This document shows positions 1-64,000 of a stretch of DNA of 64,000 bases, in pieces (the first letter of the stretch is position 1; every line of letters begins with the position of its first letter). The notes below the pieces were generated by a model. The model was not told the DNA's origin. It made no database searches and was given only the letters and a program-made list of their open reading frames with translations. A program made the translations under genes and the position numbers. The DNA comes from an uncultured Verrucomicrobiae bacterium (lineage in GTDB: Bacteria > Verrucomicrobiota > Verrucomicrobiia > Chthoniobacterales > Chthoniobacteraceae), in contig CAWIKF010000002.1 in the NCBI GenBank assembly GCA_963836755.1, positions 384,001-448,000 on the forward strand. Reading direction: 5' to 3'.

Positions 1-1
1 G

Positions 2-2092
2 GCAAAGCCACGGGCCCAGATTGCCCTGGCGGATAGTTCGCTGAGAGTGTTCAACCAACGCGGTTGTGTTTCAGTGCGGGATTGGACGGTGTGCGGCGTC
101 AAGTTGGTGCGCTTTCCTCCCATCAATCTTGTAGATTACCGTTTTGGCCTTTCCTTTCGCGAGCGGACCACCGGCACGCTGATTGTGGACAATCAGGATG
201 AGTATCAAGACCCGCTTTACCTCAACCAGCGAGAGAAGGATCCTGATCTCCTGATTAGCCAGGATGCGACGTGGCAACCGAACCTTTACACCCGCACGGG
301 CACCTATCATCGGTATTATAAAGACCAGCTGATTTCCTTCGGCGTCACCTCAAAGTTAAGCGTTTCCGCCGAGGCCGATGAAATATATCTGGCGGTGGAC
401 GTGACCAATCGTGGTGCGGAGACGCTCGACCTGACAGTGATGCCCGACCAAGTCAAAGCGACGAATACCCGTCCTGACGTCGTGCTCTCTCCTCTCGCCG
501 GAACTTTGCAACCGAAGCAGCCGGCGGCGGGCATCCGTCCGCCCGTTTTTACCTATCGCGACAAGGGCTGGCAGGTTGCCGCCGCCAGCGATCTGCCGCT
601 GGCAGGCGACGCTGGGTGGGATTTGGAAATCCCGGCGAATAGCCACAAGCTTTTCCGCCTGGTGCTGTCACTGGCGAAGGCATCTGATACCGTGCAACCG
701 CCCAGTCAGGCGTCTGATCTGGCCGCGCGCATTGAGCGCGGGCAACAGGCTACCCGCGAGGAATTGACTTGGGCCGCCGAGCGCCTGCCGCAGATTTACA
801 CCAACTCCAAGGCACTGGACGAGTTTTACCGACGCTCGGAGCTGACCCTGCTGATGTGTCGATTGAAGCGTCCCGATTATATCGTCACTCCCTTCTATGA
901 CTACGGCAAATTGGATGGGGCTTCTGTGCTCTGGGACTTGTCGTTTGCCTCGCCCACCATCGCCCTGCTGGAACCCGAGGCGCTCAAAGGCATGGTGCAA
1001 GCACATCTGAAATCGGGGATTTTCAATGCGACTTATACCAATTGGCAAGGCAGGGGCCACGGCTGGTATGCGCAGAGCCCTTTTGCCCTTTTAAAGATCG
1101 TCAATGACTATCTCGCTCAGACCGGCGACACCAAATGGCTGGATGAAACCACTCCGGGCCAGCCTTCGCTTTATGAGCAACTTTGTTACGTCGGCACGCA
1201 ATTTCATAAACGCTACGCACGGAGCGACGGCCTGATCGACATCGGTAGCAACACCACTGACATGTTGGAAATTCGCACCAGCGATTACTATCACGTGCTC
1301 CCCGCGATCAACGGCCTGGCCAGCGATTACTATCGCCAAATGGCCGGATGGGCCGAGACCCGCCACGACCCGCGCGCGACCGACTTCAAGCAGTGGAGCC
1401 AACAACTTGCGGACGGAGTGCAGACCAAGATGTGGGATCAGCCGGCAGGATGGTTTGTGGGCCTTTTCCCCGACAACTCCCGGCATCTGGTGATGAGCTA
1501 TCATCTGTTCGATCTTTTGGACTGCACCTCCATCCGCGCGGACCAGCGTCAGGCCTTGGTGGAGCATTTAAAGAAGGGTGACTTTAGCGACACCTTCGGG
1601 CTGCACTCCATCGCGCCTTCCGACCGCATTCACTACGACCGAGAAGACTGCGACTGGGGCGGCGGCGGACAATACATTGGAATGAGCGCGCGGATTATCG
1701 AGTCGCTCTACCGACTGGGCGAACGCGCCACCGCGTGGGACATCCTGAAACGTTGCACGCGCTGGACCGAAGCGTTTCCGTATTGGCCGCAAACCGTTTA
1801 TGCCGACCAACTGGCCTTGCAGCCACATCAGATCGATTGGCCGCTGCAGCTTTCCGGCGGTGGCTGTGTGACCGCGGTGACAGCGGGCGTCTTTGGCATT
1901 CATCCGCAACTTGATGGCACCCTTGAGTTCGAGCCGAGCTGCGAACCGGAGTTAGGTGAGGCCCGTTTGAGCGGCTACCATTTTCGTGACAACACGTACG
2001 ATGTGGAGATGACAAAAAGCGGCTTCCGCGTTTATAAGAATGGCCATCTTGCGACTCAAGGACATCCCGGGGAGAAGGTGGAGTATCGGTGA
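2..2092 (+). CDS. Six-hairpin (alpha/alpha)6 glycoside hydrolase (MGH1/GH63-like), 5' end outside window
   Basis: Frame is open from base 2. It has LWDLSF, 'MWDQPAGWF', 'FGLHSIAP' and a GVFGIHP C-terminal segment typical of six-hairpin glycosidases. Exact GH family uncertain. Confidence 0.65.
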   Translation, partial: AKPRAQIALADSSLRVFNQRGCVSVRDWTVCGVKLVRFPPINLVDYRFGLSFRERTTGTLIVDNQDEYQDPLYLNQREKDPDLLISQDATWQPNLYTRTGTYHRYYKDQLISFGVTSKLSVSAEADEIYLAVDVTNRGAETLDLTVMPDQVKATNTRPDVVLSPLAGTLQPKQPAAGIRPPVFTYRDKGWQVAAASDLPLAGDAGWDLEIPANSHKLFRLVLSLAKASDTVQPPSQASDLAARIERGQQATREELTWAAERLPQIYTNSKALDEFYRRSELTLLMCRLKRPDYIVTPFYDYGKLDGASVLWDLSFASPTIALLEPEALKGMVQAHLKSGIFNATYTNWQGRGHGWYAQSPFALLKIVNDYLAQTGDTKWLDETTPGQPSLYEQLCYVGTQFHKRYARSDGLIDIGSNTTDMLEIRTSDYYHVLPAINGLASDYYRQMAGWAETRHDPRATDFKQWSQQLADGVQTKMWDQPAGWFVGLFPDNSRHLVMSYHLFDLLDCTSIRADQRQALVEHLKKGDFSDTFGLHSIAPSDRIHYDREDCDWGGGGQYIGMSARIIESLYRLGERATAWDILKRCTRWTEAFPYWPQTVYADQLALQPHQIDWPLQLSGGGCVTAVTAGVFGIHPQLDGTLEFEPSCEPELGEARLSGYHFRDNTYDVEMTKSGFRVYKNGHLATQGHPGEKVEYR

Positions 2093-2269
2093 AATTTCCA
2101 TGCCGCCACGAAGGAACATGCACAGCACCGGAATCGCCTCCATTCCCATAAATTGCCTCAGCTCCTCCTCCAGCTTGAACTTAAGCTCCCGTAAACGGAA
2201 GTAATCTAAGCGGCGGGCAACATCACGGAGACAATCGGGATGAGGAGATGTGTTTTCATGGCGTGCTTT

Positions 2270-2368
2270 GGTTATTGTCGATAGGTGAGCGGCTAGCAAC
2301 ACCTACCGTGAACTGCGACAGCGGAATTGACCGCGCCAACAGCGGGCTGGTCCAGTGACTTGTTAGAC
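2270..2368 (-). repeat. Degenerate integron attC-like site
   Basis: The minus strand reads GTCTAAC-AAGTCACTGGA...GTTGGCGCGGTCAATTCCGCTGTCGCAGTTCACG, 27 nt after the CPBP stop. RYYYAAC is present but the matching GTTRRRY is not. Confidence 0.45.
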
Positions 2369-2395
2369 CGCAACATCCGCCGCCTCTCTACGATA

Positions 2396-2962
2396 TTATG
2401 GGAGCCAGAACAGCAGGCAAAGTAAAACCAGGTAACTGGACATATTAACTGCGAGCGTATTAGCTAGACCAAATCTAAATCCAATAGACGGAGCCAAATC
2501 AAAATGAGTGAAATCTATCAACTCATGAGCAATAGCAAGAACCAATAACAAGGCCCCACAATATCGTGTCACGGCAAACAACAGCCCTACAAAAAGTGCA
2601 ATACCCGCCGATACCACATCAATGTGTATATGCATCAAACCAAAGAATACACTTCCGACGATAATCGCCACCGCCGGGCGATCTGGAAAATGTGCAAACC
2701 AAATGCCACGAAACCAGGGCTCCTCCGTAAAACCGACGAGACAAATAAAACAGATAATCTGGCCAAAGACAGCCAGGGGATTGATATGCCTCACCGACAA
2801 CGATCGCGTAGTGAAAACTGAGAAGTTAAGCGCAACCACTCCGGCAAAAACCAAAAGTGCGAACGGCCATCCTCGCAAGCTGAACAAGTCCACCCGGTCG
2901 CGATACTATCGCCAGACAAACAATAGGCCGCCTCCCATCATAAATAAGTTGCCCGTACAGTT
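2396..2962 (-). pseudogene. CPBP (CAAX/Abi) family intramembrane metalloprotease, 5'-truncated with in-frame stop
   Basis: Motifs EEPWFRG, FFGLMH and HELID. The frame continues upstream of 2893 through an in-frame TAG (LFVWR*YRDRV) and is cut at 2962. AT-rich. Confidence 0.75.
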
Positions 2963-3085
2963 GAACCCTTCTGTGTCTTGCGCCACGATCATATCGCTCT
3001 TTCCACCTCTGCCGCTCACAATGCCGTCAATTGCGGCTGCGCAATGTTGAGGCCGACGCGCCCCCAGCCACTTTGCCATTGCATT
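2963..3085 (+). repeat. 123-bp direct repeat, copy 1 (fragment of the TPR gene at 29408-30805)
   Basis: Matches 30642-30764 at 119/123 positions by direct comparison. Confidence 0.95.
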
Positions 3086-3300
3086 CCGTTCTTCCCCACG
3101 GGTTCGCCGGACACTGCCAATGCCGGTAGAGCCGGGTTTTGCGCCCGACGAGGGAACTGGACCCTATTCAGATTATTTCCAGTCGCCAAGCCCCGCCTTT
3201 GCTTGCATTTTCCAATTGCCTCAAGTGCTCACCAACTTGTTATTTCTCAAATTTAGCCATCACATGCCAAACCTCATGAATAAGAATAGGGCTGCCACCC

Positions 3301-3680
3301 TCACACCTTCATTACCTGTCGCAGCCGTTCCGCGGCTGTTGGTGCATAGTGGGAGCGGTTGTTGTTGAAGACAACATGGACTTGTTGCACCTGCTGACTT
3401 AGAGACTCCACCCGTTCCGCAACTTCATCTAACTCCCTTTCTGAATAATCATAATCAAAACGATCTGCCACGGTCTTTCCAGTAGTGTAAGCATGTTCGT
3501 CCCTGCCATGCAGACGAAGGTAGGCCAGTGACGGCGAGGTGATCACATCAAATGTCGGGATGATGGTGAAGTGTTCGCCTTTGGGCGCATCAACCATGAC
3601 AAGCGGAACTTTTCGCTCTTGAAACCAAGCGACCGTCGTATCGCGTTGTTCGCCAGTCATCCACTCTCGGTTGCGCGAAA
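3301..3680 (-). pseudogene. DUF72 domain protein, C-terminal fragment
   Basis: RNREW...YLRLHGR...RFDYDYS...VHVVFNNN...AP motifs; N-terminal half absent. Confidence 0.8.
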
Positions 3681-3880
3681 ATCATGAGACGCCGGCATGG
3701 CAAGACAGTTAAAGGGCTATCATTAGGGGGATGCATACAATCCATGTTTCTTTTGCCGAAGTCATCCCAATGGCTCCGCGCTTGGACGCTTGAGGGTGCG
3801 CATCCTACCCGTCGTAATGGACGGGAACTTAGCGCAAGCATAAGGATTCTCGATTAGTAACTATCCTATCTGAGCGCGGT

Positions 3881-6532
3881 ATGCCAAAGTTAGTCTTCAA
3901 ATTTCCTGCACATGAAGCAAGCCCAGCTGAAAAAATACCGGCCGCGATGAACGTGGTTGGTCAGACACATAAGTTCTTGGTGGCGATCGCCACATCGCTT
4001 TCTCTTTCAGTCCTCGCCCACGCGGCGCCCACACCGGCCGCGGCCCCCGCCCCGCGCTCGGCGACGACTATGCCCTTCAAGCCCGCACTGGCCGCTTTAC
4101 TGGCCTCCCACGGCGGCCCACAAAAACCCAGGCTAATCTTCCGCCCCTCGCCCCCACCCCCGCTTACGCCTTGGGAAGAATTGAAGACCTTCAAGCTGCC
4201 GCCCGGCTTCAAGATTGAATTGGTCGCCGCGGAGCCCTTGGTGCAGGCGCCCACGTCCATCAGCTTCGACGATCAGGATGCGATGTATGTCGTAGAAATG
4301 CGCGATTACATGAACGACATCGCCGATTCTGAAAAAGAAAGCCCAACCGGCCGCGTCTCTAAGCTCACCTCCAGCAAGGGTGATGGCGTCATGGACCGGT
4401 CCACCATCTTCGCGGACCATTTGGTCGAGCCGCGAGCGGTCATGGCATTCGGCGACGGAGCCCTGATCGGCGAGCCGCCAAACCTCTCATATTACCGCGA
4501 TACCAAGGGCGCCGGCGTAGCGGATACCATCGAAGTCATCGACACCGCATTCGGCACCCGCAACGGCCAGCCGGAGCACATGGCCAACCAACCGACATGG
4601 ATGCTTGATAACTGGATATGGTGTTGCAACCACTCCGTGCGCTACCGCTGGAGCCAGGGGAAATTTATTCCCGCCAGGACAGCCACCTTCGGCCAATGGG
4701 GCTTGAGCCAGGACGATTGGGGCCGGCTTTTTTTTAATTACAACAGCAACCTGCTCTTCAGTAATCCCGTGCCGCCTGAGGATTACCGCAACCCGCATAT
4801 CCGCCCGCAGCTCGGCGTAAACCAGGAGGTCATCCGCGACCAGACCGTCTGGCCCTCCCATCCTACGCCCGGTGTCAATCGCGGCTACGGGTCCCAAGTC
4901 TTGCGCACCGATGGGACGCTCGCGGCTACGACGGCCGCCTGCGGCCCCTGCATCTACCGCGGAGATCTCTTCCCGAAGGAGTATGAGGGGAACGCCTTCG
5001 TCCCTGAGCCAGCAGGCAACCTAGTAAAGCGGCTGGTGCTCACCGATTCCAACGGCTTGATCAGCGGCGTCAGCCCTTATCAGAAGATGGATTTCCTCAC
5101 CTCGACCGATGAGCGGTTTCGCCCGGTCAATACTTACACCGGCACGGACGGCGCGCTCTATATCGTCGATATGTATCGCGGAGTCATTCAGCACCAAGGA
5201 TTCCTCACCACCTATCTCGCCGAAAATATCGTGGATCGGAAACTTGAGGAACCGCTGAACTGCGGCCGCATCTTCCGGGTGGTGCCGGTGGGAGCGGTAG
5301 TGAAGCCGGTGAAATTGCCCATCGAGAATCCGTCCAGGATCGTTCCCTATCTCTGCCACCCGAACGGCTGGGTGCGTGATACCGCCCAGCGCCTGCTGGT
5401 GCAATACGGCGATAAATCGGTCGTCGATGCCATCGAGAAAATCGCGGCCGCCGGCCCGAGCACGCAGGCGAAGGTCCAGGCTCTCTGGACGCTCGAGGGG
5501 CTCGGCGCGGTCGACCCGCAATTTATGGCCGGCCGCCTTGCCGATCCTGAGCCGCAGGTGCGGATCGCGGTCATTCGCATCGCCGGCAGCGCCCTGCTGC
5601 CCGCTGTGGAAAAGATGGTGAACGATCCAGATCCCGAAGTGCGGATGCACGTAGCTTTTCTGCTGCCCCCCGGTTCCGAGACCGACGTTTTGCGGCTGGC
5701 ATTGCTCCGAAAGGGAGGAACGCCGCTGATTCTGGATGGAATCGCCTCCGGGCTTGCGGATCGGGAGCTGGTTTTTATGTCAGAGGTGTTGGAGGATAAA
5801 TCGCTGGATGGGTTGAACCACGGAATTCTGACCCGGCTCGCCACGTGCATTATGAACCACGGGAATCGCAGCCAGGTATCCGAACTGCTCAAGCTAACCG
5901 CATCGTTGCCAGATGGCAGCGAGAAGCTGGCCATCCTGCGCGGGATGACGCCAGTGCGGACCCGGCTGATCTACCTGACCGCGAAGCCCGCGCTCCTCAA
6001 TGCGCTCGCCTCCTCCTCCAACCCTGCTCTGAAGAAGCTGGCCACCAGTCTCAATGCCCGCCTTGCATGGCGGGGCAAGCCTGGCGTCCCGCCGCCTCCC
6101 GTGGTCGCGCCGCTTACGGCGGCCCAACAGGTGCTCTTTGATAAAGGCCGGAAGATTTACTCCGGCCTCTGCATCGCGTGCCACCAGCAGGGAGGGGACG
6201 GGCTCGCCGGGCTGGCGCCGCCGCTCGAAGGATCGGAGTGGGTGGAAGGCGCCGCAGACCGTCCCATCCGCATCGTGCTCAAGGGGCTCGTCGGTCCGGT
6301 GACCGTAGATGGCACCGAATGGAACCTCGAGATGCCCGCTCTCGCAATGCTCACCGATGACGATATCGCCTCGACGTTGACCTATGTGCGGCGGGCATGG
6401 GATAATACCGGCACGCCGATAACCGCGGAGCAGGTCACCGCGCTGCGCATCGCCCTCAAGAATCGCGTGCAGCCATGGACCGCGGCGGATCTTGGCGAGA
6501 GCCGGAAGAAGCAGGCCGAAAGCAGCAACTGA
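3881..6532 (+). CDS. PVC-type membrane-bound dehydrogenase-like protein with HEAT repeats and C-terminal cytochrome c
   Basis: FKLPPGFKIELVAAEPLV beta-propeller start, DERFRPV..GTDGALYIVDMY, HEAT-like region and CIACH heme motif. True start may be later. Confidence 0.85.
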   Translation: MPKLVFKFPAHEASPAEKIPAAMNVVGQTHKFLVAIATSLSLSVLAHAAPTPAAAPAPRSATTMPFKPALAALLASHGGPQKPRLIFRPSPPPPLTPWEELKTFKLPPGFKIELVAAEPLVQAPTSISFDDQDAMYVVEMRDYMNDIADSEKESPTGRVSKLTSSKGDGVMDRSTIFADHLVEPRAVMAFGDGALIGEPPNLSYYRDTKGAGVADTIEVIDTAFGTRNGQPEHMANQPTWMLDNWIWCCNHSVRYRWSQGKFIPARTATFGQWGLSQDDWGRLFFNYNSNLLFSNPVPPEDYRNPHIRPQLGVNQEVIRDQTVWPSHPTPGVNRGYGSQVLRTDGTLAATTAACGPCIYRGDLFPKEYEGNAFVPEPAGNLVKRLVLTDSNGLISGVSPYQKMDFLTSTDERFRPVNTYTGTDGALYIVDMYRGVIQHQGFLTTYLAENIVDRKLEEPLNCGRIFRVVPVGAVVKPVKLPIENPSRIVPYLCHPNGWVRDTAQRLLVQYGDKSVVDAIEKIAAAGPSTQAKVQALWTLEGLGAVDPQFMAGRLADPEPQVRIAVIRIAGSALLPAVEKMVNDPDPEVRMHVAFLLPPGSETDVLRLALLRKGGTPLILDGIASGLADRELVFMSEVLEDKSLDGLNHGILTRLATCIMNHGNRSQVSELLKLTASLPDGSEKLAILRGMTPVRTRLIYLTAKPALLNALASSSNPALKKLATSLNARLAWRGKPGVPPPPVVAPLTAAQQVLFDKGRKIYSGLCIACHQQGGDGLAGLAPPLEGSEWVEGAADRPIRIVLKGLVGPVTVDGTEWNLEMPALAMLTDDDIASTLTYVRRAWDNTGTPITAEQVTALRIALKNRVQPWTAADLGESRKKQAESSN

Positions 6533-6606
6533 TGGAGAATTTCCGGTTCGTCATCGCAGGCACCGGCGGCATCAGCGCCACCTATCTACGCACTGAGAAA
6601 GCTTAG
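6532..6606 (+). pseudogene. Gfo/Idh/MocA-like oxidoreductase N-terminal remnant (24 aa)
   Basis: ATG overlaps the upstream TGA. It encodes MENFRFVIAGTGGISATY (Rossmann GxGxI), then stops. Confidence 0.55.
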
Positions 6607-6962
6607 GCAACGGTGCCGTCGGCGTTGAGCGTGCTATACCAGAATGTTACAAAAAACGATCCGGGCGGACGACATAAACGCCCCTGCGCACGGATCCTTC
6701 TCACGCTTAAGCTGAGAACAACCCGAAAGGAACTTTTGAGAATCCCAAACTTTCATCGACTTGCTTCACTCTACGGACGCTGCGGACGGCTATTTCGCAC
6801 TCCTTTTAGAATTCTGAGTGAAGAGAGCAGCCGGATCGCCAGTTCGACATTCCCAAAGTAAGTCACTAAATAGCGTCCGTGGCTCTCCTTATAGCACTCG
6901 GTTAATCGTCTTTAGGGCATGGCGTGACGCACGGAGCCATTTAGCTGCATTCCATGGTTAGG

Positions 6963-7634
6963 TGTCATGTTTCAAGAGGTTGTCCGCACGGGGAAGGTCT
7001 GGCAGGCTGGTGGTGGATGAAAACTCAACCCTTAATCATTCCGCACGGACAACATGCACGCTAATGCCACTCTCACTCTTTAAGTCGAGCACAAATGGTG
7101 CGCGAGATCCTCACCTTGGGTTTGACTTTGCGGGCGGCGGCCGCCGCACGCAAGGTCAGTGAAAAGACGGTCCGCAAATGGCTGCGCCGCGCCAAAGACG
7201 AAGGCTTTAAGCCGCGTCTGGAGGACCGTTCCTCCCGCCCAAAACATCAGCCGCGCAAGACTCCCGCGCAGCTCGAGGAACAGATTCTCGCCTTTCGCCG
7301 CCAGCGCCGTTCCTACGCCCAGATCCTCATGGTTCTCCCTGTTTCAAAAGCCACGCTCTCCCGCGTGCTGCGCCGCCATCATCTCAACCGCCTCTCCTGC
7401 CTGGAACCTCCAAAACCTCCCGCTGTCCGCTACGAACGCGCAGCTCCCGGCGAGCTCCTTCACCTCGACATCAAGAAGCTGGGCCGCTTCGCAAAGCCAG
7501 GCGTTCGCGCCACCGGCGACCGTTCCCATCGCAACCCGGGCTCCGGCGTGGAGAGCCTGCACGTCGCCATCGATGATCACAGCCGCCTCGCTTTCGCCTG
7601 TCTGCTCCCTAAACGCGTATGGCAGCGTTCATAA
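6963..7634 (+). mobile_element. IS481-family element, partial (left end plus truncated transposase)
   Basis: Starts with TGT. MHANATLT/SRAQMV (frameshift near 7082), TVRKWLRR, LEDRSSRP, RYERAAPGELLHLDIKKLGR, HVAIDDHSRLAF. Similarity ends near 7610, so the DDE triad is incomplete and no right end is visible. Confidence 0.88.
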
Positions 7635-7643
7635 TCCCCTTGT

Positions 7644-10277
7644 CTATTCTAATCGAGCCCCCGACTTGATCAGCACCACCGCGTCGCGGTCGCCCAGGCT
7701 CACGCTGATTTTCTCCCCAGCCGCCGTCTGATGCACATAAAGCTGCGCCGGGACCAGGATGAGGGCATTGTCGCGCCAGACAAAGTTGCCCATCGGAACT
7801 TCCGTGAATCCTCCCTTGTCGGCAAACGCCGGTGGCGCTGCCATTTTGGTTGCCATGATATAAACCTTCCCCGGTTTGGTCATGGTAAAAGACAAGTTCG
7901 TGGATTGGTCCGGCTCGGGGGCTTCTGGCTTGACCCGCTTCGACGTATCGATTGGGTCCGGCTTGGTCACGCGGAGCTGGGCGATCCAGGCCGCGCCTTC
8001 GATCTGCGGCGGGATTGTGTTCCAGGAGTTGTCCGCCGTTCCATCGAGGTCGTAATAGAGCGGCCACTGGGCGTGCACGGGCATGTCCATGAAGTAGGCC
8101 GGGTTGTTCGCGTTGCTGCTGGCCAGGTTGGCGATCGGCAGCGTGGCATCGACCGGCGCGGGAGCGGTCGGCGAGCCGTAGTAGTAGATCGTGGCCGAGT
8201 CGCTGTTGCCCTTGTCGTCGGTCGCAGTCACGGTGTTTTTACCCGGATTGAGGGCCACTGGCCAGTAGAACACGTTGTCGACCTTCTCCGGCACGTAGGG
8301 CCGCGGCGGTGGGGGCGGTAGGGGCGGCTCGCCCTTCTTTGCCTTTTTCAAATCTACCTGGGTCAGGTAAGGGCCATTAGGGATGACGTAGTGTCCGTTA
8401 TCGAGCGTGGAAACCGTCTTCCCGTTCAGCATCAGCGTCACTTTCGGCGCATTGCTGTAGACCTTGATGCCGTTGTCCGCCGCGCCGCGCCGCAGGAAGT
8501 AACGCTTCGACGTGATCCAGACCGTCGGCTCATCGGGCCGCAGAAAGGTCCGGTAGAGATAGTAAACATCCTTCCTGTCACCGGCGTAGGTCTCGAGGCC
8601 CTTGGAGTTGATGCCCACGGGGGCCTTGTATTTGGCGTCGCTAAAATCCCGCAGGCACCAGACGCAGAACATGCCCAAGTGCGAATCGTCGCCACGAAAC
8701 GATTTCTGGAAGTTGTTCTCCGAGACGATCTGCTGGTATTCCTCCGGCTCGTATTTGCCAACCTTCCAATCGGCGTTGCCGTAGTCACAGTGCGTGGTGA
8801 CGAGGCCGCCGGCGCCAATCTCGGAAATAAATCCCAGCGGCCTGTAACCGTCCATGTCTTTGTGGTACCAGCCGTAGTAGCAGTGTGCCGTATGAAAATC
8901 GGCCAGCTCCGATTTTTGGTTGGCCACGCCCACCGGACGGGAGGGATCAAGCGCCTTGGCAATCGGCACGCATTGGTCTGCCACCTGCCCGTTGGATTCG
9001 TTGCCCATGCTCCACACGACGATCGAGGGATGGTTGTAGTTCTGCTTTACCATCTCCGTAACAATCTGCGCGGCGGTCGGGCCAACGATGTCCTTGCTGT
9101 TGCTGTGGCCGTCCTCGCACCAGGCGAGAATGCCGTCCTGATCGCAGAGCTCGTACTCCAACGCCGCGTGTGGGTAATGCGGGAAGCGCATAAAATTTAC
9201 TCCGAGATATTGCATGTCGTCGAAGTTCGCCTTCAGGTCTTCCGGCGAGACAGCCGAACCCTTTTCCTCGGTTTCCTGGTGAATGTCCGCTCCGTAAAGG
9301 ATGATCCCCTTCCCGTTCAGCGTCACGCTTCCGCCTGTCCAGTCCCAGTTCAACCAGCGGAACCCGGTCGCCTGCGTCAGTGCGTCCGTCACTTGGCCGT
9401 TCACGCACACGCTCGTCTCGATGTGGTAGAGCTTGCCCTGGTGCGCGCCCCAAAGCTGCGGCTGATTGATCGTGGTGTTCAGCTCCACCGTCGTGCGTCC
9501 ATTAGCGGCAATTTGCGCTGGGGTAGTCAGGGTAGAGACTTCCTTGCCATCGGGATCGATGATCTTCGCGCGAACCTCTGCCTGCGCAGTGGTTGCGGAT
9601 GTATTTCGCAGCAGCACGCGAACGTTCAGGTCGGCCGATTTATCGGAGACGTTTTTTGTGGTTAGATAGACGCCGGGCGCCGCGAAGTCGGTCGGATCAA
9701 TATGGACCTGCGAAGTCGTAACGAGCCAGACATTGCGATAGAGACCACCCCAGACTTTATAGAGCCCAGTAATGCTCCAAGGTAGACAGTCGGTCGTGTT
9801 AGCAGGTGTGTCGTCCACTAGCACCGCAAGCTCGTTGTCGCCGGGGTGCAGCGCCGCGGTGGCGTCGAAGATAAACCGCGTGTAGGCGCCGCGATGCTGG
9901 CCGAGATGCTGGCCGTTGACGTAGACATCGGCGATGCTCGCGGCACCCTCGAAGACGAGGTATTGCTCCTTGCCCTTCGCCGAGGGTTTGATGGTCACCT
10001 GCCGCTTATACCAGCCCTTGGTCAGCGTGTCGTAGGCCGTTCGCGTCTGGAAGTCGTGCGGCACCGATACTGGTGCCCAAGCCGCGGACTTGAAGCCGTC
10101 AGAGTCGACCTCCGGCAGCGGGTCTGTGGCGGCCGTGCCAACAAATTGCCAGTCGGGACCGTTGAGCAGTTGTATCTGCCGTGGTAGACTCGTATCGGCG
10201 CCAGCGTGACGAGGCAGGACGAAAAGCGCGGCCATAGCAAAAAGAAAACTGGCCAATCGGACGGAGGGTAGATTCAT
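7644..10277 (-). CDS. Glycoside hydrolase family 2 (beta-galactosidase-like), secreted
   Basis: Signal peptide, LVFEGA..VYVNG..HRGAYTRF, GGLYRNV, RFPHYPH, NHPSIVVWSMGNE, ISEIGAG. Confidence 0.92.
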   Translation of the reverse strand: MNLPSVRLASFLFAMAALFVLPRHAGADTSLPRQIQLLNGPDWQFVGTAATDPLPEVDSDGFKSAAWAPVSVPHDFQTRTAYDTLTKGWYKRQVTIKPSAKGKEQYLVFEGAASIADVYVNGQHLGQHRGAYTRFIFDATAALHPGDNELAVLVDDTPANTTDCLPWSITGLYKVWGGLYRNVWLVTTSQVHIDPTDFAAPGVYLTTKNVSDKSADLNVRVLLRNTSATTAQAEVRAKIIDPDGKEVSTLTTPAQIAANGRTTVELNTTINQPQLWGAHQGKLYHIETSVCVNGQVTDALTQATGFRWLNWDWTGGSVTLNGKGIILYGADIHQETEEKGSAVSPEDLKANFDDMQYLGVNFMRFPHYPHAALEYELCDQDGILAWCEDGHSNSKDIVGPTAAQIVTEMVKQNYNHPSIVVWSMGNESNGQVADQCVPIAKALDPSRPVGVANQKSELADFHTAHCYYGWYHKDMDGYRPLGFISEIGAGGLVTTHCDYGNADWKVGKYEPEEYQQIVSENNFQKSFRGDDSHLGMFCVWCLRDFSDAKYKAPVGINSKGLETYAGDRKDVYYLYRTFLRPDEPTVWITSKRYFLRRGAADNGIKVYSNAPKVTLMLNGKTVSTLDNGHYVIPNGPYLTQVDLKKAKKGEPPLPPPPPRPYVPEKVDNVFYWPVALNPGKNTVTATDDKGNSDSATIYYYGSPTAPAPVDATLPIANLASSNANNPAYFMDMPVHAQWPLYYDLDGTADNSWNTIPPQIEGAAWIAQLRVTKPDPIDTSKRVKPEAPEPDQSTNLSFTMTKPGKVYIMATKMAAPPAFADKGGFTEVPMGNFVWRDNALILVPAQLYVHQTAAGEKISVSLGDRDAVVLIKSGARLE

Positions 10278-10494
10278 GGAAGGGTGTGACGAATAAACCC
10301 ACAGGGAGGACCGTAGTTGCGTCCTCTTTTCCTTTGATGGCTAAGGCCCTCAATAGGATTTTACGCTTCCGACGGCGACTGGCTCTAAGGACCGTTCGGC
10401 CTCCACGCACGCGTCGCGTTCTATAATGCAAGGCAGCAGGCGAAGCCAGGCTCTCCCCAAACTCCAAAGGCATTCGAGATTGGAGACTCTCTTT

Positions 10495-12591
10495 TTACGG
10501 TGCCCGTTTGAGGTCCTCCCATCTTACCACCCACGAGCCGTCAGCCGGAAAGCCCGGTGCCGACTTATTCGGAGCTCCATCCCAACCAGCCGCCATCATC
10601 GCGACGGCATAGAGAAGTCCCCCGTTTCCCGGCAAATAGGTGCCGTTATTGATGCCTCGCCAGTCGTATTTGTCCGTTGGCGAAGTACTCAGTAACGTAT
10701 CAACAGCGAGTTGGGGCTCACCCGTCCGTGCCGCTGCCATGGCCATCCACGGAAAGTCCCATCCCCAAGTCTTGTCCCACCGCCACTCTTGCGCAACCTT
10801 GAGCACGGTCTGGCGAGCGGTTTGAGGATCGACTCCTTCGGTTGGCGGAATCGTTCCCAACATGCCTATGGGATCCGGATGGCTGTGATTGCGCTTGGTG
10901 TAGGTGTCGTGCCATTCGGGTGAAATCGTGTAGACTCCGTCCTCAACCGGTAGTGGCGCCAAATGCAGGCGGACTTCGTCCCAATGCGGATCTGGAGCGA
11001 GGCCAAGCCTCTGGCGCCACTTCTGTGCTATACCGAGAGCCCAGCGCCAGTAGGCCAGATCGAACGAAACGTTGCGCGTGAGCGGCCCCTGTTCAGACGG
11101 CGCTAGGTCCGGAAAAAGCGAGTAGGTGTGGGTTGCAGGATCCAGCGTCGCATAATCGGCCATGTTGTCGGCCGTCTCCTGCACCACGGTTTGCCACCGC
11201 AAAAGAGTTTCATGGGTCGGATGTAGTCGATAATCGAGCTCCGCAAAAAAAATCGGGTGCGGCTGTTTCCAAAGCAGCGCAATATTCCCCGACCAGGGCA
11301 GACTAATGCCGTCCGGGCCAGCGCCCTTGGGCCATTCCGCCCCTTTCATTCCGATTTGCTGGGCTCGTTTTTCGGCCGATGGGAGGAAGAGGTCATAGAC
11401 CTTAAGGGCCTTTTCGGCCATCGACCAGCGATCCCACAGTGCGTAATGCGCCAGATGCCACCAGATCATTTCCATGTGAAACCGGTTGACCCACGCGAGA
11501 CCCATGAGACCGTCTTCCGCAGGCGGGTAACTGCCGGAGGACTGTGCGGCCATATGGTATTGCGAGAGCACAATCCGCCGTTCCAGTTCAAACCAGCGCG
11601 GGTCTTTGCTGCCCGAGAGATCGATGGCTCCTCCCGATTTCCAATAGGCCGCCCAATGTTCGGCCGAGTCCCTTTCCACATCACCAAAAGAGGGAAGCGC
11701 GACAGTTATCGGGTTGGGAGAATAAGCGCACACCACCTCAAGGGTGTCTCTACCGCCCGCATCCACTGCCATGCGAAGGGGCGACTGCACCGGGTCAGGT
11801 TGCGAGCGCAAGTTGGCTCCGTCGGAACAGGCTATCTTCACATCGTAATTCGTTGCATCAATTTGACGGCGCACCTCGGCTGAATGGCCGCTGGTGAACG
11901 TGATCGCCGTCATGTGTTCGTCATTCTTTGTAAAATCGCCAACCCAAGGTCCGTTCTTCAATGTGGGGTACGGAAAATCAAGAGTGACCTCAAGTTTGCC
12001 GCTGGTGAGCAGAGGCGATTCGATGTGTACGGCGACCGCGTCGAGCGATGAATCGACGCAAGTTTTGACGCTGACCGGCGCACCGGCGAGTTTGAAGTGG
12101 GAAGCTAGCTCGCCGGACCACAAGTCTAGGGTGGCCGATAGGTCCGTGACCTCTTCCCGAGTAATATCGCGACCATCCGTCCAATGAAGGCGAAGTCGTC
12201 CGAGGTTGATCCCGTGTGGATTTGCCCTCATCCACTCGTAGAGCACCTTCTTGTCCTTAGGAAAATTGTCAGGCCCGGTTGGGCGCCCTTGCTGGAAAGT
12301 GCCCGTGTCGGGTATCTGGTCAGCAGTGATTCCAGCCGGGAGTGGAAAGGAATGCCACGCCCAATGGGCCATCGTGTTGCCACCAAAGGTCTGCAAACCC
12401 ATAACGTCCGCATTGAAGCAGAATTCGCCATTGCCCAGGGGCATCGTTCCCTTGAGGTCGGTCCAAGTGACATTGTGCCGTGAAACCAGGGCGTGCCGGT
12501 CGATGGCTGGCGCAGGGGAATCGCCCGGAGAGGAGAGCAACCCCAGCGTCATAGCAGCTAAACAAACGAATGTACGTTTGCAGACTTTCAT
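10495..12591 (-). CDS. Six-hairpin glycosidase (GH65/GH95-like), secreted
   Basis: Signal peptide, IDRHALVSRHNV, PLGNGEF, ELERRIVLSQY, FHMEMIWWH, WGWDFPWMAM, YLPGNGGLL. Confidence 0.7.
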   Translation of the reverse strand: MKVCKRTFVCLAAMTLGLLSSPGDSPAPAIDRHALVSRHNVTWTDLKGTMPLGNGEFCFNADVMGLQTFGGNTMAHWAWHSFPLPAGITADQIPDTGTFQQGRPTGPDNFPKDKKVLYEWMRANPHGINLGRLRLHWTDGRDITREEVTDLSATLDLWSGELASHFKLAGAPVSVKTCVDSSLDAVAVHIESPLLTSGKLEVTLDFPYPTLKNGPWVGDFTKNDEHMTAITFTSGHSAEVRRQIDATNYDVKIACSDGANLRSQPDPVQSPLRMAVDAGGRDTLEVVCAYSPNPITVALPSFGDVERDSAEHWAAYWKSGGAIDLSGSKDPRWFELERRIVLSQYHMAAQSSGSYPPAEDGLMGLAWVNRFHMEMIWWHLAHYALWDRWSMAEKALKVYDLFLPSAEKRAQQIGMKGAEWPKGAGPDGISLPWSGNIALLWKQPHPIFFAELDYRLHPTHETLLRWQTVVQETADNMADYATLDPATHTYSLFPDLAPSEQGPLTRNVSFDLAYWRWALGIAQKWRQRLGLAPDPHWDEVRLHLAPLPVEDGVYTISPEWHDTYTKRNHSHPDPIGMLGTIPPTEGVDPQTARQTVLKVAQEWRWDKTWGWDFPWMAMAAARTGEPQLAVDTLLSTSPTDKYDWRGINNGTYLPGNGGLLYAVAMMAAGWDGAPNKSAPGFPADGSWVVRWEDLKRAP

Positions 12592-12674
12592 CGGTTCCAA
12601 TCTTCTAATATTTTGTTTGTGAAAAGTGGCAACCTAGCGCCTATTTGTCCAACTAGTTGGCCCCTTCGTGGAAG

Positions 12675-13047
12675 CTACTCCGGCACGATTTTGATCGTAT
12701 GCTGTACCGGCAGCACCAGAGCCGCCGCCGCGTCCGCCAGCTTCTTATCCTCCGCCATTCCGTTTGCAAAATAGGCACCGGCATCCGGCGCCTTGGTCTT
12801 GATGAGGCGCATGTACATATCCCGTGCATACCATCCAGCACCACCAGGTATTTGTGTAGAACCCTGCGGTCCCCAGTGAGCCCAAATTCCAAATTTCGCA
12901 TCTTCAAATCACTCCGGCACCACGTACTGCTTCAAGGATTTTATATTGGGTTGGAAAACGATCGGGCTGGGATGGCGCGGGCTCTTGAGCCCGACAAAAC
13001 GGGACGAGAAGAAATCCTACCTTAACGGTGACAGGGATTTTGAACAT
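12675..13047 (-). pseudogene. Alpha-L-fucosidase (GH29) remnant
   Basis: SLKQYVVPE*FEDAKFGIWAHWGPQ...WYARDMY. One frameshift after the signal peptide, TGA at the conserved Trp, and the catalytic core is missing. Confidence 0.85.
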
Positions 13048-13274
13048 GGAGGAGGGCGTTAACGCAAATCATCAACGAAGTAAATTGGCACGAAGTAATT
13101 TGGCAATTGCTTTCTAGCTCATTAGTGGACGGCGCGCCAACCAGCTAAGCCACGTGCCATCGGACGTAAGGAGGGCGGCATCGTGCCCGACATGCAGCAA
13201 GATCTCTGGCAGACCGACACTCCGATGGCCATTGGTTTTACTGCCAAGGCTATAGGTTCTGGCAGCGGTGCGTT

Positions 13275-15854
13275 TCACTCCTTCTCAAGCCCCACGACAC
13301 TAAATTGATAATGGCCCGGATCGCACTGGAAGCCAATCGAGCCCGGCTGGACTTGAATCGAATGAACGCCGGAGAGGGTTCCGGTGGTCGTCGCCAGCGG
13401 CTTGCCTTCTAACAGCAACTCCGGATTCGAAGCCTGGCCTGTAGGGAGATCCACGTTGGCGTGCGTGCCGGGCGGGACGTCCAATTTGATCGACAATTGA
13501 CCCGGCTGCTTCGTCCAGTCGACCCCGATGAGGCCATGGCGGCTCGGAACCGCCCCACGGGCGAAGGACAAACCGCATAGTGTCGGAGCGATATTGATGG
13601 TATCGAAACCGGGGGAGGCCGGCGTGATGCCCAGGATCTTGCTCGACATCTGGTAGGTGGGCGAAGCGATCCAGCCGTGGCTATAGTCGCCTTTGTTCGG
13701 GCCCATTTCCCGCACTGTCTGGGTTTCGGGAACGACAACGTAATCGTGCATCCTCGTCACGGCCTCGGAATCAAAAAGGTCGCCCTGGGCCAGGGCGCTA
13801 AAGACGAAATGCATGAAAAAGGGTGTCACGTCCCAGTTCGGATTTTTCAGCATGACCCGAAGAATCGACTGCTGCTGTGCGGCGGGTGCGAGGCCGTAGA
13901 GCACCGAGAAGGCGTTGTTTTGCACGCTGAAACTTTCCATCTGCACATCCGCCGGCAGCCATTTGCAAGGCTTGACCGTCGTGACAAACGGTTTGCCATC
14001 CCGATACTGCCCGCGCGTTTCGTTCCAGAGTTCCGCTTGGTACGCCGCGGCGACCTGCTCCCGCAGCTTTGAGTATCTTTCGACCCGCGCCTGATCGCCG
14101 GTCAATTGTGCAACCCTCATGCCGTCGGCCAGGCCGCGATAAAAGAGCGCCGTTATGTACCCCTGCCCGATGACGGCGGGGGGATGATGGCAGGCGAAGG
14201 CAATCTTCGGATCCTTGTCGTCGTGAACGATAGCCCAATCCATGAACATGTAATTGGGCGCCTCGGAGATGATTCCGTTCTTGCCGAGATAGGTCGTGTA
14301 TTGATCGAGCATGGCATGGACATGGGGCGTCACTTCATCGATCACGGTGCGGTCTCCCGTGTAGTCGTAGTAATTGAGCAGGCATTGGAGCCAGTAAAAG
14401 ACGTAGCTGGTGTGGAAGGTGTGGTAATGCGCGTTTTCCATTATCCAGGCCCATTTTCGAAGGTCCTGTCGGGCCAGCCATGGATTGGTGCCCATGGTGT
14501 TGAAATTGACGAGGTCCGCGATGACGTAGTCGCCATAGTCGCTGATCGGCTCTTGGTGTTCCGGCGAGTCAAGATGATGCGTGATCATGCAGATCTGGGT
14601 GGACCAGCGGCCGCTTTTCCAAAGCGTGTTCAACGCCTCATCGCTGCATGTGAACGATCCCAGGTACTCCACCGGCTGGGAGAGAAAACCGGCGGTGACC
14701 TCGCGGATTTCCACCGGCTTAGTCGCGCCGCGCACGACGACGCGCACCGTCCCGAGCGAGAAGTAATCGCGGCTCTCAAAATATTGCAGCCCATCGCGCA
14801 GCTTCAACCAGTAGAGGCGCCCGCCTTGAGCCTCGGTCTCGTTGGAGATGAGATAAATCTCCGCACCGGCGCAACCGTCCACGGCCAGCCCGCAGCGTCC
14901 CGCCATCACCCGGCTGAAATGAACGATAAATTCCCCGTCGCCCTTCACCACAATGGGGTGTCCCGGTGTGAGCGGCTCGTTTGGGATGCTGACATCGCCC
15001 GAGATCGGTTTGACGTCGAAGACGGGATAAAAGACCTCCATCAGAGGCGGGAGTTCACTCTTCACCAGTGTCGCCTCGGGTGGAGTACCTGTCCGGCACG
15101 CGGCCCAATTGCGATCGTCAAAGCCCGGCGACTGCCAGCCCACCGGTTCCGCCGCGGCATCAAAGAGGACGACAGGCCTGCCGGGCTTGCCGGCCTTGCC
15201 GGGCGCGACATAGCGCTTTGCTTCCTCAGGCGGGAACGAATTGGCCGGCGAAAGGTACGGACAGGCGATGCCGCGCCACGTTTCGTCCGTTCCAATCACT
15301 TCCGAGGAGCCGTCGGGGTAATCAACGCGCGCTTGGAGTTGGAATCCGCCACTGCCTGCTACCTCCACCGCCAGCGTGTTTGCTCCCGACTGGAAAAGGG
15401 GCGTAAGGTCCCGCACGTTGTAGAATCGGCGGTTGCTCACGGCGAAGTCGCGCTTGATCACGGGGCCGGAGAAATCGCGTCCCGGGTCCGCCGGACCGCG
15501 GTCCGCCGCATGGCCGTTGACCCAAAGAAGGTAATTAGCTCCCGTTATCCACGCGGTGACCTTGCCAGGGGCCGCCTTGAGCGTCACGACCTTGCGGAGG
15601 CAACTGGCCAACGCACCCGGAGCCGTCGATGGGCCGATCCATTTCCCGCTCCACGACGACAAGGCCTCGGGTTCCTGCCAGGTGTACCCGGGAGCCTGCA
15701 CGCCCTCCGCGTTCGCCACGACGTGCATGCCAGCGTTCTGCACCGGCCCACGAGTGTCCGGGACCTCCCCTAGCACTGTGTTGACGGAAAGAAGCACGAG
15801 GAGGCAAAGGTTCATGCGCAAACTTGTCATGTGATCATTGACCAATAGATTCAT
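13275..15854 (-). CDS. Alpha-L-rhamnosidase (GH78 family), secreted
   Basis: YLLWVNG..RGP, GSFTCSDEALNTLW, DSPEHQE, FMDW, DYSHGW, ILGITPASPGF, ARGAVPSRHGLIGVDW. Confidence 0.85.
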   Translation of the reverse strand: MNLLVNDHMTSLRMNLCLLVLLSVNTVLGEVPDTRGPVQNAGMHVVANAEGVQAPGYTWQEPEALSSWSGKWIGPSTAPGALASCLRKVVTLKAAPGKVTAWITGANYLLWVNGHAADRGPADPGRDFSGPVIKRDFAVSNRRFYNVRDLTPLFQSGANTLAVEVAGSGGFQLQARVDYPDGSSEVIGTDETWRGIACPYLSPANSFPPEEAKRYVAPGKAGKPGRPVVLFDAAAEPVGWQSPGFDDRNWAACRTGTPPEATLVKSELPPLMEVFYPVFDVKPISGDVSIPNEPLTPGHPIVVKGDGEFIVHFSRVMAGRCGLAVDGCAGAEIYLISNETEAQGGRLYWLKLRDGLQYFESRDYFSLGTVRVVVRGATKPVEIREVTAGFLSQPVEYLGSFTCSDEALNTLWKSGRWSTQICMITHHLDSPEHQEPISDYGDYVIADLVNFNTMGTNPWLARQDLRKWAWIMENAHYHTFHTSYVFYWLQCLLNYYDYTGDRTVIDEVTPHVHAMLDQYTTYLGKNGIISEAPNYMFMDWAIVHDDKDPKIAFACHHPPAVIGQGYITALFYRGLADGMRVAQLTGDQARVERYSKLREQVAAAYQAELWNETRGQYRDGKPFVTTVKPCKWLPADVQMESFSVQNNAFSVLYGLAPAAQQQSILRVMLKNPNWDVTPFFMHFVFSALAQGDLFDSEAVTRMHDYVVVPETQTVREMGPNKGDYSHGWIASPTYQMSSKILGITPASPGFDTINIAPTLCGLSFARGAVPSRHGLIGVDWTKQPGQLSIKLDVPPGTHANVDLPTGQASNPELLLEGKPLATTTGTLSGVHSIQVQPGSIGFQCDPGHYQFSVVGLEKE

Positions 15855-15940
15855 AATTTTCTTCGCGTAGCGACTCAGGCAAATTGGTGGAAAGCGCTAT
15901 GGGAGCGAACACCCTAGCAGTCGCAGGTGCGTCATCGGCA

Positions 15941-15979
15941 TTGTTTGTAAACAAGTGTAGTAATGTGAGATAATACTAC
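15941..15979. promoter_or_regulatory. Two adjacent palindromes, candidate operator upstream of GH78
   Basis: TTGTTTGTAAACAA (15941-15954) and GTAGTA-N11-TACTAC (15957-15979). Confidence 0.35.
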
Positions 15980-16018
15980 CGCGCTTTTGTCAGCACATCC
16001 CACTCTCCCATCTTTGAA

Positions 16019-16510
16019 TTAAAGCTCCGCCTTAAGAGTGTCCCACAACGGCTCCAGGTCCTCATCCTCCAAGGCCCGCATGCGAAAGCGAGGATCAATA
16101 GCGAACGCTGTCTTTAGATAATCCTTGGCCGCTTGCATGTTTCCAAATTGGCACTCGTAACATGCCGGGTTGTAGTGAACCACTGCCACCTTCATGTGGT
16201 GTGTAGTAGCTCGCAGAGGTATCTTTCGAGCAGCTTCGATGGATTCAACACGACGTGTCGCATAGGCCCAGTGAATCCAATGCCAGTAATCCTCTGGGTG
16301 ATATTCCGCCAGCTTTTTAGCCACTGTTTGCATCAGCTCCCAGTGCTGCGTTTGCATATACAATCCAACCTTTACCGCCAATACCTCTGGAAGCTGGCGA
16401 GAGAATGGATCGATCGATTCCAACTCGTTATTGGCTTCCAAATACATCCCCAATTCGATGTATCCTTCGGCCGCGGTTAAGTGACGCAGTTCTTCAGCTT
16501 CAAGGGGCAT
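16019..16510 (-). CDS. Short TPR-repeat protein
   Basis: HLTAAEGYIELGM..EA..EL, WIHWAYATRR, YNPACYECQFG..AK.YL..A, ALEDEDLEPLW. Confidence 0.8.
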   Translation of the reverse strand: MPLEAEELRHLTAAEGYIELGMYLEANNELESIDPFSRQLPEVLAVKVGLYMQTQHWELMQTVAKKLAEYHPEDYWHWIHWAYATRRVESIEAARKIPLRATTHHMKVAVVHYNPACYECQFGNMQAAKDYLKTAFAIDPRFRMRALEDEDLEPLWDTLKAEL

Positions 16511-16517
16511 GGACGCA

Positions 16518-16889
16518 CTAGAGGTTTCTATCCATCCAATCTTTTAGATTTTCAGTAGGGTGACAATCTGGGAAATGCCGTCTTATCCACCCTTCGTCGA
16601 TCTTGTAAATCTGTAAGAACTGCGCAGGCCGTTTTTCATCCCTTCGTGCCAGTAGAAACGTTTGTCCTCGTTCGATCATCCGCAACAGGTATTTTTTCAT
16701 CCTCACGCCATCTGGATAATTTGCGTGGTAAAAATCCAAGGCGAATGAGCGGTTAGACAGTGGAACAACTGCCTCAACTCTAATTGAAGAATATGAGCAA
16801 CGATCCTCATCAAATGCATCGCCAATAAATTCGCAGGCATACCAATGTCCAGGCCGAAGAGTGAATCGTTGCACAGATTGCAACCTCAA
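16518..16889 (-). CDS. Hypothetical protein
   Basis: 123-aa ORF with protein-like composition ending 7 nt before the TPR gene start. Confidence 0.6.
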   Translation of the reverse strand: MRLQSVQRFTLRPGHWYACEFIGDAFDEDRCSYSSIRVEAVVPLSNRSFALDFYHANYPDGVRMKKYLLRMIERGQTFLLARRDEKRPAQFLQIYKIDEGWIRRHFPDCHPTENLKDWMDRNL

Positions 16890-16997
16890 GGTTCAGAAGT
16901 GAATTGTAAAATCCCCCATGTGTCCACGGGAGAAACAGCAGCCCATCGTTGACCCGCCACAACGTTCGATGGAAGGTAGCTTTCCTGCGCCTTCCCA

Positions 16998-17567
16998 ATG
17001 ATTTCAAAAATGAAGCTCCCCCTCTTCTTCGCCCTTGCCCTGTCATTCGCTCGTCTCTCACAAGCGCAGACCCAGTTCGACCAGGCTTTCCACCAAACAA
17101 CCGCTGCGCTAAACATTCAGGTTTATTTCTCCCCGCAGGGAGGATGCACAGAGGCGATCGTGCGCGAGCTAAACGCGGCGAAGAAGACGGTGCTGGTTCA
17201 AGCATACTCCTTCACCAGTGACGAGATTGCCAAGGCTCTGGTAGATGCCCACAAGCGAGGGGTCGATGTGAAGGTGATCCTGGACAAAAAGGACAACACA
17301 ACAGGCAAATATTCGGCTGCGGCGGATTTTGTCGCTCATGCCAAAATCCCGACCTGGCTTGACGGCAAGCATGCCATTGCTCATAACAAGATCATGATCA
17401 TTGATGGGGAGACGCTGATCACTGGCTCGTTTAATTTCACCAAGGCGGCGGAGCATAGTAACGCTGAAAACCTGCTCATCATGAAAAACGTGCCGGACTT
17501 GATTGCGAAGTACACAGCAAATTGGAACAAGCACCTGTCGCATTCAGAATCTTATGCGGGAAGGTGA
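16998..17567 (+). CDS. Phospholipase D superfamily Nuc-like endonuclease, secreted
   Basis: VYFSPQGG, VQAYSFTS, single HKD motif HNKIMIID, TGSFNFTKAAEHSNAEN, N-terminal signal peptide. Confidence 0.92.
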   Translation: MISKMKLPLFFALALSFARLSQAQTQFDQAFHQTTAALNIQVYFSPQGGCTEAIVRELNAAKKTVLVQAYSFTSDEIAKALVDAHKRGVDVKVILDKKDNTTGKYSAAADFVAHAKIPTWLDGKHAIAHNKIMIIDGETLITGSFNFTKAAEHSNAENLLIMKNVPDLIAKYTANWNKHLSHSESYAGR

Positions 17568-17778
17568 AGCCCGCCGCAGGGCCGAAGCAGTGGACCTCGC
17601 GAGCGCAAACTGCTCCAGAATTGTCGCAAGCCGACGACTGCCACAAAAGCCGCGCCCTACTGGAAATCTTTTTCCGGACGATCGATCCGTCATTGAATTC
17701 AATTTCGGGAAAGCCGCGAATTTTAAAAAATGTCGGCGAACCCGCTTAGATTCAAAAAAGTGTGTCTGGCATCCGCCA

Positions 17779-17912
17779 TTCAACCATGTCAGCCGCAAGC
17801 ACCTTCCGCTCGATCTCGCGAAGTTTGATTTCTTCTAACGGACGGCAAGCGCACGGTTGTGGGGCTAAAAAAGACTGGAGACAAGCCACTCACAATCAAG
17901 CCGCTTTCGTAA
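17779..17912 (+). mobile_element. IS1595-family transposase C-terminal remnant
   Basis: FNHVSRKHLPLDLAKFDF and, in another frame, TDGKRTVVGLKKTGDKPLT. Both resemble the IS1595 C-terminus (HVSxKHL..Y..EFDFR; DGERT...GKRLT). Confidence 0.6.
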
Positions 17913-18035
17913 AAAGCATTCTATTCAAAGGTGTGTGAGCGTGTGGATATTCGTTTTGCGGCGAGCGAATAGGAGGAAAATTGTGATCTGGCCATAACCG
18001 AGAAATAACAACATGATCGATCGATTTAGATTTTC

Positions 18036-21000
18036 ATGCCTCTCTTTTATGAATCTGCGTTTCGCGCCGCTTGCCGTGATCGGCCACCGGCCGAGATCAA
18101 CCGGCTGTGCCCAGACCATTTCCTGCGCTGGGATCGCCTATTTCAGGCGCTCTCGTGGCTGAGCGACGAGCAACGGTGCGATGCAATCTACGGCGATTGG
18201 CTGTGCCAGCTCGATGCGCCGGGCGGCGAAAACCAACTGCTCACGCGTAATCATCTCCTGACCGGCGGCGCGCTCGATGCCCACTTTCTGGCGGAGCTGG
18301 CGCAGAACGCGAACGACGCGGCCGACGGCAAACCGGCGGCCTTTCGCGCCAAGCTCGAAGGCGATTGGCTGCTCGTCGCGAACGACGGGCGGCGGATCAA
18401 CGAGCGCAATCTTTTCGGGCTTTCGCGCTTCTTCGTCCACCTCGGCAGCGAAACCCTTCACGCGCTAACGCAAAAAGAGATCGGCCGCTTCGGAATCGGC
18501 TTCAAGTCGTGCTACCGCATCGCGCGTGAAGTATTCATCGAGAGTTGGGATGCCGCGGGAGGCTTTGCGTTCCGACTGCCGATCGCGCGGGACGGCGATC
18601 TGGAGTCGCATGCGGAAGAGGGGCGACTGCGGCGCGTCGTCGCCGGCCTAAAGAAGGGGGGATGCAGCGTGGAGACTTCCAACGCGGAGCCACAGCGTTT
18701 CGGTTATTGCACGCCGGAGTTTCTCTCACGTCTGCCTGCGCCCGCCCGCGCTTTGGCGCAAAAGTTCGACCGCTCCGAGCGCGGCACGGTCTTTTGTCTT
18801 CACCTCAACAAAGACGGCGCCGCGGAAGTGCGAGAAATCTTCGAGCGAGAGGATGCGGCCGTGGATGAATTGACGCCACTTTTCACGCCCCATCTCCGGC
18901 GTGTGGAGATCGGTGAGGTGGTGCTGGCGCGCACGCAGGCCAGGTCGCAAGCCGATGACGCGGCGGGTAAGATTGAGGCCGTGAAGCTGACGTTGGCGCG
19001 AGAATCAGCGGGCGCTGCCACTAATCAGCGTATGTGGCGGCTGCGAGGGACGGGCGCGGACGACTGGTGGCAGATCGCTCTGGCTGCGGACTCTAAGTTT
19101 CAACTCACGCGCGCCGATGCGGAGGCCGTGGCTGGTTCTGGTCGGGAAGGCGGTGCCTTTGCCTTTTTCCGGCTGGGCGATGTGAAGTGGCCGCTGCGCT
19201 TTCATCTGCACATTGCGCTGCCGACCAATCTAAGTCGCGGTGATTGGACCGACGCCAAAGCCCTCGACGCGGAGATCGCTCGCGCGATGAATGAATTGGC
19301 CGAGTGGCTGGAAAGTCACACGGACCGCTGGCATCCGGGCTGGTCGCCGGCCGACCTGATCGAGCGAGAGCCGGAGGCGGATGAAGGGAGAGCGATCCAA
19401 GCCGTGGCATGCCTTCGCACCGCCGTGCGCTCGCGGAAACTGGTGCGCTCACTGGCGGGCGGATTTGTCACGGGAGCCGCCGCCCGGGGACTCGAGATTG
19501 TAGATCGCGAGGACGTTCGCGACGCATGGCGCCGGCTCGGCGCGCATCCGTGCATGGCGGAACTCGCGCCGCGGCTGGCCTTCGCGAATCCCGTCCTCGG
19601 TATCAAAGCCACGCGCGAAACCGCGCAGGATTGCCTGCGTATCCTCGCTGAAATTGCGGGCGAATCGGCCATCGAACATCCCGACCATGTGCAGGACGCG
19701 ATAGTTGCCGCTCTGTCCATCGAGCCCCCCTCGGCGTCCGCGATCGAGCGGGTCTTAGGGAAGGTGCAACTGCCGCGCGCGGAAGGTCGCACGATTGCCT
19801 TGAGCGAGTTGGCGAGCGCGCGCCGAAGCGCGCATCTCGCGCCTGGCTGGCATCCCTTTTTTGCAGAGCTGCTCAAATGGAACGATCGGCGCCCGGTCGT
19901 CGGCGGCACGGTCTTCGGCACGGCGCTCAGCGGGGCGCTCGATTTCGCGGAGCCGGCGTTCTACGTCGATTGGCACGAGCTGCCGGATTTTCTCTCCACC
20001 GAAGAGTCGTGGAAGCAGCGCGGTGAAGAATTCTGGAAAGATCAGCGCGCGGAATGTCCGCCACGGCACGCCGCGCGCGTCGTCACGGCCCTGCGGCTGC
20101 GGGATGCAGGCGGCCGCTGGCGCGCCATCACCGATTTCTGGCTACACGACGCCCGCGTCCCCGCGTGTTTGGATGACGTATTGAGCACTCACGCGGAAGG
20201 CGCGCGTGTTACGGCCAAGCTGCGCCGCTGGGCCTTGCTCGACGCATACGATCGGGCGGTGGCGCAACATGTCGTCAGTGATCTTCCGACAAAGCTCGCC
20301 GCACTGTTCACCAAATCCGCCGACGCCGATCCGCTCGCGATGCTCGAGGAGGGGCGTTCCGCCAACTCGCGCGCGGCACTTTCGCCCGAATGGCAAAAAG
20401 CGGTCGCCGATGCAGAGCGCGCGGCGGTCGTTTCGTTCCGCGCGACCCATCCGATTTCAGCGACCGGAAAGCAGCTTATCTCCACATTTTTGCCGGTGCC
20501 GCTGCGGTCGCTCCTGCTGAAATGCGAGGAGTTTCAACTCGCTCCCGCGTGGATGACACCATTGGCCGCGAGGGCCGTGGCGCGGCTAAATCCGAATCAG
20601 CCTCTCCCGAGGGTCGTCTTCCCCGAGACGCTGCAGAATGTGGCCAGTCGCAGCGAACTTGCCGAAGCGCTGCTTGCGCAAGCCCATCGATGGGCGGCTC
20701 AAGAACTGGCCGCGCTCGAAATCGCGGCGCTCGATGAGCTATGCCGCGACTGCAACGGGAACACGCGCATCACGCTCGCTCGCGGCAATCCCGACTTCCT
20801 GCGCAACATTCTCGCCATCCCCGCGGACGCTGCCCCGGCGCATTGCGGTGGTGGAAAATGGCAGTGGCACGGACGCCGCCATCTGCCGGCGAGCCTCGCG
20901 CGCGCACCGCGTCTCGTCGCTGCCTGCCTCACGATCGCTGACGCGAAACGGTTGATCGAAAAGCGCGGTGAAAGCATGCCGCTGGCCGAGGACGACGTCG

Positions 21001-23605
21001 CGCCGGAGTTGCGCGCGAACCTGAAGTTCATCGCTGCGCTCGCAGCCACCGGCGGTCCGGCGAATCTCCGCTACGGCGCAGAACTCAAGCTCGTCTGGCA
21101 CCGCGGCGATGAGCCGCTGTGCGAATTGCGCGATCTCGATTTCGCACGCGACGGCGACCATCTCCTCGTCAGCCGCGTCCTCGCACCGCCGGATGTGAGC
21201 GGTTACGCGGATGTGCTCGCCACCTATCTGCGCTTCCACCGCGACCTGCGGTCGTGCGGGCGAGGGAGCAGCGGCAGGGCGCCTTCACGATCTACGAGGA
21301 GCATCGCGACAAAATCCTGCGCGTCTTTCGCCAGCAACTCCTGGAGCGAGTCGGTTATCGCGTCGAGCACGTGCTGCGCGAGCTGCTGCAAAACGCGGAA
21401 AGCGCCTACGCAAGCCAGCGCGAGCCGAAGCCGGCGCAGCGCCCGTTTCTCGTCACCGTCGCTCCAGGCGCTTCCGAAAACATGCGGCGGGTCGAGGTCG
21501 CTCATGACGGGCGCGCGTTCAACGCGATGGACAAGGACGGTCGCGAACGCGACGACACTCACCGCATCGTGAGCCTCGGAGGTGATCGGCAACAAGCGGT
21601 CGAGGAACTGGGACGCTTCAATCGCGGTTTCAAATTCGTTTTCAACGTCACGCGGCGGGTGCAGGTGCGCAGCGGCGCCTATGATTTTTCGATTGTCGAT
21701 CTGCTAATCCTCGCGCCGCCGAATCCGATGCCGCGCGACGGGGCGTTTTCGGCGCGGACGACGTTCGCGTGGGAATGTGCGCTCGCACAGGCCGAAGAGC
21801 TCCTGAGATGGAATGGCAATCGGCCGGTGATCGCGCGCGTTGGCGCGTTTTCTCAGCGGCGCTCGTCTTCTTGCGCGAAGTCACGCAGGTCGTCATCCGC
21901 TACCGCGAGAAAACGTGGAACTGGGCGATCGACCGAAAGGTGGAAGCCGATGGCTGGACACGCGTGCGCGTGGTGAGCGTCGAGGCTGGTGAACAGACGT
22001 TTCGCGTGCTGGCTGCGACTTCGCAACAGCGCTGGGCTGGCGGCGCGCGCCGGCTGGCCGTCGGCTTTGAACTCGATGCGCATGGCCGGCCAAACGCCCC
22101 GCTGCCGCTCCGCTCTATTTGTTTTTCCGAACGGAAACGACAGGGCTGTGCGGGCTGTGGTTCAATGGCGATTTCGACGTGGCCGAAGATCGGCTCGCGG
22201 TGCGTGACAACAGCAAGAACGCGGCACTGATCAAGGAAGCTCTGGCCCTCGCTATCGCGGAAGCGCAGCGGCAGATCGCGGCGCAGCCCGAGGCCGCGAT
22301 GTGGCTGGCGTGGGCGCGCGTGCTCGCGCCGCAGGATGGCCGAGAATGGGTGCGCGCGCGCCTGCACGAGGACACGGCAAATTTGCGTGCCGGCTTCGAC
22401 GCGGCGGCGGCGATGCTGACGGCGGCCATCCCGCACGAGGGACGGCTACGGCGCGCGGAGCAACTGCGGCAGCCGACGAATTTCCTGCGGCGAGTGGCCG
22501 GGAGATTTGCCGCGGCGTGGGAAATCGACGGCTCGGATTGGATCGAACCGGAGATCGGCGCGGAGCTCGACCGATTCGCGGAGCGCTCCGGAAAATTTTG
22601 GCTCGACGACCACATCAAAGAGCACGGTGCGCGGCACGACTTGCTGCGCCGCATCCGCATACGCTCCTCCGCCGGTTTTCCGCAGCGAATTTGTCCGCTC
22701 GGCGATTGAGCAGCAGGAGCACGATCGAGCGCTCAACGCGATCGCCCGCTTTCTTCCCCGCGACCTTGAGCCGGAGCCTGAACCGGCATCGCTTGAACTC
22801 GCCGACCTCCTCGAGTGGTGGGAAGACAAGCGCGATCTCGCGCCTTACACCCTCGATGGGGACTGGTGGCCACTGCTTTTCCCCGGCGCGGAGACGCCAG
22901 ACCGCGCGACCTTCTTCGCGACGTGCTGACTCGGACCGGCGACGACGATGGCCGGCTCGCCTGGTATCAAGTGCTCAGCGTGCCGTGTCTGCTCGCAATT
23001 CCGCGGCCGGTGCAGCGGACGCGCCCGTTCTGGCAGCAAGAGTTGGGGGCGCGAGAATTCTGGAGGCGCACGGCGGCGGAAGGGTTCGGCGCATGGACCG
23101 ATCAGCTCTTCGCGGAGCTGATCGCGCGGCCTTTCGATGATCCCCGGGCCAGCGGCGAAGACGCCGAATCGGGCGGCGCGTCTTTGATGACGTGCGAAAT
23201 CTGCACGCTGGTTTTCGAAAACGATTTCGCGGGCGCGTTGGTCGACGCGGCGGTGCGCGGCATCGGGCTCGCCGATTTTCTGCACAACGGCAACCGCCCT
23301 GATCTGATGCGGTTGACCGTGTCGGTCAAAGCGCCATTGCGCCCGACTTCTTCTGCGGGAAATGCCCGGCTGGGAATTTCCTCGCGGGCGACATGCATCC
23401 ACCTTCGCTCTTCGTATGCCGGCCGGTGCGCCTCGCCGCGGCAGATTATGGCCTGATCACGCCCGAGCAGGCGGAGCGTTACGACTTCGCCGCGCTCCAG
23501 GAAACCGACGAGCAGATCCGCGCTGCGCTCGCCCGTGACCCTGCGGGACGCGAGCTCCTGCGCGATTACGACATCCCCCTGCTGCACTGGAGGCTGACGC
23601 ATTGA
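18036..23605 (+). pseudogene. Large (~1850 aa) protein with two sacsin-like GHKL ATPase domains, multiply frameshifted
   Basis: Domain 1: FLAELAQNANDA, ANDG, IGRFGIGFKS, RGTVF. Domain 2: VLRELLQNAESA, HDG, LGRFNRGFK, RTTF. Protein-like text hops across ORFs 18036, 21119, 21769, 22119, 22507, 22815 and 23393. Confidence 0.8.
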
Positions 23606-26347
23606 GCCTGCCCGTTGCCGGTCAACGTGTGATCCTTCGCCCGCGGCCGGAACTTGGCTTCGGGCGTGTTCGTTTGATTGAGGAGGACGCTTTCGGCGAG
23701 ACCCGGTGCCAGGTCGAGTTCGAGCATCGAGACGGGTATCTCGCAGTGCCACCGGCGGAGCTCGAGATCGTGCCGTGGCCGTGGGAGGAGTTCGCGGCGG
23801 GAGCACTCGGCGTCATCGAAGTTTTCCGCCGCAAGCTACTAGCGGGCGTGGTAGTGGGAGAAAATAATCGCACGGGCGCATTCCTGCGTGCGGCCACTCA
23901 GCCGCTACCGCACCAGGCCTTCCTGCTCGACAAGCTGCTCTCGGGAAATCGCTTCGGGCATGTGCTCGCGGATGACGTGGGCCTCGGCAAGACGGTTGAA
24001 GCCGGGCTGATTATCATGAGTCTTTTGCAGCAGGAGGCGGAGGCGCGCGTCCTCGTGGTTTAGTCCGGCCGGTCTGACGCTGCAATGGCAGGATGAAATG
24101 GACGAACATTTCCAGCTCGTGTTTGCCATCCTGGGCCGCGACTTCAATCCTAGCACCGCCGCGGGCTGGCGCGGTCGGCAGCTCATTATTGCACCCCTCG
24201 ATACGGCCAAGCGCGAGGATCACGCGGCCACCCTTCATGCCGTCGGCCCATTCCACCTCGTCATTTGCGACGAGGCGCACCGGCTTTCCGCGCGACGCGA
24301 ATTCCTCTCCGGGGAGTTGCGGACGACCGCGAACTATCGGCTCTTTCGCGAACTCGTCGAAGACGGACGATCGACTACGTCACGGGCGGCGACGGCGCAA
24401 CCCGCTCGCCGCGGCTGCTCCTGCTCTCCGCGACACCGCACCAGGGCGACGACTTGCGCATCGGCTATTTGCGAAGCTCGTGCGCCCGGATCTCTGCACA
24501 CACGACGACGACGAAGTGACAGCGGATTTCACGTCCGAGAACCTGCGCGAGGCGATCACGCGCACCGCGAAGTCGCGCGCGACGGATTGGCAGGGGCGAC
24601 CGCTTTTCAAAGGCCACGTCGCGGAGACGCACGAGGTGGATTGGACGGAGGAAGAGCGCGAGGTAGCGCGGGAGCTCACGCGTTACATCCAACAGAGCCT
24701 GCTCGTCGCGGAGAATGCGGGAGCCGCGCGCCACTCATCATCGAACTGGTGATGCACACATTTCACAAGATCGCCGCGTCGAGCTGGCACGCGCTCGAGG
24801 AGGCACTCGATCGGCGGCAGGCCGCGCTCCTCGGGGCGGTCGTCGCGCCCTTGGGCGACGACGATCCCGAGACCGATGAAGACGAAACGACGCGCGGCCT
24901 GGCGCAGCCGGAATGGTTTGCGGGCGAACAGCAAATGATCGGCGCGCTGCTTGAGCGCGTGCGCGATCTCGAAAACGACAGCAAATGGGACGCATGCGCG
25001 GACCTGTTGCGCGCGATCGAGGCCGCTGAGCCATGTGCGAAGGTGCTTTTTTTCACGCAATACCGGGCAACACAAAGCGCCCTGATCGAGCGCCTCGCAG
25101 AGATCTTCCCCGATGCGGGCGTGACCGAGATCCATGGCGGCCTCTCGCTTGATGAGCGGCGTGAGGCGCGGCGAAGCTTCGAAGGCCCGGCGCGATTTCT
25201 CGTCTCGACCGAGGCGGGCGGCGAGGGCGTGAACCTGCACCGGGCTTGTCACGTCGATGATCAATTATGATCTACCGTGGAATCCGATGCGGCTGCAGCA
25301 GCGCATCGGCCGTCTCGATCGGTATGGCCAGCAGGCATTAGTGCAGGTGTTCAATCTCCGCGTGCCCGATTCGTGGGACGCGCGCATTTCCATCCGCATC
25401 CACGAGCGGCTCGCCGTTGTGCAAGCGACCATGGGGCCAATCGCCGGCGGGCTGGAGGACTACCACGAGATGATCCTCGGGAACGTCGCCAGCCATGTCG
25501 ATGCGCCGCGCATTTTCGCCGAGTGGCGTCGCGATCCGCGCGCCGCTGTGTCCGACGCGCAGATTGATGATTGGGTGAGGGAAGCGGTCGCATCGGCTCG
25601 CCGATGGGAGCAGCTTTTCAGCCGCGATCTCGGTCTCGGCGCACTGCCGGCGCAGGCGCAGGTGGAAGGCGCGGTCTTCCGCGCCGCTTACGACGCGTGC
25701 CTCGGCGCGCATGGCCTGCGGCTCTCCGACACGCGCACCTCGGCGCAGCAGATCATTCCTGGCGTTTTTCATTTTCCGCTGCCGGCGGAAGTTTCGCGGG
25801 CGGGAATTGCGCGCCTCGCGTGAAGTTTACGTCGTCTTCGACAAGGAGCGATTCGCGGAAGTCCGTGGCGAGGTGCTTGGCCGCGCCCGCGGGCAGGAAA
25901 TCAAACCGGGACTGGCGGGCTTTGGTGAGCCGGTCACCGATTGGCTTTTCCAAAGTGCCTTCGTGCCGCGCCGCGGCGAGAGCGCGTTTGCCATTCGCGC
26001 TGGGGAGGGAATGGACGCACGGCCAAGGCTGGCTCTTTGTCGCGACGCTGCGCTGGCTTGGAGCGGCTCGGCGTCTTCGCGCGCCTGACAGCCTCGCTGC
26101 TTGTTTCATCGCGGACGCGGGCGAACCGCGGCTGCTTTCCGCTACGGAGCTCGCGTCCTTGGCCAAAGGCGCGACGCCATCTTCCGCGGGGGCGGCGTCG
26201 AATGACGCGCCGCACGATGTTGCCCGCCCACTGGTGCAATCGCACCTGCGCGCTCTCGCCGAGCAGCGTGGTGCGCACGCCCGCGCGAACGCCGGTTGGA
26301 ACTGGACGCTATTCGCTCGCGTCGGCGTTGGCGGAGGCTCGACGTAA
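23602..26347 (+). pseudogene. SNF2/RapA-like SF2 helicase, multiply frameshifted
   Basis: LADDVGLGKT, ICDEAH, LLLSATPHQG, VLFFTQY, STEAGGEGVNL, PWNPMRLQQRIGRLDRYGQ spread over about 7 frame changes. Start overlaps the upstream stop. Confidence 0.9.
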
Positions 26348-26380
26348 GGCTTCGCGAAACCATCTTCACGCACAAACTCT

Positions 26381-29362
26381 ATGAAAACCACACTCCCCTT
26401 CCGCCATCTCTCGATCCGCGTCCCGTGGCACGATGCGGGTTGGGACGGGACGGTGTGCCAGAGGCCGCTGAGTAACAACGCGTGCCTGTGTTTGAAAGGC
26501 ATCAGCGAAAGCCGCGACGATCCGTGGGAGGCGGCGCATGCGGGCGAGGCGATGGCCGACTTGCCGGACAAAGTGCCGCCCTGCCTGCGCGAGCGGGCGG
26601 GCTTCATGTCGGGCCGGCCGGTCACGCTCTCGCTCACACACAAGCTCGGGCACGACGAGGACTACGAGCACATCCAACCGACGCCGCTCGAGATGCCGGC
26701 GTGGTCCGCGCCCGGCGTGCCTTTCAACTGGCTGAACCGCGCTGGCGCCGCCGCGCGCGAGGAGCGGCTGGCGATCGGCTACGATACCGGCCGCGAGCCG
26801 ATGGACCGCTGGAAAGCCACGGGCACGTGGGTTCTGCATCCGGAGAATCAGCGCGCGTGCCTCGAGTCGTTTTGGAGCGCGATCGTGCCGGGGCGCTCGC
26901 TCGTCTTTTTCTACGCAAAGGCGATTCCCGGCGTGGAGGACAACCGCCGCGTGCTCGTCGGCGTGGCACGGGTGAGCGAGCTGAAGCCGCTGCGCGAATA
27001 CATCAAGGGCGACCCCGCGGGCGTCGGTGCGTGGATGTGGGAGCGGCCGGTGCTCCACACGTTGCGCACCGATTTTCGCGACGGATTTTTGCTGCCGTAT
27101 CAGGCCCTGCTCGCGGCGATCGACGTCGGGCAGCCGCTGCATCTGCCGGAATTCGTGGCCTTCGCGCCGGAGGAGCATCGGATGGAATTCAGCTACGCCA
27201 CGGAGCACGTCACCGGCGACGCGGCGCTCGGCGCGCTGGAGGAAATGCGGCGCGCGCTAATGCGGTGCTCAGAGGTGGTGCCCGGGCCTTGGGAACGCGT
27301 GCAGGCGTGGATCAACGACCGAATCATCGAGGTGCGCCGGCAGCGCGGAGCCTGCCCGGGGCTCGGGGCGGCGCTCACCGCCTTCGGGCTGCCGCTCGGC
27401 GAGATCGTGGCCGCGGCGCTCACCGCGGAGCTGCGTGACGACGAAGATCCGTGGGCGCGCGTGGAGGCCGCCTTCGCCGACCCGAAGAAACTCCCGGCGC
27501 CGCTGCGCTCGCAGATCACCGTGTCCTTGAAAGGAAAGTGGAAGGTGCTGACGAAGCCGCGGCGCGCGTGGCTACGCCTGCTCTCTCGCCTGGCGCTCAC
27601 CGCGGATCAGGCGGGCATGCTGTGGGACGAGGCGGAGCGCATTTTCACGCCGATCCGCGCCCGCGAGAGCGAGCTGCTCGCTAACCCGTATCTTATCTGC
27701 GAGCAGTGGTCGCAGCCGGCGGTCAAGGAGGAGGTGTTGGAGGATGAGGAGGGCAAGGAAACCGAAAGCATCACGGTCGTTCCGGCGCCGGGATTTTGGA
27801 CGGTGGATCGCGCGGTCTATCTGCCGGCGGCGCTGGCGGCGCATCATCCGCTGCCTGGGCCGGAACCGGCTTGGGAGCGGGACGATGCGCGCCGCGTGCG
27901 CGCCTTGCTCGGGCACGTTCTGCGCGCGGGCGAGCGCGAAGGCCATGCGGCCCTGCCCTTGCCGCTGCTTGTGGAGCGAGCCGCCGCCCTCGGGCTCGAG
28001 CCGCCGCTCGGCGTCGATGCGGGGCTCATCGCGGCGCTGCGGGAGACGTGGGACGCGGCCGCGGAAGAGGACGATGCGCCCGAGGCGGAGCTCGTTTTTC
28101 ACCAGCTCGCCGAGGGCGAAATCATGGTCCAGACCCGCGCGCGCGAGGAGGTCACGCGCATGATTCGCGGCCTGACGCGGCGCGTCCGGAAAATGAAGCG
28201 GCTCACGGTTGCGTCCAATTGGCCCGCGCGGCTGCGGGACAACCTGCCGCCCGACGATGGCACGGCGCGCGAACGCAAAGCGCGCGAGGAAAAAGCCGCG
28301 GCTCTCGCAGAGCTCGCGGCGTCGCCGTTCGCAGTGCTCGTCGGACCAGCCGGGACAGGAAAGCCACGCATTCTGCGGACGCTGATCAATGAACCGTCGG
28401 TGCAGCAGGGCGGCGTGCTGCTGCTCGCGCCGACGGGCAAGGCGCGCGTGCGCTTGCAAACGCCGACGGCGTATCCGGCGAAAACGGTCGCGCAATTCCT
28501 AATGCGGCTGCATCGCTACAATACGGCGACGGCCGCTTATTTCATGAACCCGGACGAGAAGGGCGCGACTCAGCTCAAGACGGTGATCGTGGATGAGGCG
28601 TCGATGCTCACCGAGGACCAGCTCGCAGCGCTGCTCGATGCGGTGCGCGCAGCCGAGCGGGTCGTGCTCGTCGGCGATCCGGGGCAACTACCGCCCATCG
28701 GCGCGGGGAAGCCGTTCGTCGATCTCGTGGAAGCGCTACGGCCGGCCGAGGCCTGCTGGCCGCGGGTTGCGCAGGGTTATGCGGAGCTCACGCAGCGCAT
28801 GCGGCAGGATCAGCGCGACGAGCGCGTGCCGCTCGACGTGCAACTGGCTCCGCCTCAGCCACTGCGCAACGGTTTACGACGGTCAATTTGGACGAACCGG
28901 AGTAGCGCGGCGCCCGCATCCGGTCAAAGTGAAAGACGCCGCCAGCGGACGCGAAGGTTGGTATGAGCAATACCTGATTCATCGGACGCGCGCTGGGACA
29001 CTCGTCAGCTCAAAAGCGGAGGTGGTGGTAGCCAACGAGCTTGATTACGCCCGCGAGAAACGGTGGCTGACCTATGGATACGAAGAGCGCCTCCCGCGGC
29101 CGACGGATCTAGCCGCCTTCCGGACTTCACCATTCGTGACGAGATAGGCCGCACCTTTTACTGGGAGCACTGCGGCATGCCTGACGATCCCGGGTACGCG
29201 GAACGTTGGCAGGAAAAGCTCGCCTGGTATGCCCGGCAGGGTATCGAGCAATGGCATGAGACCGAACGGCCTGACGGACAGTTGATCGTGACGCAGGATG
29301 CCGGAGGCCGATTGGACGCTTCGCGAGTGAAGGAGATTATTCGGACAATTTTTTCCGGATAG
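26381..29362 (+). pseudogene. RecD-like SF1 helicase with C-terminal PD-(D/E)XK-type nuclease, internally deleted and frameshifted
   Basis: HLSIRVPWHD N-terminus, GPAGTGK, LLAPTGKA, VIVDEASM, LVGDPGQLPPIG, then LIHRT..VSSKAE, PDFTI..YWEHCGM..Y..RW..K..WY. No AxTVHKxQG motif in any frame seen. Confidence 0.85.
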
Positions 29363-29407
29363 GGTGGGTGGCCTAAGTGAAATGCGGTTGACGCTCCCAA
29401 GACTTGT

Positions 29408-30805
29408 TTGTGGGTTTTGGGAATGGAGTTCGAATCTGTGCTGAAAACGGCAAATGGCCTACTCGATCTCGGATTGTTCGAGGAAGCAGCGAAGGAGTTG
29501 ACGAGGGTGCCTGAAGAAGAGAAAGCACGGCCGGCTTTTCTCCGGGCGTTGCTGCGCGTTCAGCTCGCGCTTGGACACTCTAAAGCTGCAGCCGAGACCG
29601 CAGCGCAACTCCGCTGCAGGGACAAATACTTGCTATATGGAGCACTCGATATCTCCATAGCACTGAGTTTTGCCGGAAGGCTTATAGAGGCACGGTCGGT
29701 AATGGAGGCATTTGCACAATTCAAGATGGGTTATCCTTCGGAGGCTTATCATATGGCCTGTCTGGAATCGCGTCTCGGAAAATTTGAAGCTGCGACGCGC
29801 TGGCTTCATCTGACTTTGCAGCAATCCGAGGTTTACTGCACCAAAGCGCCCTTCGACTCCGATCTTATTCCACTGTGGAAATCTGTCAGGAGTGAGCCGC
29901 TTACATTGGAACAAGCACACCTGCTGCTCGATCCCTGCTTTGACGTTCTACTCGGGAAGAGTGCTGGCGATCTAGCACAGAAAAGTCAAATCGACTCCAA
30001 CGATTTGCGGGCTTTTCCGGAGAGTTGGAAGCGACTCTTTCGGTTCGACCCGACGAAGGGACTTTTTACAATTCATGCTTTGACGGCGACTCAGTTCCCC
30101 TTTCAACGAGATGCTTGTCTCGCTTGGTTTCGCAAGCGCGCGGAAATTTTCCTTCGCAATCTGCAAATTGGCCGCGAACGGGCGTTGACTGTCGTGTTGG
30201 CAGCACAATGCGAATATGCACTCAAGTATTTGCAAATCGGCAACTATTTCGCCGCGCGATGTCATCTGTTATGGGCTCTGGCCAAGAAGCCGGAGTTTCT
30301 CTCAGAATACCGCTGCCACAAGGATTTGCACGCAATGCGCTTTCTCCTCGACGAAATTCATTGGGCCAATGGCATTGATCCGCAATGGAGTCATTTTCTC
30401 GTTCGAGCATGTTTTCCTAGCGCAGAGATGAATGTGCCGGAGCTTCTTGAGGATGTGCCGGTCGCGCTACGAAACACTTCCCTATACTTGTTGCAAATCG
30501 GTTCTGTCGCTCAGGAGAACGGAGATTATGTCCCAGCCGTTCAAAGCTGGATAAAGCTGTCCGCGAATTGGGCGAAAGATATCGTGGGATATGCAAATGG
30601 TGTGACCTGTTTGCTGCACATGCGGATGTGGGACCGGGCTAGAACCCTTCTGTGTCTTGCGCCACGAGCATATCGATCTTTCCACCTCTGCCGCTCACAA
30701 TGCCGTCAATTGCGGCTGCGCAATATTGAGGCCGACGCGCCCCCAGCTACTTTGCCATTGCATTGGCAACCCGAAGTGGGACGAATCGCGAAGGGGTATT
30801 CCTGA
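29408..30805 (+). CDS. TPR-repeat protein
   Basis: LKTANGLLDLGLFEEAAKEL and YHMACLESRLG...FDSDLIPLW resemble the 16019-16510 protein. Likely start is the ATG at 29423. Confidence 0.75.
   Translation: MWVLGMEFESVLKTANGLLDLGLFEEAAKELTRVPEEEKARPAFLRALLRVQLALGHSKAAAETAAQLRCRDKYLLYGALDISIALSFAGRLIEARSVMEAFAQFKMGYPSEAYHMACLESRLGKFEAATRWLHLTLQQSEVYCTKAPFDSDLIPLWKSVRSEPLTLEQAHLLLDPCFDVLLGKSAGDLAQKSQIDSNDLRAFPESWKRLFRFDPTKGLFTIHALTATQFPFQRDACLAWFRKRAEIFLRNLQIGRERALTVVLAAQCEYALKYLQIGNYFAARCHLLWALAKKPEFLSEYRCHKDLHAMRFLLDEIHWANGIDPQWSHFLVRACFPSAEMNVPELLEDVPVALRNTSLYLLQIGSVAQENGDYVPAVQSWIKLSANWAKDIVGYANGVTCLLHMRMWDRARTLLCLAPRAYRSFHLCRSQCRQLRLRNIEADAPPATLPLHWQPEVGRIAKGYS
30642..30764 (+). repeat. 123-bp direct repeat, copy 2
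   Basis: 119/123 identical to 2963-3085. Confidence 0.95.
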
Positions 30806-30857
30806 AACGTTAACCCGACGAGGATAGAGATGGTTGCATGATCTTGCTTAATGCCTC

Positions 30858-31439
30858 TCATCTCCCCGCGCGAATGAGCGCGAGCAGTTCGCCGAGCAAA
30901 TTGTCGGCATTAACCGGCACTTCTCCCGCTTTCAGTTCACCCGCGAGTTTAGCGTCGAGCTCGATCGCTTTCAGTTTGTCGGGCATTTTAATAGTAATGG
31001 TTTCGAAGCCGTTCTCGCCGTCTCTCTTCGCTGCCCACACCTGGCAAAGTCGGCTATTTTGATCTACTTCTCCAATCGGAGTGGTCACCACCGAGCGCAA
31101 GTAGGCGCGCTTCTCTTGTAGCGTTAGCCTCGTAGAGGCATTTTCCGATTCCCTGAGCGCCTCGAGTTGCTTTTTGACGTTAACATTAGTCAACAAACGC
31201 GACCCCGCGGATTTCGCCGTCGTTCGATCCGGACATTGATAAGCTTCCGCATAGGCCTCGGTAGCGGTTTTGCCCAGCACATAAAGTCGACAAAAAACGC
31301 TTTGACGACCGTTCAGTGAAGGGGTTCTGTCCGCATCGCATTCGGCCGCTTTTTTAATTGAACGCAGAAGCCTACGTCCCGGTGGCTTACCGATTTTCTC
31401 GGAAGGTGACGGGTCGTGATCATGATCGTTTACTTCCAT
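30858..31439 (-). CDS. terS: Terminase small subunit
   Basis: LNGRQSVFCRLY...TATEAYAEAY...AKSAGSRLLTNVNVKKQL HTH and IKMPDKLKAIEL C-terminal motif. Start uncertain (31439 or 31478). Confidence 0.8.
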   Translation of the reverse strand: MEVNDHDHDPSPSEKIGKPPGRRLLRSIKKAAECDADRTPSLNGRQSVFCRLYVLGKTATEAYAEAYQCPDRTTAKSAGSRLLTNVNVKKQLEALRESENASTRLTLQEKRAYLRSVVTTPIGEVDQNSRLCQVWAAKRDGENGFETITIKMPDKLKAIELDAKLAGELKAGEVPVNADNLLGELLALIRAGR

Positions 31440-31505
31440 GGACCCGATGGCTGCTATCGCCACAGCCGTAAAGGGCAATTCTTTTTTTTGACAAATGTTC
31501 GGCCC

Positions 31506-31587
31506 GCGAGGGGACGCAACTCGTTCAAAAAGCGGTCGGTTTTTGAACAGCGTTGTTTTCCTCGCAAAAGGAGGGGAGTTTTTGAAC
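31506..31587. repeat. Long imperfect inverted repeat upstream of terS
   Basis: GCGAGG..CAAC..GTTCAAAAA-gcggtcgg-TTTTTGAAC..GTTG..CCTCGC, plus a third GTTTTTGAAC at 31578-31587. Confidence 0.7.
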
Positions 31588-31767
31588 GGATGATGTGAGA
31601 AGCAGTCCCGTAAAAAAACTCACGTTAATTAGCTCCTCCTTAATTCGATCCCTGGGCGATTCCGGGTCCAGCGAAGTGCAGTTACCTATTGGGCTGATAC
31701 TCGAATCTGCTTGTTCTCGTTCCAGGTTCATTTTACGGTATTGAGTCTTCAAGAATTTGCGGGCGCT

Positions 31768-32082
31768 GCAGCTGGAACACGCGAAGGAAGTGGTCGAGGC
31801 GGAGAAGCAGGTCGATCCTGTGGAGGAACGGAACCGGGCCAAGGAAGCCCTGACGGAGTTATTCAACGAAGCCAAAGGCAAGAACACCCACATCATCGTC
31901 GAGCGCATCGTGGCGGACATCGACGACATCGTGAAAAGGTGCGGTTCCCCGACTGGCAGCACACGACCCAGGGCGAACGTCTCGTGCAAAAAGAACTCCG
32001 TCGCACCCTGCTCAAATACAAGCTTCACACCGACCAGGAGCTGTTCGATAAGGCTTACGGCTACATCCGGCAATATTATTGA
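31768..32082 (+). pseudogene. hsdR: Type I restriction enzyme R subunit, C-terminal fragment
   Basis: AKEALTELF...IVERIVADIDDIVK/VRFPDWQHTTQGERLVQKELRRTLLKYKLHTDQELFDKAYGYIRQYY*, frameshift near 31937. Confidence 0.75.
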
Positions 32083-32209
32083 GGCCTCCGAGGGCTCGCT
32101 TCCGTCGCGGTAAATCGCGTCGAGCAGACTGGCTGCATTTCGGTCAGCCCCCCGGATTCCACGTGACCCAGACGTGCCGATATCTCCCGTGTAGAAAGGG
32201 GTCATATTG

Positions 32210-33055
32210 TCATTCCATCTTTTGCTTCTCCCGATCGTAGGCAGTGGTGATGTAGGCGGCGGCGTTGCCTCCGCCCGCCGCTTTTTCGGCCGGTGTCTTA
32301 GCTTTCCAATCGGATACCGCAAGCGCCATTGCCCGTCTGGTCAACTTCAAGCGCTTCATCCACATTGCACCGTTCGTGGCCATTTCCCGCGGGCCGACAG
32401 CGTTGCAGAGGTCCCGCCAGACTTCATCATCGATAGTCTCCTCAGTTCTCGCGAACGTGGCAGGAGCGACCGTTCCAAGGCTCTCGGTGCTCTGCCGGTG
32501 AGTCGAATCCTTCCCACTCGACTGAGCCCGAATTGATGGCGCACAAACAGTCGGCGAACCCTTCCAGAGCGACCTGGCTTCGCGCGCGCTGAGACTCGGT
32601 ATTTTGAGTCCTCTTTTCATACCTCTTTTCGTGTGAACTCAGTTCACACTTCTCCGCCTTCCCGCATCCACGGATGTTTGAGGAAACGATACCGTTTAAC
32701 GCCTCCCCTTCCAGTTCCGTCCCGCTCGATAAGATGGCGATTCTCTAGGGAAATTAACGATATTCGATGATCTGCGGCTTCGACTGATCCCAACCTGGTT
32801 CGCGATCGTCGAATGCGAGGCCCACACGACGCCGTGATTACCCGCGAAAAAAACTAGCCGTGCATATACCAGCTTTTCTCCTGGCGTTGCCTCCGGCCTG
32901 GAGAGCAGCCACAGCGGTAGCGGCGCATAAAGCTCATGCTGCTTCTGCGGGATGATGCGCTCGCGCGGCCATGCGCACTCTAGCGGGGCCTTGCACAGCT
33001 TGTTGTATTCGCGCGGCTCCACCGGCTCGTCGTGGGCTCCGGCAACCGTCAGCAT
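32210..33055 (-). pseudogene. Phage-type replication initiator (N-terminal winged HTH), disrupted
   Basis: PLWLL...TPGEKLVYARL..FAG..G..WASHSTIANQVGISR, then a CELSSHEKRYEKR linker and a C-terminal helical domain (32210-32620) in other frames. Confidence 0.6.
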
Positions 33056-33396
33056 TTTCTGCGCGGCATTGAGGGCGCGTTTGTTTGCGTCCCGAGCCTT
33101 GTCATTCGCCGCGCCGGCTCTGAATGATCAGCGCGATAGTAGAGAGGAAAGATTGCTTGTCCTTCTTCTGTATTTTGCCGAAACCAGGAACGCGCGTGAA
33201 ATACCGTCCCTTGGCTTTGCATTGTGCCAATGATTGACACGTTGCCACCAAGCCCAATCGTCAGCGTGCCATCTGCATTTTCGACATACTCGACATCGAC
33301 ACCATTCGCGCCCCGAAAAACCTTCTGGCGGTTGGTTGCGAGGTCTGGCGCTTCGTCTACGGTGAAGAGCGGGAGCTGGGCGGGCTGTGAACTCAC
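33049..33396 (-). CDS. Hypothetical protein (possibly frameshifted N-terminus of the rep gene)
   Basis: Start overlaps the upstream stop; co-oriented in the integrase operon. Confidence 0.45.
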   Translation of the reverse strand: MSSQPAQLPLFTVDEAPDLATNRQKVFRGANGVDVEYVENADGTLTIGLGGNVSIIGTMQSQGTVFHARSWFRQNTEEGQAIFPLYYRADHSEPARRMTRLGTQTNAPSMPRRKC

Positions 33397-33707
33397 GCCG
33401 TGCGCTTGGCGGGTTTGCCGGTGGGGAGGGCTGGTTTGGTGTTCGCCTTTGGATTGGTGAACTGGCGGCTAAATTCGCCGCGTGCCGCGCGATAATTGAA
33501 CTCGAGGATGGACTCGTGCGGCACATAATGCCGCCCGGCGATGTTAACCGTTTTGATCCAGCCACGTTTGCGAAATCTCCATCCGCTCACGGGCGAAAGC
33601 CCCATCTCAGCAAGAAATTTGTCAAGGCTGACGGGTGGATGCGCCTCTCCCGTCGTTAAGCACAACCGGGCTTTCGTCTCAATTCTTTGCGTAGCTGCGT
33701 TGAGCAT
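33393..33707 (-). CDS. Excisionase/AlpA-like HTH DNA-binding protein
   Basis: SLDKFLAEMGLSPVSGWRFRKRGWIKTVNIAGRHYV, a MerR/Xis-type winged HTH near an integrase. Confidence 0.7.
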   Translation of the reverse strand: MLNAATQRIETKARLCLTTGEAHPPVSLDKFLAEMGLSPVSGWRFRKRGWIKTVNIAGRHYVPHESILEFNYRAARGEFSRQFTNPKANTKPALPTGKPAKRTA

Positions 33708-33776
33708 CGCGACATTTCATGTCAGGAGCTCTCTGAACACAAATAGACATGGTGAACTTTTATATCTACCTGAGGA

Positions 33777-34359
33777 TCAGTCACAAAATTTAAGTCCAAG
33801 ATTAGCTGCATCCTTCCAAAGTTGACCTCGCGGCCCCATTGAATGAGGATATCTTGGGCACAGGGCCTTAAATTCGTCTCTCCATTCCGCACGCGTAGGG
33901 AACTCACCGCGATTCCCACACCTGACGTAATTCCAAGAGCGAATCATTTCATTGCTCTGTTTATCAACGTAACCCCCAGGAACCTTCGAGCGGTCGATCA
34001 CATCGGCAACCGAGCGGAAAAAATCAGCATTCCGTTGTCTCAACGCTTCGATGAAATCCGTTAAGAGCTCTGCCACGGGTTTCTCGCACTCTAATCGTCG
34101 CGGGTGGAATGGGACGTTTGCCTCCTTCATATAGCAGTCGGAAGTGCATGGCTACTTGATCCATGGGATCCTTGCTTTTTTGGGCTTGCCGGATTTCTTT
34201 GGGCGAAGGTGGTGGCAAAACGGGATGCAAGAAATCCAGTGCTGTATAAGTCTTCCGCGCGAGCTCATCAAACCTTCCCAACTTCACGTTCAATTCACTA
34301 TCACGAAAAGATTGAGAGGCCGCCGGCGCACCTTTCCGATTGATAAATTTAGGTTTCAT
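33777..34359 (-). pseudogene. Hypothetical protein downstream of integrase, probably one frameshifted gene
   Basis: Overlapping ORFs 34024-34359 and 33777-34130; starts 3 nt after the integrase stop. Confidence 0.45.
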
Positions 34360-34362
34360 GAG

Positions 34363-35571
34363 TCACGCGACAGCAACAACACCTAAACCAAAGTTTAGTC
34401 GTCGGGCGGCCTGCCGACGATGATCTTGCAGCAGATGCCCATAAACTTTCCCGACCAGGATTCCCCCGTCTTTATGCCCCATCCAGGCGGCGATGGTCAT
34501 AAAATCGAGTCCTGCCATGACGCAAAAGCTGGCGAACCAGTGGCGAAGATCATGAAAGCCTACCCATTCCAGGTTCGCAGCCGCGCGCGCCAACCGGAGG
34601 CTTTCGCGAAAGGTGCGGGCATGTTCATCGCGAGAGCCGCGCTGAGGCGAGGGGAAGAGCCATGAGCAATCGGGCGCACGACGCGCGGCCATGTCACGCA
34701 GTAAAGCGCCGAGCCGTTCGTTGAACTCCACCTCCCGGGTCTCGCGATTCTTCGAGACGCCCCCGGCCCCGATGAGCACGCGTTCTTCAGCGAAATCCAC
34801 ATCCACCCAACGCACCTTGAGCGCTTCCTGTTCCCGCGCGCCGCTGTAGGCAAGGAATCGCAGGTAGTCGGCGAACTGCACCGCATTCTTCGCGCACGCG
34901 ATTGGCACCGCGGCGAGCAATCGCTCGAATTCTGCCGGCGTGAGCAATCCGCGCTTCGGCGACTCGGGTTCTTTGAGTTTTTTCAGTTTGAGTGAAATCA
35001 AATCGGCTTCGCGCAAATAACCGTCATCGACTGCACGCTTAAGCACATTGCGCAGCGCGACCTGATCGAGGTTCACCGTGCGCGGCGAGAGGCCGGCCCG
35101 CAGCCGCTTGTCCTTGAAGCTGGCAATCATCGGTGTGGCGATGCGGTCAATGCGCACATCCCCCAAGTGCCGAATCCAACGATCGAGTGCCTGCCGTTCG
35201 TTTTCGAGCGTGCCAGGTTTTTTCTGCGCGATCTCGGCTTTGCCGAAATACGTTTCGACGTAGGCAGCGAGCGTTGGCTTGTGCCCGCACGTCGGCAGTG
35301 CACGCTCGCGGCGGGCGTTGCGCAGAACATCCATCGCCTCCTTGGCTTCGTTGAGCGTCTCGACCGGCGCGCCATCGGCGGTGCTCAGGGGGAATTTGCG
35401 CGCTGTCTTTTTGCCGTCGTTGCGGTCCATCCAAAGCTGGCCGTAGAAGCGGCCGTTGCGGGAATAGATTCCCCGCACTCGGCGGTTGCGCGAATCGCGG
35501 ACGCCGATAAACTGCGCCGTATGTGGATGAGCTTCCTCCGACGTGTTTCTTTGCCTTTCGATGCATTTCAT
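34363..35571 (-). CDS. int: Tyrosine recombinase / phage integrase
   Basis: FLAYSGAREQEAL (R), SKNR (K), FHDLRH (HxxR), WMGH...VYGH (H, Y). Intact and 59 bp from the tRNA. Confidence 0.95.
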   Translation of the reverse strand: MKCIERQRNTSEEAHPHTAQFIGVRDSRNRRVRGIYSRNGRFYGQLWMDRNDGKKTARKFPLSTADGAPVETLNEAKEAMDVLRNARRERALPTCGHKPTLAAYVETYFGKAEIAQKKPGTLENERQALDRWIRHLGDVRIDRIATPMIASFKDKRLRAGLSPRTVNLDQVALRNVLKRAVDDGYLREADLISLKLKKLKEPESPKRGLLTPAEFERLLAAVPIACAKNAVQFADYLRFLAYSGAREQEALKVRWVDVDFAEERVLIGAGGVSKNRETREVEFNERLGALLRDMAARRAPDCSWLFPSPQRGSRDEHARTFRESLRLARAAANLEWVGFHDLRHWFASFCVMAGLDFMTIAAWMGHKDGGILVGKVYGHLLQDHRRQAARRLNFGLGVVAVA

Positions 35572-35579
35572 GCCGTTGC

Positions 35580-35601
35580 TCTAGCACAAATTCTAGCACA
35601 A
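35580..35601. repeat. Tandem TCTAGCACAA x2, candidate integrase arm-binding sites
   Basis: Exact 10-bp repeats at 35580 and 35592, between int and the tRNA. Confidence 0.55.
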
Positions 35602-35630
35602 CCGCAAGCCATTTCCTTTTCTACAGAGAA

Positions 35631-35712
35631 GCCAGGGTGGCGAAATTGGCAGACGCGCCAGACTTAGGATCTGGTTCCGTAAGGAGTAGGGGTTCGAGTC
35701 CCCTCCCTGGCA
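35631..35712 (+). tRNA. tRNA-Leu (anticodon TAG)
   Basis: Acceptor stem GCCAGGG/CCCTGGC, anticodon arm CCAGA-CTTAGGA-TCTGG, variable arm TCCGTAAGGA, T arm AGGGG-TTCGAGT-CCCCT. CCA not encoded. Confidence 0.97.
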
Positions 35713-35982
35713 CTTCTTCTGTAATTGCCCGGTGGGTGCAAGATGTCATGCTCCATCCCTATGCTTCCGATTAAGTTAGCCGCCAATGAATCTGTGGACA
35801 AAGTGCATGCTAATCCGGACCATCGATCAAATGACGTGCTTCGGAAGCACCACCACAAGGCGGTGCCCGAAAAGATTCGGAAAGGTTCTGGTCTATTCTT
35901 CTGAGGAGCGTCACTGACTTGAAAACGTTGGGAGCGAACGAAACCAAAACTTCAAGCTATTTGCTCCCGGACACGCCGCTGC

Positions 35983-36224
35983 ATGATGAGCCACGAGACA
36001 ACCGCCTCTCATCGGGAACCTGAAACAAAACAGACCGCTGCGAAGCACCCTTAGCTTTGGCGAGGCATTTCGATTCTGGCTAAAGCTAGGGTTTATCAGC
36101 TTCGGTGGGCCGACCGGGCAAATCGCGATCGTTCAAACCGAGCTTGTGGAAAAAAAGCGCTGGATCAGCCAGTCTCGATTTCTGCACGCGCTCAATTACT
36201 GCATGCTCCTGCCCGGCCCGGAAG
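35983..36224 (+). pseudogene. chrA: Chromate efflux transporter N-terminal fragment
   Basis: [26 protein letters not shown]...[22 protein letters not shown], then abrupt loss of similarity. Frameshift near 36050. Confidence 0.88.
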
Positions 36225-36640
36225 TGCGCCGGCAGTGAAGCCGCTGTTGTTGTCCACAATTGTGGGTGGGAAAAGGCAGATTTCCTGCGCACTGATCGCG
36301 GCGGTTCGTGATTGGTTCCCGCCAGTGCCACGTTTAGATTTTGTTGCCCTGAGGAATATGTATGACTTTGTTGCAATCATACTTAATCTGCTAGTTTTCC
36401 TGCCGAGTATATCTCCGTTTGGGTTCACTCGCTTTTGATCGGACCTCCATTTTTGCACGATCAGAAAATCACAGTTTCATCGAGATTGGTTGAGCGAGTG
36501 GCTGTCGCCGCGGCACTTCTTCATCTACTATTCCGCTGCACAGCATCTGGAGAATCACCTATGACGACTGGAGGAGCGCGGTCGCTAGGAGACGAATCTA
36601 CCAAAAAGCGGTTTTGCGCGCGTCCTTCACCTCGCAAGCT

Positions 36641-37400
36641 TCACTTGCGCGCGAGTAACTGACTTATGACCGGTTCCATCGCGTCTGCCCAAAGCTGGTA
36701 ACCGGAGAGGTCAGGATGTAGGCGGTCGCTGCCAAGGCCTTTCCAGTTCACGTCGTTGGTGCCGTCAGGTTTGGTGGTCGTGACTGGAGGCATGAGCGGA
36801 ACCAGATCCAGCCAGTAGACGGATTTGCCGTCGGCAAAATTCTTGATGAGAGCATTTGCCGCCATCATTTTCTCCTGCGCGCGCTGATTGGGCATGATGC
36901 TGACAAGAATCGTCTGCACGCTCGGGAAATTCGGTCTGGGTTCGGACGATGACGGCCTTGACGCCGTCGGCGATCTGCTGTGGCGTGTCTTTGGTATTGT
37001 TGGTGCCGATGAGGAGGACAGCCACTTTGGGATGCAGCCCGGTGAGGTCCACATGGTCGAACCGCCAGAGGACATTTTGGGTCGTGTCGGCGAAGACGCC
37101 AAAATTGAGAGCGTGTCGCATGGCGTAAGCTTTGTCCCAGACGGCCTTGCCCGGCCCGAGCCAGCGGTCGGTGATCGAATCGCCGATGAAAATGATGTCG
37201 CACGGCTGGCCCTTGATCGCCGCCATGCGCGCTTGGAGTGCTTTCCAAGGCCCGGGCTTGCTAATGTAGCGGACGTTCATTGCGGGCTTTGTCGAATCTT
37301 CGCCAGCGGGGAGAGGAGCTGGCGCTGTCGCCGTTTGCGCGCAGAGCACCAGCGGCCAGAGGAGAAGAATGGCGTAGGCGGAGAGCGTCCGGACTTTCAT
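36641..37400 (-). pseudogene. GDSL/SGNH hydrolase (PAF-acetylhydrolase-like), one frameshift near 36928
   Basis: FIGDSIT, TTQNVLWR and LLIGTNN in one frame; DRLHPDLSGYQLWA in the next. Confidence 0.85.
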
Positions 37401-37659
37401 GGTGAGATCTAAGCTCAGCTGCGTCCCGGGCGCAATCTTGACCGGATGCGTTGCGCAGCCTAGACGAAGATTTTATTGTGCTCGCCGATTGAGCTTACGG
37501 TGACCTATAAAACGGTTTGTCTTTCGCCCGCCAAAGTGTCCAACGCCGAGAACTTCCCTCGTTACCCGTAACAATCCCGAGTTGCCCGCAAATGTGTTGC
37601 CTGGTGATTCGTGCATCAAAAGCACTTGAAGTGTGGACCCGCCTCCTTCGCCTCGCACC

Positions 37660-39003
37660 ATGAATATCTACCCCCGCTCCCTTCTGCTCCCCATTTCCAT
37701 CTTGCTCGCGCTCATGGATACCTCGCGCGCAGCGGACTACTATGTCGCTCCGCAAGGCAATGACTCACAGGCCGGGACGGTGGCCGCGCCTTTTGGCAGC
37801 ATTGCACGGGCGCAAGAGGCGGCGCAGCCGGGAGATACGGTTTACTTTCGGGGTGGGCTCTACCAAATCCCCGAAGAGGAGATCGGACGGAAGCAGGGCA
37901 TTTTCGCCTATGTTTTCGAGATGAACAAAAGCGGCCGGGGCGGGACGCCGATCAGGTATTGGGCTTACAAGGAGGAGAAGCCGGTCTTCGATTTTTCCCA
38001 GGTGAAAGCGGAGGGACTGCGGATCATAGCCTTCAATGTCACGGGCTCTTGGCTTCACTTCCGGGGGCTAGAAGTCGTCGGCGTGCAGGTGACGATGAAG
38101 ACGCATACGCAGTCCGAGTGTTTCGAGAACCACGGAAGCGACAACATCTATGAGCGGCTGAGCATGCATGACGGGCAGGCGATCGGTTGGTATCTAGTCA
38201 GTGGATCGAACAATCTGGTGCTGAACTGCGACGCCTATCGGAACTATGACTACACCTCGGAAGGTGGATCGGGCGGCAACGTGGACGGGTTTGGCTGCCA
38301 TCCGCGCAAGGGTAGCACAGGGAACGTGCTGAGGGGATGCCGCGCGTGGCTGAATAGCGACGACGGCTATGATTGTATCACCGCTTGCGAAGCAGTGACG
38401 TTCGACCATTGCTGGGCCTTCTATAATGGGTTCTCAGGGAACTTCATCAGCCGCGGAGATGGGAATGGCTTTAAGGCCGGAGGATGGGCGCGGACTCAGA
38501 CGGCGCGGCTGCCACATCCGTTCCCGCGGCATACGGTGCGCTTCTGTCTGGCGGTAGGGAATAAGGCGAACGGGTTTTACGCCAACCATTCCCTCCAGGG
38601 AGGCGATTGGTTCGATAACACGGCGTTCCGGAACGGAAATAACTTCAACATGGTGGAAAGGGTAAACGATCCGGACGGAATTCATTTTGACATCAACGTG
38701 CCGGGCGCGGGGCAGAAGATGAAGAACAACCTCGGCTACAAGGGGCGCTCGGAGGTGACCTCTTTGAACCGGGCCGAGAGCGATATCAGTTACAACTACT
38801 TTACTTTGGATGTGCAGGTGACGGACAAGGATTTCGTCAGCTTGGACGAGAGCCAGCTGACGCGGCCCCGGCAGGCTGACGGGAGTTTGCCGGAAGTGAC
38901 CTTCATGCACCTGGCGGAAGGGAGCAAGCTGGTCGACGCCGGAGTCGATATCGGCTTTCCGTTCCACGGGAAAGCGCCGGATTTGGGATGTTTTGAGCAG
39001 TAG
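37660..39003 (+). CDS. Polysaccharide lyase family 9-like right-handed beta-helix protein, secreted
   Basis: YYVAPQGND..GT..APF, PGDTVYFRGG, NVDGFG, NSDDGYD, GDGNGFKAGG, APDLGCFE. Confidence 0.85.
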   Translation: MNIYPRSLLLPISILLALMDTSRAADYYVAPQGNDSQAGTVAAPFGSIARAQEAAQPGDTVYFRGGLYQIPEEEIGRKQGIFAYVFEMNKSGRGGTPIRYWAYKEEKPVFDFSQVKAEGLRIIAFNVTGSWLHFRGLEVVGVQVTMKTHTQSECFENHGSDNIYERLSMHDGQAIGWYLVSGSNNLVLNCDAYRNYDYTSEGGSGGNVDGFGCHPRKGSTGNVLRGCRAWLNSDDGYDCITACEAVTFDHCWAFYNGFSGNFISRGDGNGFKAGGWARTQTARLPHPFPRHTVRFCLAVGNKANGFYANHSLQGGDWFDNTAFRNGNNFNMVERVNDPDGIHFDINVPGAGQKMKNNLGYKGRSEVTSLNRAESDISYNYFTLDVQVTDKDFVSLDESQLTRPRQADGSLPEVTFMHLAEGSKLVDAGVDIGFPFHGKAPDLGCFEQ

Positions 39004-39420
39004 CAGCGGCGGTGGCAGTGCGGAATGATTCCGCGGTGCCCACCATCTGCTCCGCTTGATGCTTGCGATAGACGCACGTCAGCCTCACTGCTTCGGCCGG
39101 ATCAATCTCCGCTACCTACAACATTGCCCGACCACTACGGAATTCTGTAACGGCTCGAGAAGGGCCGCACCGAGACAATGCGCGGGGAAGCCGTTTCTGA
39201 TCGCGATTCTTGGATTCCAGTGGCATCCGGCACGTGCAGTCCCGTAGCGAATGGTGTTGAGGCCGGCATTGTATAGACTGGAACGCGCAACGCTGGAGGT
39301 ATCTGCGGCATTTTCTCTCTTCTAGTAGAATTTTTCCCTTTGACCTATTTTTGCATTACTCTCCTCTTGGCATCTTACCCCAACGACAAGCTGTATATCT
39401 TAGCTTGAGACTTTCTCTAA

Positions 39421-39851
39421 ATGACTAGACTCCTTTTCTCCGCCAGTTCTTTTTCGGCGCTCTCATCCTCTCTTTCGGGATCTCAACGCGAGCCGACAAT
39501 GTGAGCCCTAGTTTTCCTCCAGTCGACAGTGAGCCGCTCGGCACGGTGAGTTCCGGAGCTATCGTGTTGCACGATAAGTGGCAAATGCGGGAAGAGGCCA
39601 TCGTGGGCGATCACGGCGAGACGTTTTCCTCTCCCACGTTCGATGCAGCGGGCTGGTATCCGGCGACCGTGACCATCGCGAGAAAGGCCAGGGTTCGCAT
39701 TTTCGGTCGCATTCTTCCCGGCAATAGGGCACTGCTGCATGTCAGTAGCGAGGTCGGGTTCGCACTTCGTTTTAACCCGGCCGATGACGAATGGGAAGCG
39801 GAACTGGACTTGCGGCCGAAGGAAATCAAGCGAGACATTCACGCGCTATGA
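39421..39851 (+). pseudogene. Chimeric remnant: GH2-like N-terminus fused to GNAT-like C-terminus
   Basis: Frameshifted signal peptide, then LHDKWQM...SSPTFDAAGWYPATV joined to RIFGRILPGNRALLHVSSEVGF. Confidence 0.55.
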
Positions 39852-41783
39852 ATCTAGCCGCCAGCGGCTCGGCGAACGGCGCGGGGCCAACGCTGAGTCA
39901 AAGAGCCACGGCCAGCTCGGTCCTGGTATTCGCCATCCGGTCTCTGGCACCGCAAGACCACGATCATCGCGGCGCTTTCCATCGTGGGCATCCTGATGCA
40001 TCTGGTCCTCCGCTTCGGCTTCCAGACAACTCCGGAAACCTACCAGGTTCCCTTACTCGCCACGCTTATCCTCGGCGGGCTGCCGCTTCTCTATGACCTG
40101 CTGCGGAAACTCCTGAAGCGGGAGTTTGGTTCCGATCTTCTCGGCGGTATTTCCATCATTACTTCCGTGCTGCTGGGCGAATACCTGGCGGGCTCGATCA
40201 TCGTGCTGATGCTCGCCGGCGGTGAAGCGCTGGAGAGTTACGCCTTGCGCAGCGCCTCCTCGGTGCTGGCCGCGCTCGCGAAACGGATGCCGTCGGTCGC
40301 TCATCGCAAAAGCGAAACGAAATTGCTGGATGTGGCGCTGGCAGAGATTGCGGTGGGTGACACGCTGGTGATTTACCCGCACGAGATTTGTCCGGCGGAT
40401 GGCGTGGTCATCGACGGCCACGGAGTCATGGATGAATCCTATCTCACGGGCGAGCCGTTCCAGATCACCAAGACCTCGGGCTCGACGGTGATCTCAGGCG
40501 CGATCAACGGCGAGTCGGCGCTGATCATTCGCACGACGCAGCGCGCCGCCGATTCGCGCTACGCGAAAATCATGGAAGTGATGCGCGAGTCGGAGAGCAA
40601 GCGGCCGCAGTTGCAGCGCTTGGGCGATCAACTGGGCGCGATCTACACGCCGGTGGCGCTGCTCGTGGCCGTGTTAGCCTGGGTGCTCAGTGGTGAATCG
40701 ATTCGGTTCCTGGCGGTGTTGGTCATTGCCACGCCGTGCCCTTTGCTGCTCGCGATTCCCATCGCCATCATCGGCTCGATTTCCCTCTGCGCGCGGCGGG
40801 CGATCATCGTCAAGACTCCCGTGGTGCTCGAACAAATCGCCGGATGCCGCACCGCGATCTTCGACAAGACCGGCACGCTTACTTATGGCGAGCCGAAGCT
40901 AACGGAGCAACTCATCGCTCCGGGTTTCGACCAAAAGGAAGTGCTGACGCTCGTGGCGAGTCTGGAGCGCTACTCGAAGCATCCATTGGCGCGCGCTATT
41001 CTCGCCGCGGCGAAGGAGGCTGGCATCGCACTCCCCGAGGCGACCGAAGTAGGTGAGGAGCCGGGTCACGGATTGCGTGGCACCGTGTCCGGCCATCATT
41101 TGCAGATCACCAGCCGCAACAAACTGCTCACGCAGAATGTGGCCGGTGCCGGGCTTCTCCCGGCGCTCGCCGGTGGTCTCGAATGTGTGGTGGTGATTGA
41201 CGACCATTACGCGGCGGCTTTGCGCTTTCGGGATGCGCCGCGCGCGGAGAGCCGCTCGTTCGTGAGCCACCTCGGACCGAAGCATCACTTCGCGCGCGTG
41301 ATGATTGTTTCGGGAGATCGCGAATCGGAAGTGCGCTATCTCGCCGAGCAGGTCGGCATTACCGAAATCTTCGCGCAGCAAAGCCCGGAAGAGAAACTCG
41401 CCCTCGTCCGCGAGGAAACGGCGAAAGCGAAAACCCTCTACGTTGGCGATGGCATCAATGACGCCCCGGCCATGATGGCCGCCACGGTCGGCATGGCGAT
41501 CGGACAAAATAGCGACGTAACCGCCGAAGCGGCGGGCGTGGTGGTCATGGATAACTCCCTCAGGAAGGTGGACGAGTTCATGCACATCAGCCGCCGGATG
41601 CGGATCATCGCACTTCAAAGCGCGGTGGGCGGCATGGCGCTGAGCGTCATCGGCATGATCTTCGCCGCCAGCGGTCATCTAAGTCCGGTAAGCGGTGCCA
41701 TCACGCAGGAGATCATCGACGTTCTCGCCGTATTGAACGCCCTGCGGGCAGCGTTTCCACCCAAGGTGATCCATGATCTGTAA
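39848..41783 (+). CDS. Heavy-metal P1B-type ATPase (P1B-5-like), probable 5' frameshift near 39900
   Basis: LTGE, TPCP, DKTGT, SKHP, VGDGINDAPA, QEIID. ATG at 39848 overlaps the upstream stop but is out of frame with the body (ORF from 39984). Confidence 0.88.
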
Positions 41784-41880
41784 GCTGTCTCGATGGCTGT
41801 GGGCTGGTGCAGGGGCACTCGCGTTTGTCGCGGGCATCGTCAATGTCGTTGGCCTGCTCGGCTTCGAGCATCAAGCGGTT
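41773..41880 (+). pseudogene. YoaK/DUF1275 membrane protein N-terminal fragment
   Basis: WLWAGAGALAFVAGIVNVVGLLGFEHQAV, then unrelated sequence. Confidence 0.65.
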
Positions 41881-42583
41881 AATGGGCTGCGAGTCCGCCC
41901 CCGCCCGCAACGGCAACTCCGCGGTGAAGTTGACCTACGCCAATGCCGGGACCTCAGGGTCGCGCTATACCTCATGCCAATCCCCTTGGCGGTGGACGGT
42001 CAGGTAGTGTGCTACGCTCATGTGGATGTCAGCGGGTCGAAAGAGAGCTCGCAAACCGTATTGTTTGCCGATCTGGCGCCCGGCGAGCGCGAGGTGAAGG
42101 CGGGCGTCCCCGCGTTCCCCTGGACGCACAAGTCGGTGAAGATCACGGCGACTCCTCCAGCAGTCCGATTTGTCCGCCGCCGGTCAAGACCCTGGCCTCA
42201 AGCGAAGGCCCCGGCATGGAAGCCAGTCATTTGTTTGACGGCAATCTTTCCCTAATTCCGTCGGGAAGGCTGACGGCTTGGCGGCGTTTACATGGCCGCG
42301 CCCAAGAAAAACGCCCCCATGCTTTGGACCGACTACGGCAAATCGATCAAGGCCAACGGGGGTGGCTTTCGCGCAACCACCTTCCTCTCCGGGCGAGCGA
42401 AACCATACGACGCCGATCAATCTGTGGTTTTTCCCTACCGATCCAGGTGGCGGCCCAGTGGTCTCTCACGTGACCACCAAGCGCGGTCCCGATGAAGCAA
42501 TAAGCATCCAGTGGCACAACGATTCTCTCTTGAGAGCTTATTCTTTCGGCCGTCCTCGCGTCGGCCAGTTTGTCGTCATGTAG
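41881..42583 (+). pseudogene. Frameshifted internal fragment of an unknown secreted protein (discoidin-like part possible)
   Basis: Protein-like text across frames: ASSEGPGMEASHLFDGN, LWTDYGKSIKANG. Confidence 0.3.
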
Positions 42584-42649
42584 CTCGTGGGGCACGGTGC
42601 CAGCGCCGGCGGCAGCGAATTGCGGCTGATCGCCCAGTAAAGAACGCAC

Positions 42650-42674
42650 CGAAAAATTAGCGAAAAATTAGCGA
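42650..42674. repeat. Tandem CGAAAAATTAG x2, candidate arm-binding sites
   Basis: 11-bp period repeat about 30 bp before the tRNA duplicate. Confidence 0.55.
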
Positions 42675-42701
42675 CTGAAATGGCTCCTCAGCGCAAAAAT
42701 G

Positions 42702-42756
42702 CAGACTTAGCATCTGGTTCCGCAAGGATTAGGGGTTCAAGTCCCCTCCTTGGCAC
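42702..42756 (+). repeat. att site: duplicated 3' part of tRNA-Leu
   Basis: 50/55 identical to 35659-35713, from the anticodon stem to the discriminator base. Confidence 0.93.
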
Positions 42757-42813
42757 GCTCAGTGGAATGCAAAGCAGCTTGTCGCACGCGCGTCGCGGGT
42801 TAAATTGCGCCGC

Positions 42814-43224
42814 ATGGAATTGATCAAAAAGGAGCTGACGCTGGAGTATTGGCCCGTAAACAAGTGGATCGAGGGCCGGCTGCGCGAAATTCCAGATGTT
42901 CTGAGCCAGGGCCAGACCCGCGATGAGCTGGAGGAGAATGTGCGCGAGGATTGCGCAGATTTGCTGCTCGACGCGGAGTTCGCGCGGCGGCGCGGCTACG
43001 GTCATCTCGACCCGGCCGATGTGCGCAACGCGGAGCTAAAGTATGTGGAGCTCGATCGCTTTCACGCCGCCTGCGCGCAGCTCCAATCGCTTTCGCCGGA
43101 TCGGATGGAAAAAGTTTTTGCCTACATCGAAGATCTCATCGATCTCGAGGCGCTGGAGCGAAAGGCGGATGCTGACGAAGCGAACCGCCGCGCCGAGGAT
43201 GCCGAGCCGGGTGAAGACTGGTAA
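42814..43224 (+). CDS. HicB-like antitoxin domain protein with helical C-terminal extension
   Basis: LTLEYW...WIEGRLREIPDVLSQGQTRDELEENVRE. Confidence 0.7.
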   Translation: MELIKKELTLEYWPVNKWIEGRLREIPDVLSQGQTRDELEENVREDCADLLLDAEFARRRGYGHLDPADVRNAELKYVELDRFHAACAQLQSLSPDRMEKVFAYIEDLIDLEALERKADADEANRRAEDAEPGEDW

Positions 43225-45207
43225 ATGGCGCGCCAATACACGCTGCAGCGCGGTCCGGGCGCCGGGATCAAAATTGATTATGCGGCGGAATTAAATCCGC
43301 AGCAATGCGCCGCAGTGACCGCGCCGCCTGGACCCGCGCTCGTGATCGCCGGCGCAGGTTCGGGAAAAACGCGAACGCTCATTTATCGCGTGGCGTATCT
43401 CATCGAGAATGGCGTGAGCCCGTCGCAAATTTTGCTGCTGACTTTTACCAACAAAGCAGCGCGCGAAATGCTCGAGCGCGTGACGAATTTACTGCCGAAT
43501 GACACGAGCGGCCTGTGGGGTGGGACGTTTCATTCCATCGGCAACCGGATGCTGCGGCGCAACGCGGAGGCGGCCGGTTTTCGCCCCGGATTCTCGATCA
43601 TGGATCGCGAGGATCAGCAGGACATGCTTGACGCCGTGATCGCCAGCGCCGGTTTTTCCACAAAGGACAAACGTTTTCCGAAAGGCGAGGTGCTCGGCGA
43701 TATTTATTCATTCGCGCTGAACACGAATCGAAAAATCGAGGACGTGCTCGCGGAAAAGTATCCCTACTTTTTACCCTTGCAGGCCGACATCGAGGCGTTG
43801 CAAAAAAAATACGAGGCGCGGAAAAAGTCGGCGAACGCGCTCGATTTCGACGATCTGCTCGAGAAGACGCTGCGGATGCTGCAGACCGATGAGCGCGTCG
43901 CGGATTATTACCGGCGGCACTTTGAATACATCCTCGTGGACGAGTATCAGGACACGAATTCGATCCAGGCGGACTTCATCGATGCGCTCGGCGCTCGGCA
44001 TCAAAACGTGATGGTCGTCGGCGACGATGCGCAGTCGATCTACTCGTGGCGCGGCGCGAATTTCCAAAACATTTTGCAATTCCCGAAACGCTATCCGTCT
44101 GCGGTTGTTTATAAAATTGAAACAAACTACCGCAGTGTGCCGGCTGTTTTACAAGTGGCGAATGCGGCCATCGCCGCAAATGTGCAGCAGTTTAAAAAAG
44201 AGCTGCAGCCGGCGCGGGACGAGGGCGCGATGAAGCCGGCGCTCGTGCCGCTCGCGGACTCGAACCAGCAGGCGCAATTCGTCGCGCAGCGCATTCTCGA
44301 TTTGCGGGATGAAGGTTTTGATCTGCGTGAAATCGCGGTGCTTTATCGCGCGCACTTTCACTCCATGGAATTGCAGATGGAGCTGACGCGGCATGGCATT
44401 CCGTTCGCGATCACGAGCGGGCTCCGTTTCTTTGAGCAGGCACACATCAAGGATGTCGCGGCGTTTCTAAAATTCGCCGTGAACCCGCGCGATGAGGTCG
44501 CTTTTAAACGCATCGCGCGGCTCCTGCCGGGAATCGGCAATCGCTCGGCAGAGCAGCTGTGGAGCGGGTTTGAGCAAGGAGACGGAAATTTTGCGACGTT
44601 GCGAACTTTGAAAGTCCCCGCGAAATCGCAACGCGCGTGGGAGCAGCTCGCGCACACGCTCGAGGAGATCGCGCCGGGCGGAAAACCGAACCCGCCGAAC
44701 GAGATGATCGCGTCGGTGCTCGAGGCGGTCTACGACGATTATCTGAAGGCAAAGTTCCCGAATTACGAAGCGCGCCGCGAAGATTTGAACGTGCTGCAAA
44801 ATTATGCGCGCCAATACAAAGACGCGCATGAATTTCTCGACCAGCTCGCACTCATTTCAAGTCTTGAAAGCGAGACCGAACTTGGCACACGCGAGGAGGA
44901 GGACGAGATGGTGAATCTCTCGTCCGTGCACCAGGCGAAGGGCCTCGAGTGGCGCGTCGTGTTTGTCATTTACATGTGCGACGGCATGTTTCCGAGCTCG
45001 CGCTCGCTCGACACCGACGCCGCGATCGAGGAGGAGCGGCGCTTGTTTTATGTCGCGGTCACACGCGCGCGCGACGAACTTTATCTCACGTATCCGAACC
45101 TGCGGATGAATGCAGGCTACGGCGAAATGTTGCAGCGGCCGTCGCGTTTTTTAAACGAAGTGCCGAAGGCGCTGCTCGAGGAATGGCAGATCAGCGCGGC
45201 GTTTTAA
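43225..45207 (+). CDS. uvrD: ATP-dependent DNA helicase UvrD/PcrA
   Basis: AGAGSGKT, LTFTNKAA, VDEYQDTN, VGDDAQSIY, NYRS, HQAKGLEW, EERRLFYVAVTRA. Confidence 0.93.
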   Translation: MARQYTLQRGPGAGIKIDYAAELNPQQCAAVTAPPGPALVIAGAGSGKTRTLIYRVAYLIENGVSPSQILLLTFTNKAAREMLERVTNLLPNDTSGLWGGTFHSIGNRMLRRNAEAAGFRPGFSIMDREDQQDMLDAVIASAGFSTKDKRFPKGEVLGDIYSFALNTNRKIEDVLAEKYPYFLPLQADIEALQKKYEARKKSANALDFDDLLEKTLRMLQTDERVADYYRRHFEYILVDEYQDTNSIQADFIDALGARHQNVMVVGDDAQSIYSWRGANFQNILQFPKRYPSAVVYKIETNYRSVPAVLQVANAAIAANVQQFKKELQPARDEGAMKPALVPLADSNQQAQFVAQRILDLRDEGFDLREIAVLYRAHFHSMELQMELTRHGIPFAITSGLRFFEQAHIKDVAAFLKFAVNPRDEVAFKRIARLLPGIGNRSAEQLWSGFEQGDGNFATLRTLKVPAKSQRAWEQLAHTLEEIAPGGKPNPPNEMIASVLEAVYDDYLKAKFPNYEARREDLNVLQNYARQYKDAHEFLDQLALISSLESETELGTREEEDEMVNLSSVHQAKGLEWRVVFVIYMCDGMFPSSRSLDTDAAIEEERRLFYVAVTRARDELYLTYPNLRMNAGYGEMLQRPSRFLNEVPKALLEEWQISAAF

Positions 45208-45255
45208 CATTTGTGTTCGTTTGTCAACGGCGCGCGCGGCGGCAATAATCGGCGC

Positions 45256-46164
45256 ATGGAAAAACCGTCATTGTTGATTCTCGCCGCCGGGCTCGGCAGC
45301 CGTTACGGCGGCTTCAAGCAGATCGATCCAATCGGCCCGTCGGGCGAAGTCATCATCGACTATTCCATTTTCGACGCAGTGCGCGCCGGCTTTGGCCGGA
45401 TCGTCATCGTGACCGCACCGGCGCTGGAAAAACCGCTGCGCGAGCATTTCGCAAAAACGCTCGGCGACGACATTGAGCTCGTTTTCGTTTTCCAAAAACT
45501 CGACGACCTGCCGAATGGATTTTCCGCGCCGGCTGAAAGACAAAAACCGTGGGGAACCGCGCATGCGATCTGGTCGGCGCGCGCGGCTTTGGACGGAGCT
45601 TTCGGCGTGATCAATGCGGACGATTTTTACGGGAAAAGTTCTTTTCGCGTGCTGCACGATTTTCTCGCGAACAAGCGTGCAGGCGAGTTTGCGCTCGTCG
45701 GATTCGAGCTGGCGAAAACACTTTCCGCGCACGGAACGGTCTCGCGCGGAATTTGCCGCGGCGATGCCGATGGCTATCTGATAAACGTTGTTGAACACAC
45801 AAAAATCGAGCCGGACGCGGCGAAGGGCGCGCGTTCATGGATGGGCGAAAAGGAATGGCAGCCGCTCGCGGCAGAAACGGTGACTTCGATGAACATGTGG
45901 GGTTTTGATGGATCGCTGCTGCGAAACATGGAGGATGAATTTCGGAAATTTCTCGCGGCGGAGTCTGGCTATCCGAAGTCGGAATTTTTCATCCCGACGG
46001 TCGTGGATGCCTTGATTCAGCGCGGACTTTGTCGCTGCAAAATTTTAAAAACTTCCGAGCAATGGTTCGGCGTGACTTACCAGGAAGATCGCGCGGAAGC
46101 GGCGCGGACGGTGCGCGAATTGACGGCGCGCGGCATTTATCCGGCATCGCTCGCGCGGAACTGA
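45256..46164 (+). CDS. Sugar-phosphate nucleotidyltransferase family protein
   Basis: LILAAGLGSRYGGFKQ, KPWGTAHA, VINADDFYG, WFGVTY. Confidence 0.9.
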   Translation: MEKPSLLILAAGLGSRYGGFKQIDPIGPSGEVIIDYSIFDAVRAGFGRIVIVTAPALEKPLREHFAKTLGDDIELVFVFQKLDDLPNGFSAPAERQKPWGTAHAIWSARAALDGAFGVINADDFYGKSSFRVLHDFLANKRAGEFALVGFELAKTLSAHGTVSRGICRGDADGYLINVVEHTKIEPDAAKGARSWMGEKEWQPLAAETVTSMNMWGFDGSLLRNMEDEFRKFLAAESGYPKSEFFIPTVVDALIQRGLCRCKILKTSEQWFGVTYQEDRAEAARTVRELTARGIYPASLARN

Positions 46165-46268
46165 AGCGCGCATGAAGGCAAAGTCGCGCGAATCTTTCTC
46201 GAAAATAATCTGTGTCCAATCCGCGGAATCTGTGGCTTGCTGACTTTGATTTTTCTCGATTGTCTTGC

Positions 46269-47141
46269 ATGAAAATTTACATCGACGGCGCATTTTACGC
46301 GGAAGCTGACGCGAAGATTTCAGTGTTCGATCACGGGTTGCTTTACGGCGACGGCGTGTTCGAGGGAATTCGTTTTTACAACGGCCGCGTTTTTAAATTT
46401 GAGGAGCATCTGACGCGGCTGTGGGAGTCGGCGCGGGCCATTTGTTTAACAGTGCCGATCTCGCGCGAGGAAATGTCGGCGGCGGTGCTGGAGACGATTC
46501 GGCAGAATAATTTGCGCGACGGTTATGTGCGGCTGGTCGTGACGCGCGGCATTGGCAATCTCGGATTGAGCCCGGACAAATGCCCGCGCGCGAGCGTGAT
46601 CGTCATCGCGGCGACGATCGCGCTTTATCCGGAGGAGCTGTATCAGCGCGGGCTGGACGTGATCACGTGCGGCACGCGGCGCATGTCGGCGGCGGCATTG
46701 AGCCCGGCGATCAAGTCGCTCAACTATTTAAACAATATTTTAGCGAAGATCGAGGCGAACCAGGCCGGTGCCGGCGAAGGGCTGATGCTCAACGAGCAGG
46801 GAAACGTGGCCGAATGCACCGGCGACAATATTTTCGTGCTCAAGCGCGGCGCGCTCGTGACGCCGCCGATCAGCGCGGGCGGATTGCGCGGGATCACGCG
46901 CGAAGCTGTGTTTGAGATCGCCGCGGAATTTGGGATCAAAGTCAGCGAGCCGGAATTGACGCGCTACGATATTTACACGGCCGACGAATGCTTTCTCACC
47001 GGCACCGCCGCGGAGATCATCGCGGTCGTGAAGCTTGATCAGCGGCTGATTGGCGACGGACGGCCGGGACCGGTGACGCAGCGTTTCATCGATCGGTTCC
47101 GCGAGTTGACACAATCCACCGGCGCGCCAATTTACTCATAG
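46269..47141 (+). CDS. ilvE: Branched-chain amino acid aminotransferase
   Basis: DHGLLYGDGVFEGIR, KSLNYLN, ECTGDNIF, LRGITR, FLTGTAAE. Confidence 0.95.
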   Translation: MKIYIDGAFYAEADAKISVFDHGLLYGDGVFEGIRFYNGRVFKFEEHLTRLWESARAICLTVPISREEMSAAVLETIRQNNLRDGYVRLVVTRGIGNLGLSPDKCPRASVIVIAATIALYPEELYQRGLDVITCGTRRMSAAALSPAIKSLNYLNNILAKIEANQAGAGEGLMLNEQGNVAECTGDNIFVLKRGALVTPPISAGGLRGITREAVFEIAAEFGIKVSEPELTRYDIYTADECFLTGTAAEIIAVVKLDQRLIGDGRPGPVTQRFIDRFRELTQSTGAPIYS

Positions 47142-47156
47142 AAAGTTTTTTCGAGA

Positions 47157-47648
47157 ATGACCTGCGACGTTTGCAAAACCAACCAAGCGACGGTTTTTCT
47201 CACGCAAATTGTCGACGGCAAAATGCAGAAGGTGAATCTCTGCGAATCGTGCTCGAAGGAAAAAGGCGTGACTGATCCGACGGGATTCGCGCTGGCGGAT
47301 TTGCTGCTCGGGCTCGGCGCCGCGCAGGAAATCGAGAAGGGCGGCAGCTCGGAAAAATGTCCGGTCTGCGGCTTCAGCCAGGCGGATTTTAAAAAGACCG
47401 GGCGGCTCGGCTGCGCGGTTTGCTACGACACTTTTGAGGAAGGGCTCGCGTCGCTTTTGAAGGCGATGCACAAGGGGACCACGCACGTCGGCAAAGTGCC
47501 GGCGCGGCTCGCGAAGTCGCTGCAGCTCGATGCGGAGCGGAAGCAATTGCAATCCGATCTCGACCGCGCGGTGGCGGAGGAAAATTACGAATCCGCCGCT
47601 GAGATCCGCGACCAATTGAAGCAGCTGGAAATTTCGCACGAATCCTAA
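47157..47648 (+). CDS. mcsA: McsA (CxxC motifs plus UVR domain)
   Basis: Four CxxC motifs, GRLGCAVCY, HVGKVP, ENYESAAEIRD. Confidence 0.92.
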   Translation: MTCDVCKTNQATVFLTQIVDGKMQKVNLCESCSKEKGVTDPTGFALADLLLGLGAAQEIEKGGSSEKCPVCGFSQADFKKTGRLGCAVCYDTFEEGLASLLKAMHKGTTHVGKVPARLAKSLQLDAERKQLQSDLDRAVAEENYESAAEIRDQLKQLEISHES

Positions 47649-47652
47649 CCGC

Positions 47653-48765
47653 GTGAAATTTGCCAATCTTTTTTCCAGCTCCGGCGAATGGCTGCGCGGA
47701 GACGGGCCGCATCATCAGATCGTGATCAGCAGCCGCGTGCGGCTCGCGCGAAATTTGCGCGCCCACGCATTTCCCGGCTGGGCGAAAAAAGTCGAGCGCC
47801 TGCAAATCCTCGAGCAGATCAAGCCGCGCGTGGATGAGCTGCCGGAAATGCAGGACGCATTTTCCGAATATTTGCAGGACCTGACTGCGCTGGAAAAACA
47901 GGTGCTCGTCGAGCGGCACCTGATCAGCCGCGAGCAAGCTGCGAAGGGCGTTGGCAGCGCAGTCGTGATGAACCGCAAGCAGACGCTGAGTATCATGATC
48001 AACGAGGAGGATCATCTGCGGATGCAGGCGCTGCGATCGGGTTTGCAGCTTAAAAATGTTTTCAAATTGATCGACAAGGCCGACAGCGCGCTCGAGAGCA
48101 AACTCGAATTCGCATTTCATCCGAGACTCGGTTATTTAACAGCATGCCCAACAAACGTTGGCACCGGTATGCGCGCTTCCGCGATGCTGCACCTGCCCGC
48201 GCTCGTGCTGAGCGAGCAGATCAACCAAGTTATACAAGCTGTAAACAAAGTTGGACTCGCGGTGCGCGGACTTTACGGCGAGGGAACGGAGGCGATGGGA
48301 AATCTTTTTCAAGTCTCGAACCAAACCACCCTCGGCGAAAAGGAGGACGAAATCATCGCGCGGCTCAACCAGGTGATCGAAAAAATCATCGAGCACGAGC
48401 AGAATGCGCGGCAACTTTTGCTGCAAAAAAAACTCGGCACGCTGCTCGACCAGATCGGCCGCGGCTACGGCGTGCTCAGCCACGCGTATTCGATGACATC
48501 GAAGGAAGCGCTGAATTTGCTCTCGTTCATGAAGCTCGGGATCGACCTCGGATTTTTCCCGGAGGACAAGCGCGTGGCGATCGACGAGCTGTTCATGGAA
48601 ACGCAGCCGGCGCATTTGCAAAAAAGCTCGCAGCAAAAACTCGCGGCGGAGGAGCGGGACTCGTTGCGCGCGGAGATCATCCGTGACAAATTAAAAGCGT
48701 TCCCAAAACCCGTGATTACCCAACCTTCCGGCAACGGCCATACCGAAGCACAAAATGATGAATAA
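47653..48765 (+). CDS. mcsB: Protein arginine kinase McsB
   Basis: [43 protein letters not shown]. Confidence 0.95.
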
Positions 48766-51238
48766 TTTCACTCCACGAGCTCAACAGGTTTTGGCGCTGG
48801 CCCGCAAGGAGGCGGATCGCTTCAACCATAATTATGTCGGGACCGAGCATCTGCTTTTGGGCTTGATCAAGCTGGGGCAGGGCGTCGCGGTGAATGTTTT
48901 ACAAAAGATGGGACTCGATCTCGAGACGGTGCGGATGGAAGTCGAGAAACAGGTTGGCAGCGGCCCGGAGACGAAAATGGTCGGCAACATTCCCTACACT
49001 CCGCGCGTGAAAAAAGTGCTCGCGCTCGCGGGCAAGGAAGCGAAATCGCTCAACCATTCCTACGTTGGGACGGAGCATATTTTGCTCGGACTTTTGCGCG
49101 AAGGCGAAGGCGTCGCGGCGCGCGTGCTAAAAAATCTTGAGATCGATATCGAGCGGACGCGCAACGAAATTTTGAAGGAGCTTGATCCGAATTTCACGCC
49201 GTCGGAAGGCGAGCAGGAGCCGAGTTCATCCGCCGCGGAAGGCAAGGGATCGAAGGACGTGAAGACGCCGGCGCTGCGCGCGTTTGGCCGCGACTTGACG
49301 GAGCTCGCGCGCAAAAACGAACTCGATCCGGTCATCGGCCGAAAAAACGAAATCGAGCGCGTGATTCAAGTGCTTTGCCGCCGCACGAAAAATAATCCGG
49401 TGCTTTTGGGCGAAGCTGGCGTCGGCAAAACAGCCATCGTCGAAGGTCTCGCGCAGGAAATTGCGAGCGGCAATGTGCCGGAAATTTTGCGCGACAAAAA
49501 AGTGATCACGCTCGACCTCGCGTTGATGGTCGCGGGCACCAAATATCGCGGCCAATTCGAGGAGCGGATCAAGGCCGTGATGGATGAAATTCGCCGCAGC
49601 AAAAACGTGATTCTTTTCATCGACGAGCTCCACACGATCGTCGGCGCGGGCTCTGCGGAAGGGGCGATGGACGCGTCAAACATCATCAAGCCGGCGCTGA
49701 GCCGCGGCGAAATGCAGTGCGTCGGTGCGACCACGCTCAACGAATATCGCAAATATATTGAAAAGGATGCGGCGCTCGAGCGGCGTTTCCAAAGCGTGAA
49801 AGTCGAGGCGCCGAGCGTGGACGAGGCGATTTTGATTTTGAAGGGGCTCAAGCCGAAATACGAAGTGCATCACAAGGCGAAGTTTACCGACAGTGCGCTC
49901 GAGGCCGCCGTGAAACTTTCCGACAGGTATTTAACAGGGCGTTTTCTACCCGACAAGGCGATCGACGTGATGGATGAAGCCGGCGCGCGCGCCCGCATTT
50001 CATCAATGACGCGGCCGCCGGATGTGAAGCACATCGAGCAGGAAATCGAGGACATCCGCGCGGAAAAGGAAGCGGCGATCAAGTCGCAGGATTTCGAAAA
50101 AGCCGCTTCGCTGCGCGACACGGAAAAGCAGGCGAAGGACAAGCTGGAAAACATTTTGACCGAATGGCGCGAGCAGCGCGAAGAGAAGGAAGTCGTCGTG
50201 ACGGATGAAGACATGATGCACATCGTCTCGAAGTGGACGGGCGTGCCGCTCAATCGGATGGAGCAAAAAGAAACGGCTAAATTGCTCGCGATGGAGAGCC
50301 AGCTTCGCGGCAAAGTCATCGGCCAGGATGAGGCGGTGATCGCGATCAGCAAGGCGCTGCGCCGCTCCCGCGCCGATTTGAAGGATCCGCGCCGGCCGAT
50401 CGGCTCATTTATTTTTCTCGGCCCGACCGGTGTCGGCAAAACTTTTCTCGCGCAGACGCTGGCTGAGTTCATGTTTGGCGACCGCGACGCGTTGATTCAG
50501 ATCGACATGTCGGAATACATGGAAAAATTCACGGCGTCGCGCCTGCTCGGTTCGCCTCCGGGTTACGTCGGCTACGAGGAGGGCGGCCAGCTCAGCGAAG
50601 CGGTTCGCCGCAGGCCTTATGCCGTGGTGCTTTTCGACGAAATCGAGAAGGCGCATCCGGATGTGATGCACCTGCTGTTGCAAATTTTGGAGGAGGGAAA
50701 AGTCACCGACTCGCTCGGCCGCAAAATTGATTTTCGCAACACGATCATCATCATGACCTCGAACGTCGGCGCCGATTTGATCAAGCGCCAGACTTCGCTC
50801 GGCTTCGGCGCGGCCTCGCGCGATGAAGGCGACTACGATGTGATGCGCGAGAAAATTCTCGAGGAGTCCAAACGCGTGTTTAAACCCGAGTTTATCAATC
50901 GTCTGGACGATTTGATCGTCTTTCACACGCTGACGAAGCCCGATTTGATGAAGATCGTGGATCTCGAAGTCTCGAAGGTGCTCGTTCGCGTGAAGAACAA
51001 AAACATCACCGTTTCGCTCGACACCAGCGCTCACGAGTTTCTCATCGAGAAAGGCTACGACCCGACCTACGGCGCGCGTCCGATGCGTCGTGCTGTGGAA
51101 AAATATCTCGAGGATCCGCTCGCCGAGGAAATTTTGCGCGGCAACATCAAGGAAGGCGATACGATCGCGGTCAGCGCGAAGGACGGCAAACTTACTTTTC
51201 GCACGCCCGAGCACGCCGAGCCTGCGGAAGCCAGCTAG
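48755..51238 (+). CDS. clpC: ATP-dependent Clp protease ATP-binding subunit ClpC
   Basis: Clp N-domain repeats, [11 protein letters not shown] middle domain, [15 protein letters not shown]. Confidence 0.96.
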
Positions 51239-51302
51239 CGCGGGAAAGCGAAATCGCAGGGACCGGCGAGGTCTGGCACCGCTGATGCTATCAAAGGTGG
51301 CA

Positions 51303-52157
51303 ATGTCCGCGCACCTTCACGTTCCACGCAAGTTCATCACGGCCAAAAGACTCGTCACCATGGGGGCGGTGCTGACCATTGGTTCGATGCTGATCATCGC
51401 CAGCATTTCCTACCGCACCACGGAAAGTTATTTGTCCTCAAAAGGCATCGGCTCTTCGCGGCTCCAGCTCATCCAAAACGTGCTATCCAATCTCAAGGAC
51501 GCCGAGGCTGCGCATCACGGTTTTCTGCTCACGGGCAACCCCACTTATCTCGATTCCTACAATGAAGCGCGGCTCGAGGTGAACCAAAACATCGCGCGAC
51601 TCCGGGCGCTCGCGAAGCAAATCGATTTCACCGAGGCGAACGAGCTCAACGACATGCGCGAGATGGTGAACGCAAAACTCGCCGAGCTCGGCAACAGCCT
51701 CGAAATCCGTCGCAACTCAGGTCTCGAGCCGGCGATTGAGTCCGTAGTTTCCGGCGACAAGGAAAACAGCCTCGAGCGGATCCGGAAATTCATCATGTCG
51801 ATCCAGGAGGACGAGTTGGAGCGCCAGGCAGACGTCGCGCGCGCGGACAAAGCGAGCGCGGCGTTTCATCAACATCTCACGCTCGGGCTCGTCGCGATCG
51901 ACGCTTTATTTTTGCTCGCCGTCGGCTTGCTCGGCTGGAAAATCAACCGCCTCGAACACCTCGTCACCGTCTGCGCCTGGTCGCAGAAAGTGGAATACGA
52001 AGGCGAATGGATGCGCTTTGAGGAGTTTCTGGAAAAGCGTTTCGGCATCCGCTGCTCGCACGGAATTTCCGAGGAGGAAGCCAAAAAATGGTTTGTGCCG
52101 GAATTGCCCACCGACGCCACGGATATCAACATCAACGACGAAAGCGCGCTCGCGTAA
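51303..52157 (+). CDS. CHASE3 membrane sensor with small C-terminal CAW...SHGI domain
   Basis: TM, then LKDAEAAHHGFLLTGNPTYLDSY, TM, then VTVCAWSQKV...W..FEEFL...SHGIS. Start uncertain. Confidence 0.8.
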   Translation: MSAHLHVPRKFITAKRLVTMGAVLTIGSMLIIASISYRTTESYLSSKGIGSSRLQLIQNVLSNLKDAEAAHHGFLLTGNPTYLDSYNEARLEVNQNIARLRALAKQIDFTEANELNDMREMVNAKLAELGNSLEIRRNSGLEPAIESVVSGDKENSLERIRKFIMSIQEDELERQADVARADKASAAFHQHLTLGLVAIDALFLLAVGLLGWKINRLEHLVTVCAWSQKVEYEGEWMRFEEFLEKRFGIRCSHGISEEEAKKWFVPELPTDATDININDESALA

Positions 52158-52170
52158 AAGGGGGCGCGTG

Positions 52171-53124
52171 CTAACGCGCCGGCACCGTGCCCGGCGGCGC
52201 ATCCGACAAACTTTTGAGATAGGCGATGATCTGCATCAGCTGCTCCTCGGTGATCCGATCCTTGAAAGTCGGCATCAAATTTTCGTAGCCGCCGGCGATT
52301 TGCGCGCCGGGCATCAGGATCGAATCGCGCAGATATTTTTCATCCGCAACCACCGTCTGGCCGCCATTTAACGGCACCGGCTTGCCGTAAATTCCCTCAA
52401 GCCGCGGCGCGTGAATTTTTGAATTTTCGCCGTGGCAGCCGCTGCATCCCAGTTGTGTAAACAGCTCTCTGCCTTCCGCGACCACAGGCACATTCCTGTC
52501 ACCGCTCGCCATCCATTGCGCATACGCCGCGGGCTCCATCACTATAATGTGCCCGATCATTCCGGAATGCTGCGTGCCGCAATATTCCGCGCAGAAAAGA
52601 TGATACTCGCCGAGCCGTGTCGCCCTGAACCACTCCGTCGTGTAGCGGCCGGGCACCACATCCTGTTTTACACGAAATGCCGGAACGTAAAACGAGTGAA
52701 TCACGTCCTGCGAAGTCATCATCAATCGCACGTTGGCTCCAAGCGGAATGTGAAGCTCGTTGATCTCGCGCTTACCCTCCGCGTGTTGAAGTTTCCACAT
52801 CCATTGCTTTGCGACCACGTTGACTTCGAGCGCATCGGATGGCGGCTCTTCAAGTTTGAAATAAACCGCTGCGCCCCACGCGAACATTCCCATCGAAATG
52901 AACAGCGGAATGACCGTCCACGAAAGCTCCAGCAGCACGTAACCCGGCGGAGGATTCGTGCGATCTGCGCGCGATCCGCGGCGATATTTGATCGAGAAAA
53001 ACAGCAACGGCACGAAGACGAGCACTGCAAAAAATGCGGTGATTGCAGTGAGACCAAAAAAAAGAAAATCGACCTGCCGCGCGCCCGTCGAAGCCTGATC
53101 GGGAAAAATATGGAATGTCCACAT
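52171..53124 (-). CDS. coxB: Cytochrome c oxidase subunit II with C-terminal cytochrome c
   Basis: KQWMW, SQDVIHSF, CAEYCGTQHSGM CuA motif, CSGCH. Confidence 0.95.
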   Translation of the reverse strand: MWTFHIFPDQASTGARQVDFLFFGLTAITAFFAVLVFVPLLFFSIKYRRGSRADRTNPPPGYVLLELSWTVIPLFISMGMFAWGAAVYFKLEEPPSDALEVNVVAKQWMWKLQHAEGKREINELHIPLGANVRLMMTSQDVIHSFYVPAFRVKQDVVPGRYTTEWFRATRLGEYHLFCAEYCGTQHSGMIGHIIVMEPAAYAQWMASGDRNVPVVAEGRELFTQLGCSGCHGENSKIHAPRLEGIYGKPVPLNGGQTVVADEKYLRDSILMPGAQIAGGYENLMPTFKDRITEEQLMQIIAYLKSLSDAPPGTVPAR

Positions 53125-53126
53125 GG

Positions 53127-53924
53127 CTATGTGGCGAGCCGGCGCGCGCGCTCGCGGCGGATGGCAAAAGTAATGAATGCGACGAGGGCAAAAAAAGTCG
53201 CGGCTCCGCATAAACGCAGGACATTCAGGATCGCGATTCCATATTTTCCGGTGATTGGATTGTAGTGAAAACAGAGCAGGACCAATTGGTCGATGGGTGA
53301 GCCGATGTGCCGCGCGGAAGCTTGTGTCAGCGCCAGCCGCAAATCATTCGGCGGAAAGTTGACGCCGAAAAAGTAGCGCGAGATTTTTCCTTCCGGCGTC
53401 GCGATGACGATCCCGCTGGAATGCGCATACTGCTTCGTCGCCGGATCGTAAACGTAATGAAACCCGATCGCGTCTGAAAGCTGCCGGATCGACGCGGCAT
53501 CGCCGGTCAGGAAATGCCAGCCGTCGCTCGCGCCCGGGCGACCGTAGCGTTTGATGTAAGTGTTTTTTTTCGCGTTCGCTTCAGCCGGCGTTTCGTGAGG
53601 ATCGATACTGAAATGCACGACGGTGAAGTCGCGCCCGACATCGAGTTTCAAGTCGAGCAGACTTTCGATCAACCCGTTTGCGACGACTGTGCAGAGCATC
53701 GGGCAGCCGTAGTATCCCGGCACGATCACGACCGGTTTTTTTCCGAAATAATCGCCGAGCCTGATGTGCGCGCCGCTCTCATCGACGAACTTGGCATCCA
53801 GCGGCAGCGGGTGATTCAGTTCCTGATCGAAGCGCACCTTGAGCAAATCCGTCTCGGCAAAAGCCGCGGCCACAAATGCGAAGGCGAAGCCGAAAAGGGA
53901 AAGTTTACGGAGTGCGGTTTTCAT
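53127..53924 (-). CDS. SCO1/SenC family protein
   Basis: YYGCPMLC, SIDP, WHFLTG, YAHSSG. Confidence 0.92.
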   Translation of the reverse strand: MKTALRKLSLFGFAFAFVAAAFAETDLLKVRFDQELNHPLPLDAKFVDESGAHIRLGDYFGKKPVVIVPGYYGCPMLCTVVANGLIESLLDLKLDVGRDFTVVHFSIDPHETPAEANAKKNTYIKRYGRPGASDGWHFLTGDAASIRQLSDAIGFHYVYDPATKQYAHSSGIVIATPEGKISRYFFGVNFPPNDLRLALTQASARHIGSPIDQLVLLCFHYNPITGKYGIAILNVLRLCGAATFFALVAFITFAIRRERARRLAT

Positions 53925-54333
53925 TTTGTGACGGAACGTTTTGCATGAATTGCAAAGGCGTCATTCCCTGGCCGACATCCGGCAGCCCGCGCTGGCTCAG
54001 GAGCTCGATCGCGCGTTCGATGGGCAAACGCACGACGCCTTTTTGCCGATCGATCCATCCGTAGGAATTCAGCTCGCGCTCTTCGCGCTCGCGCATTTTT
54101 TGCAGATCTTCCGTTGGCGCGACCTGCAGGCTGGGCTGCGGAAAGTTGCTGCGCGCATGCGCGATTTCCGGCAGCGGCCGATCGACCGCTGCGCGATGGA
54201 CGACAAATGCGTGAAAAATTCCTTCGGTCACGAGCAACGTGATGAACACAGAGAGAACGAGCAAAGCGGCGAGCCAAAAAAGGACACCGACATTCGCGTC
54301 GCGCTTTTCGTTTTTCGGGCGGTCGTCGTTCAT
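53905..54333 (-). CDS. Single-TM protein of ACIII operons (ActG-like position)
   Basis: EKRDANV, TM, P.PSLQ, LNSYGWIDR..GVVRLPIERA; overlaps neighbouring genes. Confidence 0.75.
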   Translation of the reverse strand: MNDDRPKNEKRDANVGVLFWLAALLVLSVFITLLVTEGIFHAFVVHRAAVDRPLPEIAHARSNFPQPSLQVAPTEDLQKMREREERELNSYGWIDRQKGVVRLPIERAIELLSQRGLPDVGQGMTPLQFMQNVPSQNENRTP

Positions 54334-55448
54334 GACATGCGCGGGTCGTTGAGCGGGATAAGCGGATGAGCTGCAAGTTTGTTGGCAAACGTCGCGAGCC
54401 AAAGTCCGCCGATGCCGATGAATAGAGTGATGTCCATCCACTGCATATGGATTCCCGGGATGTGGATCGATGGCGCGACGAGCCAGTAAACATCGATGGC
54501 GTGCGCGACTAGGACGAGCCCCGCGATGACCGCGAGCCACTGGATGCGCCGTTTCGTCTGGCGCGAAAGGAGCAGCGCGAACGGCACCGCGAAATGAAAC
54601 AGGCCGAGCGCCAGCGCGACGCCTTTCCACCCGACACTGCTGCGGTGCAAATACCAGGAAATTTCGTCCGGTAGATTGCCGCTCCAGATGACCAGGAATT
54701 GCGAGAACGACATGTATGCCCACAGCATCACAAACGCGAGCAGCAGGTTGCCGAGGTCCAGAAAATGCGCCGGCGTGAGGACGTCAGCGAATGCAGATTT
54801 GCGCGCGTTTAACGCGAGCAAAACAATGGCAAACGCGAGCGCCGCAAGCGTCTGGCCGACGATGATGAGAATCGGGAAGATGGTCGAATACCAGTCCGGC
54901 TCCAGCGCAAGCACGAAATCGACATACGCAAACGTCGCGAGCAAAACGTAGATGATCAGGCCGGGCGCGCTGATCCTGCGCAAGCGGCGAGTCGGCGCGG
55001 GATCGGAGGTCGCATCCTGCGCGAAGGAGCCGCGCCGCAGCGCGCGCGCGAGCAGGACCCAGCATGCAAAGTAAACGGCGACGCGGATGATGAAAAACGG
55101 AAGGTTTAAGTATGCATGACGATGTTCCAGCACGTCGCTCGCTGCAACAGCGGCCGGTCGTGCCCAGCCATAGAGGACTCGCAACCCGAAAAAAAGCGGC
55201 ACGACCAGCAGCGCCATCAGCGGCAGCGTCGCGAGCCCCGCCTCGAAAAAACGCCGGGTGATGAAACCCCAGCGGCCGCCAACGAGATGATTGAGCATCA
55301 GCAAACCGAAACAGCCGAGCGCGATTCCGAGCCAGAAAAGATAGCCGAAAAAGTAGGATGCAAAGAATTGCGAGCTGTTGAAAAATGCACCGATGAGGCT
55401 TACGAGCAGCGCTGCGATGCCGATGTATAAAGGCGTCGCGCGGTTCAT
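54330..55448 (-). CDS. actF: Alternative complex III subunit ActF
   Basis: Polytopic membrane protein, YLNLPFFIIR, WYSTIF, SQFLVIWSGNLPDE. Confidence 0.9.
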   Translation of the reverse strand: MNRATPLYIGIAALLVSLIGAFFNSSQFFASYFFGYLFWLGIALGCFGLLMLNHLVGGRWGFITRRFFEAGLATLPLMALLVVPLFFGLRVLYGWARPAAVAASDVLEHRHAYLNLPFFIIRVAVYFACWVLLARALRRGSFAQDATSDPAPTRRLRRISAPGLIIYVLLATFAYVDFVLALEPDWYSTIFPILIIVGQTLAALAFAIVLLALNARKSAFADVLTPAHFLDLGNLLLAFVMLWAYMSFSQFLVIWSGNLPDEISWYLHRSSVGWKGVALALGLFHFAVPFALLLSRQTKRRIQWLAVIAGLVLVAHAIDVYWLVAPSIHIPGIHMQWMDITLFIGIGGLWLATFANKLAAHPLIPLNDPRMS

Positions 55449-56014
55449 GGCATCTTCGCATCGAGTTGCGCGCGCTCCTGTTGCGGCACGTCATTGATTG
55501 TGCCGCCGCGAGCCAATTGCAGCGCGCGAATGTAAGCGGCAATTGCCCAGCGGTCGGGTGGTTCGACGCGCGCGGCGTAGGAATACATTGCACCGTAGCC
55601 GTTCGTGATGACGTCGTAAAAATGGCCGATCGGCGCGTTGCGGAGGCGCGGCTCGTGAAACGATGGCGGTTTTGGAAACCCGCGCTGCACGATCATTCCA
55701 TTCCCGCTGCCGGTGCGGTCGTGACAGACCGCGCAGAAAATATCGAATCGCTCTCGACCGCGCTGAATCAGCTCAGCATTAAACGCGACCGGAAGTGCAG
55801 TTACGTAGGTTCCGTCTGCATTATTTCCAGTCGCCGCGGCGTTGAGCTGCAAGGCTTCGCGAGCGACGGTGTGAGGCGGGAGCGGTTGCGCAGATTGGCC
55901 GTTTGGCAAAACGTCGCTTTGCGACAGCGGCTTATTTTTTGGCTGATTATACATATCCTGCCGGCAGCCGCTGAACAGCACGAGCACGAGAAGGAATCGC
56001 GCGCGCGCCTTCAT
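55445..56014 (-). CDS. actE: Alternative complex III monoheme lipoprotein ActE
   Basis: Lipobox FSGC, RQDMYNQPK, CAVCH, DRWAIAAYIRALQ. Confidence 0.92.
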   Translation of the reverse strand: MKARARFLLVLVLFSGCRQDMYNQPKNKPLSQSDVLPNGQSAQPLPPHTVAREALQLNAAATGNNADGTYVTALPVAFNAELIQRGRERFDIFCAVCHDRTGSGNGMIVQRGFPKPPSFHEPRLRNAPIGHFYDVITNGYGAMYSYAARVEPPDRWAIAAYIRALQLARGGTINDVPQQERAQLDAKMP

Positions 56015-56556
56015 TCCGCGGGCACCTCCGAGATTTCCTTTGCATGTTGCGCGCGCAAAAAATCGGTCACGGAAGCGGTATCAAACTTCGGATCGCTCGA
56101 CTCGATGCAGAGAAAAAATTTGTCCGTCGTTGACGCCGCGAAATTCTTCGCCGCGAAAATCGGATGATGCGGCCGCGGCAGTCCGTTCAGCATGAGCATT
56201 CCGCCGATCGCGGCGATGGCCGCGCAGAGGATCGTCAACTCAAACGTAATCGGGATGAACGCGGGCGCGCTGTGAAATGGCCGGCCGCCAACGTTGACCG
56301 GATAGCTGATGACATTCGCATACCACTGCATGAAGTAGCCCCCGATTCCGCCGGTGAGTCCGCCGAGTAGGCAGCAGAGCGGGACGCGATTTTTTTTGAA
56401 ACCAATCGCATCCGCGAGCCCCTCAACAGGGAACGGCGAATACGCATCGAATCGGCGGAAACCGAGCTCGCGCGCCTGTTTCGCCGCGTTTAACAACGAC
56501 TCATGATCGTTAAACTCGGCGATGATTCCGAAAGGCGGCATTTCTGCGCCGTTCAC
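56011..56556 (-). CDS. actD: Alternative complex III subunit ActD (DUF3341)
   Basis: DAYSPFPVEG, NVGGRP, FIPITFELTIL, NGLPRPHHP. Confidence 0.92.
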   Translation of the reverse strand: MNGAEMPPFGIIAEFNDHESLLNAAKQARELGFRRFDAYSPFPVEGLADAIGFKKNRVPLCCLLGGLTGGIGGYFMQWYANVISYPVNVGGRPFHSAPAFIPITFELTILCAAIAAIGGMLMLNGLPRPHHPIFAAKNFAASTTDKFFLCIESSDPKFDTASVTDFLRAQHAKEISEVPAE

Positions 56557-57929
56557 AACTTTCCCTCCTTCCGTTCCGACACGAGCGAACGCACTTCTGC
56601 GATCGAGATCATCGGCAGCAAACGCACGAACAAAAATACGAGTGCGACGAACAAACCCACCGTTCCAAAGAACGTCGCGTAATCCCATTTCGTCCCGCCA
56701 TACATCCCCCACGCGGACGGCATGAAATCGCGGTGCAGGCTCGTGACGACGATCACATAACGCTCCAGCCACATGCCGATATTCACCACGATCGAGACGA
56801 TCCAGAGAATGACCATGTTCCTCCGCACGGCCCGCAGCCACAGGATTTGAGGGATCACGAGGTTGCAGGAAATGAGCACCCAAAAAGTTGTCGCATACGG
56901 TCCCGTCATGCGATTCCACATCATGTAAGCGTCAAATTTATTTCCGCTGAACCACGCCATGAAACCTTCCATGATGTAGCCATAGGCGACCATCCAGCCT
57001 GTCGCCAACATGATGTTCGCCATGTTGTTGATGTGGCGCTGGGTGATGAGATTTTCCATGCGATAAACGCGCCGCAGCGGGATCACGAGAGTGAGCACCA
57101 TCGCGAACCCGGAATAAATCGCGCCGGCGACGAAGTAGGGTGGAAAAATCGTCGAGTGCCAGCCGGGCACGATGCCGACGGCGAAATCGAGCGAGACGAC
57201 GCTATGCACGGATACGACCAGCGGCGTCGCGAGACCTGCAAGCAGCATATAGGCGGATTCGTAGCGCGCCCAATGTTTTGCCGAACCGCGCCAGCCGAGC
57301 GCGAGGATGCCGAAAACGACCTGTTTCCAGTGTTTATCGGAGCGGTCCCGCAGTGTCGCGACATCGGGAAGCAAACCCGCATACCAAAAAATGAGCGAGA
57401 CGATGAAATACGTGCTCACCGCGAAAACATCCCAGACCAGTGGACTCCGAAATTGCGGCCAGACGCCCATCGTGTCGGGATAGGGAATCAGCCAGAAGAA
57501 AACCCAGGGCCGGCCGAGATGCAGCAGCGGAAAAACTCCCGCGCACGCGACTGCGAAAAGCGTCATCGCCTCAGCGAAGCGATTGATCGAAGTGCGCCAT
57601 TTTTGATGCATGAGCAGCAGGAACGCTGAGATCAAGGTTCCCGCGTGGCCGATGCCGATCCACCAGACGAAATTTACAATCGCGAAGCCCCACGCGATCG
57701 GAATATTGATCCCCCAAATGCCGACGCCTTTGAAGAAAAGCCAGCCGATGGCGACCGTCAAAATCATCACGAACAGGAAGGCGATCCCGAAACCGACATA
57801 CCAGAACCGCGGCACTTTTTGCTCGAGCACCACCGAGCCGATCTGCTCCGTCACCGATTCATACGTATCGGTTTTTCCGATCAATTTCGTCGGATAGCCG
57901 AGAACCGAGATTTCCTCCGGAGGATTCAT
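56553..57929 (-). CDS. actC: Alternative complex III subunit ActC (NrfD family)
   Basis: NFVWWIGIGHAGTLISA, HLGRPW, SPLVWD, WHSTIFPPYFVAGA. Confidence 0.95.
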   Translation of the reverse strand: MNPPEEISVLGYPTKLIGKTDTYESVTEQIGSVVLEQKVPRFWYVGFGIAFLFVMILTVAIGWLFFKGVGIWGINIPIAWGFAIVNFVWWIGIGHAGTLISAFLLLMHQKWRTSINRFAEAMTLFAVACAGVFPLLHLGRPWVFFWLIPYPDTMGVWPQFRSPLVWDVFAVSTYFIVSLIFWYAGLLPDVATLRDRSDKHWKQVVFGILALGWRGSAKHWARYESAYMLLAGLATPLVVSVHSVVSLDFAVGIVPGWHSTIFPPYFVAGAIYSGFAMVLTLVIPLRRVYRMENLITQRHINNMANIMLATGWMVAYGYIMEGFMAWFSGNKFDAYMMWNRMTGPYATTFWVLISCNLVIPQILWLRAVRRNMVILWIVSIVVNIGMWLERYVIVVTSLHRDFMPSAWGMYGGTKWDYATFFGTVGLFVALVFLFVRLLPMISIAEVRSLVSERKEGKL

Positions 57930-60820
57930 GGATTCAGGATTCGCGCGAGATAAGTCGTTCGCGGCCGCGTGTTGAGTTCTGAAAGCATCGCGTAATTCAG
58001 CGGCGAAGATTTGAGTCTCGCGACGCGGCTTCGGGGATCATTGATGTCGCCAAAAATGATGGCTTCCGCGGGACACGCCTCCGCGCACGCGGGAGTGATT
58101 TCGCCGTCGCGAATCGGCCGGCTTTCTTCCTCGGCAGTGATCCGCGCGGCCTCGATTCGCTGCGTGCAATACGTGCATTTTTCCATCACGCCACGGCTGC
58201 GCACCGTGACCTCGGGATTGCGCTGCAATTTCAAAACAGGCGCGCTTTCAAACTCGCCGGCATCGTATGCGAGAAAATTGAAGCGCCGAACTTTGTATGG
58301 ACAGTTATTTGAACAATAGCGTGTCCCGATACAACGGTTGTAAACCTGCACATTCAGCCCCTCGCTGTCGTGCACAGTCGCACCGACTGGACAAACGAGC
58401 TCGCACGGCGCGTTCTCGCAGTGCATGCACGGCACGGGCTGGAAATACGTGCGCGGATTTTCCACGGCGCCTTCGTAATAGCGGTCGATCCGAATCCAAT
58501 GCATCTCGCGCCCGCGCGCGACTTCGCCTTTGCCCACGACCGGGATGTTGTTCTCCGCGACGCACGCGATCACGCACGCGTTGCAGCCGATGCACGTGCT
58601 GAGATCGATCGCCATTCCCCACGCGTAATTTTTGTAAGGATGATCCTGCGGGCGATAAAGCGTCTCATCCTCCGGCGGCACATGCGTCAGCTCGCGGATC
58701 ATTTTCGGATCCTTCAGAAAGTCGTTGCGCGCCGCGACGCGCAGCAGATGTCGGCCCTCGATGCTTTGATGATGCTGCGTCACCACGAGCTTCATGGCGC
58801 GCCCTACTTTTCGCACAGCGGCGCCGCGCGCGTGCCAGAGAGCGTCCGATGTGCGGAGCGCAAACGCGTTGAAGCCGACGCCATTTCCGACGCGGCCCGC
58901 CGCCGTCCGTCCATAGCCGAAATGCAGAGTGAGCGCGCCATCGGCGTGGCCCGGTTGGATCAAAATCGGGGCTTCGATTGAATACTCGCGCTGCTTGATC
59001 TCCACCACGTCGCCTTCGTGCAAATCAAGCTGCTGTGCGGTCTGCGGGCTGATGAGCGCCGCGTTGTCCCAAGTCAATTTCGTCAGCGGACGCGGCAATT
59101 CCTGCAGCCAAGCGTTGTTGCAAAAACGTCCATCATAAACTGCGGGATCTTCGCGAAAAATTAACTCCATCCCCTCCGAAACTTTTTGCGGAACCGGCAG
59201 ATTTGTTTGTGCAACCAACGTCACATTTTTCGGCGGTGACGCCGTATTCGGAACGATTCCTTCCTGCACCGTCGCGTGCCATTTCACATCGTCGAAGCCT
59301 TGACGATTCCAGTAATCGCGCACGATTTCGTAGCTCGAGGCATTCACAGTTCCCAACGCGGCGGCGAAAAATTCATGCGCATTTTTCGAATCATAAAGCG
59401 GCGCAATCAGCGGCTGCATGATTGACGCCGTGCCGTCAAAAGCGCGCGCGTCGCTCCACGCCTCGAGCGCGTGCGGCTCGGGCACATGCCATTGGCATTG
59501 CGCCGCAGTTTCGTTCGCGTGCGTCCCGAGATGCATGCGCCAGGGAACGCGTTCCAGCGCCTGCCCAAATGCAAAATCGGCCGGCGCGTCAAAGACGGGA
59601 TTTCCGCCGAGAATAAACAACGCAGCGACGCGGCCTGCGCTCATGTCTGCCGTCAGCTCGCGGAGCGACTGCAGCTGATTTCCCGGCTCAGGTTCACTGG
59701 ACGTTGTGTAGACAATTGTTTGACCCACGTTGCCAAGGGCAGCGTTGATGCGCTGAGCAATCGCGTGCACTTCCGGCGGTTGCTCCACGCCTGCGATCAC
59801 GATCGATGCGCCGCGATGTGCCGCCAAAGTTTGCGCCGCACTCTCAAGCCATGCGGCGTCGGGAATCGACGCGGGCTGCGAAGAAGTGACACCGAGCTTC
59901 GCGGCCAGCGCTTCCGCGAGCGCGCGAACGCCGTCTGGCGACACTGCGGCACGATGGTCGGCCATCGCGCCCGTGATCGTCGGCGTCGCCTCCGCGACAT
60001 AAAGCCGATTCATTTTTTCCACGCCGGTGACGGCGCGGCGGCCTTTCACAAAATCGCGCACGTAACGCAATTGCCCCGGGCCTTCTCCCAAAAAGTTTGC
60101 GGCGAGCGAAACGACCACTGCGGCCTTATCGAAATGGTAAATTGTTTCGACGATTTCCCCGAAAGCCAGCCGCGCGCCTTCGCGAACATTGTCGCGATTG
60201 ATTGGCTCCCATTGATGCCATTTCGCAGCCGGATACTTCGTCAAAAATGCACGCAGTTGCTCGTGCAAAGTCGGCGACGTCAATGTTTGCGTCAGAATCC
60301 GAATGCCCGCGCCGCCGCTCTGCTGCTGGTTTCGCAGCACATCGTCGAGTGCCGACAGAAAATTTTCCCACGTGCTGATCGCGCCGCCTTCGAGCACGTT
60401 TTGCGAGCGGTCGGGATCATACAGATCGAGAATTGCGGCCTGCATGAAAACGTCCGTTGAGCCGAGATTTGCCGGATGGCGCGGATTCCCTTCGATCTTC
60501 GTGGGACGCCCTTCGTTGCTTTCGACAATCACGCCGCGCGCGTAGCCGCCGAGCGTGAGCGCGCTCGCAAAGTGCAACGGTTTCCCCGGCACAACTTCCG
60601 GTGGCTGCTTCACATACGGGACGATTTTTTCCAGGGGCTGCTTCGTGCATGCGCCGAGGCCGGCGAGCGCTAAGGATGCGCCCATCAATTTTAAAAAATG
60701 TCGCCGGCTGACTTCATCCGTCCACTCGGACGCGAGCGGAGGGAACTCGCGATGCAGCCAGGCGCGGAACTCAGCCGTGTCCGCGCGCTCCTCGAGACTT
60801 CGCCAAAGTTGTTCGTTCAT
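57926..60820 (-). CDS. actB: Alternative complex III subunit ActB (Tat molybdopterin-oxidoreductase-like plus Fe-S)
   Basis: WRSLEE, SRRHFLKLMGAS, GRPTKIEGNP, CIGCNAC, CMHCENAPC, CIGTRYC, EKCTYC. Confidence 0.95.
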   Translation of the reverse strand: MNEQLWRSLEERADTAEFRAWLHREFPPLASEWTDEVSRRHFLKLMGASLALAGLGACTKQPLEKIVPYVKQPPEVVPGKPLHFASALTLGGYARGVIVESNEGRPTKIEGNPRHPANLGSTDVFMQAAILDLYDPDRSQNVLEGGAISTWENFLSALDDVLRNQQQSGGAGIRILTQTLTSPTLHEQLRAFLTKYPAAKWHQWEPINRDNVREGARLAFGEIVETIYHFDKAAVVVSLAANFLGEGPGQLRYVRDFVKGRRAVTGVEKMNRLYVAEATPTITGAMADHRAAVSPDGVRALAEALAAKLGVTSSQPASIPDAAWLESAAQTLAAHRGASIVIAGVEQPPEVHAIAQRINAALGNVGQTIVYTTSSEPEPGNQLQSLRELTADMSAGRVAALFILGGNPVFDAPADFAFGQALERVPWRMHLGTHANETAAQCQWHVPEPHALEAWSDARAFDGTASIMQPLIAPLYDSKNAHEFFAAALGTVNASSYEIVRDYWNRQGFDDVKWHATVQEGIVPNTASPPKNVTLVAQTNLPVPQKVSEGMELIFREDPAVYDGRFCNNAWLQELPRPLTKLTWDNAALISPQTAQQLDLHEGDVVEIKQREYSIEAPILIQPGHADGALTLHFGYGRTAAGRVGNGVGFNAFALRTSDALWHARGAAVRKVGRAMKLVVTQHHQSIEGRHLLRVAARNDFLKDPKMIRELTHVPPEDETLYRPQDHPYKNYAWGMAIDLSTCIGCNACVIACVAENNIPVVGKGEVARGREMHWIRIDRYYEGAVENPRTYFQPVPCMHCENAPCELVCPVGATVHDSEGLNVQVYNRCIGTRYCSNNCPYKVRRFNFLAYDAGEFESAPVLKLQRNPEVTVRSRGVMEKCTYCTQRIEAARITAEEESRPIRDGEITPACAEACPAEAIIFGDINDPRSRVARLKSSPLNYAMLSELNTRPRTTYLARILNP

Positions 60821-61473
60821 CGGTGGCATGCGGAGCAGTCGGTGAGGTGATTTGTGAGGATGTGGTTCGTGACGAGAAGGCGCGCACCGCGCTGCTTTTG
60901 ATCCGGCGGCGGCTGCCAATGCATGTTTAACACTTCGCTTTTCTCGCGCAGAAAATTCTGCGGCTGGCGGTGGCAATCGATGCACCATTTCATGTAAAGC
61001 GATCCCGTTTTCCACGTGAGCGGCATCTGATCGACCTGGCCGTGACACGTGCTGCAGCCGATTCCTTTTTGCACGTGGATGCTGTGGTTGAAATAGACAA
61101 AATCGGGCAGGTCGTTGACGCGATTCCAGCGCAGCGGAATATTTCCGCGCATGCTCGCGCGGACGGGCTCGAGGATCGGAGCGTCGCGCCAGATCTGCGA
61201 ATGACACGTCATGCACGTGTCGGTCGGCGGCACTCCGGCGAAATGCGATGTCTCAACGCCTGTGTGACAATAGCGGCAATCGATGCCGAGCCCGTCGACG
61301 TGATGCCGATGGCTGAACGGCACCGGCTGCGTGAGCGGCACGCCCGCCATCGTCATGTAAGGCGACCAAAACGTGGCGTAGCTGAGCCAGCCGAGGCCGG
61401 CGAAAAAAACCGGCACGAGCACGAGAATGACGCGTGCGACGGTATTGGCCGAGCGGGAAAAAATTTGCGGCAT
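60817..61473 (-). CDS. actA: Alternative complex III pentaheme cytochrome c ActA
   Basis: Five CxxCH motifs, QPVPFSH, LPDFVYFNHS. Confidence 0.95.
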   Translation of the reverse strand: MPQIFSRSANTVARVILVLVPVFFAGLGWLSYATFWSPYMTMAGVPLTQPVPFSHRHHVDGLGIDCRYCHTGVETSHFAGVPPTDTCMTCHSQIWRDAPILEPVRASMRGNIPLRWNRVNDLPDFVYFNHSIHVQKGIGCSTCHGQVDQMPLTWKTGSLYMKWCIDCHRQPQNFLREKSEVLNMHWQPPPDQKQRGARLLVTNHILTNHLTDCSACHR

Positions 61474-61500
61474 GACCGGTCTCTCACGCGGTCACGGCCA

Positions 61501-61854
61501 TCACTCGCGCAGCCAGGTTTGCGCAGCGGCGAGCTGGGCGGAATCGAAATATTTCACCTCGGCATCCACGAACGCGCCGGAAAGTTTACTCACCCATTCT
61601 TCCCATTTTTGCTCCCCGACCATCGCGACTTTTTCCATCTGCTCAGAATGACTGAGCGAAAATTTCAAGTCATTCCACGCCGCGACCGGCTCCCATCCGT
61701 GGAAATCGCGCATGTCAAAACCGAGGCGCATTTTGCCATGCTCGGTGATGATTTTTTCCCACTTCGTGATCAGCCCCGCGTAATCCTCCTTCGTCAATTT
61801 ATCGCTGACGAGCACCCAGATGACGTTGCCTTCGGTGGAGATCACTTCTTGCAT
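61501..61854 (-). CDS. SpoIIAA-like (STAS/SEC14) domain protein
   Basis: KLTKEDY, DFHGW, KVAMVG, VKYF....AQTWL. Confidence 0.88.
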   Translation of the reverse strand: MQEVISTEGNVIWVLVSDKLTKEDYAGLITKWEKIITEHGKMRLGFDMRDFHGWEPVAAWNDLKFSLSHSEQMEKVAMVGEQKWEEWVSKLSGAFVDAEVKYFDSAQLAAAQTWLRE

Positions 61855-61933
61855 AACCAAAGTTTTATTTTTGTTCGCGCCCGGAGCCAAGGACGCGTGC
61901 AATTTTTTTTTGACCGCAGCGACGTCAAAACTT

Positions 61934-63724
61934 TTACCCCGTAGAAACTTTTTCGTGATTCTCAGTCAGCACGTGGGCGGTGTTGACCAGGCCGACGTGC
62001 GAGAAGGCCTGCGGGAAATTTCCGAGCAGGCGTTTCGCGTGCGGATCGTATTCCTCGGAAAGCAAACCGAGGTCGTTTCGAATGTTTAGCAACCGCTGAA
62101 ACATCGCGTTCGCATCGTCGCGCCGGCCGAGCAGCGCCAGACAATGCGAAAGCCAGAATGAGCAGGGTAAAAAAGCGCCTTCGCCCGGCGGCAATCCGTC
62201 CACGTTTGCTGAAGCGTCGGGATGATAGCGCAGCACAAATCCATCGGCGACAAGGTTACGCTCGATCGCTTCGATCGTCGCGCGCATGCGCGGATCGTCG
62301 GCCGGCAGAAAGCCAACGAGCGGCAGCATCAGCAAACTGGCGTCAAGGTTTTCCGAGCCGAAATATTGCGTGAAAGCGCCGCGCTTTTGATTGAAACCGC
62401 GCGTGCAAACTTCGCGGTGGATTTCGTCGCGAACGGCGCGCCAGCGATCGAGGTCGCCATTGGCGTCGAGGCCGAATTCCTCCACGCTGCGCACCGCGCG
62501 ATCGAGCGCGACCCACGCCATGACTTTCGAGTGCGTGAAATTCCGCCGCGCCCCGCGGACTTCCCAAATTCCATCATCCGCGTCGCGCCAATGTTCCTCG
62601 ACGAAGAGCACGAGCTGGCGTTGTAGCCGCCACGCATTTTCCTCCGCGGGAATTCCGAGCATCAGCGCGCGATGCAGCGAGCCCATGACTTCGCCGTAAA
62701 CGTCGAGCTGGAACTGATTCGCAGCGGCGTTGCCGACATGCACCGGCGCCGATTTTTCGTAACCCGGCAGCCACGAAACCTCGAATTCCGGCAACCGCCT
62801 TTCGCCCGCCGGCCCATACATGATCTGCGTTTGCGATGGATTGCCCGCGATCGCCCGCAGCAGCCAATTGCGCCACGCGGCGGCCTCCTCGCCGTAACCC
62901 GCGAGCATCAGCGCGTGCAGCGTGAAAGTCGCGTCGCGCAGCCAGCAAAAGCGGTAATCCCAATTGCGCACGCCGCCGATTTGCTCGGGCAAAGAAGTCG
63001 TCGCAGCGGCGAGCACGCCGCCGGTCGGGCGATAGGTGAGCGCCTTTAAAGTGATGAGCGAGCGCCGCACCGCATCGCACGACTCGCCATCATGAAACGT
63101 GCAGCGGCCTGACCATTCGGTCCAAAATTTTTCGGTCGTTTGCAGCGCGTGCTCGGCATTCACCGCGGCCGGGGGCGTTTCGTGCGAGGCATACCACGTG
63201 AGCACGAACGGCACGCGCTGGCCTTCACGCACGAGAAATTTCGCCGCGGTCGTCATCTCCTCGCCGTGCGTTTGCACGGGTGTGCGCAAAATCAGCGCCT
63301 CAGGCCCGGCGATCGCTGCAAGGCCTTCGTGCGTCTGGTGCACCCACGGCACCACATTTCCAAAGTCGTAGCGGATGATCAGCTTCAGCCGCATCCAGAC
63401 TTCGCCACGCAATCCCTCCACAACCCGCACCACATCAGGGTTCCGGCCGCGCACCGGCATGCAATCGATCAGCCGCACCGCGCCGCGCTCGGTCTCAAAA
63501 TCGGTCTCCAAGATTAACGTGTCACCGCGATAGCGGCGGCGCGTGGCGACAATTTCGGCGTCCGGCCAAATGCGCCAGCAACCGTTTTTTTCCTCGCCGA
63601 GCAATTTCGCGAAGCATGCCGCCGAATCGAAACGCGGGAAGCAGAGCCAATCAATCGAACCGTCGCGGCCGACGATCGCGCCGGTTTCCAGATCGCCGAT
63701 GAAACCGTAGTCCTCGATTTTCAT
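61934..63724 (-). CDS. Glycoside hydrolase family 15 (trehalase/glucoamylase-like)
   Basis: IEDYGFIGD, AATTSLPE..GG.RNWDYRFCWLRD, GIWEVRG, LLSEE, GNFPQAFSH. Confidence 0.95.
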   Translation of the reverse strand: MKIEDYGFIGDLETGAIVGRDGSIDWLCFPRFDSAACFAKLLGEEKNGCWRIWPDAEIVATRRRYRGDTLILETDFETERGAVRLIDCMPVRGRNPDVVRVVEGLRGEVWMRLKLIIRYDFGNVVPWVHQTHEGLAAIAGPEALILRTPVQTHGEEMTTAAKFLVREGQRVPFVLTWYASHETPPAAVNAEHALQTTEKFWTEWSGRCTFHDGESCDAVRRSLITLKALTYRPTGGVLAAATTSLPEQIGGVRNWDYRFCWLRDATFTLHALMLAGYGEEAAAWRNWLLRAIAGNPSQTQIMYGPAGERRLPEFEVSWLPGYEKSAPVHVGNAAANQFQLDVYGEVMGSLHRALMLGIPAEENAWRLQRQLVLFVEEHWRDADDGIWEVRGARRNFTHSKVMAWVALDRAVRSVEEFGLDANGDLDRWRAVRDEIHREVCTRGFNQKRGAFTQYFGSENLDASLLMLPLVGFLPADDPRMRATIEAIERNLVADGFVLRYHPDASANVDGLPPGEGAFLPCSFWLSHCLALLGRRDDANAMFQRLLNIRNDLGLLSEEYDPHAKRLLGNFPQAFSHVGLVNTAHVLTENHEKVSTG

Positions 63725-63858
63725 GCGGCGAAAAAAACCCTCACGAAAATCGAATCGAACCGCAACCCGCTTTGCGCGGGCGCGCGCGGCGTAAAAAATT
63801 CCGCGGATACGTGTGCAGCGCCGCTTCATTCCGATTCCCCAAGCGAAGAAGAACCATT

Positions 63859-64000
63859 ATGCGCTGGACTCTTTTCATAGTTTTGCTGCTCGTCTGGCTC
63901 GTCTGCTTGATCGCATTTAAAACGATCAGCCTGTTCGTGCACCTGATCCTGCTGCTCGCCGCCGCGCTGCTATTATGGCGGTTGCTCGCGGGCAAAAAAT
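63859..64000 (+). CDS. Small membrane protein (lmo0937/DUF5670-like), stop cut by window edge
   Basis: MRWTLFIVLLLVWLV...LFVHLILLLA...RLLAGKK. Confidence 0.75.
   Translation, partial: MRWTLFIVLLLVWLVCLIAFKTISLFVHLILLLAAALLLWRLLAGKK

Follow-up and report, generated by a model that had tools for sequence, protein, structure and literature searches.

A tandem GHKL ATPase with a predicted glycosylase-fold tail and an SNF2 ATPase form a conserved gene pair in bacterial defence islands

Organization of the locus

The window, a stretch of 64,000 nucleotides from the genome of an uncultured Verrucomicrobiae bacterium, contains three co-oriented genes between positions 18036 and 29362, the existence of which was confirmed. 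Gene 1 (18036..23605, + strand) encodes a tandem sacsin/GHKL ATPase of ~1,860 residues, composed of two GHKL modules, each with its transducer (18260..19325 and 21260..22290 on the + strand, boundaries approximate), a helical spacer, and a C-terminal domain with a predicted HhH-GPD (OGG/EndoIII-like) fold (22800..23602, + strand, start approximate) that lacks the canonical Lys and Asp and is likely a base sensor. Gene 2 (23602..26347, + strand) encodes an SNF2 ATPase of ~915 residues that is of the RapA/DrmD/BrxH type and carries a family-specific C-terminal region; its TTG start (23602-23604) overlaps the TGA stop of gene 1 (23603-23605). Gene 3 (26381..29362, + strand), a separate gene whose ATG at 26381 follows the gene 2 stop at 26347 with a spacing of 33 bp, encodes a PDC-S68 RecD2-like helicase with a C-terminal nuclease-like domain. 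An earlier note on this DNA had described the same arrangement, with the stop/start overlap at 23602-23605, the 33-bp gap, and the tandem sacsin-like GHKL ATPase, SNF2, and RecD-like domain calls, all of which hold. It had also reported that no methyltransferase is present, in agreement with a PADLOC scan of 24 ORFs that returned none and with the lack of a convincing motif in 15800-36500.

The cassette has a GC content of 64-69%, compared with 50-60% on its flanks. A TPR protein gene (29408..30805, + strand) separates it from a group of phage-like genes that forms the integrase end of the element (30858..35571, - strand) and includes a terminase small subunit, a replication-initiator-like HTH protein, small ORFs, and a tyrosine integrase. 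Within this region a protein search identified the C-terminal remnant of an hsdR gene (31757-32082, + strand), for which a DNA-level search found nothing. The location of the cassette one gene away from a phage-like module with an hsdR remnant, and its defence-island setting, are as first described. A tRNA-Leu(TAG) gene (35631..35713, + strand) is the likely integration site. No att-type repeat was found within 12000-40000; a 42-bp repeat of the 5' half of the tRNA-Leu lies 51 kb upstream and outside the window (G000:C2:368524-368565), and it is therefore probable that a single island includes the entire left part of the window.

As assembled, the copy in this genome reads as broken. Frameshift-aware alignment to intact homologs spans profile positions 1-1857 of gene 1, 8-914 of gene 2, and 9-1270 of gene 3, and reveals 8, 7, and 2 frameshifts, respectively (17 in total), with no in-frame nonsense stops in the three genes. 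Additionally, gene 3 has an internal deletion of ~860 bp (~285 residues) near 28850-28910 that removes the C-terminal part of the helicase. Only 2 of the 17 frameshift sites are near runs of four or more identical nucleotides, against a background of 9.7%, and classic homopolymer errors are thus not supported as their source. The earlier judgment that the copy is probably inactive fits the assembled sequence, although assembly errors may account for some of the indels. Loci of the pair are often broken: among the 25 that could be judged, at least 8 are.

The conserved unit is a gene pair

In 20 of 21 distinct full-length loci, an SNF2 gene lies directly 3' of a tandem sacsin/GHKL gene of ~1,900 codons, with its start about -8 to +59 bp from the gene 1 stop, and in genome G115 the SNF2 gene follows a divergent, 2,436-residue member of the gene 1 family after 8 bp. 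When 400 genomes of the phylum were searched with profiles of the family-specific C-terminal regions of genes 1 and 2, both gave strong matches in one and the same genome. Furthermore, the pairwise identities of gene 1 correlate with those of gene 2 (rho 0.88 over 18 loci, reached in 0 of 2000 permutations), a pattern that kinship alone could produce. What is conserved is a unit of two genes, not three: genes 1 and 2 are inherited together as a module that occurs in defence islands. We found no description of the pair in the literature searched.

Gene 3 behaves differently. The earlier note had proposed a sensor-translocase-nuclease machine of three genes, with the RecD-like helicase-nuclease as its effector, and had suggested looking for the three-gene order in other genomes. 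That order did not recur: at 19 full-length loci of other lineages gene 3 never comes after the pair, and it was found in 1 of 15 genomes that carry gene 1 (incomplete MAGs), so the three-gene machine is not supported. In addition, PDC-S68 occurs without the pair in two genomes (G200 and G340) and is unlinked to it in G115. A contig from another run spans the gene 2-gene 3 junction itself, and a third run contains a deletion derivative that implies the same order. PDC-S68 genes also lie within 10 kb of gene 1 at 4 of 43 distinct loci, compared with 3 of 400 genomes of the phylum, which hints at a looser partnership rather than at independence; the four nearby copies are of different subfamilies, and the window adds a further case. 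An obligate three-gene system is largely refuted by the counts and we consider it highly improbable. In this lineage gene 3 sits in the cassette with the pair as a defence candidate in its own right.

The pair itself is rare and patchy, with gene 1 matches in 0 of 60 related genomes and 1 of 400 genomes of the phylum. No relatives of gene 1 were found among viral contigs and GenBank phages, and a plasmid search returned no full-length member of the near family. Three plasmids, from Deinococcus and Trichormus, carry distant relatives of ~2,450 residues in which the tail motifs are preserved and an SNF2 gene follows downstream. Intact two-gene versions are available in MAGs, and a cultured Deinococcus (sp. 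QL22) carries distant ones on a plasmid.

The selected neighbouring ORFs that were scanned include defence-type genes at 14 of the 22 full-length loci. The kind varies between loci (BREX, SIR2-HerA, type I/III RM, DruE-like, UvrD-like, and Mrr), and the distant relative in Trichormus adjoins DISARM. At 7 of the 22 loci there is no defence gene among the scanned neighbours, and apart from the pair, any given neighbour cluster is present at no more than 5 of 43 mapped loci. It is conceivable that the pair is an accessory that feeds what it senses to resident systems (BREX, DISARM, RM, Mrr, PDC-S68) and is not protective alone. The frequent adjacency to such systems, the recurrence of different PDC-S68 subfamilies, and the lack of any effector domain detected in the pair are consistent with this, but there is no one conserved partner, and at several loci the scanned ORFs include no such system, and we regard an accessory role as unlikely.

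Two unequal ATPase modules in gene 1

The ATPase assignment of gene 1 is supported by a match above cut-off to NF047352 and by structural matches to GRP94 and sacsin SR1. All of the 50 homologs have the catalytic Glu/Asn, the Gly lid, and the transducer Arg in module 1, and these residues are also present in the window. Module 2 maintains the Glu, Asn, and Arg, but its motif II has an invariant His and its lid has Asn in place of Gly. The spacer between the ATPases, a barely tested region, gives weak matches to helical-repeat folds, none above Z 5.7. There is no Pfam match to DUF3684 in the gene 1 family, and Atlas feature matches include clusters with 17-18% DUF3684 (ranks 16 and 18). DUF3883 (NOV_C, PD-(D/E)xK) has no Pfam match in 7 homologs and 21 tails, and no fused nuclease or McrB domain was detected by Pfam, NCBIfam, PADLOC, or fold search, in which the spacer was barely covered. 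Neither protein of the pair contains a recognizable nuclease or other effector domain, and no nuclease or methyltransferase is conserved with the two genes.

A predicted glycosylase fold in the gene 1 tail

The tail of gene 1, which the earlier note had overlooked, is the source of the specific sensing hypothesis presented below. An AlphaFold2 model of the C-terminal half of an intact homolog, rather than of the isolated tail, was used (pLDDT 85). Residues 512-793 of this model match the OGG of T. maritima (3n0u) with Z 13.2 and an rmsd of 3.5 (199/209 aligned), and ~18 further entries of the HhH superfamily match at Z 6.7-9.9. The C-terminal ~285 residues are thus predicted to adopt an HhH-GPD DNA-glycosylase fold, with the qualification that a Z of ~13 is possible for helical folds. 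The HhH fold is undetected by sequence: a PDB profile search with the tail gave a best E of 0.23, Pfam returned nothing consistent on 21 tails, and hhalign of the tail against one OGG-like sequence gave a probability of 0.4%. Foldseek on the C-terminal half listed only Hsp90-family chains. A search with the tail among proteins of 181-578 residues returned 16 strong matches. These carry no Pfam domain and appear to be pieces of gene 1 family members, while other fusions may exist.

The register of the catalytic positions was set by manual alignment to an OGG sequence and not by superposition. In this register none of the 50 homologs has a Lys in the HhH stretch, and the position of the canonical Asp is occupied by Cys (32), Ser (17), or Asn (1), which suggests that the Lys/Asp pair of glycosylases has been lost from the tail. 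The tail does contain invariant polar residues (Glu1710, Arg1716, Tyr1720, Asp1721, Lys1724, and Asp1848 in P0002 numbering), and these could point to an active glycosylase with relocated catalytic residues that excises modified phage bases while the ATPases scan or regulate. Such a pair would need no nuclease, which would explain why none is found, and the HhH glycosylases Dag1 and Dag2 are described as defending against phages with modified guanine (bioRxiv 10.1101/2025.10.29.685425, in the passages available). Against this, the Lys-Asp pair that Dag1 uses is absent here by the manual register, and the invariant Glu/Asp/Lys motif is not visibly kept in distant relatives. We judge an active glycosylase to be improbable, about as much so as an accessory role.

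A proposed sensor, clamp, and motor

We propose, with roughly even confidence for and against, that gene 1 and its SNF2 partner are a candidate sensor-clamp-motor defence module directed against phage DNA with non-canonical bases. The tail would bind and flip a modified base without cutting, as END nucleases have been proposed to do with their inactive EndoIII domain; ATP binding would then close the GHKL modules around the marked DNA like a clamp. The two modules of a single chain might pair asymmetrically for this, with module 1 as the catalytic one. The SNF2 motor would be loaded and translocate, blocking phage transcription or replication, or it may instead hand the DNA to a nuclease encoded elsewhere. 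More tentatively, and with well below even expectation, the pair could be a cross-phylum immune module free of both nuclease and methylase, in which two unequal GHKL ATPases close on each other as a single-chain clamp. A dead glycosylase that recognizes modified phage bases would gate this clamp, and the chain would load its own RapA-like SNF2 motor, which would stop the phage without DNA cutting.

A role outside defence, in the repair of DNA lesions or adducts or in RapA-like clearing of stalled RNA polymerase, would be compatible with the predicted glycosylase fold, with a RapA_C-like C-terminal region in the SNF2 protein (a lead only), and with the logic of MutL, a GHKL protein that loads a helicase. 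However, the pair is rare and patchy, foreign in GC content, located in islands, and often broken, and we find this role doubtful, more so than either an active glycosylase or an accessory.

Phages with chemically modified DNA evade restriction and CRISPR, and few known systems exploit the modification. If the sensor-clamp-motor module is confirmed, inactive-glycosylase sensing would reach beyond small nucleases to a large machine that is driven by ATP and has no obvious nuclease, and the pair would provide a bacterial model for the workings of tandem sacsin-type ATPase repeats.

Comparison with known systems

System models were taken from PADLOC-DB 2.0.0 (copy of 2023). There is no match at full score to BREX, DISARM, Zorya, Druantia, or Hma, as the earlier note had held; its description of the whole locus as an undescribed system does not extend to gene 3, which matches the PDC-S68 model with E 9e-249 (827 bits over positions 3-793, plus 1082-1219). 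PDC-S68 is catalogued as a single-gene candidate in the set of Payne et al. (bioRxiv 10.1101/2024.01.29.577857), and the PDC systems are as yet untested. Gene 3 matches this model at both ends, and the window copy is without the ~285 residues that hold the C-terminal helicase part. Gene 2 belongs to the same SNF2 branch as DISARM DrmD, BREX BrxH, HmaA, and RapA (best bits 308-322), but it scores below the DrmD and DpdE cut-offs, lying far below that of DrmD (610) and below true BrxH (1,382 bits), and the cognate methyltransferase and core partner genes of DISARM, BREX, Hma, and Dpd are not conserved with it.

With Dag1 and Dag2, gene 1 would share the use in defence of an HhH superfamily fold (predicted in gene 1) that is unlinked to known glycosylases by sequence; the available passages of that preprint (bioRxiv 10.1101/2025.10.29.685425) mention no ATPase or helicase. 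The END nucleases, as described in the available part of PMC12191111, also have a C-terminal OGG/EndoIII-like domain (predicted in gene 1) without catalytic residues, for which a role as sensor of hypermodified phage DNA has been proposed, and they likewise occur in defence islands with no cognate methyltransferase. Their domain is fused to PLD, NucS-like, or McrB-like domains, while that of gene 1 is fused to tandem GHKL ATPases with no nuclease found.

With Tiamat (TmtA) and Tiamat-like proteins, gene 1 shares a sacsin-type GHL ATPase, the transducer Arg, and a long helical spacer, and the PADLOC TmtA models match its ATPase parts with E 1e-10 to 1e-29. Helicase neighbours, Swi/Snf included, are common for Tiamat-like GHL ATPases according to the available text of a preprint (bioRxiv 10.64898/2026.09.30.754977), the main text of which, to that extent, mentions neither glycosylase nor HhH. 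Unlike Tiamat, the gene 1 family is without a Pfam DUF3684/DUF3883 match and has two ATPase modules, the predicted glycosylase-fold tail stands where Tiamat has a PD-(D/E)xK nuclease, and gene 1 is accompanied by a near-obligate, nuclease-less SNF2 partner.

The cassette and its likely island

The cassette (window 18036–29362, + strand) holds three genes in the same direction, as the earlier note had described: gene 1, a tandem sacsin/GHKL ATPase (18036–23605); gene 2, an SNF2 ATPase of ~915 aa (23602–26347), which overlaps gene 1 through a TTGA start/stop at 23602–23605; and, after a 33-bp gap, gene 3, a RecD2-like helicase that is PDC-S68 in PADLOC (26381–29362). The source genome (3.18 Mb in 4 contigs, completeness 96%) contains a single copy, with a GC content of 64–69% vs 50–60% in the surroundings.

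On its right side the cassette is followed by a TPR gene and then by a terminase small-subunit gene, the remnant of an hsdR C-terminus (66% over 47 aa vs a type I restriction endonuclease), a replication-initiator-like HTH gene, and an integrase that adjoins the 5′ end of tRNA-Leu(TAG). The 5′ half of this tRNA is repeated (42 bp) at C2:368524–368565, where the repeat itself is not a tRNA gene, and the region G000:C2:368524–419670 (window start to 35670) is likely an island of ~51 kb bounded by the repeat. Glycoside hydrolase genes also lie within it, and no capsid or primase match was found among 12 ORFs examined. The hsdR remnant of the satellite-like module proposed earlier is present; in place of a small satellite we infer the larger island. 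The 3′ part of the tRNA recurs with 91% identity at window 42702–42756, which suggests a second element of ~7 kb on the right side of tRNA-Leu(TAG). Just upstream of the cassette is a NucT-like phospholipase D nuclease gene with a signal-peptide-like N-terminus (16998–17567, + strand), absent from all other gene 1 loci examined, and proteins with a 'TPR end-of-group' domain flank the cassette on both sides (16019–16510 and 29408–30805).

Conservation of the gene 1–gene 2 pair

We retrieved 53 loci; L018 and L054 were dropped as weak matches, and the remaining 51 represent 43 distinct loci. An SNF2 gene starts about −8 to +59 bp from the gene 1 stop in 20 of the 21 distinct loci with a full gene 1, the exception (L041) having a different gene after gene 1 and then the contig end. 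The family defined by the C-terminal 316 aa of gene 2 comprises 124 clusters, and 12 longest-contig sizes are common to this family and the gene 1 list (52 vs 120 values). Among 400 genomes of the phylum, a profile of the gene 1 tail (its C-terminal ~285 residues) matched one, and the SNF2 C-terminal profile matched the same genome plus one weak match. Identities of genes 1 and 2 are correlated across 18 loci (rho 0.88), a correlation that kinship alone could produce.

Genome G115 encodes a 2,436-aa gene 1 member with SNF2 8 bp downstream, and this protein matched nine plasmid records, four of which were examined. Plasmids of Deinococcus sp. QL22, D. wulumuqiensis, and Trichormus variabilis carry a tandem ATPase, ~2,450 aa long or split, adjoining a related SNF2, with tail matches that are weak and correctly positioned (E 9e-6 to 6e-4 in a 15-protein set); the fourth, from Haematobacter, has neither tail nor SNF2. 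In T. variabilis ATCC 29413 plasmid C (L076, 9947–26839), the distant split tandem-ATPase gene and SNF2 lie tail-to-tail with a DISARM cluster of cytosine methyltransferase, DrmC, and DUF1998.

Gene 3 does not share this conservation, and the three-gene system of the earlier note is not borne out in order or co-occurrence. PDC-S68 follows SNF2 in 0 of the 19 loci whose downstream sequence extends for 500 bp or more and was detected in 1 of 15 gene-1 MAGs (themselves incomplete), so we rejected the three-gene model; an obligate system of this kind is highly improbable. Three of the 400 phylum genomes have PDC-S68, two without the pair and one (G115) unlinked to it. Four of the 43 loci (L017, L019, L033, L044) have divergent copies, with 27–55% mutual identity, on the upstream side of gene 1, PDC-S68 is found near gene 1 more often than the 3/400 genome frequency suggests, and close relatives of the window cassette keep the three-gene order. 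The upstream copies and the kept order argue against full independence from the pair. As far as the available text of 10.1101/2024.01.29.577857 describes it, PDC-S68 belongs to a set of 145 candidates without experimental test.

ATPase modules and predicted C-terminal fold of gene 1

The gene 1 family is compact, with 56 matches, 50 of them full-length at 1,857–1,926 aa; without filtering, the search yielded 74 representatives, of which 35 had E 1e-30 or better. Most of the named records come from Verrucomicrobiota and some from Planctomycetota. The protein contains two sacsin-type GHKL modules (NF047352 scored over cut-off), with motif roles as commonly assigned in GHKL ATPases. The catalytic Glu and Asn of module 1, its Gly lid, and its transducer Arg are retained in 50/50 homologs. 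In module 2, Glu, Asn, Thr, and Arg are retained, motif II has an invariant His, and Asn replaces a lid Gly; because the altered residues are invariant, the sequences suggest a different, selected role rather than decay. Module 2 motifs are canonical in distant relatives. An N-half model (pLDDT 80) places a GHKL domain and transducer at 63–446, and the spacer is helical with weak fold matches.

The C-half was modelled from the intact homolog L021 using AlphaFold2 with 21 sequences (pLDDT 85). Residues 11–350 match GRP94, topoisomerase VI, and sacsin structurally, and residues 512–795 match the HhH-GPD glycosylase superfamily, a fold invisible to the sequence methods applied. The best tail match in the structure search was T. 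maritima OGG (Z 13.2, rmsd 3.5, 199/209 aligned), with human OGG1, queuine salvage DUF2419, EndoIII, AlkA-type, and MutY entries at Z 6.7–9.9. Catalytic positions were mapped by hand alignment of the tail to OGG sequences, including two PDB variants substituted at a Lys and an Asp that we take to be the catalytic pair. In this alignment the tail HhH stretch has Lys in 0 of 50 homologs, and the position of the OGG Asp is Cys in 32, Ser in 17, and Asn in one. The tail is predicted to be a glycosylase fold without Lys/Asp. Other polar residues in it are invariant, which leaves room for an active, non-canonical glycosylase with a relocated site, a reading we consider unlikely. By comparison, the antiviral HhH glycosylase Dag1 (10.1101/2025.10.29.685425) works with a Lys-Asp pair. 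An archaeal-type OGG-like protein below the family cut-off (L072, G153:C78), found in 1 of 150 phylum genomes, keeps both Lys and Asp.

Integrity and neighborhood of the pair

The window cassette contains 17 frameshifts and is free of nonsense stops; the loss of ~285 aa from gene 3 is probably real. For many of the indels, assembly error has about an even chance. In its favor, a 91%-identical protein is continuous across the break at 21245, though broken elsewhere, the additional bases at 25789 and 26010 are missing from a contig of another sequencing run (X2), and other frameshift clusters occur in the genome (background 120 calls per 3.18 Mb). Real decay is favored by frameshift sites that are not homopolymer-enriched, by run X3, which shows 918 letters vs 58 in the window, and by a second X3 contig without 21992–26483; an indel missing from relatives need not be missing from the window strain. 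Two of the other frameshift clusters lie at G000:C2:351400–354600 (8 calls) and C1:544700–551100 (14 calls), the latter resembling a type I restriction-modification locus. In the gene 3 Walker A (28345–28375), Pro-Arg vs Thr-Thr in homologs comes right after the Lys, a further sign of error or damage.

Elsewhere, no fewer than 8 of the 25 loci that could be judged hold broken copies (truncation, frameshift, fusion, or IS insertion), and such frequent damage may mean that the module is costly to keep. Truncated, internally deleted, or IS-interrupted copies occur in L003/L020/L022, L007, L017, L040/L043, L002, L005, L009, L036, and run X3; two internal deletions fuse gene 1 to mid-SNF2.

Three scans of selected neighbors (54, 37, and 2 proteins) place defense-type genes at 14 of 22 full-length loci, with kinds that vary between loci, and no conserved methyltransferase or nuclease was found among neighbors of gene 1 loci. 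We give low probability to the pair being an accessory to other systems, and a repair or housekeeping role is less probable still. L012, L035, and L044 each have an Mrr-type nuclease just ahead of gene 1.

Proposed mechanism and comparison with known systems

The pairing, motifs, and genomic context are observed, and the fold of the tail is predicted; we give about even odds to the following mechanism: the tail would sense non-canonical bases, the GHKL ATPases would clamp, and SNF2 would translocate and then block the phage or serve a nuclease in trans. No nuclease motif was seen in gene 2, and its C-terminal region is linked by Atlas to RapA_C-like regions, as a lead only.

Gene 2 scores 308 bits against DrmD (cut-off 610) and 322 against BrxH (true BrxH, 1,382). 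The available text of the Tiamat preprint (10.64898/2026.09.30.754977) describes nuclease replacements and helicase neighbors, Swi/Snf among them; this main text makes no mention of a glycosylase or HhH, and its figures or supplements could contain the gene 1 family. END nuclease fusions, in the accessible part of PMC12191111, are PLD, NucS-like, and McrB-like only, and that of PMC3710099, which treats sacsin, has nothing on a tandem sacsin/GHKL, HhH-tail, and SNF2 architecture. We found no description of the gene 1–gene 2 architecture in the literature searched, mostly without subscription papers. Genes 1 and 2 form an apparently undescribed two-gene module built from known defense parts, one that brings a specific, testable sensing hypothesis.
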